A DNA stretch of 62,466 bases, counting the filler, from a bacterium (GTDB taxonomy: Bacteria > JALSQH01): NCBI GenBank assembly GCA_027004335.1. It is 11 parts of 11 records of this genome, joined end to end, with 100 filler letters (N's around TTAATTAATTAA, not from the genome) between each part and the next. Parts side by side here need not be neighbours in the genome. Positions count along the whole stretch, not along the records: positions 18,757 to 24,864 come from JALTID010000243.1; 10 more parts are not named here. One strand, given 5' to 3'. The position numbers and the translations under genes were made by a program. Positions 1 through 62,466 of this stretch are shown here, one piece after another. Position 1 is the stretch's first letter. Every line of letters begins with the position of its first letter. Under the pieces are notes generated by a model, which was given only the letters and a program-made list of their open reading frames with translations, had not been told where the DNA came from and made no database searches.

Positions 1-393
1 CCCTATAAGTGTTACAATAATTGCAGCTATAAATCCAGTAACTGGCCCCATAACAGCAACCAGTGAAAGTTGGTCTCTCGTGTAAACTGGTGATTTCATC
101 TTTATAAAAGCACCAAAAGTCCCAAGAAGAGTAGGAGCGGGTATAAAATATGGTAGAGTTACCTCAACCCCGAATCTCTTTGCTGTGAAATAATGACCCA
201 GTTCGTGGATTCCCAAGACAAACATCAGGGAAATTGAAAAAGGTAAACCCTTCAGTGTAATTGTCCATAGATCACTTTTCGTTAAATCAACACCTAATTG
301 CAGGGCACCAGCAAGAGTGGTAGTCACCAGTGTAGTTAACAATAGAATTATATTTACCCATGGTATTTTTTGCACTTTTTCACCCACTTCCAT
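1..393 (-). CDS. Site-2 protease, M50 family membrane metalloprotease (3' truncated by window edge)
   Basis: Not in ORF track. Manual translation from ATG 393: MEVGEKVQKIPWVNIILLLTTLVTTTLAGA...IHELGHYFTAKRFGVEVTLPYFIPAPTLLGTFGAFIKMKSP...VAVMGP, with the HExxH and GTFGA motifs. Confidence 0.88.
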   Translation of the reverse strand, partial: MEVGEKVQKIPWVNIILLLTTLVTTTLAGALQLGVDLTKSDLWTITLKGLPFSISLMFVLGIHELGHYFTAKRFGVEVTLPYFIPAPTLLGTFGAFIKMKSPVYTRDQLSLVAVMGPVTGFIAAIIVTLIG

Positions 394-1403
394 GGAGAAA
401 TATGGGACGGCTTCTTTCCTGCGAACTCAAGAAAATTTTTTAAACTAATCCCACATTTCTTGAAATCATCATAAAGGCTATTTATCTTCCCATAATAAAT
501 CAGTACCTGAAGCAACCTTGCATTGTTTGGAGGCAATAATTTGAATCCATTGAATTCATCAGACTTAAAAGGTAATGAATTAAATTCTTCCGAAAACTTT
601 TGAAGAAGAATTTCTCTATCCTCCAATTTTACAGAATCAGGTTCATTTTTCTTATATATATTCTCAAGTTCATCTTTCACTTCTGAAATGAATCTCCCGA
701 ACAAAAGTGTATCATGCCATTTTTCCTCAGCTTTTTTCTCTTGAGGAGAAGGGATCCCCCAATAGTTTTTTGCAAATCTTATCCCACCAATATTTTCTAC
801 AAGAATAGCAAGATGTTCATTAAATTCAGTTTCTCCATAAAAATAAACCGTCTCGTGGGTCATCTCGTGCAGAAGTGTTTCGGCTACTTCAAGAGAAGAA
901 TCTTCAAGAAGAATGGATGTAACAGGATCTGGAAGATATCCCAGGGTACTGAAAGCAACAGCAGTTCTGATATCTACATCAAATTTGGATTTTTTTAATT
1001 TTTCCCCATACCTTAATGCCGAATCGTAATCGGGAAAACCCAGATATGGGATTCTCCCTACAATGGGAAACCACCATGTTTTAACATCCCATGATGTAGA
1101 TTTAACGGCAACAAGAACATATACAAGATTATTCTCCGAGATTCTGGAATAATAGAGAAAACTTCTCCCCGGTGTGAGTCCAAAATTTTTTATACCAAAA
1201 TTTCTCACTGTTAAAACAAGCCTTAGCTTATTTTTAATAACTTGAGAAACTAACCTATCAGAAATTACCTCATCTATCTTTCTCTCATGGGAAAGAAGAT
1301 TAAGTTCTAATTTTGCAGCTTTTAGAAGATACTCTGCAGTGTTGCAAGATGAAAAGAACAAGAGTGTGGAGAAGAGCAGTATCAGCCTACTTTTTTTATC
1401 CAT
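354..1403 (-). CDS. Putative zinc aminopeptidase lipoprotein (DUF2265/Aminopep-like)
   Basis: Lipobox FSSC, WWFPIVGRIPYLGF, AFSTLGYLPDP, and HEMTH...E (FNEHLA) zinc motif. Confidence 0.8.
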   Translation of the reverse strand: MDKKSRLILLFSTLLFFSSCNTAEYLLKAAKLELNLLSHERKIDEVISDRLVSQVIKNKLRLVLTVRNFGIKNFGLTPGRSFLYYSRISENNLVYVLVAVKSTSWDVKTWWFPIVGRIPYLGFPDYDSALRYGEKLKKSKFDVDIRTAVAFSTLGYLPDPVTSILLEDSSLEVAETLLHEMTHETVYFYGETEFNEHLAILVENIGGIRFAKNYWGIPSPQEKKAEEKWHDTLLFGRFISEVKDELENIYKKNEPDSVKLEDREILLQKFSEEFNSLPFKSDEFNGFKLLPPNNARLLQVLIYYGKINSLYDDFKKCGISLKNFLEFAGKKPSHISPWKWVKKCKKYHG

Positions 1404-2806
1404 TCAGAAATTTTCTCCTTTAAACCACCAAAAGCTCCGTTAGACATTATAAGAAACACATCACCTTTTCTTGCATTTTCATCAATAAGGTTGAGAATAT
1501 GGTTAACACTTTCCCCAACATATGCTTCTCTATGCCAGTGATTTTTAACTTCATCAACCACTTTTTCCACATCTAAAAATTCCTCCTCCGGGACAGAGCC
1601 CCTCTGAAGAATCTTTGAAATCACGACCACATCCGCTTCAGCAAAAGATGCTGGAAATTGAAACTGGAAAACATTTCTACGAGATGTGTTGCTCCTCGGT
1701 TCAAAAATAGCCCATAATCTTCGCAGAGGGAACCTTTTTTTTATAGATGAAATAGTTTCTCTCACAGCAGTAGGATGATGGGCAAAATCATCTACCAGAA
1801 TAAAATCATTTGTAGCCGTTACTACTTCCTGCCTTCTCTTCACTCCTTCAAATGTTTCAATTCCTTCAATTATTTTTTCTCTTGAAACCCCTACTCTGAT
1901 TGCAGCAGCGACTGCTAATAGAATGTTTCTCAGATTATGCTCACCAATGATGAGAGAATCCGCTTCAAGAAAGTCATTCCCTATATGCCTGACAATTATG
2001 TGTTGCTTCATCTCCGAAACTCCTGTAATCTCGCCAGTCCAGTTACCTTCGCTGAGAGAAAAAGATTCAGATGAAGGTAAATCACCTTTCTCTATAACTT
2101 CAACAACATCAGGATTTTCACCATTGTAAATCACATAATTATCCTTTTTCAGAGAATAGATATAAACCACAAAAAACTCTTTAATCTGCTCAATAGATGG
2201 AAAAATATCAGCATGATCATATTCAATATGGGTTATCCCTAAAATATCAGGAGGATAATGGAGAAATTTGGGAGACTTATCGAAAAAAGCAGAATCATAT
2301 TCATCTCCCTCAATGACAAACCACTCACCATCACCTAACCTGTAAGAGCTTTTGAAATTCCTGGAAATCCCTCCGGCGAGAAAAGAAGGATCAATGCCTC
2401 CCTTTTCAAGTATCCATGCTATGAGGGAAGTTGTGGTGGTTTTCCCATGAGTCCCTGTTATGACCACAATTTTTTTATCTTTTAAAAAAAACTCCTTAAT
2501 GGCTTCTGGCATAGAAACATAATGAACTCCTTTCATTGTAAAAAGCATCTGAACCTCGGGATTATCTGGCGAAATAACATTCCCAACAATTATTAAGTCA
2601 GGGGAAAAATCAACAATATTTCTGGGATCATACCCTTCATACACTTCTATATTTTTCTCAGCCAAAAATTCTTTCATCGGGGAATAGATACCCCTGTCAG
2701 ATCCTCCAACAATGTATCCTTTTTCCTGAAACATGGCAGCAAGACTCCCCATCCCAACTCCACCAATTCCCATGAAATAAATCCTTTTAACTCCATTTTT
2801 GTACAT
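1382..2806 (-). CDS. mpl: UDP-MurNAc:L-Ala-gamma-D-Glu-mDAP ligase (murein peptide ligase)
   Basis: GIGGVGMGSLA, GTHGKTTT, EGDEYDSAFFDKSPKFLHY, DDFAHHPTAV, FEPRSNT, MSNGAFGG. Confidence 0.9.
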   Translation of the reverse strand: MYKNGVKRIYFMGIGGVGMGSLAAMFQEKGYIVGGSDRGIYSPMKEFLAEKNIEVYEGYDPRNIVDFSPDLIIVGNVISPDNPEVQMLFTMKGVHYVSMPEAIKEFFLKDKKIVVITGTHGKTTTTSLIAWILEKGGIDPSFLAGGISRNFKSSYRLGDGEWFVIEGDEYDSAFFDKSPKFLHYPPDILGITHIEYDHADIFPSIEQIKEFFVVYIYSLKKDNYVIYNGENPDVVEVIEKGDLPSSESFSLSEGNWTGEITGVSEMKQHIIVRHIGNDFLEADSLIIGEHNLRNILLAVAAAIRVGVSREKIIEGIETFEGVKRRQEVVTATNDFILVDDFAHHPTAVRETISSIKKRFPLRRLWAIFEPRSNTSRRNVFQFQFPASFAEADVVVISKILQRGSVPEEEFLDVEKVVDEVKNHWHREAYVGESVNHILNLIDENARKGDVFLIMSNGAFGGLKEKISEWIKKVG

Positions 2807-2807
2807 C

Positions 2808-3833
2808 CTACGCCTCCAGATTATTATCCTTCATTATCCTCTCAAGCATATCAGCTTTACCAATAACAATCATTATATCACCTGCTTTCAATTTTTCATC
2901 TGGACCTGGATTAAAAATATAGTTAGCAATGTCTCTCTTAATTGCAACTACTATTGCACCATACCTGTCCCTCAATCCAGAATCTTTTAACTTTTTCCCT
3001 GCAAAAGGAGAATTCTCTTCCACAGGTATCTCCTCCATTGCCACATCAAACCCTTCCATGGCAAGTTCAATAAATTCTATAGCCTCTGGCCGCAAAAGGG
3101 CATTGGCAATTCTTACGCCACCAAGACGATATGGACTTATTACCTTATTTGCACCAGCTCTCAACATTTTCTTTTCCACCTTTGCATCAGTGGATCTTGC
3201 CACAATAAAGAGCTTATTATTCAATTCCCTAGCAGTTATAGTAAGGTAGAGATTATCTGCATCATCCTTTAAAGTTGCAACGAGAGCCCGTGCTTGCCTG
3301 ATATTCGCCCTTATTAGCACATCCTCATCAGTAGCATCTCCCTGAATAAATAACCATTCTTCTTCCCTTAATTTTTCAACTAATTCCTTATCCTTCTCAA
3401 TGACAATCACCTTCTTTTTTCTCTTTTTCAATTCCTTAGCAACTATTCCTCCCATCCTTCCAAAGCCACAAACAATGTAATGGTTTTTTAACAAAGAAAT
3501 TTCTCTTTCCAATTTTCTCCTCCCGAAAATATTTCTAAGACCTCCTTCAACCAGCTTCTGGCCAAAATAGTGGACAGAATAAGCCAGGACACTTATCCCT
3601 CCAAATATCAGTACAACGGTGAATACCTTGCCAGCGTTATTAAGAGGATGCACTTCATTAAATCCTACCGTACTTATGGAAATTATTGTCATAAAAAAAG
3701 AATCAAGAAAATTCCATCCTTCTATGATCATGTAACCAGCGGTGCCAATTATAACTATCAGCAAAATACTTACAAAAATAACTCGTAATTCCCTTGAAGG
3801 ATAAGGAGAAGAAACTTTTCTCATTCTACTCAT
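2808..3833 (-). CDS. Potassium channel protein (2TM pore + RCK_N/RCK_C)
   Basis: Two TM helices around a STVGF selectivity filter, CGFGRMG Rossmann motif, C-terminal TrkA-C domain. Confidence 0.9.
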   Translation of the reverse strand: MSRMRKVSSPYPSRELRVIFVSILLIVIIGTAGYMIIEGWNFLDSFFMTIISISTVGFNEVHPLNNAGKVFTVVLIFGGISVLAYSVHYFGQKLVEGGLRNIFGRRKLEREISLLKNHYIVCGFGRMGGIVAKELKKRKKKVIVIEKDKELVEKLREEEWLFIQGDATDEDVLIRANIRQARALVATLKDDADNLYLTITARELNNKLFIVARSTDAKVEKKMLRAGANKVISPYRLGGVRIANALLRPEAIEFIELAMEGFDVAMEEIPVEENSPFAGKKLKDSGLRDRYGAIVVAIKRDIANYIFNPGPDEKLKAGDIMIVIGKADMLERIMKDNNLEA

Positions 3834-6194
3834 CTACCACTGAATTTCCACTGGCTCACCAGGTACAAGGGTAATAGCACCTGGTTGAATAAGAGGTTTT
3901 AAATCTTCGGTAAAAAGCCCCGTAAAGTAATTACCCTCAGGTAAATTCAAAGTTATTTCAGGAGAAGAGACATTAACTGAAATTACCGGGTTCCCTTTTT
4001 GATCAGTGATTACCAGAAGAGGATGTAATTTTACAATCTTTTTCTCAGCAATTCTAATAACTAACTCAGATTCATCACGATCACTAAATAAGCCTGTAAT
4101 GTTCATAGAATCATAGTAAGTCTTTAATAATCTTAACCCAGTGTCCCTGATCCCGGAAAAACCCAACCATGTAAATCTAACTTTTCCATGCGGGGAAAAA
4201 TCAAATTTATAATTTCTCATATAACCAGGTAAAAGCAACTTCCTGATACCATCAGGAGAAGTAAGCGTGACAAGTTGGAGATCAACATCAGATTTTGTCT
4301 CCCAACTCAAATTCAATGACCTATCATCTACGGTGAAGAACTTATAAACTGCTGCTTCTTCCACATCTTTCCTGTTGATTTTCTTTCTGGACAGGTGGGG
4401 GGAAGTAGAAAGAACTGCCCCATCTTCTAACTGTGAGAAAAATGGAACTATCCATCTGCACCCGGGGTACTCTCTATCTTCATAAAAATTACTTGTAATC
4501 ACAGGAAGATAAAATTCCTCCCGATCCTTTCTGAAAATTTCCCAGATAAGCTCAGGATTTCTAACCCAAGGAACACATTTATCGGTTTCAACAATTATCC
4601 TTCCAGGTTTCACATAATAATCAAAAAATTGCGGAAAACTATCCCTATCTGAAGTAAAAGTCCTTTTAATTACTTCGCCTGTCTCTGAAGTAAAAAGATA
4701 TGGATATCCTCTCATCTCCACCGTAATCCGGGAATTTTGAGGGACCCTATCTTTTATAACAAGAAGAGCAACTCCATTATCATAATCTAAATTCAGAGGA
4801 GGAGCCTTGATATCAAAATCATAGTAATTATTCCACTCGTCATATATTGAAATATTATTTTTAAGTTTCTGAAGGTCAACCTTGCCTGTAAAAAAAAGCC
4901 ATAATATGTTATTTATTATGCTTTTTTTGGGGAAAAAACCAATAAATTGAGAATCAGTTACACTACCTACAAAATACTTTACCTTGAGAAGTTCAGGAGG
5001 GATCACCAATCCGCCAGTGGTAAGAATCTTTCCAACTATTATTTCAATATCCCTTCCGCTATTTACCAAGAAAGATGGAATCTGAACTCTCAGCAGTCGT
5101 GGAGAGACCCATCGTAATTTTTTTGAGAGAGGAAGATGAAAAGATTTATCTCCAGATAGTAGAAGTGCTTCAGCACTCCCAATGTACATATCTCTGGAAA
5201 ATTCAATTTTAACCGTATCTGTATTTAAAGTTGAAAAGGGGTTAGGAGTAAAAGTAATATCAGGTAAATTATTTTCCCCAACTTTTACAGTAAGTGTTTT
5301 GGTCTTATCAGAAAGAAAATCTGCTGTAATTATTAGGGTAGAGGTAGATGGAAAAGGATGAAGAGGAATAAAACTGTATGTGAATTTACCTGAATCAGAC
5401 CCGAGATATAAGAAATTACCTTTTACAATTTCTCGCCGATTACCCCTTACTGCTTCTATTCTAATTTCCTTAACTTTGCTTTTAGAATGAAAAACTAAAG
5501 GGAAAGAAGGATCTATTTTACCCTTACTATCAAGGGAAAATTCTCTCTGATTTAGAGAGTATTTCTGTGGTTTCAAAATCCCTTTCAGGGTCCCCCTGGT
5601 AGAAGTTACAGTAACTCTAAAAGAATAATCTGTAACATTACCAGCATAATCCTTAATTTCCACCATTATATTTTTTACTTCAGCTGTGGAAGAAACTGAA
5701 AAAGTAACACTATTTGCCATCTCTTTCCATCTTGAGAGTCCCACCGTGGTGATTTTTTCACCATATCTCCAGCAGCAGAGAGGGGAAAGATTATCTGTAA
5801 CCTTATCAAAATAAAGAGTTACGATAGGCCCGGTAGAAGGCACCTGATAATCTTTTAGATACACTTCTCCGCCAGGTGGAGTTGCATCATAGGCAATTAA
5901 ACCTCTTCCATTAATACCTGTATTTCCCGCACTGTCAGATACTTCAACAACATAGCTATATCTCCCTTCCTGAGACACGGGGAGAGTATAAGTATCAGAA
6001 GTTACATATGGTTTCCAGTTCCCCGGAATTAACTTGTTTCCAATTAAATTCACTCTATACGAGCTAACCATATAATTATCTTCAACATCTCTCAGAAAAA
6101 CAAAGACAACCCTTGAAGAAGTAAAGGGTAATGAATATGGCGGAAAGGGGTTAATATAAGCTTCACCGATTGGTGGAGTGAGATCAAGTATTAT
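3834..6194 (-). CDS. Large Ig-like-repeat surface protein (5' truncated at contig end)
   Basis: Frame stays open upstream of the ORF-track ATG to the contig end (IILDLTPPIGEAYIN...). Repeated D-x-TPP and D-x-AGN Ig-like boundary motifs. Confidence 0.6.
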   Translation of the reverse strand: MILDLTPPIGEAYINPFPPYSLPFTSSRVVFVFLRDVEDNYMVSSYRVNLIGNKLIPGNWKPYVTSDTYTLPVSQEGRYSYVVEVSDSAGNTGINGRGLIAYDATPPGGEVYLKDYQVPSTGPIVTLYFDKVTDNLSPLCCWRYGEKITTVGLSRWKEMANSVTFSVSSTAEVKNIMVEIKDYAGNVTDYSFRVTVTSTRGTLKGILKPQKYSLNQREFSLDSKGKIDPSFPLVFHSKSKVKEIRIEAVRGNRREIVKGNFLYLGSDSGKFTYSFIPLHPFPSTSTLIITADFLSDKTKTLTVKVGENNLPDITFTPNPFSTLNTDTVKIEFSRDMYIGSAEALLLSGDKSFHLPLSKKLRWVSPRLLRVQIPSFLVNSGRDIEIIVGKILTTGGLVIPPELLKVKYFVGSVTDSQFIGFFPKKSIINNILWLFFTGKVDLQKLKNNISIYDEWNNYYDFDIKAPPLNLDYDNGVALLVIKDRVPQNSRITVEMRGYPYLFTSETGEVIKRTFTSDRDSFPQFFDYYVKPGRIIVETDKCVPWVRNPELIWEIFRKDREEFYLPVITSNFYEDREYPGCRWIVPFFSQLEDGAVLSTSPHLSRKKINRKDVEEAAVYKFFTVDDRSLNLSWETKSDVDLQLVTLTSPDGIRKLLLPGYMRNYKFDFSPHGKVRFTWLGFSGIRDTGLRLLKTYYDSMNITGLFSDRDESELVIRIAEKKIVKLHPLLVITDQKGNPVISVNVSSPEITLNLPEGNYFTGLFTEDLKPLIQPGAITLVPGEPVEIQW

Positions 6195-6195
6195 A

Positions 6196-6295
6196 NNNNN
6201 NNNNNNNNNNNNNNNNNNNNNNNNNNNNNNNNNNNNNNNTTAATTAATTAANNNNNNNNNNNNNNNNNNNNNNNNNNNNNNNNNNNNNNNNNNNN
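6196..6295. other. Artificial contig spacer
   Basis: N-run / TTAATTAATTAA / N-run, 100 bp. Confidence 0.98.
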
Positions 6296-6928
6296 ACCTT
6301 AAATTCTTGGTGAGAGAGAATTTTAGAAAATTTTCTCAGAGACTTTCTTATGCAGATTCCTGGATTAGTAAGTTTTTAAAAAAAGGAAATTTGTGCAGTG
6401 AATTATGCAGTTAACTATAATTATAGAATCTTATAAAAAAATAAGTAAAGAGGGGATAGCAGTTGATGGTTTTCACTTTAGTGATGATATTGCCTATAAG
6501 AACGCAATGTTGATTTCTCCAAAGACCTACAAAGAGTTATTATTTCCTTGTCATAATAGATTATGTGATTTCTTTAAATCTCAAGGGCTACCGGTTATGT
6601 ATCATACCGACTGTAAATTAAATGAAGCCTTACCTTTATTGATAGAGACAGGCATTACTGCTATTCACCCTTTAGAAGCAAAGGCTGGGAATGATGTGCG
6701 TAGGTAAAGAAAACTTATGGAAAAGATTTAGTTTTTGTGGGAAATATTGATGTGCGAAAGATGTCTGGTTTAGAAAAAGAGATAGAAGAAGAGATAAAAA
6801 GTAAGATTTTAATTGTCAAAGAAGGTGGTGGCTATCTTTATCATTCTGACCATTCTGTTCCTCTATCAGTAAGTTTTGAAAATTATAAATATGTGATAGA
6901 GTTGGTTAAGGAATATGGAAAATATTAA
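6296..6928 (+). pseudogene. Frameshifted uroporphyrinogen-decarboxylase (URO-D/MtaA-like) family gene
   Basis: ORF 6405-6707 (SDDIAY, YHTDC, HPLEAKAGND) continues in another frame as VKKTYGKDLVFVGNID...GGGYLYHSDHSVP after a 1-bp loss near 6701-6705. The 5' part contains stops. Confidence 0.75.
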
Positions 6929-8105
6929 ATTTAAACCGATAGTATTTAATGAATTGCCGGTGCATGATACATGCTGGTCATTGATTACCGGGGTGGATGG
7001 TAATATTTATATTGCTGTCTGTGGAGAGATGACAGGAGGCTTGAGTGCCTATATAGTCAGCTATGACCCGGAGAAAGAAAAGATAGAATATTTATTAGAA
7101 GTGGCAAAAGTATTAGGGATACCTGAAGATAGTGGAGAGGCAGCCCATGCCAAAATTCATTACTCTTTAGTTTCCGATGATGAAGGAATGCTTTATGGTG
7201 CAACACATTGCACAGGGCCTCCTTTAGGAGATGTTATCTGGAGACCTTGGAACTGCTGGAGCCATCCGATAAAGAATTTTAGAGGCTCAGGAATATTTGG
7301 TTATGACCCGAGAAAGAGAGAAATCCTCTTCACTGATTTTCTTCTTCCTCATGAAGGAAGCAGATGCATGGCTATAAGTTGCAAGAGGAGAAAAATTTAT
7401 GGTATTTCATATCCGAGAGACCACTTCTTTATCTATGATTTGAATAAGCATGAGGTGCGTGATCTAGGTCGTATAGGCAGTATCAATCCTCAATGTATAT
7501 TTCTTGATAATGAAGAGAACGCATATACTACCGGTGATTACGGAAATTTAATAAAGTGTGATGGAGATAACGAAGAGTTAATTGATACAGGGATTCAAAT
7601 TCCTCATGCTAATTTCAGAAATGGTTTTCATAATGTTTTGATTGATGTAACACCTTCTCCTGACGGTGAGAGTGTCTATGGGGTAACCTGGACATTTGGA
7701 GAAAGACTTTTCTGCTACAATTTTAAGAAGAACAAGATTTATGACCTGGGTAAAGCATATGGAGAAGAGAGAGAAGAATGGTGGCATATAATAAACAGTA
7801 ATGTGGCCGGTCTGGTATTTGGGGATGATGGTTACCTTTACTTTTGTGCAAACCTTCCTGCAGGGAAAGGTTATTCACCACATCTTATTCGCTTAAATAC
7901 AGAAACCTTAAAAAGAGAGATTATTGGAGAAATAACCTATCAAGGGAAGCCAGCAGATCATATCTCAAGGGGAACAAAAGATTTCTACGGCAACCTTTAT
8001 TTTGCTGAAGTGGGTAATAGTCCGACGAAGATATTTAAGTATGAAGGGGCAAAGTGCAACGGCCAAAGCTCAAAAGTCAGCGGGATACCAAGACATTGGG
8101 GATAA
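6915..8105 (+). CDS. Cytoplasmic beta-propeller protein, unknown function
   Basis: Repeated blade-like units (DGNIYI, DDEGMLYG, YDP, DLGRIG, DLGKA, GNLYF). No signal peptide. Confidence 0.65.
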   Translation: MENIKFKPIVFNELPVHDTCWSLITGVDGNIYIAVCGEMTGGLSAYIVSYDPEKEKIEYLLEVAKVLGIPEDSGEAAHAKIHYSLVSDDEGMLYGATHCTGPPLGDVIWRPWNCWSHPIKNFRGSGIFGYDPRKREILFTDFLLPHEGSRCMAISCKRRKIYGISYPRDHFFIYDLNKHEVRDLGRIGSINPQCIFLDNEENAYTTGDYGNLIKCDGDNEELIDTGIQIPHANFRNGFHNVLIDVTPSPDGESVYGVTWTFGERLFCYNFKKNKIYDLGKAYGEEREEWWHIINSNVAGLVFGDDGYLYFCANLPAGKGYSPHLIRLNTETLKREIIGEITYQGKPADHISRGTKDFYGNLYFAEVGNSPTKIFKYEGAKCNGQSSKVSGIPRHWG

Positions 8106-8127
8106 GAAAATTAAACAGTGGGGTGAA

Positions 8128-9453
8128 ATGATGGATCTAAAAAAGAAAAAGTGGCCGGTTCCTCCGGGGGAGGAGGAAAGATTTAAGGGAGAGAGAATAA
8201 AAAAATTTTTGAAGATAAGGGCTGAATATGAGAAATCAGCCTTTGTCAGTGAAGGACATATTGAAGTTCGCCGTTTAGGACCTATTGCTTTTACAAAACC
8301 TATACCTCCAGAGGAATCGGCTATTACTGCCCTTACCTTCTATCATAATGGCAAGATTTATGGGGGGACTTCTGGTAAAAGAGCACATTTATTTTATTAT
8401 GACCCTTCCCCTGATGCTGATGCAGTGGTAGATATAGGGATAGTCGGAGAGAATTTGAGAATAACCTCTCTTGTTGCCGAGGAAAGAGGGAAGATATTCG
8501 GGGCAGTGGCAAGGGCAGATGGAAACGGTGAAGGTTTTTTATTCTCCTATTCCCCCTGTGAAGTAACGATAAAGAAACTCGATATTGAAGGGAAAGGGAT
8601 AAGAGAGGTATTTGATACACCTGTAGAAGACCAAATCTTTCACAGTATAATTGACCCATGTCATTCTGTAGGAAAGATGGAGGTTTTGACTACCCCGGCC
8701 AAAGGAGAAGGGATTACCTCATTAGTGCTAGATGAAAAAAGAAAATTGTTATACGGGCTCTCGGATAAAAAAGGCATATTTTTTATCTATGATATTTCTA
8801 AAGGGAAGGCAATAATTAAAGGGCTTGTTGACGAAGTTAATGAATTTTCCAAAAAGTTGATTATGGATAAAGAAGGAGTGGTTTATGGAGCAAAAGCCCT
8901 GGGCGAACTTTTCAGATATGACCCCGAAAAGGACAGGATGGAAGATATGGGTTTATTTACCCCCTCTTTAAAGGGCAGGGAATTATATAATCGGGTAGAT
9001 TCCTGGGCTCTGGATGAAGAGACCGGATTGATTTATGGTGGAAGTATAGATGGGATACTGTTCGTTTTTGACCCTATTGAAAGAACTATAACCGCTTTTG
9101 GTAAACCTATTGACCAAACAAGAATTAGAGCAATTACTGTCGATAAAGTTGGAAGAGTATTTGGTGTTGCAGGTGAACCGGGTAGTTGTGCACATTTAGT
9201 CTGTTATAATCCAGAGACTCGGGAGCTTAAGGATTTAGGCGTTCCACTGGCAACTGTTGAAACACCCTGGTATGGTTATGAGTTTGAATCAGCAGTTACA
9301 GGTAAAGATGGTGAAATTTACCTGGGAGAAAGTGATAGAATAAGCCATTTATGGATTTACTATCCGCCGATGCCTCAGCGCCAAATGGTAAAGGATGAAG
9401 AAAATGAAAAAAATAGGGTAAAACACAAAAAGGAGGAGCAATGCCAGAGATAA
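8128..9453 (+). CDS. Cytoplasmic beta-propeller protein, unknown function
   Basis: Likely start ATG 8128 after a GGGGTGA RBS. Repeats ITALT..GKIYGGT..HLFYYDP, GLIYGG..LFVFDP, DGEIYLGE. Confidence 0.65.
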   Translation: MMDLKKKKWPVPPGEEERFKGERIKKFLKIRAEYEKSAFVSEGHIEVRRLGPIAFTKPIPPEESAITALTFYHNGKIYGGTSGKRAHLFYYDPSPDADAVVDIGIVGENLRITSLVAEERGKIFGAVARADGNGEGFLFSYSPCEVTIKKLDIEGKGIREVFDTPVEDQIFHSIIDPCHSVGKMEVLTTPAKGEGITSLVLDEKRKLLYGLSDKKGIFFIYDISKGKAIIKGLVDEVNEFSKKLIMDKEGVVYGAKALGELFRYDPEKDRMEDMGLFTPSLKGRELYNRVDSWALDEETGLIYGGSIDGILFVFDPIERTITAFGKPIDQTRIRAITVDKVGRVFGVAGEPGSCAHLVCYNPETRELKDLGVPLATVETPWYGYEFESAVTGKDGEIYLGESDRISHLWIYYPPMPQRQMVKDEENEKNRVKHKKEEQCQR

Positions 9454-10544
9454 GAGTAGCAATAGCAGGAGTGGGCAATTGCACAAGTTCTTTAGTGCAG
9501 GGGAGATTCTACTATGAGAAATTGAAAACTAAAAATGGAAAATTAGAAGAGGGAGAGGTGATTTCAGGTTTAATGCATCCAGTATTAGGAGGATACAAAG
9601 TTTCTGATATTGTTCCAGTAGTTGCCTTTGATATTGATGCTCGCAAAGTAGGCAAGGATTTATCCGAGGCAATCTGGGCTCCTCCTAACTGCACAATGAA
9701 GTTCTGTGATGTTCCTCATCTCGGAGTAAAGGTTTTAATGGGACCTGTTTTAGATGGAGTAACAGAGCATCTTAAAAAATATGTTGAAATCTCTTCTGAA
9801 GAAGAGATTAATGATGTTGATGAAGTGGCAAAAATTTTGGAAGAGGCAAAAGTAGATGTTATAGTCATTAATCTTCCCACTGCATCAGAGAAAGCAGCCT
9901 GGTTCTATGCCAAAGCTGCTTTGAAAGCTGGCTGCGGTATTGTTAATGGAATTCCTGTTTTGATTGCTAACGATAAAGAATTTAGGAAAAGAGCAGAAAA
10001 AAATAAGGTTCCTATAGTAGGAGATGATTACAAGAGTCAACTTGGAGGAACAATTCTTGATAGAGACCTTCTTAATCTGTGTCAGCAAAGGGGTATAAAA
10101 ATTAAGAAGTCATATCAATTGAATTATGGAGGCAATACTGATTTCTGGAACTTAACAGATTATAGTAGAGGGAAAAGTAAGCATGCTTCCAAGAAAAGAG
10201 GAGTAGACGCGGTAATGAAATACGATGCACCATTTTCAGTAAATGTATCACAGTTAGAAGTACTAGAGGACGATAAAATCTGCAGGATTGAAATATGGGG
10301 AGAGAATTTTGGAGGAACACCAATAAAATTAGAAGCAAAACTTCATGTTGTGGACAGTCCCAATTCTGCCGGTGTGATGGTAGATGCTATAAGATGTTGT
10401 AAGTTAGCCAAGGATAGAGGTATTGGTGGAGTATTGGAGAGTGCGTCCTCCTATCTTATGAAAAGCGGGCCAGTTCAGTATCCTTCAGAGGAAGAAGCCA
10501 GAAAAGCAATAGATGAGTTTATTGAAGGAAAGAGGGCAAGGTAA
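9441..10544 (+). CDS. ino1: myo-inositol-1(3)-phosphate synthase
   Basis: AGVGNCTSSLVQG, AFDID.RKVGKDLSEAI, GDDYKSQLGGT, QLNYGGNTDF, DSPNSAG, AIRCCKLA. Confidence 0.92.
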   Translation: MPEIRVAIAGVGNCTSSLVQGRFYYEKLKTKNGKLEEGEVISGLMHPVLGGYKVSDIVPVVAFDIDARKVGKDLSEAIWAPPNCTMKFCDVPHLGVKVLMGPVLDGVTEHLKKYVEISSEEEINDVDEVAKILEEAKVDVIVINLPTASEKAAWFYAKAALKAGCGIVNGIPVLIANDKEFRKRAEKNKVPIVGDDYKSQLGGTILDRDLLNLCQQRGIKIKKSYQLNYGGNTDFWNLTDYSRGKSKHASKKRGVDAVMKYDAPFSVNVSQLEVLEDDKICRIEIWGENFGGTPIKLEAKLHVVDSPNSAGVMVDAIRCCKLAKDRGIGGVLESASSYLMKSGPVQYPSEEEARKAIDEFIEGKRAR

Positions 10545-10546
10545 AA

Positions 10547-11503
10547 GTGAAATCTACTTTTGATTTAGTAGTAATTGGTCACCTTTTAAAAGAGAAGATT
10601 ATTTTCCCTGATGGAAAGGAGATAGGTCCGGTACTGGGAAGTCCTGCTGCCTATGCTTCTGTATGTGCCTCAGTATTAGGGCTTAAGGTAGGGCTAGTCA
10701 CAAAAATAGGAGAAGACCTGCCCGAGGAATTACTAGGGGTGTTCAAGGAGACAGGAGTTGATACTGAAGGAATCCGAATGGATAAAAATACCACTGCAAA
10801 TCTCCTCATCTACAAAAGGTCAGGGGATAAAAGGTTGAAATTTTTAAAGAAAGCAGAAGATATTTCTCCTGAGGACATACCAAAGAATTACTTTAATGCT
10901 CAGTTTTTCTTGATAGCCCCCGTAGATTATGAAGTTTCGGAAAGTGTAATAAGATTCCTGCACCAGAAGGGGAGCAGGTTATCCATGGAATTAAGTGGAT
11001 TTGGAGGCGCTTCCTCCAGAGAAGATGGTAAATCTACAAAAGAAGAAAGAATAAATTTAATTCGAAGAGTGACTCCTTACTTTGAGATAGTAAAAGGAGG
11101 GGAAGAAGATTACAGGTGTTTGTTTGGAGATAGTGAGGAAGTAGATACGGCCTACAAGTTTATTGAGTGGGGAGCAAAGATTTCAGTTCTGACAAGGGGG
11201 GAGAAGGGTGCTATTGTAATAAGAGGAGAAGATTTTTTCAAGATTCCATCTTTTCCAGGAGAAATTTGTGACCCTACAGGAGCGGGGGATGTCTGGCATG
11301 CAGGATTCTTATTCAAATATCTTAAGAAAGGTTCTCTTAAAGAAGCAGGCATCTTTGCCTCAGCACTTTCTTTCCTCTTGATCCAGAAAACAGGAGGAAT
11401 AGTAAAAGAGAGATTCCCTACCTGTAGACAGGTAGAGAAGAAAATAAGAGAAAAATCAGTAAGTGAAGAACAACAACCTTCAAAAATGGGCAGAAGGAAG
11501 TGA
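10547..11503 (+). CDS. PfkB/ribokinase-family kinase (possible inositol/cyclitol kinase)
   Basis: N-terminal VVIGH, TRGEKG and DPTGAGD anion-hole motif. Starts 2 bp after the ino1 stop. Confidence 0.82.
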   Translation: MKSTFDLVVIGHLLKEKIIFPDGKEIGPVLGSPAAYASVCASVLGLKVGLVTKIGEDLPEELLGVFKETGVDTEGIRMDKNTTANLLIYKRSGDKRLKFLKKAEDISPEDIPKNYFNAQFFLIAPVDYEVSESVIRFLHQKGSRLSMELSGFGGASSREDGKSTKEERINLIRRVTPYFEIVKGGEEDYRCLFGDSEEVDTAYKFIEWGAKISVLTRGEKGAIVIRGEDFFKIPSFPGEICDPTGAGDVWHAGFLFKYLKKGSLKEAGIFASALSFLLIQKTGGIVKERFPTCRQVEKKIREKSVSEEQQPSKMGRRK

Positions 11504-11509
11504 ATAAAG

Positions 11510-11620
11510 ATGGTTATTGCTAAGTGGTTAATAGTCATTGGTTTGATGATAGTTGGACAGGTGTCTCTGGCTACTATCAATTTGTTAAGACACCAGAAGG
11601 TTGGAGATACTTATGATTAA
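11510..11620 (+). CDS. 36-aa signal-peptide-like small ORF or gene remnant
   Basis: MVIAKWLIVIGLMIVGQVSLATINLLRHQKVGDTYD*; overlaps the start of the next gene. Confidence 0.3.
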   Translation: MVIAKWLIVIGLMIVGQVSLATINLLRHQKVGDTYD

Positions 11621-12443
11621 TAAAAAAGAAGAAGGGAAGATATTGAGAGTTTTAAGAAGTATAGGGTTTATAGGTTTAGTGACTCTTTTTATCGTTATAG
11701 GGACAAAAGAGGTTTTTAGCCAAGAGAAAGGGCTTGTTCTGGAGTATGATTTTTCTGAGGGGCAGGGTAATATCTTAAAGGATAAAAGTGGTAATGGGAA
11801 CGATGGGGTTATCTTTGGAGCTAAATGGATAAAAGAAGAGAAAGGATATTCTCTCTTTTTTGATGGAGTGGATAATTATGTGGAGGTTAAACACTCCTCT
11901 TCTTTGGAAATAGGAAATGAATTTACTGTTGAAATCTTAGCAAAACTAGGAGAGAATCCCAAGAAAAAAGGTTTTGGAACCTATCGATTAATTATTGGTA
12001 AGAGAGGTGAATTCTGGGATTCCAACAGCTCTTTTGCTCTTTACGTTGATCAGGGAAGCAGAGGTTTCACTGGATATACTAGATATGGAATGCAGAATAC
12101 CTCTAAGAATAATGAAATTTATTTAGTCTCTTGCCCTGTGAGACAACCGAATATATGGCATAAGATAATTTTAATCAAAACGCGGAACAGTTTGGCACTT
12201 TCTGTAGATTTTTCTCCTTTAGTCAGCAAAAGTATCCCCAAAAAGATGATTTCTTCTGCTCAACCTTTAAGAATAGGTGGAGTCCCCGGCCGTTTCTTTA
12301 AAGGCTATATTAGAGAGATAAAAATGTATAATTATGCTAAAGAGACAAAAGGATTCTCTTTCAAGCCCAAAAAAGAAAGGAAGACACCTTATTTGGTTAT
12401 GGTGACTTCTTTGGATGAAAGAATAAGTAGTACACCTCTTTTG
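11613..12443 (+). CDS. Secreted LamG/concanavalin-A-like domain protein (3' truncated)
   Basis: Signal-like segment, then GLVLEYDFSEGQG..KDKSGNGNDG..FDGVDNYVEV..WH..LRIGG..FKGYIREIKMYN. Confidence 0.85.
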
Positions 12444-12543
12444 NNNNNNNNNNNNNNNNNNNNNNNNNNNNNNNNNNNNNNNNNNNNTTAATTAATTAAN
12501 NNNNNNNNNNNNNNNNNNNNNNNNNNNNNNNNNNNNNNNNNNN
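12444..12543. other. Artificial contig spacer
   Basis: N-run / TTAATTAATTAA / N-run. Confidence 0.98.
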
Positions 12544-12643
12544 GGTAAAGATGGTCAAGGAGTTCCAGTGACGGATGGAATGCCCTCTGTGCTTATTTCC
12601 AGGTTAACTGTGGGAGGCAGGGTAAAATAGCAAGGAGGTTGTT

Positions 12644-13165
12644 ATGGGGGAAAAGGAAGCTTTACTTATTATTGATATGTTAAATGATTTTGTAAGAGAA
12701 GGAGCCCCCCTTGAGGTTCCTTCTACAAGGGAGATAATACCTGTAATTAAGGAAGAGATTGAAAAAGCAAGGTCAGCAGGAAATCCCATTCTTTATATTT
12801 GTGATGCCCATGATCCTGATGATCCGGAATTTAAGATATGGCCTCCTCATGCTGTAAAAGGAACAGAAGGAGCAAAGGTGATAGATGAACTTGCCCCGCA
12901 GAGTAGGGATATAATAGTTGAAAAGACCACCTATAACGGGTTTTATAAAACCGATCTTGAGGAAATTCTCCGGGATATTGGGGTTACTACTGTGAGATTA
13001 ACAGGCTGTGTAACTCACATTTGCGTGCTTTATACCGCAGCTGGTGCAAGAGTAAGAGGTTTTGATGTTAAAGTGGTTGAGAGGGGGGTCGCTCCCCTTT
13101 CTCTGGAGGACCATCAGTGTGCTTTGAGACAGATGAAAGAAGTTTTAAAGGTGGATATTGTTTAA
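12644..13165 (+). CDS. pncA: Nicotinamidase / isochorismatase-family cysteine hydrolase
   Basis: IIDMLNDF, DAH, WPPHAV, K and GCVTHIC catalytic residues. Adjacent to pncB. Confidence 0.85.
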   Translation: MGEKEALLIIDMLNDFVREGAPLEVPSTREIIPVIKEEIEKARSAGNPILYICDAHDPDDPEFKIWPPHAVKGTEGAKVIDELAPQSRDIIVEKTTYNGFYKTDLEEILRDIGVTTVRLTGCVTHICVLYTAAGARVRGFDVKVVERGVAPLSLEDHQCALRQMKEVLKVDIV

Positions 13166-13185
13166 CTTATAGAAGGAGCTGAATA

Positions 13186-14346
13186 ATGTTTTATATTGCT
13201 GATGAAGAAAAAATAAAGGCAAACTATACTACTGATGTTTATTTTGTAAGGACGGTGCAGGTCTTGAAGGCCAAGGGAATAAGTAAGAAAGTAAAAATGG
13301 AAGTATTTCTGAAAAGGACTCCTAACAATTATCCATGGGGGATATTTGCTGGGCTGGAAGATGTTCTTCATCTTTTTGAAGGAGATAATGTGGATATTTA
13401 TGCTCTTCCTGAGGGTACACTTTTCTATCCAGGAGAACCTGTGATGACAATTGTTGGGAACTATGAGGATTTTGCTATGAGGGAAACGGCAATGCTTGGG
13501 TTTATATGTCAGGCAACCGGGATAGCAACAAAAGCAGCGAGAATTAAGAAATTAGCAGGAGATAAACTTGTTGTGCATTTTGGTGCAAGGAGGATGCACC
13601 CAGCAATCACTCCTATGATTGAAAGAGCCGCATATATTGGTGGCATGGATGGTGTTGCAACTCTTGCAGGAGCAGAGGCAATAGGTAAAAATCCTGTTGG
13701 AACAATGCCTCATGCACTTATGCTTATTGTCGGTGACACTGTGAAGGCAGCCATGTTTTTTGATGAAGTTATTTCAGAAGATGTCCCAAGAATTGTGCTT
13801 ATTGACACTTTTATGGATGAAAAGTTTGAGTCAATAAGAGTGGCACAGGAATTGGGTGAAAAGCTTTCAGGAATTAGACTTGATACTCCTTCAAGCAGGA
13901 GAGGTGATTTTAGAAAGATTGTGGAAGAAGTTAGGTGGGAGCTTGATATAAGGGGTTTCAAGCATGTAAAGATATTGGTAAGTGGAGGTATAGATGAGGG
14001 GAGCGTTGCAGAGTTGAGAGATGTTGTAGATTCCTTCGGGGTGGGGACATCGGTGAGTGCAGCAAAAACTTTTGATTTCTCCTTTGACATAGTTGAGGTA
14101 GAAGACAAAGTTCTGGCCAAAAGAGGGAAGATGTCTGGTGCAAAAAATCTGTGGCTGTGTGATAAATGTGGGTGGAGGAAAGTAGCTCTGATGTCAGAGG
14201 AGAGGGTCATTTGCTCCTCCTGTGGAATCCCAATGAAAAGCTTAACTGAGAAGTTCATGGAAAAGGGTAAAATAGTGAGTCCACTACCTGCCGCTGACAA
14301 AATTAGGGAGTATGTTTTATCTCAGGTTAAAAAGGTGGAATTGTAA
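13186..14346 (+). CDS. pncB: Nicotinate phosphoribosyltransferase (short type, C-terminal CxxC..CxxC)
   Basis: TDVYF, FGARR, GTMPH, LIDTF, IRLDTPSSRRG, SGG, GVGT, AKRGK. Confidence 0.9.
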   Translation: MFYIADEEKIKANYTTDVYFVRTVQVLKAKGISKKVKMEVFLKRTPNNYPWGIFAGLEDVLHLFEGDNVDIYALPEGTLFYPGEPVMTIVGNYEDFAMRETAMLGFICQATGIATKAARIKKLAGDKLVVHFGARRMHPAITPMIERAAYIGGMDGVATLAGAEAIGKNPVGTMPHALMLIVGDTVKAAMFFDEVISEDVPRIVLIDTFMDEKFESIRVAQELGEKLSGIRLDTPSSRRGDFRKIVEEVRWELDIRGFKHVKILVSGGIDEGSVAELRDVVDSFGVGTSVSAAKTFDFSFDIVEVEDKVLAKRGKMSGAKNLWLCDKCGWRKVALMSEERVICSSCGIPMKSLTEKFMEKGKIVSPLPAADKIREYVLSQVKKVEL

Positions 14347-14363
14347 AAGTGCATGTTTCCAAG

Positions 14364-14392
14364 TTGACTTTTAGCTCTCCCTATCTTAAAAT
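14364..14392 (+). promoter_or_regulatory. sigma70-type promoter
   Basis: TTGACT-17 bp-TAAAAT upstream of the gene at 14437. Confidence 0.6.
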
Positions 14393-14436
14393 TAAATAGT
14401 ATGTGAAATAGTATGATAAAGGGGGTTTTTTAGAAA

Positions 14437-17322
14437 ATGAATTTTCATAATAGCAGGAATATCTTATCGGCTCTGATATTTCTCTTTGTTTTTTTACTTA
14501 TAATGAGTGGTTGCAGTGGAGGCGGGATCCAGAATGGATTATCTACCTCTTATGCAACATATGTGGATAGTGAAGATATGCTAATTGGAGGTCCTTCTTC
14601 TCAGGGGGCAATAGGAGATATTTTAATTTATAATAATGTGGCAAGATTTATTATTAAGGCAACAGATTATCCTTCTCCTGTTCCTCTGAGGGGTGAAATA
14701 ATTGATGCTGATGTCAGAAGGATTCCCGGTGAGAGTGGTGAAGATTCACTAAATGGAGTTCTTTTTTATTACTACCCGAGACATTATATTGTACCTGATT
14801 CCTTTTTAAGGGGACAGGGAAAGATTTCTATTATTGATGATGGAACACTTTCAGGTGTTCCTGATGTGAGGGTTACTGGTAAGGATGAATATTATCCTTT
14901 GGGAATTACCCTTACACCCCCTCATGTGAATGTTAAAGCTTTAGAGCAATCCCTTCCACTTAATTTTATAATTGATTATTCTCTTTTTCCTGATTCTCCT
15001 TGCTTGCAGGTAAAAGTGGTAGTCCAAAATAATTCTGCTTCAGCTGAATATATTTACCCTGGAATAATGGTTCTTCCCGGGCCGGGTAAATTCTTTTCCG
15101 GGGGATATGGTTTTGGTGATCCAGGTCAGAAGGGTCCATTTAACAACATAATTTATCTTGCAAAGGAATTCCATGATGTTACTTTTGGCTTTTATCCTGG
15201 TAGCATGGTAACTAAACCTCTTGCTGATGAAGGCGTTGTATCAGGAGAAGATGGTTATGCTTTGTATTCTCCAGGGGATGGAAAAACTCCTCTGAGAGTT
15301 ACGATTGATGGAAATTCTACTCAAACTTTTGTATACGAGGTATGTGCTGTTAAAGGTTATTCGGGAGAGTTTTATTCATATCTTGTGAAAAAGTTTAAAT
15401 TGCTTGAAACGACTGTGGATGGGAATGCCTGTTTAACCAATGGTAATGACAGAATGGAGAGTGATAGTAGTGGAAATAAGAGAAAAATTTGCACTACTCC
15501 ACAGGATATAGAAAAGGGGATAAGTGGTGTGGAAAACAAGGGGGTGGAAGGCACTGATGTTTTTATTGAAGATGGATCTGGTAATGTAATTGCCCATACA
15601 AAGACAGGAAATGATTCTGCTGAATATTACAGAATGTTTACTGAATTTGATCCCTTTTACCTTTATAAAACTATTTATACTGGTTTTTACCATTTTGATC
15701 TCCCCGGGAAAAATTACGATGTTGTTGCTCTTAAAAGGAACTGGGCTATTCCTACTCCTCAATTTCTTATAATTTTTCCTCCTTCAAGTCAAGGTGGAAA
15801 TGCCCTTGTGGAAATTGACCATGCTGATTTTGTTTTTTCATCTCCCGTTACCCTTGATGTTTTTGCTAAAGAATTACCTGCTATTCCTTCCTCCGCAAGG
15901 GTGGTGATAAGTTCAAAGGATTTTTATCCAGCTTCGGTTACAGGAATGCTTGATAAGTTTGGTTTTACTTACTACCATCCTTACAGTGGGAAAGTTACAG
16001 AGGTATATTTTGTGGATTCTTCTGGGCATCTCCTCCTTAATCTTGCTAACGGAAAATATGATTTTGTTGCAGATAAAGGGGTAGAATATAATCAGGTTAC
16101 AGGCACAGTTAACTTGAACCAATCTCTTGTGATTTTATTAAAATTTAAAAAGGTCCTGGATGAGGGGGAGTATAGGAATATTGATCCATTTGTTACCAGT
16201 TATTCTTTTGTACAGGATTTTTATAATAAGTCTCTTGCATTAAATGCATTTTCCATTGATGATGCAATTATTTTTGAGAATAATTTACTTCCCTCCACAT
16301 GGGAGACATCAGTTCCCTCAATTTTCGGATCTGTTATCAGTAGAGATGATGGAACATTTGCTCTTTACCCTGTGAATAAAAAAGATTATGATAATTTTGA
16401 GAATGTAGATGATGTTTCTTTGAAGGATCTTTTTAAATTAAGCTCTAATTCGGTTATTCTTGACCCTTCTTCTCCTTCCTCATATTTCAACAGATTATCC
16501 GCAACTGTTGATTTTAATTCAGGTAAAATAAGACCTTCTGATTACGATAATTCTTTTATTTTTGTTCAAATCTTTCCTTCAATGAACCCTAAAGAGTCTC
16601 TTCTATGGTGGTTTAGGCTTCTTCAGCTTACTACAGGCGGGAAAAAGGGAACATTTGTTTTTCATCCTTTTATAGCAGGTTCTTTTGATAATGATCCCAT
16701 TTATAATCCACCAGGGCTTATGAGGATGTATGTTAATACCGGGAAAATTTCAGGTGATCTGATAAGAAATGAGAATTGTTCAAAAGATGCAATAGGAAGT
16801 GATTTTGACCAGCTTTTATGCCGAATGAGGGAAGGAGTCTCTACCGCGGGAAGATTTCTGTTTTTCTCTGTTTCTTTAACCTCCACAGGGAAAAAAGAAG
16901 CTATTCCTGGAGAGGTGATTTCGTTAGGCTCAGGAGATAAACTTTATTTGAATATTGATGTGCAGAGCCCTGTATGGGCAGGATTCAACAAAATTTATGT
17001 TTTTGATGGCCTTCAGGATTATGGAAACGATGTGACTGATCCTTTTGCATCAGCATATTCTATGAGTGTGACACCCACAGTTGTATCTGTTGGTGATAAA
17101 AAAAGTATGGCAAGGTATGAGTGGAAAAGGGTATTTGAGTATCCCTATAATATCAGTAACAAGGCAGATTCCTGGTGTGTGGTGTTTGTTTCTGGTGAGA
17201 ATGATGCCAGTGGGTATCCAGAATTGAAATCTCTGGGTATTTCCAATCCAGTTTTTATTGACAGTGATACCACGCCCGGGTACAATCCACCCTGTCCAGG
17301 AGCATTTTGTCCCAGCAAATAA
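14437..17322 (+). CDS. Large lipoprotein, CehA/McbA-like architecture with degenerate PHP domain
   Basis: Lipobox MSGC, LIGGP..QG..GDILIYN..RFII N-terminus and SNPVFID C-terminus typical of the family. PHP histidines not visible. Confidence 0.55.
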   Translation: MNFHNSRNILSALIFLFVFLLIMSGCSGGGIQNGLSTSYATYVDSEDMLIGGPSSQGAIGDILIYNNVARFIIKATDYPSPVPLRGEIIDADVRRIPGESGEDSLNGVLFYYYPRHYIVPDSFLRGQGKISIIDDGTLSGVPDVRVTGKDEYYPLGITLTPPHVNVKALEQSLPLNFIIDYSLFPDSPCLQVKVVVQNNSASAEYIYPGIMVLPGPGKFFSGGYGFGDPGQKGPFNNIIYLAKEFHDVTFGFYPGSMVTKPLADEGVVSGEDGYALYSPGDGKTPLRVTIDGNSTQTFVYEVCAVKGYSGEFYSYLVKKFKLLETTVDGNACLTNGNDRMESDSSGNKRKICTTPQDIEKGISGVENKGVEGTDVFIEDGSGNVIAHTKTGNDSAEYYRMFTEFDPFYLYKTIYTGFYHFDLPGKNYDVVALKRNWAIPTPQFLIIFPPSSQGGNALVEIDHADFVFSSPVTLDVFAKELPAIPSSARVVISSKDFYPASVTGMLDKFGFTYYHPYSGKVTEVYFVDSSGHLLLNLANGKYDFVADKGVEYNQVTGTVNLNQSLVILLKFKKVLDEGEYRNIDPFVTSYSFVQDFYNKSLALNAFSIDDAIIFENNLLPSTWETSVPSIFGSVISRDDGTFALYPVNKKDYDNFENVDDVSLKDLFKLSSNSVILDPSSPSSYFNRLSATVDFNSGKIRPSDYDNSFIFVQIFPSMNPKESLLWWFRLLQLTTGGKKGTFVFHPFIAGSFDNDPIYNPPGLMRMYVNTGKISGDLIRNENCSKDAIGSDFDQLLCRMREGVSTAGRFLFFSVSLTSTGKKEAIPGEVISLGSGDKLYLNIDVQSPVWAGFNKIYVFDGLQDYGNDVTDPFASAYSMSVTPTVVSVGDKKSMARYEWKRVFEYPYNISNKADSWCVVFVSGENDASGYPELKSLGISNPVFIDSDTTPGYNPPCPGAFCPSK

Positions 17323-17328
17323 CAGGAA

Positions 17329-18375
17329 ATGAGACTTACAAAACTTTATCTCAACGGCTTTAAGTCATTTGCGGAACCTACTCATCTAATTTTTGAGCGG
17401 GGGATTACTGCAATAGTTGGTCCCAATGGAAGTGGAAAAAGCAACATTGTAGATGCTATTAAATGGATCATGGGCGAGAGAAGAATAAAGAATCTCAGGG
17501 GGAGTGTTGCTGAGGATCTCATTTTTGCTGGAAATGACAATGTGAGGAGGTCAAACATTGCTGAGGTTGGAGTTCTGTTTGAGGATGAGAATGAGATAGA
17601 AGTTTTGGGTAAGGGAAAGTTTTCAACCGTTGAAGTTAAAAGAGTTTTGTATAGGGGGGAGAGGAGTTTTTTTTATATAAATAATTCACGGGTTCTTGAG
17701 AAGGAAGCTGAGTATTTTTTCAATACTTCTGCAAAGTTATCAAAGAGATATGCAATAGTAGAGCAGGGAGAAGTAGAGGCAATTGCTCTTATGTCTCCCA
17801 GAGAGATAGCAAGAATGATTATGGACGCTGCGCAGGTGGGGGTCTTTCTGCAAAACAAGGTTGATGCTGAAGCGGAACTGGCTGATGTTAGAAGAAGACT
17901 TGAAGAAATAGATCCATACCTTTCGGAGAAAAAGCTTATCAGGGATAAGTTAGCTCTGGAGGTTGAGAAAAAACTCAAGTATCAGGAATTGGAGATTTCT
18001 GTTAAGAGATTAATGGTAGGAATTAATTTAAGAAAGTATAAGGAGTTAAAAGCAGAACTGGATTCTATTACCGAGAGAAAGGAAAAATTGCTTTTGGAAA
18101 TTCAAAGTAAAAAGGCTGAATCAGAGATGATTAATAATAACCTGATTGAAATTGGCCGTGAACTTAATGATGTTATTCAGAAATATGAAGATGTAAGCCA
18201 CGAAAAAGGAGAAGTAGAAAAAAAATTGCTTGAAACAAATTTAAAGATGAAGGGGCATGAAAGGGAAAAAAATGATTATGAAACATGCGGGAACTATATA
18301 TATTGCATTAAGTCTCATTGTGTTAATGGCTTGCAGACTAAATGCTACTTCACCTACGCCGTTCGGGTCAGATAA
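17329..18375 (+). CDS. smc: Chromosome segregation protein SMC, N-terminal fragment only
   Basis: GFKSFA, VGPNGSGKSNIVDAI (Walker A), LRG..EDLIFAG, VEQG Q-loop and coiled coil. SMC character ends near 18270; no hinge or C-terminal head. Confidence 0.85.
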   Translation: MRLTKLYLNGFKSFAEPTHLIFERGITAIVGPNGSGKSNIVDAIKWIMGERRIKNLRGSVAEDLIFAGNDNVRRSNIAEVGVLFEDENEIEVLGKGKFSTVEVKRVLYRGERSFFYINNSRVLEKEAEYFFNTSAKLSKRYAIVEQGEVEAIALMSPREIARMIMDAAQVGVFLQNKVDAEAELADVRRRLEEIDPYLSEKKLIRDKLALEVEKKLKYQELEISVKRLMVGINLRKYKELKAELDSITERKEKLLLEIQSKKAESEMINNNLIEIGRELNDVIQKYEDVSHEKGEVEKKLLETNLKMKGHEREKNDYETCGNYIYCIKSHCVNGLQTKCYFTYAVRVR

Positions 18376-18656
18376 TCCGCTGACGATAGAACCGGAAATC
18401 AGTCATTATCTGGATCAGATTGCAACGTCAACGCGGGACAGGATGCTATTGAATGGCGAGTGGCGCATAAGCAACGCGACCAAGCTACCACCGCTTAATC
18501 CGAATGACAAAAAACAGCAGACCGACCCGACACAGGCTTTCGCGCCCCCTCCGTTGAATGAAACACCCCCTGCTGACGGTTGGGAAACAAAGACAGTTCC
18601 ATTGCACAAGTACAATTCCCGAAGAGGGCTGGATTGGTACCACAAGCAATTTGATG
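18272..18656 (+). CDS. Secreted protein with GH2-like sugar-binding N-terminus (3' truncated)
   Basis: Signal peptide MKHAGTIYIALSLIVLMA, then RMLLNGEWRI...WETKTVP...WYHKQF. Confidence 0.6.
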
Positions 18657-18756
18657 NNNNNNNNNNNNNNNNNNNNNNNNNNNNNNNNNNNNNNNNNNNN
18701 TTAATTAATTAANNNNNNNNNNNNNNNNNNNNNNNNNNNNNNNNNNNNNNNNNNNN
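18657..18756. other. Artificial contig spacer
   Basis: N-run / TTAATTAATTAA / N-run. Confidence 0.98.
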
Positions 18757-19097
18757 GTTACACAACTCAGGATAATAGCACATATACTACTTATATTCAT
18801 TTTATTAACATAGTGACAGGTGAAAAATCTAGTTTTTCTTTAAAGGGCGACGAAATTTCTTTCTTCCTCGGGCTGGCAAGAATTGGTAACTGGTTATATT
18901 TTGTTGATGAGAATAGTGATAAATTTTATGCGTACAACTTTAAGACCCATGAAGAATTCAATCCTGCAGCCCCCCTGGGGGAATTGAAAAAATATCTTTT
19001 GGGCTGGGGTCCTTATTTAACAAGAGATGGTAAATATTATGATGTCTCTATACTAAATGGCAAGCGCATTGTAACTGTGATAGATTTTAGCAGGTAA
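18757..19097 (+). CDS. Hypothetical protein (5' truncated)
   Basis: Frame open from the contig start (YTTQDNSTYTTYIHFINIVTGEK...). Beta-strand-rich. Confidence 0.5.
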
Positions 19098-19098
19098 T

Positions 19099-19423
19099 TT
19101 TTGGCATATAAATCAATTCATAAAGAATAAGCCAATAGTGCGATGTGGCTTTCATTTTGGAGGCAATTTATTGAGAAGGTAACAGATACATGGAGCAAAA
19201 GGGAGATGTTTTTAAAGCCTCTAAACTGATAACCAGCAATACAATAGAGAGATATTTTAGAGATTATCGTCAGTTTAGTTATGGCAAAGGAGTGTTATTC
19301 GATGAAGATTTCATTAATTACTTAACTAATCTTGTGTTTTATGACATAAATCAGAGGTTGAAAAATAGACCTCCATTATTGCAGGTGAAAAATGTTGCAA
19401 CAAATTTTGCGAACAAAAGTTGA
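19099..19423 (+). mobile_element. Decayed IS256/Mutator-like transposase remnant
   Basis: One frame gives ...KPIVRCGFHFGGNLLRR* (CxxH motif); a second frame gives LITSNTIERYFR (TxNxxE motif). No intact ORF or inverted repeats. Confidence 0.4.
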
Positions 19424-19444
19424 CAGTACCATATTAATTATATC

Positions 19445-19473
19445 TTGCATAACATCTTTCTATTTGATAAAAT
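19445..19473 (+). promoter_or_regulatory. tRNA-Ala promoter
   Basis: TTGCAT-17 bp-(TGa)TAAAAT, 10 bp before the tRNA 5' end. Confidence 0.6.
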
Positions 19474-19483
19474 CATTTGGTAT

Positions 19484-19559
19484 GGGGCTGTAGCTCAGTT
19501 GGGAGAGCGCCTGAATGGCATTCAGGAGGTCGGCGGTTCGAGCCCGCTCAGCTCCACCA
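19484..19559 (+). tRNA. tRNA-Ala(GGC)
   Basis: GGGGCTG/CAGCTCC acceptor stem with G3:U70, anticodon stem CCTGA/TCAGG with GGC, GTTCGA T-loop, CCA end. Confidence 0.97.
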
Positions 19560-19563
19560 TTTT

Positions 19564-20412
19564 TTATTTCTCAATTCTTTCTTCAATCCAGTTAAATAGA
19601 TCCCCGATTGGTTTCTCTTTTTCCACCTCGTTGTAAATCTCGTGGTACATCCCCTCATAGATTTTTAAGGTTTTATCCTTTGAACCAGCCCTCTCATAAA
19701 ATTCCTTTGCACCCTCAGGAGAAACAATCTGATCATCCCCGCCCTGCTGGAGAAAAAGAGGGAGCTGAAGTTTATGTGCTTCCTCAAAGGCTTCTTTCTG
19801 AGATCTCAGAAACTCTGTGAACCACCTTGCTGAAACTTTCCTTGTTACCAGAGGATCATTCTCATATGCCTTTACAACTTCAGGATCATGGCTTATTAAA
19901 GAAGGATCGATTTCATTAGTCATGGATAAAGTAGGTAATATATTTGAAACGAATTTCCCAACTGCTTCTTTCCACTTTGGAACTTCTACTGCGATCTTAA
20001 GTCCAGGACCAGACGCAGCAAGAAGTTTAATCAGATCCTGATATTTCTCACCAAACCTTAAAACTATAAGCCCCCCCATGCTGTGCCCCAGTAGGACTAT
20101 CGGTAAATTTGACCGTTGAGCTGCATTTTCAACGAAAATTTTTGTATCCTCAACATAATGATCAAAATTATAAACATGGCCTCTCTGACCATCTGATTTA
20201 CCGTGTCCCCGAAGGTCATAAAGAAAAACATTATATCCTTTAGAGGTAAAAAAATTTATAATATTACCATACCTCCCGGAATGTTCTCCCAGACCATGGA
20301 CCACCACCATGGTGGCTTTTGCGTCATCTACAACATGCCTCTGACAGTAAAGCTGCAAGCCCCCGATACCTGTAAAAGTATCTTCATGGGGAGATAATTT
20401 TTCACCCATCAT
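19564..20412 (-). CDS. Monoacylglycerol lipase / lysophospholipase (Hydrolase_4 alpha/beta hydrolase)
   Basis: HGLGEHSGRY, DLRGHGKS, GHSMGG nucleophile elbow, D (DDQIV) and H (YHEIYNE). Confidence 0.88.
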   Translation of the reverse strand: MMGEKLSPHEDTFTGIGGLQLYCQRHVVDDAKATMVVVHGLGEHSGRYGNIINFFTSKGYNVFLYDLRGHGKSDGQRGHVYNFDHYVEDTKIFVENAAQRSNLPIVLLGHSMGGLIVLRFGEKYQDLIKLLAASGPGLKIAVEVPKWKEAVGKFVSNILPTLSMTNEIDPSLISHDPEVVKAYENDPLVTRKVSARWFTEFLRSQKEAFEEAHKLQLPLFLQQGGDDQIVSPEGAKEFYERAGSKDKTLKIYEGMYHEIYNEVEKEKPIGDLFNWIEERIEK

Positions 20413-20729
20413 TATCCTCCTGCTATACTTGAAATTATAGCAACTTCATCACCATTTTCTAATTTAGTAGAAAGGTCATCAGGAACATCCTTTCTCTGGC
20501 CTCTGTGGATCAAAGTTATCCTGGGATCCTTCATCATCTTCTTAAAAAAATTCCTGGGGAAACTACCCTTTTCATCAAGACAGATGAAAACCTCCCTGAG
20601 GGTTACACCCTCAGGGAGATCCAGTTCAAATTCTCTAGTCATATTCTTACCCTCTATAAAAACTCCTACCGTGACCTTAACTTTTACCAGCCCTTCCTGA
20701 CAGATTCTCTTTTTTAACAGGCCCAGCAT
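20412..20729 (-). CDS. MoaD/ThiS-like ubiquitin-fold sulfur carrier
   Basis: Beta-grasp pattern, LENGDEVAII and C-terminal GG. Directly follows the AOR gene. Confidence 0.85.
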   Translation of the reverse strand: MLGLLKKRICQEGLVKVKVTVGVFIEGKNMTREFELDLPEGVTLREVFICLDEKGSFPRNFFKKMMKDPRITLIHRGQRKDVPDDLSTKLENGDEVAIISSIAGG

Positions 20730-20735
20730 CAGTCA

Positions 20736-22742
20736 TCATCCCTCCTTGTAAAGGGCATCAACAACATCATTAAGACCAAGTTCTTCAAGGATTTTCTTCT
20801 CAGGGATACCGGTTTCAGGGTTCCACCCCATCTCTTCCCAGAATTCACCCACCAGCCTGTTCATGTCAAGTTTAACTCCTGCAAGAGGACCATATTTAAG
20901 AGGTGGATCGCCCTTGGCTCTTGGAGGTATTCTGAAATCTCTTCCAGGGACTATGCCTTCTCTTGCGTTAAAAGCCTGTCTTAATGTTTTAACTCTTTTA
21001 GCAATTCCAAGGTACTCCTCTTCAGAAAGATCCCACCCTGTAACAGCATTGAGCCATTTAACAAGAGGCAGTTCAAGACCCACCTGTATCCCAAAGAGAC
21101 ATCCTCCACAGATGCTGTTCAACTCCTGCCAGAGACTTGCATACATCTGACCTTTTCCTTTATTTTCTGTGGAGTATTTGAACTTAATACTGTAAAGTGG
21201 AGGCTCCTTGGGGACATCTTTATACTTTTTGTAAATAGCCATAAGCTCTTGATATGTGTAAGAAACAATTGTATGCCTTCCCGGAGTTGGTTCACTCTCA
21301 TAACCAATTCCGTAGCCAGGATCGTACCTTGGATCATGCATGGGGAGCTCCTGACCCCCGGCATGCATACCAAACTCCCCCATCTCAGGCTTTCCAAGCT
21401 TCTCTATGGCCTTTTTTATTCCATCGGCCAGGATATCCCCGATGCCTTCCCTCCTGATCATCTTCTCAAGCAACTTATAGGCTGCTTCCCCATTGCCCCA
21501 GACAAGTTCAAGACCATCAGTATCAGTCTTGGTAATATAGCCCCTTTCATAAGCCTCAAAGGCAAATGCTATTGTTTCACCCGCAGATATTGTATCTATC
21601 CCCGCTCTATTGGCAAGTTCATTAGCCCTGATAATCACATCAATGTCATCATTTAAAATTAGTCCACCAAACACACTTAAAGTTTCATACTCAGGTTTGT
21701 GTGATTCTTCAAAGCCATATTTTTCTTTACTCAGCTCATAAATACCTCCACATCCGAGAGGGCAGCTATAGCAGTTATATTTTTCTTTTTCAAAAGCTAT
21801 CACAGCATCATCACTGATTTTCCGGGCCCTGGGAATGGGGAAATCCACCACTCCAGCACCGCTCCAGTTTTTAACAGGCAAATCACCATTAAGGGCACTG
21901 AGACCAACGATCCCCGATGTTCCATATCTCTTCAAAACAGCTTTCCACTGCCACCCCTCCTGTCTCACACCAAAGGGAAGCTTCCTGGAAAGCAATCTGG
22001 CGAGAAATCTGAGCACAGGTCCTTTTAAAAGAGCTTCCAGAGGCATTTTCCCTTCAAACTTTTTCATATACTCTCTGGTTACCTCGGTCATCTTTTTTCT
22101 GTCAGCTACATTGATTCTTGTCCTTCCAGAAAGAACCACCGCCTTTAAATTTTTGGAACCCATCACAGCACCAAGTCCGGATCTCGCAGCTATTCTTCCT
22201 CTATCGGTGACAATGCCTGAAATAAGACAACCGTTTTCAGCGGCCTGACCTATTGCAGCAACCTGGACTCTTTTTGCACCTGCCTCCTCCTTAAGCCTCT
22301 TTTCAGTTTCCACAGCATCCACGCCCCAGAGATGAGAAGCATCTCTTAACTCAATGTTGTCCCCGATAATAGCAAGATAAACAGGTTTTTCAGCTTTACC
22401 TTTAAAAAAGATGGCATCATACCCTGCTTGCTTTATTGCTGGAGCAAAATAACCCCCTGAATTTGCATCACCCCATCCGCCAGTCAAGGGAGATTTTCCC
22501 ACCGCAGTATATCTTCCCACAAAAAGTGCACCTGTACCTGTGAGGACCCCAGCAGTTAATCCAAAAATCGCCTCGGGGGAAAGGGGATCAACTCCGGCAG
22601 ATTGCCTCTCCCAGATGATTCTCGCACCAAGTCCGTACCCCCCCAGAAAATTTCTGTAAAAATTTTCCGGTAACTTTTCCTCCCACCACTTCCCTTCACT
22701 GAGATCTACCCATAAAATTTTTCCCATAAATCCACCAGCCAT
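20736..22742 (-). CDS. aor: Aldehyde:ferredoxin oxidoreductase family (W/Mo bis-pterin)
   Basis: KSPLTGGWGDANSGG, AGYDA, ARSGLGAVMGSKNLKA, CYSCPLGC, PEYET, DTIS, ELPMHDPR. Confidence 0.92.
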   Translation of the reverse strand: MAGGFMGKILWVDLSEGKWWEEKLPENFYRNFLGGYGLGARIIWERQSAGVDPLSPEAIFGLTAGVLTGTGALFVGRYTAVGKSPLTGGWGDANSGGYFAPAIKQAGYDAIFFKGKAEKPVYLAIIGDNIELRDASHLWGVDAVETEKRLKEEAGAKRVQVAAIGQAAENGCLISGIVTDRGRIAARSGLGAVMGSKNLKAVVLSGRTRINVADRKKMTEVTREYMKKFEGKMPLEALLKGPVLRFLARLLSRKLPFGVRQEGWQWKAVLKRYGTSGIVGLSALNGDLPVKNWSGAGVVDFPIPRARKISDDAVIAFEKEKYNCYSCPLGCGGIYELSKEKYGFEESHKPEYETLSVFGGLILNDDIDVIIRANELANRAGIDTISAGETIAFAFEAYERGYITKTDTDGLELVWGNGEAAYKLLEKMIRREGIGDILADGIKKAIEKLGKPEMGEFGMHAGGQELPMHDPRYDPGYGIGYESEPTPGRHTIVSYTYQELMAIYKKYKDVPKEPPLYSIKFKYSTENKGKGQMYASLWQELNSICGGCLFGIQVGLELPLVKWLNAVTGWDLSEEEYLGIAKRVKTLRQAFNAREGIVPGRDFRIPPRAKGDPPLKYGPLAGVKLDMNRLVGEFWEEMGWNPETGIPEKKILEELGLNDVVDALYKEG

Positions 22743-22750
22743 AATTCCTC

Positions 22751-23761
22751 CTATTTTCCTTTTTGTATCAGATAAGCCTTCTTTCCTGCATAAAGCAGAT
22801 TAAGAACCTTCTGAGTTATAATTCCCTCTCTAACCATCCTCTCGGGAAACCCTTTCAATCTATTTTTAAAAAGATTTCTTTGATCCGGTGTGAGCTTTAT
22901 AATCTGTATCCCTGCTTCTTTAAAGCCCTCAATTATACCCTTTTCCGATACTGCAAGTTTTTTATGAATACTATCTGGAAGAGGTGCAAATCCCTTAAGA
23001 GAAAGCTGTCGGAATTTTTGAGGCAAAGAATTCCACCACTTTAAGTTACACATAACGGCCACCGGCTGGAAAACATGCCTTGATAGAGTTATATACTTCA
23101 GATACTGGTACCACCCCAGGGCTGCTGTAAGAATAAGTGTGTTAGAACCACCTTCAATAAGACCATTCTTGAAATAGTCAAGAACCCTGGGAATAGGGAT
23201 AGGGACAGGGATAGCACCAAATGTTTTCCAGAACTCAATATGCATCTTGCTCTGCTGGGATCTAACTCTCATTCCTACAAGATCAGCAGGGGTTCTGATA
23301 GACTTTGTTCTGGAATGAAAATTTCTCCAGCCATGCTCAACAAATCCCATGAGGAATAAACCTTTTATCCTTAATTCTTTTTCAAAATAAGGTTGTAAAT
23401 ATCTTCTCGTTACATAATCATACTCCTCGTAACTATCCCAGATAAAAGGGAGTTCGAATACCTGCATATCGGGGACAAGAGAAGCAACTGCCCCTGTGCT
23501 TAACCCTGAACATTCTATCGCTCCATAGAGGGTCTTCTCCGCCATCGTATTCTCATCGCCAAGCTGACCACCCATGTAGATTTTCATCTTTACCTGCCCA
23601 TTACTATTTTGCTCAACAAATTTTTTATACTCCTTAAGAGCCTCATGCCAAGGGGAATCCTCAGGAGCGATATTGGCAAACTTCATAATATAAACTCTTG
23701 CCCAGAGAGTAGAAGCAATAAAAACAATTAGTATACTCAACCACCCGATTTTAAATTTCAT
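22751..23761 (-). CDS. dctP: TRAP substrate-binding protein DctP (TatP of a TPAT system)
   Basis: Signal peptide, KFANIAPEDSPW, GGQLGDE, FELPF, GWRNF, PADLVGMRVR, PVPIP. Confidence 0.88.
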   Translation of the reverse strand: MKFKIGWLSILIVFIASTLWARVYIMKFANIAPEDSPWHEALKEYKKFVEQNSNGQVKMKIYMGGQLGDENTMAEKTLYGAIECSGLSTGAVASLVPDMQVFELPFIWDSYEEYDYVTRRYLQPYFEKELRIKGLFLMGFVEHGWRNFHSRTKSIRTPADLVGMRVRSQQSKMHIEFWKTFGAIPVPIPIPRVLDYFKNGLIEGGSNTLILTAALGWYQYLKYITLSRHVFQPVAVMCNLKWWNSLPQKFRQLSLKGFAPLPDSIHKKLAVSEKGIIEGFKEAGIQIIKLTPDQRNLFKNRLKGFPERMVREGIITQKVLNLLYAGKKAYLIQKGK

Positions 23762-23772
23762 TTCATCCCCCT

Positions 23773-24639
23773 TTAAAATAACTTATCTATCTTTTTAAGC
23801 AATTCTCTTGCCTTATCCTGAGCTGCTTTCTGTTCAGGGACTACATCAGGATAGACAGTGACATCTCCTTTAAGGACCTCATTTAAAAGTTTTTTGAAAA
23901 GTTTCTTGTCCTCTTTTCTTACAGCGTAAAATTCTGCATAAAGAACTTTAGTCTCAAGATAATAGGGAGCAATTTTTAAAGATTTTTCAAAATGTTCTTT
24001 AGATTTTTCCAGGCTCCCACCCATCAAACTTGGAATAACTGCATAAAACGCCCCCCAATATCTATCAGGTGCACCATAGAAAAAAGTTATATCAAGCTCA
24101 GTTACTCTCTTCATCAATGCCTTAACTTTGGAAAGATTGAAAATAGATTTCATTATTCCATAAAGTTTTGACCATTTCCCAAGATTCACAGCAGTCCAGT
24201 ACATTGCTTCAATGTAGTCCTTGCCCAGTTTTGAAGCAGCCCTGTACCACTTTTTGCCTGCCTTTTTCACTTCTATGTTTGTTTGAAGAGCTTTGATACC
24301 CCAGTCCTTCCCCTGTTCATAATCCTTCAGCATTTTCTCTTTATTTCCTCTGTCAAAAACCTCAGCAAGGAAATAATAACCCCATGACAATCTAGTGGCA
24401 GGAAAATAGCCTTTCGCAGGATCTTTCTCATATGCCTTTTCGTAAAGCTTAAGAGAGCCCAGAAGATCTTCCTTGTTATACCTGTTTGCCCAGCTTTTGT
24501 TTGCATGATTAATCAAGTCCTCGTAAGAGCCCGGTACCACGGGAGACTTAACCACTTCTGTAACGGGTTCATTGGCGAAAAGACCAACAGAAAAGAAAAA
24601 AATAGAAAAGCTTATGATACCCAGTTTTTTCTTTAACAC
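23773..24639 (-). CDS. tatT: TRAP transporter TatT component (TPR-like)
   Basis: GTG start after a GGAGGAG RBS. AMYWTAVNLG, FFYGAPDRYWGAFY..P...GGSLEKSKEHFEKSL, KVLYAEFYA. Immediately upstream of dctP. Confidence 0.8.
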   Translation of the reverse strand: MLKKKLGIISFSIFFFSVGLFANEPVTEVVKSPVVPGSYEDLINHANKSWANRYNKEDLLGSLKLYEKAYEKDPAKGYFPATRLSWGYYFLAEVFDRGNKEKMLKDYEQGKDWGIKALQTNIEVKKAGKKWYRAASKLGKDYIEAMYWTAVNLGKWSKLYGIMKSIFNLSKVKALMKRVTELDITFFYGAPDRYWGAFYAVIPSLMGGSLEKSKEHFEKSLKIAPYYLETKVLYAEFYAVRKEDKKLFKKLLNEVLKGDVTVYPDVVPEQKAAQDKARELLKKIDKLF

Positions 24640-24661
24640 GAGACTCCTCCTTTTTTTATAA

Positions 24662-24690
24662 AGGATAGTAAACTTTGATTGATGTGTCAA
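24662..24690 (-). promoter_or_regulatory. sigma70-type promoter for the tatT-dctP-aor operon
   Basis: TTGACA-17 bp-TATCCT on the minus strand. Confidence 0.65.
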
Positions 24691-24692
24691 TA

Positions 24693-24863
24693 TCAAAAGT
24701 CTTCTTTTTCAAGTCTCCTTGCCTCGGAAAGAAAAAAACCAAGATAGTCAAAATTTGTCATACCAAGGGGCTGGCCTATGATGCCATAATGATCCCCCTC
24801 AAGAATTCCTAACCATTCTCCCCACTTTGCAGATTTTATAGATACCATGCCATCGTTTTCACC
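24693..24863 (-). CDS. Triacylglycerol lipase (family I-like) C-terminal fragment (5' truncated)
   Basis: Not in ORF track. GENDGMVSIKSAKWGEWLGILEGDHYGIIG...FFLSEARRLEKEDF*, with catalytic Asp (NDG.V) and His (DH) motifs. Confidence 0.75.
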   Translation of the reverse strand, partial: GENDGMVSIKSAKWGEWLGILEGDHYGIIGQPLGMTNFDYLGFFLSEARRLEKEDF

Positions 24864-24864
24864 C

Positions 24865-24964
24865 NNNNNNNNNNNNNNNNNNNNNNNNNNNNNNNNNNNN
24901 NNNNNNNNTTAATTAATTAANNNNNNNNNNNNNNNNNNNNNNNNNNNNNNNNNNNNNNNNNNNN
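24865..24964. other. Artificial contig spacer
   Basis: N-run / TTAATTAATTAA / N-run. Confidence 0.98.
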
Positions 24965-25273
24965 TTTTAATCCATTTACCTCTACAACTACTCTTCCAGT
25001 TACCGCGTTGGATGGGACTGCAGCTTTGATAGTACAATCAGTCCAGGAAATTATGTTGGTTCTGGGTGTCGTTATTCCTCCGAAATAGAGGTTAACTTTA
25101 TCTTTGTTGATATCACCAAAGTTTTTTCCTGAAATGGTAACCTGAGTACCCGCAGGTCCCCTTGGAGGAAAAATAGAGTAAATCTTCGGGAGATTTTCAT
25201 AAAAACATCCTGTAAAAAATAATAGTAATAAAAACCCCCTCATGATACTTACTTTTCTTTTTACTGCATTCAT
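24965..25273 (-). CDS. IPT/TIG-domain lipoprotein (3' truncated)
   Basis: Lipobox FTGC; P.I.SI.P..G..GT.VTISG.NFG...SWTD..I...VP..A.TG.V.V. Confidence 0.8.
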
Positions 25274-25357
25274 CTTTAATCCCCTCCTTTTCCAGCCCCC
25301 TTCTCTTTTTTAAAATTATACCAGCAGTTTTAAAAAAAGCAAAAATCTGTACGAATC

Positions 25358-25385
25358 TTGACAGAAAGGAGGGCTTTTGTAAAAT
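25358..25385 (+). promoter_or_regulatory. sigma70-type promoter for hup-tRNA unit
   Basis: TTGACA-16 bp-TAAAAT. Confidence 0.6.
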
Positions 25386-25408
25386 AAAGGAAATAGGAAG
25401 GAGGATTT

Positions 25409-25681
25409 ATGAATAAATCTGAAATTGTGAAAGTAGTAATGGAGAGGTCTGGTATTAAAAAAAATCAGGCAGAGGCAGCAGTTAATACTATTTTTAATGC
25501 TATAAGGGAATCTTTGAAAAGAAGAGAGAAAGTTGCTATTGTTGGATTTGGCTCTTTTGAGGTCGTGGAGAGAAGGGGAAGGGTTGGTATAAATCCTGCG
25601 ACAAAGGAAAAGATTAAAATACCGGCAAAAAATGCGGTTAAATTTAAACCCAGTGCGAGTTTGAAGGATGAGCTGAAATAA
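25409..25681 (+). CDS. hup: DNA-binding protein HU
   Basis: MNKSE, VGFGSF, G.NPAT.EKI.IPA, VKFKP. Confidence 0.93.
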   Translation: MNKSEIVKVVMERSGIKKNQAEAAVNTIFNAIRESLKRREKVAIVGFGSFEVVERRGRVGINPATKEKIKIPAKNAVKFKPSASLKDELK

Positions 25682-25682
25682 G

Positions 25683-25758
25683 GGGCGAATAGCTCAGATG
25701 GGAGAGCACCAGCCTTACAAGCTGGGGGCCACAGGTTCGAGTCCTGTTTCGCCCACCA
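25683..25758 (+). tRNA. tRNA-Val(TAC)
   Basis: GGGCGAA/TTCGCCC acceptor stem, CCAGC-CTTACAA-GCTGG anticodon arm, CCA end. Confidence 0.97.
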
Positions 25759-25766
25759 TTTTGTGT

Positions 25767-25843
25767 GGGGTCGTAGTTCAGATGGTTAGAACGCCGGCCT
25801 GTCACGCCGGAGGTCGCGAGTTCAAGTCTCGTCGGCCCCGCCA
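25767..25843 (+). tRNA. tRNA-Asp(GTC)
   Basis: GGGGTCG/CGGCCCC acceptor stem, CCGGC-CTGTCAC-GCCGG anticodon arm, GCCA end. Confidence 0.97.
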
Positions 25844-25891
25844 TTTTTTTATCATTGAAAAGTTCTTCTTCTTCTGGTAGAATCATTCAAC

Positions 25892-26584
25892 ATGAAAAAT
25901 TGGAAGAAGTTTTTCCTCTTTTTCCTTTTTATTTTTTTCACTCTTTTCATGGAAGGTTGTGTCCAGTACACCGCCAAATTTTACATAAATATGGATGGCA
26001 CAGGGATTCTGGATATTGTTTATGTGGTAAATAAGAGTGTGTTGAAGGCTGTTGTGGAACAGAGAATGGGGAGGTTTAATTTTCTCCCCCTTTCGGAAAA
26101 AGGGGTAAGAGATTATTACAAAAAGAAAAAAGATATAAAGCTAATAGATGTTAAGTTTAAAAGTCTTGATCCGACCACTGAAAGAATTCATATAATGGTT
26201 TCTTTCAAAAATGTAAAAAACCTTGACGATAACCAGATGAGATACAGCTGGAATCTTGAAAATGGTAGATATACTTTCAGAATCGTTCTCAAACCTGCTG
26301 GAACATTGGTACATCGTGCTAAAAATAACCCTATGATTGAAAAGGCGATTAGAGAAGCTATGTCAAAGTATTTCATGACTTTTGAGGCTCATCTCCCCAG
26401 AAAGATCGTAGAAACCAATGCTGATGAAGTTGACTGGAATGTTGCGACATGGAAAATAACCCTCTATAATATGACTCATATGAGGCATGAAAAAATTCTC
26501 TATGCCTCTGTTAAAACCAGATGGTATGAAATAATCTGGTGGTGGGTTAAATTTATCTGGCACAGGATCATATCTATCTTTTAG
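25892..26584 (+). CDS. Lipoprotein (LppM/DUF3153-like)
   Basis: Lipobox MEGC, I..DG.G, LP..I..TNA...W motifs, C-terminal amphipathic helix. Confidence 0.55.
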   Translation: MKNWKKFFLFFLFIFFTLFMEGCVQYTAKFYINMDGTGILDIVYVVNKSVLKAVVEQRMGRFNFLPLSEKGVRDYYKKKKDIKLIDVKFKSLDPTTERIHIMVSFKNVKNLDDNQMRYSWNLENGRYTFRIVLKPAGTLVHRAKNNPMIEKAIREAMSKYFMTFEAHLPRKIVETNADEVDWNVATWKITLYNMTHMRHEKILYASVKTRWYEIIWWWVKFIWHRIISIF

Positions 26585-26591
26585 AATCTGC

Positions 26592-27845
26592 TTAAAACCT
26601 TATCCCGCCGAGAACTTCGGCTTCCTGAGCATCTTCTAACTGGGCAGATGGAAGAAAGTTGCTGTTTTTCAAAGCAGAATTGATAAGATCTTCAAGACCA
26701 CTTCCCGGATGAAAGAATGCCCCTTTTATTTCCACAAAGATGGGGCCATTATCCCATTTTGTGATTAGATTTACCTCGCTTCCTAAGTTTTCTGCAAAGG
26801 GAAACTTATATCCTATAGCCTGATAGTAAAAGTAATTTCCATCTATTTCAAATTTCCCAGGGGTGATTTTCCCCCTCATAGAAATGATTGAAGAAGGGGG
26901 GAGGTTTCTCAGAGAATGGTTCCAGATTATCCCTCCCATTAATCCCGACCTGACTGGTATATACGCAGTTTGCTCCATATTTTGAGGGAGCGTATAATCA
27001 AAACCGCTTATTTCCATATATCCAAGGGAAATTGATCTTCTGGCATTTCCCAGCAGAAAAGAGATGAGAAATGCATCTCCTCTTGACTGAGTATTTTTGC
27101 CAATTGCGTATTCTACATGGATCTCTCCTGCTTTTCCTTTAAAGTTTCCCCTGAATCCCATATTGCTAATTTGATCTGTGTGAATGGTGAAAAATTTTAC
27201 ATTAAAGTGATTCCTGTGGATAGTTCCGTCTGCTCCATAGAAAAGGTGAGAGGGGCCTCCTGATCCATAACAACCCCTTTCCACGCAATTATCAATAATG
27301 AAGTAATTACCATCCGCCGGGTTATCATGGTAGAATCCTCCCCATACTCCCAGAGAAAGAGCCTGAGAAAGGAAAATTTCTCCTCTTGCCCCTGCCATAG
27401 CATCAGAGAAACAGAGATCTGAAATATCAAGAGGGATTACCCCAACTCCTGCAAAGATACTGTTTTTCTTTTCAAAACCCATGTAGAGTTTTCTGATCAG
27501 TATCCGGATGTCCCCACCTTTCCCCCTTGAAAGGGATGGAGTAGTATACTGCCAGTTTCTGTTGAAAAGGTAACCTGAATAGAAGAGTTTTCCTGAAGGA
27601 TTCAACCATAATTTAATATTCATATCTCCCCTGAGAAATGAATTCCCGCTGCTTGTATTCCACCAGAGCCGTAGCGAAAAAAATGAGTAACTCTCACTGT
27701 CATTTTTAATAATGTTGCTGAAGTCATAGATATTTTTTGAAAAGTGATAACCTATAACCGGTGTAAACTGATAGTATCCCTCTGCTATGGAAATATTGGT
27801 GAAAAAACCTATCAGGAATAGAGCGATTATTATTTTTTTCATCAC
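26592..27845 (-). CDS. Putative outer-membrane beta-barrel protein
   Basis: Signal peptide, alternating amphipathic strands, LGSEVNL and F.PG motifs (alginate-export-like), terminal Phe. Confidence 0.55.
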   Translation of the reverse strand: MMKKIIIALFLIGFFTNISIAEGYYQFTPVIGYHFSKNIYDFSNIIKNDSESYSFFSLRLWWNTSSGNSFLRGDMNIKLWLNPSGKLFYSGYLFNRNWQYTTPSLSRGKGGDIRILIRKLYMGFEKKNSIFAGVGVIPLDISDLCFSDAMAGARGEIFLSQALSLGVWGGFYHDNPADGNYFIIDNCVERGCYGSGGPSHLFYGADGTIHRNHFNVKFFTIHTDQISNMGFRGNFKGKAGEIHVEYAIGKNTQSRGDAFLISFLLGNARRSISLGYMEISGFDYTLPQNMEQTAYIPVRSGLMGGIIWNHSLRNLPPSSIISMRGKITPGKFEIDGNYFYYQAIGYKFPFAENLGSEVNLITKWDNGPIFVEIKGAFFHPGSGLEDLINSALKNSNFLPSAQLEDAQEAEVLGGIRF

Positions 27846-27846
27846 T

Positions 27847-29808
27847 TCACCACTTACTGTTAATGTTTAAAAGTTCTCTGAAATCAAAGAGATGATATTC
27901 ATTATCTGCGGCATTTTTCCATTGATCCCCGGTGCCTGTTTCATAGGCAATTTTTACTCTTAAGGCAGTTAAATCGTATGCGACTGAAATAACATTACAG
28001 CAGTGCATTGCAGCCCAGCTGGCAATATTTGCACCTTCATCCAGTCCTATTTTTATAGGTTTTCCATTGTTGTCAGGTACTATGATTTTTTCTTTTCCTG
28101 TTATATCATCAGTTCCTGCATATGTGACTCCGTGGGAGTAGGCGTATATAGCGTGGTACATTCTCATATATCTTTTCCTATAGGATCCTCCGTGGGATGT
28201 AAGTCTCTGGAGATTTTGAATGACCTTCCCATTATCATAGTCCCATGGGCCATTGGAGGCTGTTTGCCACATTCTCATTCCGTTCATCATCATTTCGTCA
28301 CCCCGATAAACTGCGCATTTAATAGGCTTACCGATGACAAGAGAAACACCGCCAGGATAATATATCCATTTACCTCTTGCGGTATCAAATTTTAATGGTT
28401 TTGTTATGGGAACCATATATGGAGCGGGGATCTCTGTTACCTGTCCTGGGTATCTGGAATTTTCCACCATTATTTCTACAGCCTGTCCTTCGTAATTTAC
28501 GAGAAATGGATGATCCTTATGAGTTAAGATCTGAAAAACTTTTCCATCAAGATTAAATTCAAATAGCTTTGCGTCCACGGAGCAATCAGGTTTTCTTCTG
28601 TACATGCCGGTAAAAGCTCCATTGTTTTCAAAATTTGCTACCCCGGCATTGGTACCATCACTATTCGGGTCCCCATAAGCTATCATCCAGTTGTACCCGA
28701 TAGTTGGAGGTCTATTAAACCCGTCTCCTACATTGTTTGCTACAAACTTTATTGCCTCATCAAGATCGTGAGCCTTTTCAAGGATCTCTCTAAATTTCAA
28801 GACCCATGGCTCACCGTAGAGTCTTTCAAGAATTCCTCCTGATCCCACTTCTCCCAGACCTATTCCTTCTTCATTGAGTCCGGCAATTGCTCCGATAAAG
28901 CCGATATATCCAATGGTCATGTGTGGTATCTCATTATTGGGTGCCCATATTGTAAGAGCTTTGAATTTTGCTATCCCGCTACCATTGCTCCAGTCAAGAT
29001 TTCTGCTTGCTATGAGATGATGATCCTCTGTCAGATAATTGTATGCTGTGAAAAAACTGCAGTGGTGTGAGAAGATGGAGGGGATTTGAAGATTCTCAAG
29101 TCCCTGTGTTTTTATCTGGCTGATAATCTTTTCAGCAGCCGGTGAGAGAGTTTCACCTGTTATTCCATAATATTCTTTTAATTTCTCAGAATATCCACTA
29201 CCTATAACTTTAACCATATTTATAAGATCCCCGCTGATATCCGAAATATTACTTATTGCAATTACTCTTTTTATCATTGTTGCAAAATCCACTGAGGTGT
29301 CTGAGTAATATTTCCCATTGACCCAGTATGCATTTATGTAACCTGAGTCTCTTGCGGCATCGTTTATTCCTCTTATTTCATTTTTAAATTCATTGGGGAC
29401 ATATGGTTCCATTTTTTCCCAAGCTTCATCAAGGATCATTCCAAATAGTGTATTGATAATCCCCAGACTAACATTTATACCTCTTTCCACCTGTCCTGCT
29501 TCACTGCTAAGATAATTAATAAAAGTCCACCATATTCCAGGGATCATGCTCCCTACAAGTTTCCCATACTGATAACCCATCTGATAGTGGGTGCCTGATA
29601 CCTCTATTATATAAACAGGCCCATAAGATGTATTAATTTCTCCAAGATAGGCTTTTCCATAGGTTTTAAGTATCTTTAAATTATCCCCTGTTGATAATTT
29701 CACATTTTTGGGTATATTGTTTTCTGAGGCTTTCTTTTCCTTGCAACCCCATAGGGTGATTGCAAAAAGAAGAATTACAAGAATTGATGTGGTTTTTTTA
29801 AAATTCAT
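27847..29808 (-). CDS. C45 / acid-ceramidase(NAAA)-like Ntn-hydrolase lipoprotein
   Basis: Lipobox LWGC, G..YQMGYQYG, EI.GI..A, H|CSFF autoproteolysis site, SRNLDW, G.NEEGI. Confidence 0.78.
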   Translation of the reverse strand: MNFKKTTSILVILLFAITLWGCKEKKASENNIPKNVKLSTGDNLKILKTYGKAYLGEINTSYGPVYIIEVSGTHYQMGYQYGKLVGSMIPGIWWTFINYLSSEAGQVERGINVSLGIINTLFGMILDEAWEKMEPYVPNEFKNEIRGINDAARDSGYINAYWVNGKYYSDTSVDFATMIKRVIAISNISDISGDLINMVKVIGSGYSEKLKEYYGITGETLSPAAEKIISQIKTQGLENLQIPSIFSHHCSFFTAYNYLTEDHHLIASRNLDWSNGSGIAKFKALTIWAPNNEIPHMTIGYIGFIGAIAGLNEEGIGLGEVGSGGILERLYGEPWVLKFREILEKAHDLDEAIKFVANNVGDGFNRPPTIGYNWMIAYGDPNSDGTNAGVANFENNGAFTGMYRRKPDCSVDAKLFEFNLDGKVFQILTHKDHPFLVNYEGQAVEIMVENSRYPGQVTEIPAPYMVPITKPLKFDTARGKWIYYPGGVSLVIGKPIKCAVYRGDEMMMNGMRMWQTASNGPWDYDNGKVIQNLQRLTSHGGSYRKRYMRMYHAIYAYSHGVTYAGTDDITGKEKIIVPDNNGKPIKIGLDEGANIASWAAMHCCNVISVAYDLTALRVKIAYETGTGDQWKNAADNEYHLFDFRELLNINSKW

Positions 29809-29834
29809 AAAAAATCCTCCATTATTTTATTTGA

Positions 29835-29863
29835 ATAATATCTAAAAAATTGCGGAAGTTCAA
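29835..29863 (-). promoter_or_regulatory. sigma70-type promoter
   Basis: TTGAAC-17 bp-TATTAT upstream of 29808. Confidence 0.5.
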
Positions 29864-29952
29864 GATTTTTGTTTAACTGAACTGCTAAAATATTTTTATG
29901 AACAGTTCCAGTTAGAAGGGGAGAGATAGTAAATTTATGAGGTTTTTTCCTT

Positions 29953-30666
29953 TTATTGTTCAAAGGTGAAGTTTGTTCCAACTCTTCCAGGTAGATAGAT
30001 AGAGGGATATTTTTTCTTCAAAAATTCTCTTGCATAATCACCACTGCAATGAACCGGAGCGATTTTTTTGGCCCCCATCTTTATCAGAGCAAGGATGGTT
30101 CTTTCTACCTTCTGGCGCGGAGAAGATAGAAGGTGAAAGCCACCAATTACTGCAAATAGCTTTTTCCCTGTATCCTTAACAGCCCTCTCTGCCAGTTTAT
30201 CTGCTCCAGGGTGACTGCATCCCACAAGGAGGATTAATCCTTTGTTTGTTACCATTGCGAGTGCTTCTTCAACAGGTGGTCCATAAAGAGGAGCAGTGAT
30301 AAAGATTCCTTTTTTTATTTCTGTAGTTCTGGAAATTTCTATGATTTTTCCTCCCCATTGCGCTATCCTGTTCTCAACGATCTTTGATCCCCCGTGGGGA
30401 TAGTAGATGAGAGGGTGTTTCTGGAGAGAAAAAATGTAGGGAAGGCCTCCTGTATGGTCAAAGTGCTCATGAGAAATAGCAACGAATTCAATTTTTGAAA
30501 GATCTATGCCAAGTTTATTGGCATTGTATTTAAGTGCGGCGGGATCTGGACCTGTGTCCCAGAGAAAAGGGATTGAGCCGTATTTTACAAAGACACTGAG
30601 TCCCCATGGGCTTTTTAAACCCGGGGCAGGATGGTTATCTACAAGAAGCGTTATGTAAATTTTCAC
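29953..30666 (-). CDS. MBL-fold metallo-hydrolase (MJ0448/dihydropteroate-synthase-like subgroup)
   Basis: WGLS, DTG, SHEHFDHTGGL, GCSHPG, GGFHL, HCSG. Confidence 0.85.
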   Translation of the reverse strand: MKIYITLLVDNHPAPGLKSPWGLSVFVKYGSIPFLWDTGPDPAALKYNANKLGIDLSKIEFVAISHEHFDHTGGLPYIFSLQKHPLIYYPHGGSKIVENRIAQWGGKIIEISRTTEIKKGIFITAPLYGPPVEEALAMVTNKGLILLVGCSHPGADKLAERAVKDTGKKLFAVIGGFHLLSSPRQKVERTILALIKMGAKKIAPVHCSGDYAREFLKKKYPSIYLPGRVGTNFTFEQ

Positions 30667-30747
30667 ATAATTATTTTAGCACAAAAATTTTGTAATGAGG
30701 CAATAAAATGAGTATAATTTTTTGTAACTTCATGCTAAAAAAGGAGG

Positions 30748-31060
30748 GTGAAAATGGAAGTGGGCATTATTAACAACCTGAATGCTAAAAAGAATCACAA
30801 AAAGAAATTAACAAAGAATATTCTTCAGCCGGTTATTGGTGATTTGGGGGAGGTAAAGGATACCAGAACCTTTGGAGAAATGGAAAAAGCCCTGGATGAG
30901 TTTAAAAAAAAAGGTGTAAAGATCCTCGGGGTAAGTGGGGGTGATGGGACAGCCCAGCGAGTAATCACGGCCTGGATAAAGAAATTTGGTGAGGAATCAA
31001 TGCCGCGGATTCTCCTTCTTGCAGGTGGTGCAACTGATGCAATTATTCATGCAATAGGAC
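30748..31060 (+). CDS. Diacylglycerol-kinase catalytic-domain protein (3' truncated)
   Basis: I.N..A, GGDGT nucleotide-binding motif, L.GG.T. Confidence 0.75.
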
Positions 31061-31160
31061 NNNNNNNNNNNNNNNNNNNNNNNNNNNNNNNNNNNNNNNN
31101 NNNNTTAATTAATTAANNNNNNNNNNNNNNNNNNNNNNNNNNNNNNNNNNNNNNNNNNNN
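31061..31160. other. Artificial contig spacer
   Basis: N-run / TTAATTAATTAA / N-run. Confidence 0.98.
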
Positions 31161-31521
31161 TCCTTTGACTTCTGAATCTTTAACCTAATTAATCTGGCAA
31201 GAGCTGAGTTTGGCTGAAGGGAAAGGATTTTTAAATATGCAAGCATAGCGTTTTGATATCTTTCCTGTAACTCATAAATACCCCCCCAGATTATACCAAG
31301 CGTAGGAAAAATCAGGATTTATTTTTATAGCCTTCCTATACGCTTTAAGTGCCTTGTCATACTGCTTTAAATTATAATAACATACACCAAGATTGTAAAA
31401 AGCATCTAACGATAAGCAGGATTATCAGGGAATTGTTCAATAAGCCGCTGATATTTCAAGAAGAGAGGATTCTGGGCTAACAACAGTTTAGAAAAAAATA
31501 AAAAATTTCTCTCATATCCAC
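31161..31521 (-). pseudogene. Frameshifted TPR-repeat gene
   Basis: Fragments in different frames: ..LIEQFPDNPAYR*, DAFYNLGVCYYNLKQYDKALKAYRKAIKINPDFSYAWYNLG, then GIYELQERYQNAMLAYLKILSLQP after a G7 tract. Confidence 0.65.
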
Positions 31522-32409
31522 TTACAGATACCCGTAATCTTTAAGCCACTCTACAGCTAAGTTATATTTTTCGCTTCCTCGTTGAACTATTTTAGCGAGA
31601 TAATAATCACTTATCAATCTCTTTTGGTGGAAAAATATCGCCAATTGTTCGCTATTCCGGTATTGAACCACAGGGAGAGTTTGCGAAGTCACAAACTCCC
31701 CTTTTGAAAGGTAAATAAAAATGTATTTAATTCTTACATCTCCATTGAATTCCCTTATTAACTTCAGAAGTGCATCAAGATATTTTACATCAACCCCGGC
31801 ACCCAGAAGGAGATCAGCAGCCTTAAAAACAGGTGGATTTTCTTCCACAATTTTTTTAAACAAAAGATAAATGGAAAGATCGCTCTCAGTATCATCTCCT
31901 AAGAGAATAATATTATTATCTCTGGACTTAATTAGATTTATAAGAGAGAATAATGCAAAAAGCTTATATGTTACCTGACTTTTTAATTGCTTAAATTCCA
32001 TCTTTTTTAAAAGAATATCCTGGTCCTTCATGACAATTCCATCATATTCAACACCATCTCTGATCATCTTACTTGTAAGGGGAGAATAGATAAAAGGTGG
32101 GGATGCGGTAATAAAAAAAAGAGGTGTAAGAGCTGGAGAGCTCCCGGTTCCATATCGTAGAGCCTGATAAATGAGATTCATCTTCTCAATGGTGACTTTA
32201 TCCACTGCCACCTCAAATGGAATCCAGAGAAGTCCTTTTAAAGATTCAAAATCAGTATTAAGATAGGTTTTATCCACATCGCTTATTATAATTTTTGACC
32301 TTTTATGGATACTCTTTCTTTCAAGAAAAATTGTGAGAGGGTAATAATCTGGCTTAACTACTTCAGGTAAATTGTTTTTTCGGGTCCCCCTATATCCTTT
32401 AAGAAACAT
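31522..32409 (-). CDS. HAD-like phosphatase, App1/LNS2 (phosphatidate phosphatase)-like
   Basis: ISDVDKTY (DxDxT), FITASP, YK, LLGDDTESD. Confidence 0.65.
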   Translation of the reverse strand: MFLKGYRGTRKNNLPEVVKPDYYPLTIFLERKSIHKRSKIIISDVDKTYLNTDFESLKGLLWIPFEVAVDKVTIEKMNLIYQALRYGTGSSPALTPLFFITASPPFIYSPLTSKMIRDGVEYDGIVMKDQDILLKKMEFKQLKSQVTYKLFALFSLINLIKSRDNNIILLGDDTESDLSIYLLFKKIVEENPPVFKAADLLLGAGVDVKYLDALLKLIREFNGDVRIKYIFIYLSKGEFVTSQTLPVVQYRNSEQLAIFFHQKRLISDYYLAKIVQRGSEKYNLAVEWLKDYGYL

Positions 32410-33391
32410 TTATTAACCTTTCAATAGCTTTATCCACCGAAACTCCTCCGTAAATCACATTATGCGCTGCTTTTAAAAGTGGAAGTGCTACACCATGCAT
32501 TCTGGAATATTCAAACATAACTTCAGTAGCATAGATACCTTCAACAGTTTGATTTATCTTTTCCAAGGCTTCATCTACCCGCAATCCTTCTGCCAGAGCT
32601 TTGCCAAAACGAAAATTTCTGCTGTACTGGCTGGTGCAGGTAGCTATCAGATCCCCAATTCCTGCAAGGGTAATAAAAGTCTCAGGTTTTGCTCCCATCG
32701 CTTTTCCTAAGAGATTCATCTCCTGTAGCCCTTCTGTCATAAGGTATGAAAAGGTATTTACACCAAAACTCATCCCATGAGCAATGCCAGAAGCAATTGC
32801 AACCACATTCTTAAAAGCACCTGCTATCTCTACCCCTATTACATCATAACTGCTGTAGATATTGAAAAGCCGATGGTTTAACAGGGACTTAACCTTTGTG
32901 ATCACCCTGTCAAATCTGGAAGCCACTATCGTGGCTGAGGGATGACCCTGCATTATTTCCTCAGCAATATTTGGACCGGAAATAACTCCTACTTTCTTCA
33001 CAGGCGTTTCTTCTTTAAGAATAGCAGACATCGTTCTGTATGTTTTTTCCTCAACTCCTTTTGTAGCAGAAATAAGAATATGTTCTCCTGTTACAAAATT
33101 TCCCAGCCTCCCCACAATTTCTCTAAAAACCTTGGAGGGTACCACGACAAATATCACCGTGGAATTATCTGCCACCTCTGCCATACTATCGGTAGCTTTT
33201 ATAAAGGAAGAAAGCTTATAATCGGGGAAATACCTCTTATTTATATGCTCACTGTTTATTGACTTAATTACCTCTTTATTCCTTGTCCAGACAATAACCC
33301 TGTGTTTATTCCGCGCCAAAAGCTGGGAAATTGTTGTACCCCAGCTTCCACCGCCGATAACTCCCACTGTCTCACTCTTTTTTACCATCAT
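32399..33391 (-). CDS. gpsA: NAD(P)H-dependent glycerol-3-phosphate dehydrogenase
   Basis: GGGSWGT, ATKG, SGPNIAEE, GAFKNV, GIGDLIATC, SRN, EG. Confidence 0.93.
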   Translation of the reverse strand: MMVKKSETVGVIGGGSWGTTISQLLARNKHRVIVWTRNKEVIKSINSEHINKRYFPDYKLSSFIKATDSMAEVADNSTVIFVVVPSKVFREIVGRLGNFVTGEHILISATKGVEEKTYRTMSAILKEETPVKKVGVISGPNIAEEIMQGHPSATIVASRFDRVITKVKSLLNHRLFNIYSSYDVIGVEIAGAFKNVVAIASGIAHGMSFGVNTFSYLMTEGLQEMNLLGKAMGAKPETFITLAGIGDLIATCTSQYSRNFRFGKALAEGLRVDEALEKINQTVEGIYATEVMFEYSRMHGVALPLLKAAHNVIYGGVSVDKAIERLINVS

Positions 33392-33392
33392 C

Positions 33393-34985
33393 TTATATTA
33401 ATTTCTCCAGTTCATATCCATCAAGCCTATTATGATAATAAAATAAAACAGCAAGATCATCGGAATAAATCTTATCACCAACACGATAGAGAAAAGCTTT
33501 TTTATGATATATGCTTCCATACCTAAGTGCATCATTTATAATATCAAGAGCATTACTCTCAAGCACCTCGGGACTGAGAAAGATCTCGTTCCTTTCATGC
33601 AACTCAACAAGCCTTTGCTTAACTTTTTCCACAACAGAAGCTAAGTCTTTAATAGGAATGCCTTTGTAGGTTACTCCAATTTTAACGAGTTTGTATAGAT
33701 CCATATCTGCATGATATCTCAGGAAAAGCTCAAAGGCAGCAAATGAGGTTAAATGGTTTGTAAGAATTATGTTATTCCTTTTAAACTCTTTCAAAATAGT
33801 AGAGGAGAGTTCATCAGTATAAACTTTGTCACGCTGGTCATCAAGAACAACCTCCCCTTTCTCAATAATATAATCTATTCGGTCCACTCTTCTGCCCTTG
33901 GGATCATAGGAAATTCCATTTTCGTCAACATAATTACCAAATACATCTATGGGGCGCCCAACTCTAAGATATATCTGCGAATCAAGAGAAAATAGCTTGG
34001 AAATAAACAGTGCGATCTTTTCTGCCTGACTTGACTCATCATCCTCAATGATATACCTTGATTTTCCACTTTCTCTGAGAAAATCATCAATAAGTGTTTC
34101 AGCTTCAAGAACTAATTGATATGACATATTTAACGGAACAACGAAAATATCAGGTTTTTCTTTCTCCATCAAGATATTGTTAATATAAGCCTTTAGAGAA
34201 GTTCCCAGCAGTCCTCTTTTTAATTTCTTTTCCACTGCACCACTTCTGCTTCTGGTACCCCCAGGGAAAAAGAGCATATTATATCCTCTTTCAAGAGCAA
34301 AAGTGGCATAAGTCTTCAATGTATAAAGATAAACTTCATTCTTCTTCTTTCTATCAACTGTATATGCTCCTAAGTTGTGCATAAAAAAACTAAAAATTGG
34401 ATTCTCAAAAAGATTGAGCCCGGCGCCATAGAGGAAAGGAGCAAAATCCATAAGATAGATGGCAAGTCCTATTATGGGGGAATCCAGGTTACTCTGGTGG
34501 GTGGGAGCCATAACAATTGTTGCCTTCTGGTATAATGCTTTTAAAGTTTCTAATTCCCCCAAAAGATGAATATTACTCTCCACAGAGGGGAGAGTGGGAA
34601 ATTCCTCTAATAATTTCTTTATTGAGAGGGGATTCAGCATTAATCCAATTGCTCTGGGTAACACGATAGTGGCAAGTTTATAAACTGGCTTGCTAAAATG
34701 TCCCGTTATCTCATTTACATATCTACTTACAAGTTGCTCAAATATATCCTTCTTCTCTTCTTCCGTTCCTCTATTGAGAATCCTATTTAAATTCTTAAGG
34801 AAAACAATATCAGATTTTACACGCCGGTTGAATTTTTCATCTTTTACCCTTCTCTTTTCAAGATAAAGGGTATCACTTAAGATTTCCTCAATAGTCACTT
34901 CACCTTTTTTGATCTTCTCATAAAAATAGTCAGATACGCGGGCAGGTACTTCTATTTTGGCTATTTTTATATCAGCATCATACAT
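33393..34985 (-). CDS. Glycerol-3-phosphate acyltransferase (PlsB/GPAT-like)
   Basis: PTHQSNLD (HxxxxD), AGLNL, LGAYTVDR, FFPGGTRSRSG, K.GLL. Confidence 0.82.
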   Translation of the reverse strand: MYDADIKIAKIEVPARVSDYFYEKIKKGEVTIEEILSDTLYLEKRRVKDEKFNRRVKSDIVFLKNLNRILNRGTEEEKKDIFEQLVSRYVNEITGHFSKPVYKLATIVLPRAIGLMLNPLSIKKLLEEFPTLPSVESNIHLLGELETLKALYQKATIVMAPTHQSNLDSPIIGLAIYLMDFAPFLYGAGLNLFENPIFSFFMHNLGAYTVDRKKKNEVYLYTLKTYATFALERGYNMLFFPGGTRSRSGAVEKKLKRGLLGTSLKAYINNILMEKEKPDIFVVPLNMSYQLVLEAETLIDDFLRESGKSRYIIEDDESSQAEKIALFISKLFSLDSQIYLRVGRPIDVFGNYVDENGISYDPKGRRVDRIDYIIEKGEVVLDDQRDKVYTDELSSTILKEFKRNNIILTNHLTSFAAFELFLRYHADMDLYKLVKIGVTYKGIPIKDLASVVEKVKQRLVELHERNEIFLSPEVLESNALDIINDALRYGSIYHKKAFLYRVGDKIYSDDLAVLFYYHNRLDGYELEKLI

Positions 34986-35027
34986 GATAATAAATATTAT
35001 AACACGATCTATGGCATTTGAGAAGTC

Positions 35028-35609
35028 TTACATGATATCGGGAAGTCTCACAATGTTTCTCAGGATCTTAACCTCTTCATCTGTAAGATTATCAAAATAA
35101 AGAACCGGGGTTCTGAACTTCTGTATTCTCCTGTGATTTTCATCAACAGGGATTAGCAGCCTAAAACCCTCCATGAGATGCATATCACTCCAACGAATCA
35201 AAACAGGTTCATCATTTGCAAGGGCAAAACTGGAGGCTCTATTAATATCACCGTGAAAGAAAACAACCTCTGGATCGGGAAGGAGTTCCTTTATTTCATT
35301 TTCAATACCCTCTTCTTCAATATAAGTGTTGATCCTAACATGTTCAAGATCTTCATATCTTATGACTGCTTCGCTCCGGAACTTGACTAAAGTGAGACCA
35401 TCAATAAGGATTAATTCCTTCCATTCTCCAGGGTAACTTTCCAGATAAAGTCTCCTGTCAATGATAATTCCATCAACAAATTTTCTTTCAAGGGCTTTAA
35501 TCGCCTGGTCTTCATCAGCTAAAAGATGAAATTCAAAGAATGTCTCATTTTCTTTTATATACCATCTCATGGGAGGAATAATGCCAATAGGAACCATCAC
35601 TACCCTCAC
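35028..35609 (-). CDS. Hypothetical protein
   Basis: 193-aa ORF with host-like codon usage; no confident motif. Confidence 0.6.
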   Translation of the reverse strand: MRVVMVPIGIIPPMRWYIKENETFFEFHLLADEDQAIKALERKFVDGIIIDRRLYLESYPGEWKELILIDGLTLVKFRSEAVIRYEDLEHVRINTYIEEEGIENEIKELLPDPEVVFFHGDINRASSFALANDEPVLIRWSDMHLMEGFRLLIPVDENHRRIQKFRTPVLYFDNLTDEEVKILRNIVRLPDIM

Positions 35610-35610
35610 A

Positions 35611-35643
35611 AGAAAAGAAGAAGGGGGGACCCCCCTTCTTCTT
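35611..35643 (-). terminator. Intrinsic terminator after trpB2
   Basis: 13-bp perfect stem AAGAAGAAGGGGG / CCCCCTTCTTCTT with a 3-nt loop and a T-rich tail on the minus strand. Confidence 0.7.
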
Positions 35644-36994
35644 ACTCAACTTTTGGAATTCTTTGAAGAGCTTCTTTAACCTTCTCTTCTGGATACTCGT
35701 AATCAGCGAGTTTACCTGAAAGATATGCGTCGTAAGCAGCTAAATCAAGAAGTCCATGCCCTGAGAAATTAAATAGAATAACTCTTTTTTTACCTTCTTC
35801 TTTCGCCTTCAATGCTTCATCAATAGCAACTGCTATCGCATGATTGGTCTCTGGAGCAGGAATAAATCCCTCAGTTCTTGAAAAGATCATTGCTGCTTCA
35901 AAAACCTTCATCTGATGAAGAGCAACAGCTTCCATCAAACCTTCCTTTACAAGTAAACTGATTATGGGAGAATCACCATGATATCTGAGTCCACCAGCAT
36001 GGATTCCCGGAGGAATAAAATCATGACCAAGGGTAAACATCTTAATTAGAGGTGTCATCTGTGCCACATCCCCGAAGTCATAAGTGTAAACCCCTTTGGT
36101 AAGAGTTGGACAGGAAGAAGGTTCTGCTGCAATTGCCCTCACTTCCTTCCCCGCAAATTTATCAGCAAGAAAAGGAAATGAAATTCCACCCAGGTTACTC
36201 CCTCCACCACATGGAGCTATAACAACATCGGGATATTCACCAGCTATTTCCATCTGCTTTTTCGCTTCAAGTCCAACAACAGTCTGATGCATCAAAACAT
36301 GATTCAAGACACTGCCAAGTGCGTACTTTGTATCATCCCTGCTAACAGCATCTTCCACCGCCTCGCTGATGGCTATTCCCAGTGAACCTGGATTATCCGG
36401 ATCCTGTGCAAGAATCTTTCTTCCTGATTCAGTTTTATCGGTGGGACTCGGATAAACATTGGCACCCCAGGTTTCTATCATCACTCTTCTGTAAGGTTTC
36501 TGCTCATAGCTTACTTTAACCATATAGACCATAACTTCAAGCCCTAACATCTTTCCTGCAAAAGCAAGAGCAGAACCCCACTGGCCTGCACCGGTCTCAG
36601 TTGTTAACCTTTTTACCCCTTCCTTTTTGTTGTAATAGGCCTGAGTAACAGCAGTGTTTGGTTTATGGCTTCCAGGAGGACTTGCTGCCTCAAATTTGTA
36701 ATAAATATGAGCAGGCGTCTGGAGATACTCTTCAAGCCTTTTGGCCCTGTAAAGGGGGGTGGGTCTCCACAATCTGAATATTTCCCTCACCTCTTCAGGG
36801 ATATCGATCCATCTTTGAGTACTCACCTCCTGTTCAATAAGCGACATCGGGAAAATAGGAGACAGATCTTCGGGGCCAACTGGTTTTTTTGTAACCGGAT
36901 GGAGAGGGGGAGGTAACGGAACTGGCAAATCAGCAAGAATATTGTACCATTGCTTGGGAATTTCACTTTCTGGAAGAGTAATTTTGTTATCCAT
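35642..36994 (-). CDS. trpB2: Tryptophan synthase beta chain 2 (stand-alone TrpB-like)
   Basis: [19 protein letters not shown] (PLP Lys), [39 protein letters not shown]. Confidence 0.93.
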
Positions 36995-37236
36995 GGATTC
37001 CTCCTCTTATCAGATTTTGCTTGTAATTTAAACATATTATCCGTATCTGTCAAGTGTTTTATTTTACGCCATGCTTCACCAACAATATAATGAGAACCGG
37101 TTATACAAATCACGGAATTATCCTGTTTCGTTGCTAACGCCTTTTCTACACCCAAGGCGACGGAATTTTCCGTCGAAACAGGCAATCCATTCACTGCAAA
37201 TTCTTTTGCAATTTTATCTTTATCGAGTGCTCTTGA
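36823..37236 (-). CDS. folC: FolC (folylpolyglutamate/dihydrofolate synthase) C-terminal fragment, 5' truncated, with no stop before trpB2
   Basis: [10 protein letters not shown]...VEKALA...[12 protein letters not shown]. The frame runs on into trpB2 until 36823. Confidence 0.65.
37025..37053 (-). promoter_or_regulatory. sigma70-type promoter of trpB2
   Basis: TTGACA-17 bp-TAAATT. Confidence 0.6.
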
Positions 37237-37238
37237 TG

Positions 37239-37338
37239 NNNNNNNNNNNNNNNNNNNNNNNNNNNNNNNNNNNNNNNNNNNNTTAATTAATTAANNNNNN
37301 NNNNNNNNNNNNNNNNNNNNNNNNNNNNNNNNNNNNNN
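37239..37338. other. Artificial contig spacer
   Basis: N-run / TTAATTAATTAA / N-run. Confidence 0.98.
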
Positions 37339-37497
37339 TGCTTTCCTCATCTTCTTTCCTTCGGATCAACTTTACTATATCAAATAACAGTCTTTGCCCT
37401 TCTTCTATTGCATTCATATCGTATTGTTCTATTGGTCTAAAATTTAAGTTATATTTATCACAGAAATCTTTAAGATCTGGGTTTTTATGGTAAAACT
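37339..37497 (-). pseudogene. Remnant resembling the C-terminus of a GmrSD (DUF262-DUF1524) protein
   Basis: FYHKNPDLKDFCDKYNLNFRPIEQYDMNAIEEGQRLLFDIVKLI, preceded by an in-frame stop; no start codon upstream of the similar segment. Confidence 0.35.
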
Positions 37498-37597
37498 ATC
37501 TTATATTTTTAAGTTTTTAACATCCTAATTTTCTATTAAAGGTGATTTTCAGACTCCCTCTTTTATGTTATTATTAACAACTGTAAAGGTAATTGCT

Positions 37598-38215
37598 ATG
37601 CTGTGGGAATATATTTTACTTGGTTTGAGTCTTGGTTTTTCTGCGGGATTTTCTCCCGGTCCTCTTAGCACTCTTATCATTTCTGAAAGTATGCTCTACG
37701 GCTTTGAGAATGGTATTTTTGTCTGTTTTGCACCACTTGTTACTGATATTGTAATTGTTCCATCAGTCCTGTTATTACTGTCAAAGATTAGTAACACTGA
37801 GATAATCTCATTTATAGCAATTGCTGGTGGAATTTACCTGATTTTCTGGCTTGGAAGGAAAAATCTCAGTTTCAGAATTGATAATTTTTCCAGAGAGGAA
37901 GCCAACCCAGGTTCATTAAAAAAAGGAATAATAACCAATTTCCTCTCTCCCAGTCCCTATATATTTTGGTTGACTATTGGAGGTCCCATTTACTTCAAAG
38001 GCGTGGAAAAAAGTGTGTACAATGGAATTGCTTTTATCGGATTATTTTATATTGCAATGATAATTGTAAAAATTTTCCTCAGTTTTATAAGTGCAAAATC
38101 TGCTGAATTCATAAAGGGCAGGGCATTTGAATACTCAATAAAGATCACCGGTCTTATTCTGATCGGTCTTGGTGGATATCTAATCTATACCGGAATTGTG
38201 GGCTTGATCAGTTAA
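37598..38215 (+). CDS. LysE family translocator
   Basis: SPGP, G...YLI..G, GIITNFLSPSPYIFW, about six TM helices. Confidence 0.85.
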   Translation: MLWEYILLGLSLGFSAGFSPGPLSTLIISESMLYGFENGIFVCFAPLVTDIVIVPSVLLLLSKISNTEIISFIAIAGGIYLIFWLGRKNLSFRIDNFSREEANPGSLKKGIITNFLSPSPYIFWLTIGGPIYFKGVEKSVYNGIAFIGLFYIAMIIVKIFLSFISAKSAEFIKGRAFEYSIKITGLILIGLGGYLIYTGIVGLIS

Positions 38216-39288
38216 CTCTTCCCTGCATTTTCGCCAATTCTCTCAGCACCTAACATTGCTACTCCCATCACCGTATGTTGAGGATTTACCCCTAAATTTG
38301 TAGGAAGTGCACTGGCATCAGTTACAAACAACCCTTTTATCCCGTGTACCTGAAATTTTGCATCTATTACGCTGCTTGCAGGATCCTTGCCAATTCTTGC
38401 ACCTCCAAATAGGTGTGATGCGTATAGGAGAAAATTCCTTGGATCAGGTTTTGCCCTATCAATCAGGTTAAGTTGATCCTTTGTGATCTCTTCTGGAACT
38501 CCGTATATGCCTGGAAACACTATCTCTGCCCCCACTTCAAACATCATCTCAGCCATCTTTTTTGTGGCAAAGATAAGAATTTCGGCATCCCTTCTTGTAG
38601 GTTCATATTTGGGGATCGGTCCAAAGATGGTTGGTACAATTTTACCTACAGCTTCTGATCTCACATAGCTGTCCCACACAGCAACATAGTTATAATTTTC
38701 TATTCTCCTTATAAATTCCGGGCCGAAGCCTGGAGTCCTTGCTGAGAGTAGTTCTATGGGAAGCCCAATTGTCTCCATTTTAAATCCATGGGACTTTCTG
38801 AATTGAGGTGATTCATATCCCTGTGAAGGTCCAAAAGAGATATTTATCTCTCTATCAAAGATTCCTCCGATCCCAACCCCTGGATGTGCCATGAAAAACT
38901 TACCGAGCACCTTAGAATCACCCCCAGCCTTGCTTTTCATTAAAATATATGGTGTATCCACTGCACCAGCTGCCAGAACCACTCCCTTTCTTGCATGAAA
39001 GGTTCCTTTAAAGGGTTTTATCTCTTTTTTTCTTTTATCCTTAAAAATTGCTTCAACTCCTGTGGCAACACCATTTTTAATGGTCACTCTTTTAACTCTA
39101 CAATTTGAATATAATCTTGCTTTCTTCTCCAGTGACCATGGAATAAAAGTTATATCAGGGCTCAGCTTTGCTTTAAAGGGGCAGCCCTGCACACATCTAT
39201 TGGAACCATGACACCCTTTTGTGTTTCTTCTGATGACTCTATGTTCATAACCCATTTTTTCGCACGCTTCTCTGAATAATTTATTGTT
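38212..39288 (-). CDS. GMC oxidoreductase (long-chain alcohol oxidase/dehydrogenase-like), 5' truncated
   Basis: C.G...C..GCP..AK, VVLAAGA..TP, HP, SHLFGG.R.G, V.D.S..PT..GVNPQ.T. Confidence 0.85.
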   Translation of the reverse strand, partial: NNKLFREACEKMGYEHRVIRRNTKGCHGSNRCVQGCPFKAKLSPDITFIPWSLEKKARLYSNCRVKRVTIKNGVATGVEAIFKDKRKKEIKPFKGTFHARKGVVLAAGAVDTPYILMKSKAGGDSKVLGKFFMAHPGVGIGGIFDREINISFGPSQGYESPQFRKSHGFKMETIGLPIELLSARTPGFGPEFIRRIENYNYVAVWDSYVRSEAVGKIVPTIFGPIPKYEPTRRDAEILIFATKKMAEMMFEVGAEIVFPGIYGVPEEITKDQLNLIDRAKPDPRNFLLYASHLFGGARIGKDPASSVIDAKFQVHGIKGLFVTDASALPTNLGVNPQHTVMGVAMLGAERIGENAGKS

Positions 39289-39290
39289 TC

Positions 39291-39390
39291 NNNNNNNNNN
39301 NNNNNNNNNNNNNNNNNNNNNNNNNNNNNNNNNNTTAATTAATTAANNNNNNNNNNNNNNNNNNNNNNNNNNNNNNNNNNNNNNNNNNNN
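39291..39390. other. Artificial contig spacer
   Basis: N-run / TTAATTAATTAA / N-run. Confidence 0.98.
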
Positions 39391-39391
39391 G

Positions 39392-40018
39392 ATGAGTGAA
39401 AGATCAAAATTCTGGCAACATTTTAAACAGAACTTTCTTACTGGCTTTATACTTCTTTTACCCTTTATAGGAACCATCTATGTCCTTTATCTGCTTATAA
39501 AATTTTCAAACAAGCTCCTGAAAATCCTGATTCCTGTACAGGGAATCCCCCAAATACCGGGATTGGGTTTGCTTTTAGCTCTAATAATAATTTATATTAT
39601 TGGTTACTTTTCAAATAAATACTTTGGCAAAAAAGTCCTTGACTTCTGGGAAAAACTCCTCTCCCAGATCCCGGGGATCAGGGGAATTTACAGTGGCTTA
39701 AAAAAATTCACAAAAAATATAAGTGTGATAGATAGGAGCAAGCTTCTGAAAGTTGTTGCTGTGGAGTATCCCAGAAAAGGCATTTATGCCATAGGCTTTA
39801 TAACTTCCTACGAAAACACTTTACTAAAAAATAAAAATGAAAACCTCAAAACAATATTTCTCCCTACATCCCCAAACCCAACCAGCGGATTTATAATAAT
39901 AGCAAAAGAGGAAGACCTGATCCCCCTTGATCTTACCATAGATGAAGCATTTTCATACATAATATCGGGGGGAATTGTTTCACCCGTGGATGAGAAGATC
40001 TCTGGAGAAGAAAAATGA
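39392..40018 (+). CDS. DUF502 membrane protein
   Basis: IP..R.IY, VEYPRKG, FLPTSPNPTSGF, IISGG. Confidence 0.88.
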   Translation: MSERSKFWQHFKQNFLTGFILLLPFIGTIYVLYLLIKFSNKLLKILIPVQGIPQIPGLGLLLALIIIYIIGYFSNKYFGKKVLDFWEKLLSQIPGIRGIYSGLKKFTKNISVIDRSKLLKVVAVEYPRKGIYAIGFITSYENTLLKNKNENLKTIFLPTSPNPTSGFIIIAKEEDLIPLDLTIDEAFSYIISGGIVSPVDEKISGEEK

Positions 40019-40491
40019 GTGAAAAGCAGAGTAAAATAAAAGTGCTCACAGTTAACAAAAAGGCTCGCTACAACTACGAGATATTGGAAACCATTGAGGC
40101 AGGAATTGAGTTAAAAGGGAGCGAAGTAAAATCGGCAAAACAGGGGCATATAAATATAAGGGATTCCTTTGCAATAATTGATAAGGGAGAAGCTTTCCTG
40201 CTTAATTCCCATATTTCCCCTTACGAACACGCCACCTATGACAGAACGGACCCATACAGAAGAAGGAAACTCCTCCTTCACAGACGGGAAATAGATCGCC
40301 TCCAGGGAAAACTAAAAACAAAAGGGCTGACCCTTGTCCCTTTGAAAGTATATGTCAAAAATGGTAAGATAAAGGTTGAATTAGCCCTCGTAAAAGGTAA
40401 GAAAAAATACGATAAAAGAAGAGCAATCATAGAAAAAGACATCCAGAGGGAAATGGAAAGAGAAATAAAAGAATTCAAAAATAAACGGTAA
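40015..40491 (+). CDS. smpB: SsrA-binding protein
   Basis: NKKARYNY, EAGIEL.GSEVKS, RKLLLH, GLTLVPL, GKKKYDKR. Confidence 0.97.
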   Translation: MSEKQSKIKVLTVNKKARYNYEILETIEAGIELKGSEVKSAKQGHINIRDSFAIIDKGEAFLLNSHISPYEHATYDRTDPYRRRKLLLHRREIDRLQGKLKTKGLTLVPLKVYVKNGKIKVELALVKGKKKYDKRRAIIEKDIQREMEREIKEFKNKR

Positions 40492-40506
40492 AAGTGGAGA
40501 GCTGAA

Positions 40507-41781
40507 ATGGGAATGACTATTACTGAAAAAATCCTTGCTGATCACTCAGGGGGAAAAACTGTTGAACCGGGAGGACTCATCACTGTAAAAGTAGATGTAG
40601 CTCTTGGAAACGATGTTACCGCCCCCATTGCTATAAGAAAATTCAGAGAGGTAGGAGCCAAAAATGTATGGGATGTAAATAAAGTAGTTCTCGTTCCTGA
40701 TCATTTTACCCCAAATAAGGATATTCTCTCAGCTACTCAGGCAAAAATATTGAGAGATTTTGCCATTGAACAGAATATCGTAAATTACTTTGAGCAGGGG
40801 GAGGTTGGAATTGAGCATGTTCTACTTCCTGAACAGGGAATTGTACTTCCTGGAGATCTCATCGTTGGTGCTGACAGTCACACCTGCACATATGGAGCAC
40901 TGGGAGCATTTTCCACCGGGGTTGGAAGCACTGATCTAGCTGCTACATGGACAACAGGTGAGATCTGGTTAAGAGTCCCTGAAACAATAAAGTTTGTATA
41001 TCACGGTACAAGAAACAAATGGGTTTCCGGTAAGGATCTAATCCTCTACACAATTGGTAGAATCGGGGTAGATGGTGCACTTTACAAAGCAATGGAACTT
41101 AGAGGTCCTGTAATTGAACAACTACCTATGTCAGATAGATTCACCATGACAAATATGGCTGTGGAAGCGGGAGCAAAAAGTGGAATAATACCACCAGACG
41201 ACATCACGCTGGACTTCATCAAAAGCAGAGCTAAGAGGAGTTACAAACTCTACTACAGCGACAGTGACGCAAAATACTCTGAGGTAATAGATATAAATGT
41301 GAGTGAAATACAGCCCCAGGTGGCTCTACCCCATCTGCCAGAAAACACTAAAAATGTGAGTGAAGTTTCAAACATTGAACTGGATCAGGTATTTATTGGC
41401 TCCTGCACCAACGGCAGGATAGAGGATCTCAGAACTGCTGCAAAAATACTAAAAGGAAAGAAAAGAAAAAAATATCTCAGGCTCATAGTGATCCCTGCCA
41501 CACCCACAATTTATAGACAGGCTTTGAAAGAGGGAATTATTGAAATCCTTGCTGAAGCAGGTGCTGTGATCGGCCCACCAACCTGTGGACCCTGTCTTGG
41601 CGGACATATGGGAGTTCTTGCGAAGGGAGAGAAGGCTCTTGCTACAACCAACAGAAACTTTGTGGGAAGAATGGGACATCCAGAAAGCGAAGTTTATCTT
41701 GCAAGTCCAGCAGTAGCAGCAGCTTCAGCTATAACAGGCAGAATAACTCATCCAGACGAAGTTTATCAGGGGGAAGAATGA
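40507..41781 (+). CDS. leuC: 3-isopropylmalate dehydratase large subunit
   Basis: [35 protein letters not shown]. Confidence 0.93.
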
Positions 41782-41782
41782 G

Positions 41783-42289
41783 ATGGCTATAATAAAGGGA
41801 AGAGTATGGAAATTTGGTGATGATATTGATACAGATAGGATCATACCTGCCAGGTATCTAAATACATCAGATCCTGAAAAACTTGCAGAACACTGCATGG
41901 AAGATGCTGATCCGGAATTTCCAGAAAAGGTGCAGGAGGGAGACATCATTGTCGCAGGTAAAAACTTCGGCTCAGGCTCAAGCAGGGAACATGCCCCTAT
42001 TTCAATTAAAGCTGCGGGGGTTGCAGCAATAATTGCTAAAAGTTTTGCAAGGATCTTCTACAGAAATTCATTTAACATAGGCCTCCCAATTTTAGAAGCT
42101 CCAGAAGCAGTGGAGGGTACAGAAGAGGGAGATATTATTGAGATTGATACTAAAAAAGGCACAATTATCAATACAAGAACAGGTATAACATATAAAGCAA
42201 ATCCAATCCCACCTTTTATGGAAGAGCTTCTTGAAGCTGGTGGGCTGATGGAGTATATCAAGAGAAAGTATAACTTAGGAGAAGAATGA
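41783..42289 (+). CDS. leuD: 3-isopropylmalate dehydratase small subunit
   Basis: [33 protein letters not shown]. Confidence 0.93.
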
Positions 42290-43380
42290 TGGAACACAGG
42301 GTTGCTGTTTTTCCTGGGGATGGTATCGGAGTGGAGATTATGGAACAGGCAAAGAAAGTTATTTATAAGGTAAATGAGATTACAGATGTAAAATTAAATC
42401 TCAGGGAAGGTTTAGCTGGAGGTGCCTCCATAGATAAATATGGAGTACCTCTTACCGACGAAAATCTACAGCTTGCTATAAACTCAGATGCTGTGCTATT
42501 AGGTGCTGTAGGGGGACCCAAGTGGGAACCACTGGACTATTCTATCAGGCCCGAGAGGGCTCTACTGACACTCAGGAAAGAATTAGGACTCTTTGCAAAT
42601 TTGAGACCTGCAAAGGTTTTTCCACAGCTTGTTGATGCATCTACCCTTAAGGCGGAAATGGTAAAAGATATAGACCTCATCGTTGTAAGAGAATTAACGG
42701 GAGGCCTCTATTTTGCACAGCCTAAAGGTGTTACAACCCTTGAAGATGGAAGAAGAAAAGGGGTTAATACCCTCGCCTATACAGAAGATGAAATTGAAAG
42801 AATAGCAAGGAAAGCCTTTGAAATTGCCACGCAGAGAAGAAAAAAAGTAACAAATGTGGATAAGGCAAATGTTTTAGAAGCAACAGAACTCTGGAGAGAT
42901 GTTGTGGTAGAAGTGCACAAAGATTTTCCAGAAGTTGAATTAAATCACATGTATGTGGATAACTGCGCCATGCAATTAGTAAGATATCCGGCACAGTTTG
43001 ATGTTATTGTTACATGCAACATGTTTGGTGATGTACTCAGCGATGAGGCATCAATGCTAACGGGCTCCATAGGAATGTTACCTTCCGCAAGTCTTGGTGA
43101 AAAAGGAGGTATGTATGAGCCGGCGCACGGGAGTGCCCCCGATATTGCCGGCCAGGATAAAGCCAACCCTATAGCAACCATTCTCTCTGTGGCAATGATG
43201 TACAGATACACATTTAAAGAGGGAAAAATTGCTGACGCTATAGAAAAAGCGGTGGAAAAAACTCTGGAAGAAGGTTACAGAACCCCCGATATTTTTACGC
43301 AGGGTACCACCCAAGTGGGCACAGGAAAAATGGGCGACATAATTGCTGAAAAAACAGCTGAAATACTCAAAAACAACTAA
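42286..43380 (+). CDS. leuB: 3-isopropylmalate dehydrogenase
   Basis: [41 protein letters not shown]. Confidence 0.95.
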
Positions 43381-43396
43381 AAGAGAGGAGTAGAAA

Positions 43397-44422
43397 ATGA
43401 AAAAGGAAGGCTACAATGTCGCAGTTGTTGGTGCAACTGGAGCAGTAGGAAGAGAATTTATAAGCATATTACAGGAAAGAAATTTTCCTGTAAAAAATAT
43501 CAAATTTCTTGCTTCAAGCAGATCAGCTGGTACCTACCTGGAATGGAAAGGTAAAGATGTGATGGTTGAGGAACTCAAAAAAGATTCCTTCAAAGATATG
43601 GAAATTGCACTTTTCTCAGCTGGTGGTGGTACAAGCAAGAAATTTGCACCTTATGCCGCTGAAGCAGGAGCTGTGGTGATTGATAATTCCAGCGCATGGA
43701 GAATGGAACCAGATATTCCTCTGGTGGTCCCAGAGGTAAACCCCGAAGATGTTGCTCTTTATAAAAATCGAAACATAATTGCAAACCCGAACTGTTCTAC
43801 TATTCAGATGGTTGTGCCACTTAAACCCATTCATGATAAAGCTAAGATCAAGAGGATCGTGGTAGCCACCTATCAGGCTACATCTGGAGCTGGGAAAAAA
43901 GCTATGGATGAACTTTTTGAGCAGACTGTGAGTATTCTTAATGGGAAGGGACCCACAGAGGCTAAAGTATTTGCTCACCAGATTGCCTTTAATGCCCTGC
44001 CCCATATTGATGTTTTCTTTGATGATGGCTACACTAAAGAAGAGTGGAAGATGGTTAATGAAACAAAAAAAATTATGCATGATGATTCCATCCAGGTCAC
44101 AGCCACATGCGTGAGAGTTCCTGTGTTTTATGGCCATTCAGAAGCTGTCAATATTGAAACTGAGGAAAAATTGACCCCGGATGAGGTGAGAAAATTGCTG
44201 AGCAATTTCCCTGGAGTTGTTGTAGAAGATGACCCCAAAAACAATGTGTATCCACTGGCTATAAATGCCGCAGGCAAAGATGAGGTTTTTGTGGGAAGGA
44301 TAAGAGAAGATTTCTCCACACCCAACGGCATAAATATGTGGGTAGTTGCAGATAATATCCGCAAAGGAGCTGCATTAAATGCAATTCAAATTGCTGAAAT
44401 TCTCATTGAGAAGTATCTGTAA
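43397..44422 (+). CDS. asd: Aspartate-semialdehyde dehydrogenase
   Basis: GATGAVG, DNSSAWR, ANPNCST, SGAG, CVRVPV..GHS, DNIRKGAA.NA. Confidence 0.96.
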   Translation: MKKEGYNVAVVGATGAVGREFISILQERNFPVKNIKFLASSRSAGTYLEWKGKDVMVEELKKDSFKDMEIALFSAGGGTSKKFAPYAAEAGAVVIDNSSAWRMEPDIPLVVPEVNPEDVALYKNRNIIANPNCSTIQMVVPLKPIHDKAKIKRIVVATYQATSGAGKKAMDELFEQTVSILNGKGPTEAKVFAHQIAFNALPHIDVFFDDGYTKEEWKMVNETKKIMHDDSIQVTATCVRVPVFYGHSEAVNIETEEKLTPDEVRKLLSNFPGVVVEDDPKNNVYPLAINAAGKDEVFVGRIREDFSTPNGINMWVVADNIRKGAALNAIQIAEILIEKYL

Positions 44423-45473
44423 GGACTGGAAAAGGGGGATACTCCCCCTTTTCCTTTTATTTTTCATTGCCTCGCCGCTCATAGCTAATGGGATACAATT
44501 TACCCACATTTACCCAGACGATCTGGTAATAAATATCCATCCAGACAACCCATCAGGCAAGGCAGAAGTTTTCTGGAACTCTCCTGCTTCAGGAAAATAT
44601 ACTCTGCAATACAACTACAACGGAGAAAAAACAGCTCTCAAGGATATATCCTGCAACAGTGGAGATACAGTTAAATTTTATATAACCTCCAACTCTATCA
44701 CAACCTCCACAGGAGAAAAAAGCATTCTTGATCTTCCTGATGGAACATACCCATTCACCATTACCCTATCAGCAGGAACCACCTACTCAGCACAGTTTAC
44801 CATCACAGTTGATGGAACCCCACCACACACTCCTACCGGACTCAGGGGCATTCCAGGTGACTCCTCTGTAAAACTGGCGTGGGACGCCCCACCCCCTGAA
44901 GATAATGATATTGAAAACTACTTTATATATTACTCCAGCTCGCCCGGTATTGTCTCAAGGCTAAGCAAAGAAAATAACAATATTACGACGCTAAAAACAC
45001 CAGGGAATATCAATACATATATTGTAGATCACCTTAAAAATAACACAACCTACCATTTCGTATTAAGGGCTAAAGACCGTGCTGATAATTACTCTGGATA
45101 TTCAGCAGAAACAACGGTGACTCCCAGAACCACATATACTCTCTCAGATTTAACAGGAGAAGAAGGTGGTTGTTTCATAGCCACTGCTGCTTTTGGAAAT
45201 TTAGATAATCCGTTTGTGATCTCATTTAGACTTTTCAGAGACTTTATTCTCAAAAAATTCCCCGGAGGACTTAAACTTATTAAATTTTACTATCGGTACA
45301 GTCCACCATATGCTCATTTCATTGCAAAAAGTCCCTTACTGAGGATTACTGTTTTAATTTTGCTGATCCCACTGAGTTTTCTCGTTTCCATTGTAACTCT
45401 TTTCACATTCTATCCATCTTTGCTTCTAACCGCCGGGATAGCTCTATATTCTCTATTCCTGAAGGAGGAGTAA
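44379..45473 (+). CDS. Ig/fibronectin-III protein with C-terminal CFI-box-CTERM (MXAN_2561-like)
   Basis: Signal peptide, DGTPPHTPTGL..GD..V.L.W FN3 domain, GGCFIATAAFG...FRD...FYY.YSPP and a TM tail. Confidence 0.8.
   Translation: MQFKLLKFSLRSICKDWKRGILPLFLLFFIASPLIANGIQFTHIYPDDLVINIHPDNPSGKAEVFWNSPASGKYTLQYNYNGEKTALKDISCNSGDTVKFYITSNSITTSTGEKSILDLPDGTYPFTITLSAGTTYSAQFTITVDGTPPHTPTGLRGIPGDSSVKLAWDAPPPEDNDIENYFIYYSSSPGIVSRLSKENNNITTLKTPGNINTYIVDHLKNNTTYHFVLRAKDRADNYSGYSAETTVTPRTTYTLSDLTGEEGGCFIATAAFGNLDNPFVISFRLFRDFILKKFPGGLKLIKFYYRYSPPYAHFIAKSPLLRITVLILLIPLSFLVSIVTLFTFYPSLLLTAGIALYSLFLKEE
44428..44464 (+). terminator. Intrinsic terminator hairpin after asd (overlaps the next CDS)
   Basis: 12-bp perfect stem GGAAAAGGGGGA-tac-TCCCCCTTTTCC followed by TTTTATTTTT. 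Confidence 0.7.
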
Positions 45474-45474
45474 G

Positions 45475-46149
45475 TTGCTAAAAAAACTAATTTTCATTAC
45501 CACACTACTTTCCTTCTCATACTCAACATTTGGTGGGGATTTCTCAATTCTTACAGCTCCATACAAACCCAATATGAAAACAAATATTATCAAAAATGCT
45601 ACCACGGGAGAAAAATACACCTACGATGATATTTATGGGAAGTCAGGAACATACTTAACTTTTCTCCACTATGACTATCAGATAATAAAAAAACATGGTT
45701 CACTTTACATCGGTGGGGAAGCAGGTTTTGCAATGGACCGTGGGCACTCTCTTATTCAGAATGATCTGGGGGAATATGTCCCATCAGGAGAAAGACTTTA
45801 TCTCTACTCAATTCCCATAAATATTCTTGCAGGGTATGAACTCAATTATTTGAGAAAACAACCTCTGGTCCCATTTGTTGAAGGAGGGGGTACTTACTGG
45901 ATCTTTCAGGAAAAGAAAGAAAACAGGGGATCCACGACAGGTGCAAAAAAAGGTTATTTTTATGGAGGAGGGATAAAATTCCTCTTGGACCTTCTTGAGC
46001 CGACAGCAGCAGCAGAAATGAAGATTGACTATGGCATCTTTCACACATATCTGATAGGAGGTTACAGAAATTTCACGATCAAATATCCCCAGAAGGGATT
46101 TAATTTTTCAGGTAATTTATTCTTTGCAGCATTAAGCTTCAATTTCTAA
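45475..46149 (+). CDS. Outer-membrane beta-barrel (MXAN_2562-like)
   Basis: Signal peptide, PY.P, QPLVPF..GG, LD.LEP.AA......GI.HTYL, terminal F. Confidence 0.7.
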   Translation: MLKKLIFITTLLSFSYSTFGGDFSILTAPYKPNMKTNIIKNATTGEKYTYDDIYGKSGTYLTFLHYDYQIIKKHGSLYIGGEAGFAMDRGHSLIQNDLGEYVPSGERLYLYSIPINILAGYELNYLRKQPLVPFVEGGGTYWIFQEKKENRGSTTGAKKGYFYGGGIKFLLDLLEPTAAAEMKIDYGIFHTYLIGGYRNFTIKYPQKGFNFSGNLFFAALSFNF

Positions 46150-47340
46150 TTAAAATGCAAATATCACCATAAACTTCAGAGCTTTCATAGTCCAATCATG
46201 ATAGGCAACTCCTACTCTTGAATGAGGGAAAGTAGCTATGCTACTAAAGGTTCCAACAATCCCCGCAGTATCAACTCTAAAAGTTGTCCATCTACCATAG
46301 CCTCTATAAGCAATTTTGAGATCATTATTAGTATTATCATAATAGCTTATAACCGGAACATGACGATGATCAAGAGTAATACTGCACGATTCCCCAACAA
46401 CACCAATATAATCCACAACCTCAATTGTCCACCGATCCCCATCAAAGTGGGCATACTTAAGATCACCATGGAGTGAATCATAATAGCAAACATGATAATC
46501 ATTTTCACCAGAGATAAAAAGGGAATTCCAGACTCCAACATCGTCCCTATTTTTCGTAAGCTTACCATCAACAATTTGAATAACCCAACCGATACCTGCT
46601 CCAGAATAACTATTCCTTATTGCACGCGGATCATCAGGATTATAAATTGCATACATTAAAGACCCAAATGAGGCATTATAGTAAACGATTACAGGTCTCT
46701 GTGTCTTCGGTGTTAAGCCTAAATGTACAGACTTACCCCCAATAACACCACCAGTTCCCCAAACAAGAGTTCCATCGTCAACTTCAAACCTACTAGAATC
46801 CGAAAAAGTACCATCAGGACTCTGTGACATATAGTAGAGATCATGACCTACACTATCAACAAAAGCCACATGAGCAAGATCATTAGCATCTATCACAAGC
46901 GAAGCAGCCAAACCTCCATGGTCTTTGAAAATAACCACAGGATCAATCCATGCATTATGTCTACTGCTGTAATAGATATATTTTAATTGATCATTACTAG
47001 CATCATAATATGCGATATGAGGATTATTAAAAGAATCAAGGTCCATAGAAGAATACATCCCCACATCACCAACACTATCTAATGTACTTACATCCCATCT
47101 GCCAGTAGCGAGGTTAAGTTTTGCATAACGAAGGTCACCATCCTGAAAATCATAATAACTTACCTGCGGTACCCCATCACTCCCAATTTTAAGACTATTG
47201 TATTGACCAACATCAGCAGTGTTGTCAACTACTAAACTCTCAGTTTTGATCCCTCGCCCAACGGGCTCTAAACCTGTTCTACCACATGAAACAAGATAAC
47301 TAAAAAAAATCACTAATAAAACATAACCAACCTTCCTCAC
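46150..47340 (-). CDS. Beta-propeller repeat lipoprotein
   Basis: Lipobox LVSC and about seven repeats of VG.Y.S...D....P.I.YYD....LKYA. Confidence 0.75.
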   Translation of the reverse strand: MRKVGYVLLVIFFSYLVSCGRTGLEPVGRGIKTESLVVDNTADVGQYNSLKIGSDGVPQVSYYDFQDGDLRYAKLNLATGRWDVSTLDSVGDVGMYSSMDLDSFNNPHIAYYDASNDQLKYIYYSSRHNAWIDPVVIFKDHGGLAASLVIDANDLAHVAFVDSVGHDLYYMSQSPDGTFSDSSRFEVDDGTLVWGTGGVIGGKSVHLGLTPKTQRPVIVYYNASFGSLMYAIYNPDDPRAIRNSYSGAGIGWVIQIVDGKLTKNRDDVGVWNSLFISGENDYHVCYYDSLHGDLKYAHFDGDRWTIEVVDYIGVVGESCSITLDHRHVPVISYYDNTNNDLKIAYRGYGRWTTFRVDTAGIVGTFSSIATFPHSRVGVAYHDWTMKALKFMVIFAF

Positions 47341-47384
47341 CTGAATCCTCCTGGATTTTTAAAATAAATAAGCATACAAGATAC

Positions 47385-47414
47385 AAAAAAGAGGAGGCAA
47401 ATGCCTCCTCTTTT
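47385..47414 (-). terminator. Intrinsic terminator after the 1237-aa gene
   Basis: AAAAGAGGAGGCA / TGCCTCCTCTTTT inverted repeat with T-tracts on both strands. Confidence 0.75.
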
Positions 47415-47418
47415 CTAT

Positions 47419-50400
47419 TTACATACCCTCCTTTTTTCGAAGAACAAGGAGAAACAGCCCGGGCAGAATAAGAAGGATCAGGAAATTAGCAAGAGAACCA
47501 CTTCCACTTGTCATAACACATCCAAAGCCAGAATCTTCAACCACAAAGCCCTGAGTCACCTCTGCGACATTACCAGCTTCATCCACAGCCTTCACAGCAA
47601 GTATATGTTTTCCAACAGAAAGCCCGGAAAGCTCAATCTCTTTATCATAGGTGAATGGGGTCCACTTGGAACCATCCACACTGTAGGAGATCCTGATGTT
47701 CTCTGCAGGCGTGATGTAGTCGTTAGCATTCACATAGAATACTGGAGAATCATCTGTAAGGGTCTTACCAATTATATGTACTGTAGGTGCCTGTGTATCT
47801 ACCATAAACTCATATTTAACTGGTGTCCCCTCACGATGACCTTCCATATCCATAGCCTTGACCTCTAACACATGTTTCCCTTCCCACAGTCCATTCAGCT
47901 TAATCTCCTTTAATGGAAGGTACGGTGTCCACAATCCCCCATCAAGTCTGTAACTAAAGAGAATCGGTTCCCCCTGGCTGTCAGGATCATATGCAGTTAC
48001 TTTAAATACTGTCTGAACGCCAATCCTCTCAGGTTTTTCAAGTATAGTCTCCGGCGGAAACCCATCCGCAGGTATATAGCTATTCACAGTCGTTGATGGG
48101 CTAAGGCCACCACCACCTACAAGATTGCTTAATGAACTATGCCCCTTACCAGTAATAAGAGGATCTATCTGAGTAAGAAGGAACCTTGCCAACACTGGTT
48201 CAGTTACCTGCAAATAAAGCCCTATACCAGCTTCAAAATAATCACCAAATCCATTTTGATCAACATCACTGATATTACCATCACTTCCATTACCTGTCCC
48301 ACTAGTAACAAAACTTGGACCAATATATGGTGCACCAAGAGCTATCGGTAACCCCGTAAGAGCACCAAAATCAATTCCAACTTCAGCCCAACCACTAAGA
48401 TTAGAAGAAAGCAGCAACTGAAAAAGATTAGTGAGTGCTCCTCCATATACTTTTGTACTGTCAAAAGCATTAGCAGTAGTAAGCGCAGAACTCATTTCCT
48501 CATATTCAATAACTGCATTAATTCTAGGTTTGGCGAGACCTGCTATTCTCAATATTCTCAAAGTATATGCCGTAAACTCACATGGATATTGATTATCACC
48601 AAAGCCAAGGCACCCAATAGGAAATGGAGTACCTTTATATACATAGGGATTTTGAAGACCACTTACAGTACCACCATTCCCATTTTCTGTAACGGTAGTC
48701 ATTGGTAATGGTGTCATGTCAGGTCTTAGGATATCAATATTTAGACCTAATACGATTTCAAGATCAATAGCAAATGCTCTCCTGAGAATATTCCCCGCAT
48801 TGGAATCATACACATAGAACTCAACAACCAGATGGGGAATCACTATACTGAAATCAGGAGCAATTCCTTTATGAGGCAAATTATCAAAAGCCATAGCCTG
48901 AATTACTGGACCACCCATAATTGCAAAGGGTACTTTTACATCAGGTGGAATTGCTGGGGCAAACTCATAACCACCCCAGTAACCAGCGGTAACTCCATTA
49001 GGAAAACTACTTGCTGTATCCGGTGGCACAGGAGAATTTTTAAATAGAGGTAATATCCTGATTCTCATGACACTATCTGGAAATGCCTTCTCAAGAGCAG
49101 GAAATATCATCTTAAATGTTTCAGTATTTAGCAGCTTACTACTACCAAGCAATGGAATACTCAGATTTCCAAGAGGATTATTTGGATCATTTCCATCAAG
49201 ATCTATACAAAGTACTCCTTTTACCGCTAAATCATATATTAGCATACTGAGCAAATTTTGATGTAAAGCCAGGCCAATTGAATAAGTGAATGGTGATACA
49301 TAAAACGGAGGGTAATTATCAATTATTTTATAAGTCCCTGCTACCATCATTGGATCTTGACCCGGCGTAATAACCCAGTCTTTAACAGGATATGGCATCT
49401 GCCAACCATTAAGGACTCCACTAAATGCATCAGTAGAGGAATTACTATAATAATACCTAAGATTAAGAGGAGGAACAAGGTATGGATCATCATCCTTGCT
49501 ATTCCCAAGCCATCCATCTTGGTACCCTGTAAATGATGCCTCACTCCACACACAGCTTGTCACAGCACTAGCCGTATTGTTGGTTAAAGATCCATAGTAC
49601 CACAGAGATTCAATACCTACATTAAAAGGCATAACAACACCCCATTGATCAGCCCAGAATTCCCCTTGACCATCAAGATCAACATCACTGGTCAAACTAA
49701 GTTCTAACTGGAGAGTATCTGTACCTGATCTTAGCGGATCATCAAAAGTCATTCCGGCAAGCATTGATGAAATATCCACAACCCCTGTGGGCCCGAAATA
49801 ATAGCCTGGGGCGGGCCTTTCCTTGCTATAGAAAGTATTCTTCAAATATGCTCTAATTTGAGCTTCTATGAAGGGAATAACCTCTGTAAGTCTCGTAGAA
49901 ACAGCATAAGTTGAATCATCTTCCTCACTATCTGTAGGACCTCCGTTATCTTTTATCGTAGCTGATGATTGAGGATCACAATTATATTTATTATCTGTGG
50001 GAGGATTATAATTAACTGTTCCATCAGCTCTTACATATGCCCATACCCCTAATCCATCTTCGCCAGGGTTACTTGATTTACAGTAAGGTCCACCATTTAA
50101 TACTAATTGAATCTCAGTATCAAGTTCCAAATCCTCTAAGGAGAATCCAATAGCGACCACTCTCGGATATACCTCATCATTAAATGTAGAAAGAATTTTT
50201 AAATCAAGAGAGAGCTTAAATGTTGGAATAACAAGTTTACCAGTTGCTTTGAGATAATTGCTCAGATCCGTAGCTGGATCATCTACCAGATCATCTTCCC
50301 AATCCTTCACCGTCTCTGTAGTTGATAATTGATCATAATGCGGAGGCTCAAACAAAACATCCAGCGTAAAATCACTGAGTGTTAAAGATATAGAAAGAAC

Positions 50401-51132
50401 ATCATCATCTGACCTGGGATTATCTGAAGAAAAGCCCATTGATGAAGATGGTATTCCAGAAAGCTCCCTATCACTTACCTCATTTGGATAAAACTGAAAA
50501 GTTGAGTGGTTAGGGTCGTAATTAAATACAAGACCATTGGGATTTCCGTTATCTATATCATACAAATACATATTCAGACATACCTCACCTACCAGTGGAA
50601 CATTTGAACAGCCCCTAATAATGGGTTTGGGTTCCCATCCATTTTTAATACCATCATGATTATAATCTGCATCCACATGCCTAAATGTGGCTGTATCAAA
50701 ATCTACTTCAGTGGAAGTATCAGCATCAGTAAACCTCTTGATGGTTAAATCAAGATAGTTCCTGAAGTAAGGAATAGTCCCATAATCTCCTCCCTGGCCA
50801 CTCATCAACAGAGAATTAACTACAGCCTGAACAAATCCCATAAATGTATCTCTTGGGGCTTCGGAGGCATTTGGCGACCCTGTTAATCTTAGAGCCAAGA
50901 CATACTGCTGTGGAAATTCTCCATAATATTTGGAATCATATGTGGCCGAATAGTCCCATTGAGAACCGGCTATAGGGCCCGTAACAACTACAGGAAAATC
51001 GTACAGGTCGATGAGATCTGACCTGGTAATGTTGTTGAACATTTGACCTATACTCTTATACGCAGAAAGCGAGCTTGCTATAAAAGGCATAACAAGCAAG
51101 GTAATTAATAAAGTTTTCAAGCTACTTTTCAT
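47419..51132 (-). CDS. Large secreted surface protein with two C-terminal Ig-like domains and a MYXO-CTERM-like anchor
   Basis: Signal peptide; several Dx(D/N)xDG-like loops; two Ig repeats (YRLDG..W...G.H.L.VKA.D); tail SGFGC-S/G linker-TM-RKK. Confidence 0.75.
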   Translation of the reverse strand: MKSSLKTLLITLLVMPFIASSLSAYKSIGQMFNNITRSDLIDLYDFPVVVTGPIAGSQWDYSATYDSKYYGEFPQQYVLALRLTGSPNASEAPRDTFMGFVQAVVNSLLMSGQGGDYGTIPYFRNYLDLTIKRFTDADTSTEVDFDTATFRHVDADYNHDGIKNGWEPKPIIRGCSNVPLVGEVCLNMYLYDIDNGNPNGLVFNYDPNHSTFQFYPNEVSDRELSGIPSSSMGFSSDNPRSDDDVLSISLTLSDFTLDVLFEPPHYDQLSTTETVKDWEDDLVDDPATDLSNYLKATGKLVIPTFKLSLDLKILSTFNDEVYPRVVAIGFSLEDLELDTEIQLVLNGGPYCKSSNPGEDGLGVWAYVRADGTVNYNPPTDNKYNCDPQSSATIKDNGGPTDSEEDDSTYAVSTRLTEVIPFIEAQIRAYLKNTFYSKERPAPGYYFGPTGVVDISSMLAGMTFDDPLRSGTDTLQLELSLTSDVDLDGQGEFWADQWGVVMPFNVGIESLWYYGSLTNNTASAVTSCVWSEASFTGYQDGWLGNSKDDDPYLVPPLNLRYYYSNSSTDAFSGVLNGWQMPYPVKDWVITPGQDPMMVAGTYKIIDNYPPFYVSPFTYSIGLALHQNLLSMLIYDLAVKGVLCIDLDGNDPNNPLGNLSIPLLGSSKLLNTETFKMIFPALEKAFPDSVMRIRILPLFKNSPVPPDTASSFPNGVTAGYWGGYEFAPAIPPDVKVPFAIMGGPVIQAMAFDNLPHKGIAPDFSIVIPHLVVEFYVYDSNAGNILRRAFAIDLEIVLGLNIDILRPDMTPLPMTTVTENGNGGTVSGLQNPYVYKGTPFPIGCLGFGDNQYPCEFTAYTLRILRIAGLAKPRINAVIEYEEMSSALTTANAFDSTKVYGGALTNLFQLLLSSNLSGWAEVGIDFGALTGLPIALGAPYIGPSFVTSGTGNGSDGNISDVDQNGFGDYFEAGIGLYLQVTEPVLARFLLTQIDPLITGKGHSSLSNLVGGGGLSPSTTVNSYIPADGFPPETILEKPERIGVQTVFKVTAYDPDSQGEPILFSYRLDGGLWTPYLPLKEIKLNGLWEGKHVLEVKAMDMEGHREGTPVKYEFMVDTQAPTVHIIGKTLTDDSPVFYVNANDYITPAENIRISYSVDGSKWTPFTYDKEIELSGLSVGKHILAVKAVDEAGNVAEVTQGFVVEDSGFGCVMTSGSGSLANFLILLILPGLFLLVLRKKEGM

Positions 51133-51232
51133 AACCTACCTCCCTTTTTGAAGTTAAACTTTTTTGAAAAAATTTGGTCCCATTTAATAAAGGGGCCCCA
51201 CGGATACGATAAAAAAATCTTCTCCTTTTCAT
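51122..51232 (-). CDS. Candidate 36-aa leader peptide (uORF)
   Basis: AAGGAGGT RBS 4-5 nt before ATG; MKRRRFFYRIRGAPLLNGTKFFQKSLTSKREVGYEK*. It overlaps the RBS and ATG of the 1237-aa gene. Confidence 0.4.
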   Translation of the reverse strand: MKRRRFFYRIRGAPLLNGTKFFQKSLTSKREVGYEK

Positions 51233-51295
51233 TGCTTACCTCCTTGTTTTTACTAACTCCTTCCCACCTTAACATATTATCTCTTATACTTGTTA

Positions 51296-51325
51296 ATTAT
51301 ATAGCAATTTTTTATCTTCTGTCAA
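51296..51325 (-). promoter_or_regulatory. sigma70-type promoter for the 1237-aa gene
   Basis: TTGACA-18 bp-TATAAT. Confidence 0.6.
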
Positions 51326-51334
51326 CCCCACGTC

Positions 51335-51362
51335 TTGAATATTAATAAGTCTATGATAAAAT
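51335..51362 (+). promoter_or_regulatory. Divergent promoter for the 51373 operon
   Basis: TTGAAT-16 bp-(TGa)TAAAAT. Confidence 0.45.
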
Positions 51363-51372
51363 ATTATAGGAG

Positions 51373-51744
51373 GTGAAAGAAATGTTACCAGGATTTAATC
51401 ATAATATAGTATACAGAGGTAAAATGTATCACATCCAGACGGAAGATAGTGGTCCCAGAAGACCCGTAATTATTACGCACCTTTTTTTAGGGGGTAATAT
51501 TATTGCTACAAAAAAAACAGATTACTCAGAAATAGCCAAAGAAGAGGGGATTGAGGAAATCATCAGGGAACTTATGGAAGAACAACATTCTGAAATGCTC
51601 CGGGACCTGAAAAATGGAAAATTTGATCCGGAGAAACCGAAACAGGAAGAAGAAGAAGAAAAAACCATAGGGGATGAAACTGTGGAAGGTGAAAGTGTTG
51701 ATAATGTAATTCTGGATTATTTAGGGGACAGTATAAAGGAGTAG
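51373..51744 (+). CDS. Conserved hypothetical protein (deltaproteobacterial/myxobacterial GFNHN-HIQTED family)
   Basis: GFNHNI.Y.G..YHIQTEDSG...I.THLF.GG.I..TKK..Y...LM..QH. Confidence 0.65.
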   Translation: MKEMLPGFNHNIVYRGKMYHIQTEDSGPRRPVIITHLFLGGNIIATKKTDYSEIAKEEGIEEIIRELMEEQHSEMLRDLKNGKFDPEKPKQEEEEEKTIGDETVEGESVDNVILDYLGDSIKE

Positions 51745-51751
51745 GGTAATT

Positions 51752-52627
51752 ATGGAAAAAAGTGATCTCCTTCTTTCCTCTCCCACTTCAGAGGAAATTC
51801 TCAACTTAAAGTTAAAAAGCGTCGTCATTAGAAGAAAGATCTTAAAGATGCTTCATCTTGCCAAAAGTGGCCACACAGGTGGATCTCTTTCTATTGTGGA
51901 GATTCTTGTTGCACTCTACTTTAAGGTGATGAAATATGACCCCAAAAATCCAGATTGGGGAAATAGAGACAGATTAATTCTTAGTAAGGGACACGCAGCA
52001 CCTGCTCTCTACGCAGTTCTTGCTGAGATAGGGTACTTTCAAGAAGAAGAATTATGGAGATTAAGAAAACTTGGGGCACCTCTTCAGGGACATCCTGATT
52101 CTAATAAAACTCCCGGGGTAGAAATCTCCACAGGTTCTCTGGGGCAGGGATTGGGAATAGGTAGTGGAGTTGCACTTGCTTTAAAGCTCAAACAAAATTC
52201 AGCCATGGTCTATGTTATTTTAGGCGACGGCGAAATGCAGGAGGGAATGGTCTGGGAAGCAATAATGGCTTCTGGACACTACAAACTTGATAATCTCTGT
52301 GCCATATTAGACAACAACAATTTACAGATAGACGGGAAGGTGAGTGACATAATGTCCATCTATCCTGTTGAAGATAAATTAAAAGCCTTTGGCTGGAATA
52401 TAATTACCATAGATGGGCATGATTTTTCCTCTATAATCTCAGCCTTAACTCTTGCCAGGACCACAAAGGGGAAACCTACCTTCATAATTGCCCATACGGT
52501 GAAGGGAAAAGGTGTATCAATTTTTGAAAATAAAGCTAAATACCATGGTGTTGCCCCAAATGATGAAGAATTTGAAATCGCTATGCAGGAACTTCAAAAA
52601 CAGGAAGAGGATCTGCTAAATGGATAA
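51752..52627 (+). CDS. Transketolase, N-terminal subunit
   Basis: GHTGGSLS, DR.ILSKGH, LQGHP, GSLGQG, GDGE..EG, KGKG. Confidence 0.92.
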   Translation: MEKSDLLLSSPTSEEILNLKLKSVVIRRKILKMLHLAKSGHTGGSLSIVEILVALYFKVMKYDPKNPDWGNRDRLILSKGHAAPALYAVLAEIGYFQEEELWRLRKLGAPLQGHPDSNKTPGVEISTGSLGQGLGIGSGVALALKLKQNSAMVYVILGDGEMQEGMVWEAIMASGHYKLDNLCAILDNNNLQIDGKVSDIMSIYPVEDKLKAFGWNIITIDGHDFSSIISALTLARTTKGKPTFIIAHTVKGKGVSIFENKAKYHGVAPNDEEFEIAMQELQKQEEDLLNG

Positions 52628-53552
52628 AAAAGCTACAAGGGATGCCTATGGTGAAGCTCTTGTAGAGTTAGGCAAAAAAGATCCAAGAATAGTTGTACTT
52701 GACGCTGACCTCTCTGGCTCAACCAGAACAGCAAAATTTGCAAAAGAATTTCCTGACAGATTTTTCAATATGGGAATTGCAGAACAGAATCTCATGGTTG
52801 CTGCGGCAGGTTTTGCCATTACAGGTTTTATCCCTTTTGCAAGCACATTTGCCATTTTCGCAACCGGTAGAGCATGGGAACCCATAAGGCAATCAATCGC
52901 CTATTCAAATATAAATGTAAAAATTGTGGCAAGCCACGCAGGAATAACTGTCGGTGAAGATGGTGGTTCTCATCAGGCAGTGGAAGATATCACTCTTATG
53001 AGGGTGATCCCAAATATGCATGTTTTTGTTCCTGCTGATGCAACAGAAACCAGAAAAGTTATTGAAAAAGTAGTGGAAATTGAAGGACCATGCTATGTTA
53101 GAACTGGAAGAAGCAAGGTTCCGATTATCTTTGACGATAACTACAAATTTGAACCAGGAAAAGCTCACAGGGTTCGGGAAGGAAAAGATGTTTCAATTAT
53201 AGCCACAGGCATTGAGGTTTATGAATCTCTAAGAGCAGCAGAGCTATTGAAAAGAGAAGGAATTTCAGCTTCTGTAGTTAACATGTCTTCAATTAAGCCA
53301 ATTGATAAGGAAATTATAGTTGAAGAAGCAGAAAGTACAGGCAGAATTGTAACGGTAGAAGAACACAGTATCTATGGAGGACTTGGAAGTGCAGTAGCAG
53401 AAGTACTTTGTCAGAGTTTACCTGCGAAGCTAAAAATTATAGGAATAAAGGATGAATTTGGTATTTCTGGAAAAGCAGAAGAATTAGTCAAGTATTTCGG
53501 ACTTGATTCAGAATCAATCGCCCGGGAAGTTAAAAGATTTTTAAATGAATGA
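52620..53552 (+). CDS. Transketolase, C-terminal subunit
   Basis: DADL..ST, GIAEQN, GEDG.SHQ, EEHS..GGLG. Confidence 0.92.
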   Translation: MDKKATRDAYGEALVELGKKDPRIVVLDADLSGSTRTAKFAKEFPDRFFNMGIAEQNLMVAAAGFAITGFIPFASTFAIFATGRAWEPIRQSIAYSNINVKIVASHAGITVGEDGGSHQAVEDITLMRVIPNMHVFVPADATETRKVIEKVVEIEGPCYVRTGRSKVPIIFDDNYKFEPGKAHRVREGKDVSIIATGIEVYESLRAAELLKREGISASVVNMSSIKPIDKEIIVEEAESTGRIVTVEEHSIYGGLGSAVAEVLCQSLPAKLKIIGIKDEFGISGKAEELVKYFGLDSESIAREVKRFLNE

Positions 53553-54223
53553 TAGAGCTATACCATGTTGATAAAAAATATCCACCAGGTATCTATGCAC
53601 TAAAAGATATAACTTTCAAGGTTGAAAAAGGGGAATTTGTTTATATAACTGGTCCCAGTGGGGCAGGAAAAACTACTCTCCTATCAATCATCTATCTCAG
53701 TACCAGGCCAACAAGCGGAAAGGTCTTTGTACTCGGAAAGGACCTCACTCGAATAAAACCTGATCATTATCCAAAGTTCAGGAGGGAGCTTGGAATAGTT
53801 TTTCAAAACTTCAGACTACTCAAAAATAGAACTGTCTATGAGAACATCGCCATACCTCTACTCATAAGAGGAATGGATACTGAGAAAATAAGAAAAAAAA
53901 TTAACTATCTTTTAAATTTTGTGGGACTCTACTCCAAACGATGGTCATACCCTGATGAACTCTCTGGAGGGGAGCAACAGAGGGCAGCTATCGCAAGAGC
54001 TATTGCCAACGATCCATTCCTGCTCCTTGCTGATGAACCTACCGGGAATTTAGATGAAGAAATGTCAATTGAAATACTCTACCTTCTGAAAGAAATCAAT
54101 CTCAAGGGTGTAACAATCCTTCTTGCAACTCATAACAAAGATATAATGAAATTATTCCCTGGAAGGAATATTCACCTTGAAAACGGACAATTGATCAATG
54201 AGCAGACTAAGATACTGGATTAA
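53549..54223 (+). CDS. ftsE: Cell division ABC ATPase FtsE
   Basis: [42 protein letters not shown]. Context ftsX-envC. Confidence 0.88.
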
Positions 54224-55022
54224 CACCTTTTACTCATACATATTCCGGGATATCTGGAGGATATTCTTATCCACTCTGGTAGGAGGAATATCGCTATATT
54301 TACTCGTATTTTCAGTACTTTTTCTAAAAGAGGCTTACAAAAGCAAACATTATTACAGGGTTTTCATAACAGTATCAAACAAAACCCCTCATAGCGACTT
54401 TACAAGGATCCAGAATTTCCTCAGATCTTCTGAAAATAATATAAAATTAAAAATCCTCTCGCCAGTGGAAAAATTAAAGAAACTCTCCATTAAATCAGAG
54501 GAAATTGAGAAGATTCTACCATATACAATAATAGCTTACTCGTCTATGCCATTAAAACTCAATTTTCCCTCTGATCTCAAAGCATTTATCATCAGGGTTA
54601 CCTCTACTCCACCAGGAGAGAAAGAATTCAGAAGAGTGTTATCAGTTGTAAGAAACTTCTTCATCTTCCTCAGCATCTCTCTTTTGTTCGGAACAATACT
54701 GATAATAATCCTCACCCTTCACCTTTCTTTCATATCTCATATTGAAGAGATAAAAACACTTCAGATGTTAGGCGCAAATAGAACATTTATCAATATACCC
54801 CTCTATTTTGAAGGTATCTTTACTGGGATCACCAGTAGCATAATCGCAATTCTCATGTTCCTTGCCACAGAATTTTTGCTCAAAAGATACTATCCTCCAC
54901 TTCTTGTTCTTCTGAACGGAATAGAATACGACATCATTTCCATAAGTTCCGGGATATTGTTGGGAATTGCTGGAAGTTTTTTAGGAACAATTTTTCTTTT
55001 ACGGATGGAGGAGGCATCCTGA
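54198..55022 (+). CDS. ftsX: Cell division permease FtsX (divergent)
   Basis: 1+3 TM topology, EI......GA...FI..P...EG. Confidence 0.75.
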   Translation: MSRLRYWINTFYSYIFRDIWRIFLSTLVGGISLYLLVFSVLFLKEAYKSKHYYRVFITVSNKTPHSDFTRIQNFLRSSENNIKLKILSPVEKLKKLSIKSEEIEKILPYTIIAYSSMPLKLNFPSDLKAFIIRVTSTPPGEKEFRRVLSVVRNFFIFLSISLLFGTILIIILTLHLSFISHIEEIKTLQMLGANRTFINIPLYFEGIFTGITSSIIAILMFLATEFLLKRYYPPLLVLLNGIEYDIISISSGILLGIAGSFLGTIFLLRMEEAS

Positions 55023-55030
55023 AGGCACTT

Positions 55031-56011
55031 TTGATAATATTTTTTGCATTGGTCCAGTTTCAGGGAGACCCTTTTCAGGAATATCTCTCCATTGAGGAGA
55101 AATATTACCACCTTCTTCTAAAAATGCAGAATCTAAATAACCAGAAAAGTAAAGTAGAAAAGGAGATAAAAACTCTGAGGGAAAAAGAAGCAGTCCTTAC
55201 AAAAGAAAAAGAACAAATTCTGAAGGAAGTTTCCTGCTTTTCAGGAGTTAATTTTCAGTTTGATCAACCTCTTCCGGTGATTTTCACAATTCTTTCCCCA
55301 AGAATAAAAGAACAATTCTATATTGAAAAAGAAATTGAATACCTCCTCATCCAAAAATTGGAAAAATTATCCAAAATAGAGGGAGAATTTACCGATACAG
55401 AGCAAACTCTACAGAAGAATTTAAACTCGCTGAAAAAGCTCTCAAAACTGACACGGGAAATTATTTCAAATGTAGAGGAAAAAAGAAGAAAAAAAATCAA
55501 TGTCATCAAGAAAATAGTTTCTAATCAAAAGGAGTTAAAAAAATACCTTGCTTACAAGAGGAAAAATATCGGAAGTATTAATGTTACATATGAGGAAGAA
55601 GCACCTATTCAACAAATTAAAGGCAAACTTGAATTTCCCGCTGCCGGTAAAATAATTACTCCATATGGAGAATATTACGATAGTAGAAGCGGAGTAAAAT
55701 TATTTTCACCAGGTATTGTTATAAAAACCCCACCTCTAACTCCAGTAAAAGCCATTTATACGGGAAAAGTTATATTTGCTGGACCTGTTAAAGGCTATGA
55801 TTATGTGGTAATAATCTCCCATCCAGGTAATTTCTTCTCAGTATACGGTAGGTTAGGGGTAACCCTGGTAAGAAAAGGCAATAACATAATAACAGGGCAG
55901 ATTATTGGGGTTGTGGCAGATTATAAAAAAGATTCAAGCTTATATTTTGAACTGAGAAAAGGTGAAAAACCAATTAATCCCAGAGAATGGATTACCGGCA
56001 ATTCCAGATAA
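55031..56011 (+). CDS. envC: EnvC-like murein hydrolase activator (coiled coil + degenerate M23)
   Basis: Long coiled coil, KGKL.FP..G, G.VIFAG, LYFELR..P..W; zinc ligands absent (FSPGI, YGRL). Confidence 0.75.
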   Translation: MIIFFALVQFQGDPFQEYLSIEEKYYHLLLKMQNLNNQKSKVEKEIKTLREKEAVLTKEKEQILKEVSCFSGVNFQFDQPLPVIFTILSPRIKEQFYIEKEIEYLLIQKLEKLSKIEGEFTDTEQTLQKNLNSLKKLSKLTREIISNVEEKRRKKINVIKKIVSNQKELKKYLAYKRKNIGSINVTYEEEAPIQQIKGKLEFPAAGKIITPYGEYYDSRSGVKLFSPGIVIKTPPLTPVKAIYTGKVIFAGPVKGYDYVVIISHPGNFFSVYGRLGVTLVRKGNNIITGQIIGVVADYKKDSSLYFELRKGEKPINPREWITGNSR

Positions 56012-56368
56012 CCACCCCTTTTCCCGGGATCTTTATAAAGGGGGAATGGAAAGTAAGTTCATATCCAACTGGTAAAAACCTACACCCTTCATTATTTATA
56101 TTATTAAAATTAAAATAAAATTTAAGGAAAAGGCCTTTTCCTGCTTCATTTCCCGCAAAAGTTGCAATTTTGCCTGTATTTATAAAACCTCTCTTAAATA
56201 AAAAAGTTTTCCCCGCAATATTTAATAAAGTGACTCCTCTAATCTTGTTAAAAAAGGAAAGAAAATAGTAAGATTCTGTTCTGCTTGCGAAAAACTTAAG
56301 AGGAAATCTTTTTTCACCTGAGAGATAAAAACTCATAATCCACTTGAAATGGAATATTATGCCCACTT
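55992..56368 (-). CDS. Hypothetical protein (5' truncated)
   Basis: Open frame to the contig end; no motif recognised. Confidence 0.4.
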
Positions 56369-56468
56369 NNNNNNNNNNNNNNNNNNNNNNNNNNNNNNNN
56401 NNNNNNNNNNNNTTAATTAATTAANNNNNNNNNNNNNNNNNNNNNNNNNNNNNNNNNNNNNNNNNNNN
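56369..56468. other. Artificial contig spacer
   Basis: N-run / TTAATTAATTAA / N-run. Confidence 0.98.
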
Positions 56469-56469
56469 A

Positions 56470-57342
56470 AAGGTTACTTCAAAATATATTTTTGACTTCG
56501 CTGCATTCCTCATACTTCTCCTTAATCCCTTTGCCCTCTTTTCTATTTCCTTTCAGCTCTCTTTTTTGAGTTATGGTTTGATTCTTCTTTTTGTAGATCT
56601 ATCCAGGGCTCTTGTAAAAAATGTAAAAAAGAGTGGCATATTGATGCAGTTGTGGCTTTCATTTCTTTCTTTTCCCTTTTCTTCTTTCCTTTTTGGGATA
56701 GTTCCCCTTTTTTCACCGCTTATTAACATAGTTTTTATTCCCTTCTTTGGATTTGTAGTATTTCCTCTAATGGTGAGCAGTCAGATAGCGGGGATCTTAA
56801 ATGAGCAATGGCTGCCCATCTGGAGCAGAATTTTAAAAATCATTTTGGATCTTTTTTTCAAATTTGGAAACAGAATCCCTGCTCTCTACTTTAATCTCCC
56901 TTTCAACTTCATCGTTGCACTTCTCTCTTTAATTGGAGTCTCTTTCTATAAATACAGGAAAGGATGGAGGTGGGTGATATATCTTTTTGTGATAATTCAA
57001 ATTGGGGGAGGATTATATGTTTTGGAAAGAGATCAAAGTAAATTAATAATATCTGAGGAAATGATGGATGTTGAGCTGAGAAGATATATCCCTGGTGATG
57101 GTGGAAGGAACAGTATCCTTAGAAGGATTAATACATATCCGGTTATGATAAGTGTAAGGGGAGATGCTCTTGAGGTGAGGAGAGGAATCTTTTGCAGGTC
57201 ATTTCTGCTTCCTGGAAAGGGCAAGACTCAACGCAGTTGTCAGCTTGGCGACATCTTCGTTAGCCTGTTTCAACCTGTGGCTAAGAGTTTCCGCAATATT
57301 TTTAATCACAACATACCCCAGTTCGCAATCCCCCTCGGCTAA
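56470..57342 (+). CDS. comEC: ComEC/Rec2 competence membrane domain (5' truncated)
   Basis: Frame open from the contig start: LLLNPFALFSISFQLSF, then PLINIVFIP. No C-terminal MBL domain. Confidence 0.75.
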   Translation, partial: KVTSKYIFDFAAFLILLLNPFALFSISFQLSFLSYGLILLFVDLSRALVKNVKKSGILMQLWLSFLSFPFSSFLFGIVPLFSPLINIVFIPFFGFVVFPLMVSSQIAGILNEQWLPIWSRILKIILDLFFKFGNRIPALYFNLPFNFIVALLSLIGVSFYKYRKGWRWVIYLFVIIQIGGGLYVLERDQSKLIISEEMMDVELRRYIPGDGGRNSILRRINTYPVMISVRGDALEVRRGIFCRSFLLPGKGKTQRSCQLGDIFVSLFQPVAKSFRNIFNHNIPQFAIPLG

Positions 57343-57699
57343 TTTTTCAAAATCCTCTCTATGAATAACTGATAGAGTGCAATCAGTTACAGCTTTTACT
57401 GTGGCGCTTCTTTCATCCTCGCCGATGAAGGCCATCTCACCAAAAAAAACTCCCATCTCAGCTTCCAGTCTGGCAAGTTTTCTCATTTTATCCTTTACAA
57501 TGTAATCGCCCATTTTAAGCATGATGCTTTTTAAAATATCCACAGTTCCCTTTTCAAGAATATAGAGGGAGGAACCTCTTTCCCCTTCCTGGATAATGAT
57601 TTCTCCAGCAGGGATCTCCTTTGTAGTTGCAACAGAAAGCATCTTTTCAATTTGTTTTTTCCCCAGCCCCTTAAAAAGGAGAATATTTTCTAAGTTCAT
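57199..57699 (-). CDS. Stand-alone cyclic-nucleotide-binding domain protein
   Basis: LFKGL, I.EGE.G.SLYI..G.V, FFGEMA....RSATV.A; no HTH. Confidence 0.88.
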   Translation of the reverse strand: MNLENILLFKGLGKKQIEKMLSVATTKEIPAGEIIIQEGERGSSLYILEKGTVDILKSIMLKMGDYIVKDKMRKLARLEAEMGVFFGEMAFIGEDERSATVKAVTDCTLSVIHREDFEKLAEGDCELGYVVIKNIAETLSHRLKQANEDVAKLTTALSLALSRKQK

Positions 57700-58403
57700 A
57701 TTTCTTCTTCCCCAACTTGAGGTTTCCTGCTACTTATCAGGAGGAGATGTGAGTTTTTAGCAATTTCTCTTTCGTCATCAGGACTTATAAAAGTTTCATA
57801 ATCCTTTTTCCCTCCGATTGCAATTTCAGCTTCCTGAAATTGCTCTTTTATAAACTGATCAATAAGTCCCTCCGACTCTCCAAGTATCTTTTCAAGTGAA
57901 ATTCCCTCCTTAACTTCAACAATACCCAGAAAAATTCCAAGGTTTTCTTTTCTCACCCATTCTCTTACATCTTTTACCTTCTTGCTTATGAGGGGTTTTG
58001 GCACAGGGATCTCCCAGATGAAGTAGAGGGTGTCTGGATCAAGTACTTCTTTGAGAAATCTTGCCGCCCCAGGCGATATTGAAGCAATTCCTAATATACT
58101 GTTTTCTATTTTCCCTCTTATTATTAATTCATCAATCTGGGCTCTTCTGAGAAAAATTTCATTTTCAGGCTCAAGAAGCTCAGCGTAGATGGGTACATCA
58201 GGTGCCAGTCCTTTTAAGTTGAGGGAGGCAAGAATCGTTCTTTCATCTGCCTTGCTATAGCTACCCTCATGGGATGTATCTGATAATATAAGTATTCTTG
58301 AGGCCTTTGAAGGGCTTGCCCTATGCAGGACCCCCTCATTTACGAAATTTCCCTTTATAAATTTTATAGTGGTACCCTGAAGTTCATATCTGATTGAATC
58401 AAT
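57696..58403 (-). CDS. RCK (TrkA-N) domain of an ion channel / K+ transport protein (5' truncated)
   Basis: Frame extends beyond the ORF track: FIKGNFVNEGVLHRA...ADERTILASLNLKGLAPDVPIYAELLEPENEIFLRRA. Confidence 0.75.
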   Translation of the reverse strand: MDSIRYELQGTTIKFIKGNFVNEGVLHRASPSKASRILILSDTSHEGSYSKADERTILASLNLKGLAPDVPIYAELLEPENEIFLRRAQIDELIIRGKIENSILGIASISPGAARFLKEVLDPDTLYFIWEIPVPKPLISKKVKDVREWVRKENLGIFLGIVEVKEGISLEKILGESEGLIDQFIKEQFQEAEIAIGGKKDYETFISPDDEREIAKNSHLLLISSRKPQVGEEEI

Positions 58404-58404
58404 C

Positions 58405-58504
58405 NNNNNNNNNNNNNNNNNNNNNNNNNNNNNNNNNNNNNNNNNNNNTTAATTAATTAANNNNNNNNNNNNNNNNNNNNNNNNNNNNNNNNNNNNNNNN
58501 NNNN
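58405..58504. other. Artificial contig spacer
   Basis: N-run / TTAATTAATTAA / N-run. Confidence 0.98.
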
Positions 58505-58505
58505 A

Positions 58506-58679
58506 GAAATGTGTCGAAATGCCATAAATGTTTTCAATGAAAATTTTATAAGATTGGATAATGGATTTGTTATATTTAAAAAAGAATATCTGGTTCATGT
58601 TAAAAAAGCAATAATTGAGCATTTAAAGGCTATACCAGATAATAAGAAAATAACTTATACGGAGATACTCAACTGGTAA
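58506..58679 (+). CDS. Hypothetical protein C-terminal fragment
   Basis: [20 protein letters not shown]...YTEILNW*, open from the contig start. Confidence 0.35.
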
Positions 58680-58719
58680 AGAAATTAAATTATTTTTCCT
58701 AAAACTAAGGAGCGGGGTC

Positions 58720-60438
58720 ATGCCAAAACGCACAGATATAAAAAAGATTCTCATTATTGGCTCTGGACCCATTGTTATTGGTCAGGCATGTGAGTTTGAT
58801 TATTCAGGGACACAGGCATGTAAGGCGTTGAAGGAAGAGGGGTATGAGGTTGTCCTTGTAAATAGCAATCCCGCCACAATTATGACAGATCCAGAATTTG
58901 CAGATAAAACATATATAGAACCAATAACTCCGGAGACTCTGGCAAAGATCGTTGAGAAAGAAAGACCCGATGCTATTCTTCCCACTCTGGGAGGACAGAC
59001 AGCCCTCAATACTGCAGTAGCTCTTGGTGAGATGGGGGTTTTAGAAAAGTATGGTGTGGAGCTTATTGGTGCAAATCTTGAATCAATTAAAAAGGCTGAA
59101 GATAGGGAATTATTTAAAAAATCCATGGAGAAGATAGGACTTCAAGTTCCAAAAAGTGGTCTTGCAAGAAACTTTGATGGAGCCATGGAAGTTATAAAAT
59201 ATGTTGGCTTCCCAGCAATTATAAGACCCGCATTTACCCTGGGGGGACATGGGGGGAATGTTGCATATAACATGGAAGAGTATGAAGAATTTGTAAAATG
59301 GGGGCTGGATTCTTCACCAATAAGCGAAATCTTAATTGAGGAGTCAGTTTTAGGCTGGAAGGAATTTGAATTAGAGGTGATGAGGGACAAAAATGACAAT
59401 GTGGTGATAATCTGCTCAATAGAGAATTTTGATGCCATGGGAGTTCACACAGGGGATAGTATAACAGTGGCACCAGCCCAGACCCTCACAGATAAAGAGT
59501 ATCAAATAATGAGGGATGCAGCTATAAAAATTATAAGGGAAATCGGTGTGGACACAGGGGGATCAAATATTCAGTTTGCTATAAATCCTGATGATGGGAG
59601 AATGGTTGTAATTGAGATGAATCCCCGTGTTTCAAGATCCTCTGCTCTGGCTTCCAAAGCAACGGGGTTCCCCATTGCAAAAATTGCCACAAAATTAGCA
59701 GTAGGATATTCTCTGGATGAAATCCCCAATGACATCACCAGATACACTCCTGCGAGTTTTGAACCAACTCTGGACTATGTTGTTGTAAAAATACCAAGAT
59801 TCACCTTTGAAAAATTTCCCCAGACAGTTGATTACCTCACCACACAGATGAAATCGGTGGGAGAGGTAATGGCAATTGGGAGGACTTTTAAGGAAACTTT
59901 ACAGAAGGCAATAAGATCCCTTGAGATAGACAAGTATGGTTTTGAATCGATTGTAGGAATTCAACCATCTATGGAATCACTGAGAGAAGCCATTGAAGAA
60001 AAATTAGGTTATGAGGAAATAGTGGAAAAACTAAAAATCCCCAACAGCAAAAGACTCTGGTATATTGGAGATGCATACAGGGAAGGGATAAGTACAGAAA
60101 AAATATATGAATTCACAAAAATTGATCCCTGGTTTTTAAACAATATCAAAGAGATAATTGATTATGAAAAGGAGCTTATAGAGAAAAAAGAAGAGTATGG
60201 AAACTTTGAAAAATGGCAGGAGAAAAATCCCGGTGAGCTTAAAGAGTATCTGATTGATGCCAAAAGGATGGGGTTTTCTGATAGGAGACTTGCGTATCTC
60301 CTTAACACCGATGAAGATAGCATAAGGAACCACAGAGAAAAAATAAACTTAATAAATGTCTACAAGAGAGTTGACACCTGTGCCGCTGAGTTTGAGGCTT
60401 ATACACCATATCTCTATTCTTCTTACGATGAAGAGGAT
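58720..60438 (+). CDS. carB: Carbamoyl-phosphate synthase large subunit (3' truncated)
   Basis: [66 protein letters not shown]. Confidence 0.97.
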
Positions 60439-60538
60439 NNNNNNNNNNNNNNNNNNNNNNNNNNNNNNNNNNNNNNNNNNNNTTAATTAATTAANNNNNN
60501 NNNNNNNNNNNNNNNNNNNNNNNNNNNNNNNNNNNNNN
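60439..60538. other. Artificial contig spacer
   Basis: N-run / TTAATTAATTAA / N-run. Confidence 0.98.
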
Positions 60539-60596
60539 GGATATACCAGAAGGGGAGGGGATGTTCTTATAAATCTCCTCCCTGTAGGTTTTAAAC

Positions 60597-60626
60597 TTGA
60601 CATTTATATCAAGTTTGTTGTAAGAT
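60597..60626 (+). promoter_or_regulatory. sigma70-type promoter
   Basis: TTGACA-18 bp-TAAGAT upstream of 60654. Confidence 0.45.
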
Positions 60627-60653
60627 ATCCAAAACTAAGAAAGGAGTGTTAAA

Positions 60654-61511
60654 ATGGCACTTAACAGAGATCTGATTGGTAAAGAATATCCCGCAGGTAC
60701 CTACGAAGTCACAGAAGACGCAATAATAAAATACGCCATGGCTACCAATGATGACAATCTATGGTACACCTACCCCCGCAGAGAAGGTGGAATAGTTGCA
60801 CCACCAATTTTTGGGGTCGTATGGAATCACCTTGAGCTGGGTAAACCTCTTTTTGATCCTGATCTCAATGTGAATTTACTTATGTTGCTTCATGGGGAAC
60901 AGGACATGTACTTCAAAAAAATTGTCAAACCAGGTGATAAAATTACAACAGTTTCGTCGGTGCATCACATAGAGGATAAGGGTTCAGGAGAGATACTTGT
61001 AATAAAACTCCTATCAAAAAATCAGAATGGAGAAGAAGTACTGGAAACATATGGCACAATGTTCATAAGAGGAAGTGGAAGCGGAAAGAAAAAGGAAGAA
61101 AAAAAAGAGGAGAAGAAAGAACCAAAACTTGGTGAACCTGTGTTTGTCCAGGAAGTTAAAGTAAAAAAATATCAACCTTATATCTATGCAGAAGCAAGTG
61201 GTGATCATAACCCCATCCATGTTGATCCAAACACTGCAAAGATGGCAGGACTGCCAGGCGTGATTCTTCAAGGATTATGCACAATGGCATTCGCCCACAA
61301 TGCAATAATAAACAACTACTTCGGTGAAGATCCTGCAAAATTCAAGAGGTTAAAATCAAGATTCAGCAAACCAGTTTTCCCTGGCGATACATTGAAAGTG
61401 GTTGCATGGGAAATTGAAAAAAATGATTCTGTTGCAAAATTATACTATGAAGTGTATAATCAAAAATGTCAAAAAGTGATAACAGATGGTATTGCTGAAG
61501 GAGAAATTTAA
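60654..61511 (+). CDS. Double-hotdog MaoC (R)-specific enoyl-CoA hydratase (MFE-2-like)
   Basis: APP.F, LLHGEQ, DKGSG, YA.ASGDHNPIH.D, G.ILQGLCT, RFSKPV.PG. Confidence 0.88.
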   Translation: MALNRDLIGKEYPAGTYEVTEDAIIKYAMATNDDNLWYTYPRREGGIVAPPIFGVVWNHLELGKPLFDPDLNVNLLMLLHGEQDMYFKKIVKPGDKITTVSSVHHIEDKGSGEILVIKLLSKNQNGEEVLETYGTMFIRGSGSGKKKEEKKEEKKEPKLGEPVFVQEVKVKKYQPYIYAEASGDHNPIHVDPNTAKMAGLPGVILQGLCTMAFAHNAIINNYFGEDPAKFKRLKSRFSKPVFPGDTLKVVAWEIEKNDSVAKLYYEVYNQKCQKVITDGIAEGEI

Positions 61512-61531
61512 AGTTTCTCTTTTGAAAGGGG

Positions 61532-62092
61532 GTGATTGAAACAGTATTTCTTGATCAGTTTATTAGTTTATTGTGGGGAAGTGTGCTGGCACTTACTGCC
61601 TACCCCAGCGTTAAAAAAGATGGAGTCTATACAAAATATTTCTGGAGGGCTTTTCTTTTTCAGATTTTCATCTTTTTCCCAATAGGACTTTACCTTTTTC
61701 TCACATGGCCAGACTGGAGCTGGATGTACTGGGTAAATAATGATACGACTGCCACCTGGATAAAAGTAGTAGCACTCAGCGGGTATATTATTTCATTTCT
61801 ATTCGGATACATCATCTCAGGATATGGAATTAAGAAGGGTTCTAACTGGATTGCATATGCCCTTTCAATTATTGGAATTTTAGGGATATTAATTATTTCC
61901 ATCGTGGGTTATAAGAGCTTAATATATCTTGGAACATATGAAGAATTTTTCAAAGAAGTTGCTCCATACGCTTGGCAGGACTCCAGATTTGTAATTTCAG
62001 CAATACTCATTGGAATTTACTTCGGGGTACCTGGAGCGTATCTCATAATCAAAAATCTTCATGAAAATGGCCTATTGAAAAGAGAAAAATGA
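61532..62092 (+). CDS. Hypothetical membrane protein
   Basis: About five TM helices, WPDWSWMYW motif. Confidence 0.6.
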   Translation: MIETVFLDQFISLLWGSVLALTAYPSVKKDGVYTKYFWRAFLFQIFIFFPIGLYLFLTWPDWSWMYWVNNDTTATWIKVVALSGYIISFLFGYIISGYGIKKGSNWIAYALSIIGILGILIISIVGYKSLIYLGTYEEFFKEVAPYAWQDSRFVISAILIGIYFGVPGAYLIIKNLHENGLLKREK

Positions 62093-62466
62093 ATCTCCTG
62101 ATAAGAGAATTAAAATTAAAGATTGACCCCGATATTCTTTTCTCAAGACTGGGGATAAGAACATCAGGAATTTTTCTGCAGTACCACTGGCGTAACCATA
62201 GATACTACCTTTTTTCCCCATTCCCCCTAAAGAAATTAACAGGTTCAGCAAATTCTATAAACTACAAATCCTCACACATGGAATTCAGATATTACGCAGA
62301 TCTACCAACATTTCTATATGAGGAATATAAGAAAATCGCCAGCGATTTTGCCGATAGAAGCTTTGAATTTGTTCCTGCATTCTTCGGAATAGTTAATGAT
62401 CAATACCTTACTGCAACGAAAAATGAAACTTTCTGGTTTTACTTCCCAGATCCTTATCTATTATAT
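62089..62466 (+). CDS. Possible anthranilate/ADC synthase component I N-terminal region (3' truncated)
   Basis: ATGA overlap with the previous gene; DP..LF.RL...RYYLF..P...FVPAFFGIV only weakly resembles a TrpE/PabB N-terminus. Confidence 0.35.
   Translation, partial: MNLLIRELKLKIDPDILFSRLGIRTSGIFLQYHWRNHRYYLFSPFPLKKLTGSANSINYKSSHMEFRYYADLPTFLYEEYKKIASDFADRSFEFVPAFFGIVNDQYLTATKNETFWFYFPDPYLLY

What the first reader, a model, noticed from the sequence alone, without database searches (positions are those of the whole stretch)
19564..24863. Lipase - TatT - TatP - aldehyde oxidoreductase - MoaD - monoacylglycerol lipase: candidate lipid / fatty-aldehyde scavenging system
Seen: six co-oriented genes. 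tatT-dctP-aor-moaD-hydrolase are separated by 11, 8, 6 and -1 bp behind a TTGACA-17-TATCCT promoter. A lipase C-terminus missed by the ORF track lies 53 bp upstream. Known: TatT/TatP (TPAT, Treponema Tp0956/Tp0957) are proposed to carry hydrophobic ligands whose identity is unresolved, and AOR-family enzymes interconvert aldehydes and acids using ferredoxin. Inference: external lipolysis, then periplasmic shuttling of acyl products, cytoplasmic monoacyl-/lyso-lipid hydrolysis and anaerobic oxidation of long-chain aldehydes (for example from plasmalogens or fatty alcohols). I do not know of this combination being described; it would point to a ligand class for TPATs and a lipid substrate for an AOR.
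Basis: partly seen in the sequence, partly recalled or inferred. Interest (0 to 1): 0.8.

Follow-up and report, generated by a model that had tools for sequence, protein, structure and literature searches.

The report
Fatty-acid uptake operon carrying a tungsten enzyme
This is a real, lineage-restricted gene cluster in which the two periplasmic parts of a known fatty-acid-binding TRAP transport system and two lipid esterases are co-transcribed with a tungsten aldehyde oxidoreductase, but nothing yet shows that the oxidoreductase works on lipids.

Summary
Six co-oriented genes lie at 19564-24863 with gaps of 53, 11, 8, 6 and -1 bp behind a TTGACA-17-TATCCT site. The window is a chain of short contigs, so the lipase is cut by a contig end at 24864.

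The closest solved relative of this TatT is Enhygromyxa salina TatT with bound palmitate (8G52, published 2023), so a TPAT ligand class is already known.

- **P component:** it keeps the carboxylate-clamping arginine, as do all 63 of 63 TatT-linked P components examined.
- **Neighbourhoods of 80 TatT loci:** AOR-MoaD occurs only in one close relative (L001).
- **MGL-like hydrolase:** it follows TatT or DctQM in 16 of the other 79 loci, and never lies upstream.
- **Acyl-CoA-ligase-like gene:** present in 6 of the 79.
- **AOR-MoaD:** a known, reportedly mobile gene pair. Here it occupies the slot that DctQ-DctM fill in the usual arrangement. No DctQ or DctM was found in this contig or in L001.
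- **Lipase:** the full-length orthologue has no signal peptide, so external lipolysis is unsupported.

Verdict: a new variant of a known fatty-acid TPAT operon. A lipid substrate for the AOR remains speculative.

The parts
24693..24863 (-). C-terminal 56 aa of a small family-I-type lipase/esterase, cut by the contig end
   Evidence: No Pfam or NCBIfam hit on the fragment itself. It is 81% identical to L001:213-374. The 126-aa L001 fragment is 100% identical to the 249-aa protein P0247. P0247 matches Proteus, Burkholderia and Pseudomonas lipases in the PDB at E 1e-22 to 1e-18 and starts directly at the catalytic core with no signal peptide.
24662..24690 (-). Sigma-70-type promoter-like site TTGACA-17-TATCCT
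   Evidence: The -35 box, -10 box and spacing are conserved in L001. Function not tested.
23773..24639 (-). [quoted passage not shown]
   Evidence: PF16811, 128 bits against a cut-off of 26.5. Best PDB sequence hit is 8g52_A at E 2.4e-38. The AlphaFold model (pLDDT 93.6) matches 8G52 at TM 0.82/0.84 and rmsd 1.9 A, Tp0956 at TM 0.65-0.75 and BstC at 0.51-0.62. There is no Cys in the N-terminus of this protein or of six close relatives.
22751..23761 (-). DctP-type TRAP solute-binding protein (P component), secreted, with the carboxylate-binding arginine R167
   Evidence: PF03480 at 1e-58. NCBIfam TRAP_S1, 248 bits against a cut-off of 50. R167 aligns with the conserved Arg of four solved DctPs and is invariant in 63 of 63 TatT-linked DctPs.
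20736..22742 (-). Aldehyde:ferredoxin oxidoreductase family enzyme (tungstopterin plus 4Fe-4S), stand-alone type
   Evidence: AFOR_N at 3.5e-74 and AFOR_C at 3.6e-100. Best PDB hit is P. furiosus AOR 1aor at E 1e-103. The CxxCxxxC motif, the fourth Cys, and the Glu and His near the metal site all align. It is 87% identical to the L001 copy.
20412..20729 (-). MoaD/ThiS-like small beta-grasp protein ending in Gly-Gly
   Evidence: PF02597, 22.8 bits against a cut-off of 22.5. NCBIfam moaD_arch at 3.8e-5, below its cut-off. The L001 orthologue scores 30.1 bits. C-terminal GG in both.
19564..20412 (-). Cytoplasmic monoacylglycerol-lipase / lysophospholipase-like serine hydrolase
   Evidence: PF12146 at 1.4e-83. 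All 14 of 14 PDB hits at E <= 1e-15 are monoacylglycerol lipases, the best being 6qe2 at 7e-49. No signal peptide.
19484..19559 (+). tRNA-Ala(GGC), convergent; the conserved 3' boundary of the cluster
   Evidence: The same tRNA lies directly after the hydrolase in L001.
24865..24964 (.). Contig joiner (N44-TTAATTAATTAA-N44), not biological sequence

Best explanation
The cluster is a lineage-specific variant of the TatT-associated TRAP (TPAT) fatty-acid acquisition operon.

By homology, transcription starts at a conserved sigma-70-type promoter. TatT and the DctP-type binding protein are exported by Sec as soluble periplasmic proteins, not lipoproteins. TatT shields a long-chain fatty acid or another acidic lipid and passes it to the P component. 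There the conserved arginine R167 clamps the carboxylate.

Uptake would then need a DctQ-DctM membrane unit, which is not encoded here and must lie elsewhere if uptake occurs. Two esterases without signal peptides are predicted to free fatty acids from partial glycerides or lysolipids: the MGL-like hydrolase and the small lipase just upstream.

AOR plus MoaD is a self-contained tungsten-enzyme and cofactor-maturation pair. In this lineage only, it sits between the P component and the hydrolase, in the slot held by DctQ-DctM in the usual arrangement. It most likely oxidises aldehydes with ferredoxin, as its relatives do. Whether those aldehydes come from lipids is not shown.

Shown here: gene identities, order, conservation and selection. 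Inferred: every binding, transport and catalytic step.
For: - **TatT:** closest in sequence and fold to palmitate-bound Es_TatT 8G52. Its ligand is described in PMC11713862.
- **P component:** R167 is the equivalent of the carboxylate-binding Arg-147 of SiaP and is invariant in 63 of 63 TatT-linked P components.
- **Neighbourhoods of the 79 TatT loci other than L001:**
  - TatT-DctP-...-DctM lie on one strand in 47.
  - An acyl-CoA-ligase-like gene lies between DctP and DctQ in 6.
  - An MGL-like hydrolase lies directly after DctM in 6 and directly after TatT in 10.
  - All 16 hydrolase genes are downstream on the same strand, and none lies in the upstream flanks.
  - This linkage needs at least 5 gains or losses on the TatT tree.
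- **Conservation in L001:** the whole order is conserved, from lipase through TatT, DctP, AOR, MoaD and hydrolase to tRNA-Ala, at 53-87% amino-acid identity. dN is 0.09-0.41 with synonymous sites saturated, which indicates purifying selection.
- **Further assemblies:** identical or near-identical TatT, AOR and lipase proteins are each recorded on a contig of 205,224 bp. Another TatT-AOR pair is recorded on contigs of 10,864 bp.
- **AOR-MoaD adjacency:** a described, possibly mobile pair (PMC1779556; PMC6365974; annotated Cetobacterium records).
Against: - No DctQ or DctM gene lies in the 6.1-kb contig, in the other 56 kb of the window, or in the 9.7-kb L001 contig. A complete transporter is therefore not demonstrated.
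- Both contigs break inside the lipase gene, so what lies upstream is unknown.
- TatT and the P component lack the lipid anchors of the T. pallidum proteins.
- Tight co-transcription of AOR with the other genes (8-bp and 6-bp gaps) would fit a shared pathway better than a passenger role.
- No ligand, activity or transcript was measured.
Confidence: 0.55

Rival explanations
1. Scavenged lipids yield long-chain fatty aldehydes, for example from plasmalogens or fatty alcohols. The AOR oxidises these to fatty acids with ferredoxin, as a dedicated step of the operon.
For: - AOR and MoaD are packed between DctP and the hydrolase with 8-bp, 6-bp and -1-bp spacing, each with its own Shine-Dalgarno sequence. 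The order is conserved in L001 under purifying selection.
- A characterised AOR oxidises aldehydes up to octanal with a Km of 17 uM (PMC10816221, table read).
- An Aor has been proposed, without proof, for C16 intermediates in an alkane-degrading archaeon (PMC10811742, passages read).
Against: - AOR is next to TatT in only 1 of 80 loci, the close relative.
- The P component keeps the arginine that selects acids, not aldehydes.
- No enzyme that would generate a fatty aldehyde lies in the cluster.
- The AOR belongs to a broad family of about 665 aa, with homologues at 49-58% identity in many phyla. Its closest solved relative is the broad-range P. furiosus AOR.
- No activity on aldehydes longer than C8 was found in the papers read.
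Confidence: 0.15
2. The reductive direction. The AOR takes the place that an acyl-CoA ligase holds in some TPAT operons. It reduces imported free fatty acids to fatty aldehydes with reduced ferredoxin, an ATP-independent activation feeding fatty alcohol or ether-lipid synthesis.
For: - In 6 of 79 loci an acyl-CoA-ligase-like gene follows DctP directly, in the same place as AOR here.
- AORs are described as the only known enzymes that reduce non-activated acids (PMC9295118, abstract seen in the listing; PMC10816221).
- The P component is built for carboxylates.
Against: - Acid reduction by AOR is slow and needs very low potential (PMC6365974 abstract).
- No alcohol dehydrogenase or ether-lipid gene lies in the cluster.
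- The linkage is restricted to one lineage.
Confidence: 0.07
3. The TatT-DctP pair no longer serves uptake. After losing DctQ-DctM from the operon, it acts as a periplasmic lipid chaperone, export or sensing pair, while AOR-MoaD is an unrelated insertion.
For: - No DctQ or DctM in the contig, the window or L001.
- Four other loci (L012, L048, L065, L079) also have TatT-DctP with no Q or M in at least 6.7 kb downstream.
- About 25% of TatTs are reported to have partners other than P, Q and M, and BstC belongs to a putative export system (PMC11713862).
- AOR and MoaD have the highest GC3 among the 28 window genes measured (0.387 and 0.396, against 0.244-0.385 for the 23 genes outside the cluster). 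This is a weak hint.
Against: - Only 62 kb of the genome was available, so Q-M may lie elsewhere, as in L019 where P-Q-M are apart from TatT.
- The P component keeps all family-invariant residues, including R167.
Confidence: 0.12

Closest known systems
Enhygromyxa salina TPAT system (Es_TatT, PDB 8G52, palmitate-bound)
   Same: TatT is the closest solved relative by sequence (E 2.4e-38) and fold (TM 0.82/0.84). TatT is followed by a DctP-type P component with the conserved arginine.
   Different: The E. salina-type loci carry DctQ and DctM after DctP (L073). Here AOR-MoaD lie there instead. This TatT has no lipobox cysteine, whereas the family consensus has G-C.
Treponema pallidum TPAT (TatT Tp0956, TatP Tp0957, TatQM Tp0958)
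   Same: The same T-then-P gene order and the same TatT fold (TM 0.65-0.75 to 3U64 and 4DI3). A hydrophobic ligand relay has been proposed for this system (PMC5812351).
   Different: Sequence similarity is weak (E 0.31). Tp0957 has alanine in place of the arginine (PMC4646407), whereas this P component keeps it. The T. pallidum proteins are lipoproteins and their operon includes TatQM.
AOR-MoaD gene pair of tungsten aldehyde:ferredoxin oxidoreductases (P. furiosus AOR 1AOR; A. aromaticum aorB with aorD/aorE)
   Same: Two AOR domains, aligned cluster and metal-site residues, and an adjacent MoaD-like gene.
   Different: It is about 60 aa longer than P. furiosus AOR, with two insertions. It has no AorA/AorC-type subunits or ferredoxin gene next to it. 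It is embedded in a transport operon, which the papers read do not describe.
Monoacylglycerol lipases (Palaeococcus ferrophilus 6QE2, M. tuberculosis Rv0183 6EIC, human MGLL)
   Same: Full-length similarity at E 7e-49 to 1e-34. By eye the sequence carries a GHSMGG nucleophile motif and an HG dipeptide.
   Different: Activity is untested. The NCBIfam lysophospholipase L2 and BipL models match, but below their cut-offs.
BstABC sterol transport system of Methylococcus capsulatus
   Same: BstC is a TatT-superfamily protein that handles a lipid without P-Q-M partners.
   Different: The relationship is distant: NCBIfam BstC at E 0.0017, 17.9 bits against a cut-off of 350, and fold TM 0.51-0.62. There is no RND partner here.

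Membership tests
TPAT (TatT-associated TRAP transporter) | T component of the TatT family, by sequence profile | tested here: met
   PF16811, 128.3 bits against a cut-off of 26.5.
TPAT (TatT-associated TRAP transporter) | TatT fold: helical TPR-like protein as in Tp0956 and Es_TatT | tested here: met
   Model pLDDT 93.6. 8G52 TM 0.82/0.84, 3U64/4DI3 TM 0.65-0.75.
TPAT (TatT-associated TRAP transporter) | DctP-type P component encoded next to TatT | tested here: met
   The gap is 11 bp. PF03480 and NCBIfam TRAP_S1 are both above their cut-offs.
TPAT (TatT-associated TRAP transporter) | DctQ and DctM membrane components in the same operon | tested here: not met
   No DctQ or DctM hit in the contig, the 62-kb window or L001. 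They are present on the same strand in 47 of 79 other TatT loci. The rest of the genome could not be examined.
TPAT (TatT-associated TRAP transporter) | Lipoprotein anchoring of the T and P components, as in T. pallidum | tested here: not met
   There is no cysteine in the signal peptide of TatT or DctP here, nor in six close TatT relatives. Judged by eye, without a predictor.
TPAT (TatT-associated TRAP transporter) | Binding of a long-chain fatty acid by TatT, and TatT-P contact | not testable with these tools
   This needs binding assays.
DctP-family TRAP solute-binding proteins | Arginine equivalent to SiaP Arg-147 that binds the ligand carboxylate | tested here: met
   R167 aligns with the Arg of 4p47, 7bbr, 4pdd and 4pfi. 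It is invariant in 63 of 63 sequences.
Tp0957-type hydrophobic P component | Arg-147 equivalent replaced by alanine | tested here: not met
   R167 is present. Tp0957 is not among the best 60 PDB hits.
Tungsten aldehyde:ferredoxin oxidoreductase (AOR) family | AFOR_N and AFOR_C domains with the 4Fe-4S cysteines and metal-site residues | tested here: met
   The residue roles are recalled from the P. furiosus structure literature, not taken from a call.
Tungsten aldehyde:ferredoxin oxidoreductase (AOR) family | Tungsten cofactor, ferredoxin dependence and aldehyde substrate range | not testable with these tools
   This needs the purified enzyme.
MoaD/ThiS sulfur-carrier proteins | Beta-grasp profile match and C-terminal Gly-Gly | tested here: inconclusive
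   PF02597 scores 22.8 bits against a cut-off of 22.5. NCBIfam moaD_arch scores 24.1 against a cut-off of 49.5. The L001 orthologue scores 30.1 bits. C-terminal GG is present in both.
Monoacylglycerol lipase (Hydrolase_4, PF12146) | Profile match and similarity to solved MGLs | tested here: met
   280 bits. All 14 of 14 PDB hits are MGLs. Substrate untested.
Family I bacterial true lipases | Alpha/beta-hydrolase core similar to Proteus, Burkholderia and Pseudomonas lipases | tested here: met
   Tested on the full-length orthologue P0247, not on the 56-aa fragment: E 1e-22 to 1e-18 over residues 1-130.
Family I bacterial true lipases | N-terminal secretion signal | tested here: not met
   P0247, P0248 and P0253 start 4-5 residues before the HG motif. 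P0249 has a 19-aa extension with no typical signal peptide. None of the four shows one. Judged by eye.

The most novel reading that the evidence does not exclude
In this lineage a tungsten AOR has been recruited into a fatty-acid TPAT operon as its first cytoplasmic enzyme. It would interconvert long-chain fatty acids and fatty aldehydes with ferredoxin: either oxidising lipid-derived aldehydes, or reducing imported acids without ATP in place of the acyl-CoA ligase found at that position in other TPAT operons. That would be the first AOR dedicated to long-chain lipid substrates and the first TRAP-type system wired to a redox enzyme.
Probability: 0.15. Interest if true: 0.75.

Novelty: new variant of a known kind. 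Interest (0 to 1): 0.4.

Why it matters
TPAT systems were only recently tied to long-chain fatty acids, and little is known about what happens to the cargo after binding.

This survey shows that cytoplasmic MGL-like hydrolases and acyl-CoA-ligase-like genes are recurrent operon partners of TatT. That supports a lipid-acquisition role and hints that esters as well as free acids may be handled.

The AOR-MoaD variant offers a concrete, testable candidate for an AOR acting on lipid-derived aldehydes or acids in an uncultivated anaerobe. If the coupling is not real, the locus is still a clear case of a reportedly mobile AOR-MoaD pair lying inside a transport operon, where the membrane-component genes normally sit.

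Tried and rejected
- **Short fragments:** Pfam and NCBIfam on the 56-aa lipase fragment and on the three small ORFs below the tRNA gave nothing. The lipase was identified through the longer L001 fragment instead.
- **ORF calling:** greedy ORF calling plus clustering in the mostly high-GC loci mis-called genes, recognising only 36 of 80 TatTs. I replaced it with tblastn using Pfam-checked representatives.
- **Orphan TatT-DctP loci:** Pfam on ORFs downstream of TatT-DctP pairs lacking Q and M (L012, L048, L065, L079) gave no informative hits.
- **Base composition as a sign of transfer:** AOR and MoaD lie only marginally above the window's GC3 range, and I judged this too weak to use.
- **Plasmid collection:** TatT had no match. 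The best AOR match was 45.8% identical, in a Chloroflexota record where it is followed by a 4Fe-4S protein rather than MoaD.
- **RNA families:** Rfam found no cofactor riboswitch in the contig.
- **Papers not held:** the primary papers on TatT (ChemBioChem 2023; J Mol Biol 2012, two papers) are not in the library. Their gene-neighbourhood analyses may already report the hydrolase or ligase linkage, and I could not check. I relied on passages of PMC11713862, PMC5812351 and PMC4646407.
- **Literature searches that found nothing:**
  - 'aldehyde ferredoxin oxidoreductase' with 'fatty aldehyde': 0 papers.
  - 'TRAP transporter' with 'monoacylglycerol lipase' and 'fatty acid': 0 papers.

Full report
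**Observation**

- Lipase C-terminal fragment: 24693-24863 (56 aa).
- TatT: 23773-24639, with a GTG start behind AGGAGG.
- DctP-type binding protein: 22751-23761.
- AOR: 20736-22742.
- MoaD-like protein: 20412-20729.
- Alpha/beta hydrolase: 19564-20412.

The spacings of 53, 11, 8, 6 and -1 bp are correct. TTGACA-17-TATCCT lies at 24690-24662 and is a top-scoring (10 of 12) promoter-like site in the contig. The scan itself finds 20 sites against 12.7 +/- 3.4 in shuffles, so on its own it says little. All five complete genes have Shine-Dalgarno sequences.

The window is a chain of about eleven contigs joined by N44-TTAATTAATTAA-N44 linkers. The cluster's contig is 18757-24864. The lipase is therefore cut by a contig end, and genes beyond the linkers are not neighbours. 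A Pfam scan of 45 larger ORFs across the window found no DctQ or DctM.

**Gene identities**

*TatT*
- It scores 128 bits on PF16811.
- Its best solved relative by sequence is 8g52_A (E 2.4e-38), while Tp0956 scores only E 0.31.
- An AlphaFold model built on 48 homologues (pLDDT 93.6) matches three solved TatT-family structures:
  - 8G52 at TM 0.82/0.84 and rmsd 1.9 A;
  - Tp0956 at TM 0.65-0.75;
  - the sterol binder BstC at TM 0.51-0.62.
- This TatT and six close relatives have a signal peptide without a lipobox cysteine, whereas the family consensus has G-C.

*The P component*
- It passes PF03480 and NCBIfam TRAP_S1.
- R167 aligns with the conserved arginine of four solved DctPs.
- R167 is invariant in 63 of 63 TatT-linked P components.
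- This arginine clamps the ligand carboxylate in TRAP binding proteins. It is replaced by alanine in T. pallidum Tp0957 (PMC4646407, passages read).

*The AOR*
- It has both AOR domains and is closest to P. furiosus AOR (1aor, E 1e-103).
- The cluster cysteines and metal-site residues align, and there are two insertions.

*The small protein*
- It is a marginal ThiS/MoaD match ending in Gly-Gly.

*The hydrolase*
- It scores 280 bits on PF12146.
- All 14 of its 14 PDB hits are monoacylglycerol lipases.
- It has no signal peptide.

*The lipase fragment*
- It has no family hit by itself.
- Its L001 counterpart is 100% identical to the 249-aa protein P0247.
- P0247 matches Proteus, Burkholderia and Pseudomonas lipases and begins directly at the catalytic core.

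**What is already known**

A review from the Dassama laboratory (PMC11713862; passages and section 6 read) states the following.
- 8G52 is Enhygromyxa salina TatT with bound palmitate.
- Es_TatT and Tp0956 prefer long-chain fatty acids.
- About 2% of TRAP systems have a T component.
- About 25% of TatTs have partners other than P, Q and M.

The primary paper is not held in the library.

AOR with an adjacent MoaD is also known. Iyer et al. described MoaD genes 'strictly adjacent' to AOR genes in scattered taxa and suggested a mobile cluster (PMC1779556). The A. aromaticum AOR operon carries two MoaD-like genes (PMC6365974).

**Neighbourhood test**

A TatT alignment retrieved 315 confirmed relatives from the genome collection, and the best 80 were kept with flanks of up to 10 kb. 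I searched them with the window proteins and with Pfam-checked DctQ, DctM and AMP-binding representatives.

AOR, MoaD and the lipase occur in 1 of 80 loci. That locus is L001, an unclassified bacterial MAG with TatT about 78% identical.

Among the other 79 loci:
- TatT-DctP-...-DctM lie on one strand in 47.
- An acyl-CoA-ligase-like gene sits between DctP and DctQ in 6.
- A homologue of the MGL-like hydrolase (34-40% identity) follows DctM in 6 and follows TatT directly in 10.
- All 16 hydrolase genes are downstream on the same strand, and none is in the upstream flanks.
- Among loci with at least 5.5 kb after TatT, the count is 16 with the hydrolase against 39 without.
- On a quick TatT tree the hydrolase linkage needs at least 5 changes.
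- None of these hydrolases has a signal peptide.

L001 keeps the full order, from lipase through TatT, DctP, AOR, MoaD and hydrolase to a convergent tRNA-Ala(GGC). Its promoter boxes lie at the same spacing.
- Amino-acid identities over full-length alignments run from 53% (MoaD) to 87% (AOR).
- dN is 0.09-0.41, and synonymous sites are saturated.
- All the genes are therefore under purifying selection.

This is inference only.

**Reading**

The cluster combines two known modules. One is the periplasmic half of a fatty-acid TPAT system together with esterases. The MGL-like hydrolase is a recurrent TPAT partner. The lipase is so far seen only in this lineage. The other is the AOR-MoaD pair. In this lineage it occupies the position between DctP and the hydrolase that DctQ-DctM (sometimes with an acyl-CoA ligase) hold in the usual arrangement.

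The membrane unit is missing from both available contigs. Only 62 kb of the genome could be read, and four other loci also lack an adjacent Q-M.

The arginine argues that the P component carries an acid, not an aldehyde or a neutral lipid.

External lipolysis is not supported, because neither esterase has a signal peptide. From memory, the Proteus-type lipases closest to P0247 are also made without a leader, so export is not excluded.

**AOR coupling**

Tight co-transcription, conserved under selection, is the only evidence that the AOR shares a pathway with the lipid genes. Four points weigh against it.
- The linkage is confined to one lineage (1 of 80 loci).
- AOR-MoaD is a self-contained pair.
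- The enzyme sits in a broad family, with homologues at 49-58% identity across many phyla.
- Characterised AORs have wide substrate ranges, documented up to octanal in the paper read.

A role for Aor on C16 intermediates has been proposed, but not shown, in an alkane-degrading archaeon.

**Verdict**

The cluster is a new variant of a known kind of system. The recurrent TatT-hydrolase and TatT-ligase linkages, and the AOR-MoaD pair sitting where DctQ-DctM normally lie, are the points worth following. A lipid substrate for the AOR is possible (about 0.15 for the oxidative reading, 0.07 for the reductive one) but untested.

**Limits**
- No AOR-side neighbourhood survey was possible.
- The complex predictor was unavailable.
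- Signal peptides and catalytic motifs were judged by eye.
- The primary TatT papers and their supplements could not be read, so the hydrolase and ligase linkages may already be in print.

Noticed in passing
window 6196-6295, 12444-12543, 18657-18756, 24865-24964, 31061-31160, 37239-37338, 39291-39390, 56369-56468, 58405-58504, 60439-60538: The window is about eleven contigs joined by N44-TTAATTAATTAA-N44 linkers. Gene neighbourhoods are valid only within each piece.
   Followed up: yes
L004, L006, L018, L031, L047, L063; L019, L025, L034, L038, L041, L049, L051, L060, L070, L080: An MGL-like cytoplasmic hydrolase is a recurrent partner of TatT. It lies after DctM in 6 loci and directly after TatT in 10. 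In 9 of those 10 no DctP was found in the locus; in L019 P-Q-M lie 3-6 kb away on the other strand. Always downstream on the same strand, never upstream.
   Followed up: partly
L007, L016, L030, L045, L046, L064 (between DctP and DctQ): An AMP-binding, acyl-CoA-ligase-like gene is inserted between the P and Q genes in one well-supported TatT clade. This fits activation of imported fatty acids.
   Followed up: partly
L012, L048, L065, L079: TatT-DctP pairs with no DctQ or DctM within at least 6.7 kb downstream, so orphan T-P pairs are not unique to the window lineage. Their downstream ORFs gave no informative Pfam hits.
   Followed up: partly
L026 10001-14164 and 16575-20249: Two TatT-DctP-DctQ-DctM operons in tandem in a Planctomycetota MAG, the second much more divergent.
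   Followed up: no
window 19484-19559 (+); L001 5510-5585 (-): tRNA-Ala(GGC) lies convergent directly after the hydrolase in both genomes. Synteny ends there: L001 continues with a C5-epimerase-like gene, CarD and PurH, while the window continues with small ORFs of no known family.
   Followed up: partly
window 24864 and L001 position 1: Both assemblies break inside the same lipase gene, which may point to a repeated or strain-variable sequence just upstream. The protein collection records the same proteins on longer contigs (16,985 and 205,224 bp) that could not be fetched.
   Followed up: no
window 20736-22742, AOR residues about 231-269 and 497-530: The AOR has two insertions relative to P. 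furiosus AOR. The first falls between the two Pfam domains. Homologue lengths of 657-684 aa (119 of 119 listed) suggest the whole subfamily shares them.
   Followed up: no
window 24965-25886 (next contig): An N-terminal lipoprotein-like fragment cut by the linker, a 90-aa ORF that looks like an HU-type DNA-binding protein by eye (25409-25681, not scanned), and tRNA-Val plus tRNA-Asp. Unrelated to the cluster.
   Followed up: no
window 31522-34985 and 60654-61511: Other lipid-related genes on separate contigs: an APP1-like phosphatidate phosphatase domain, GpsA, a 530-aa acyltransferase and a MaoC-type double hot-dog dehydratase.
   Followed up: no
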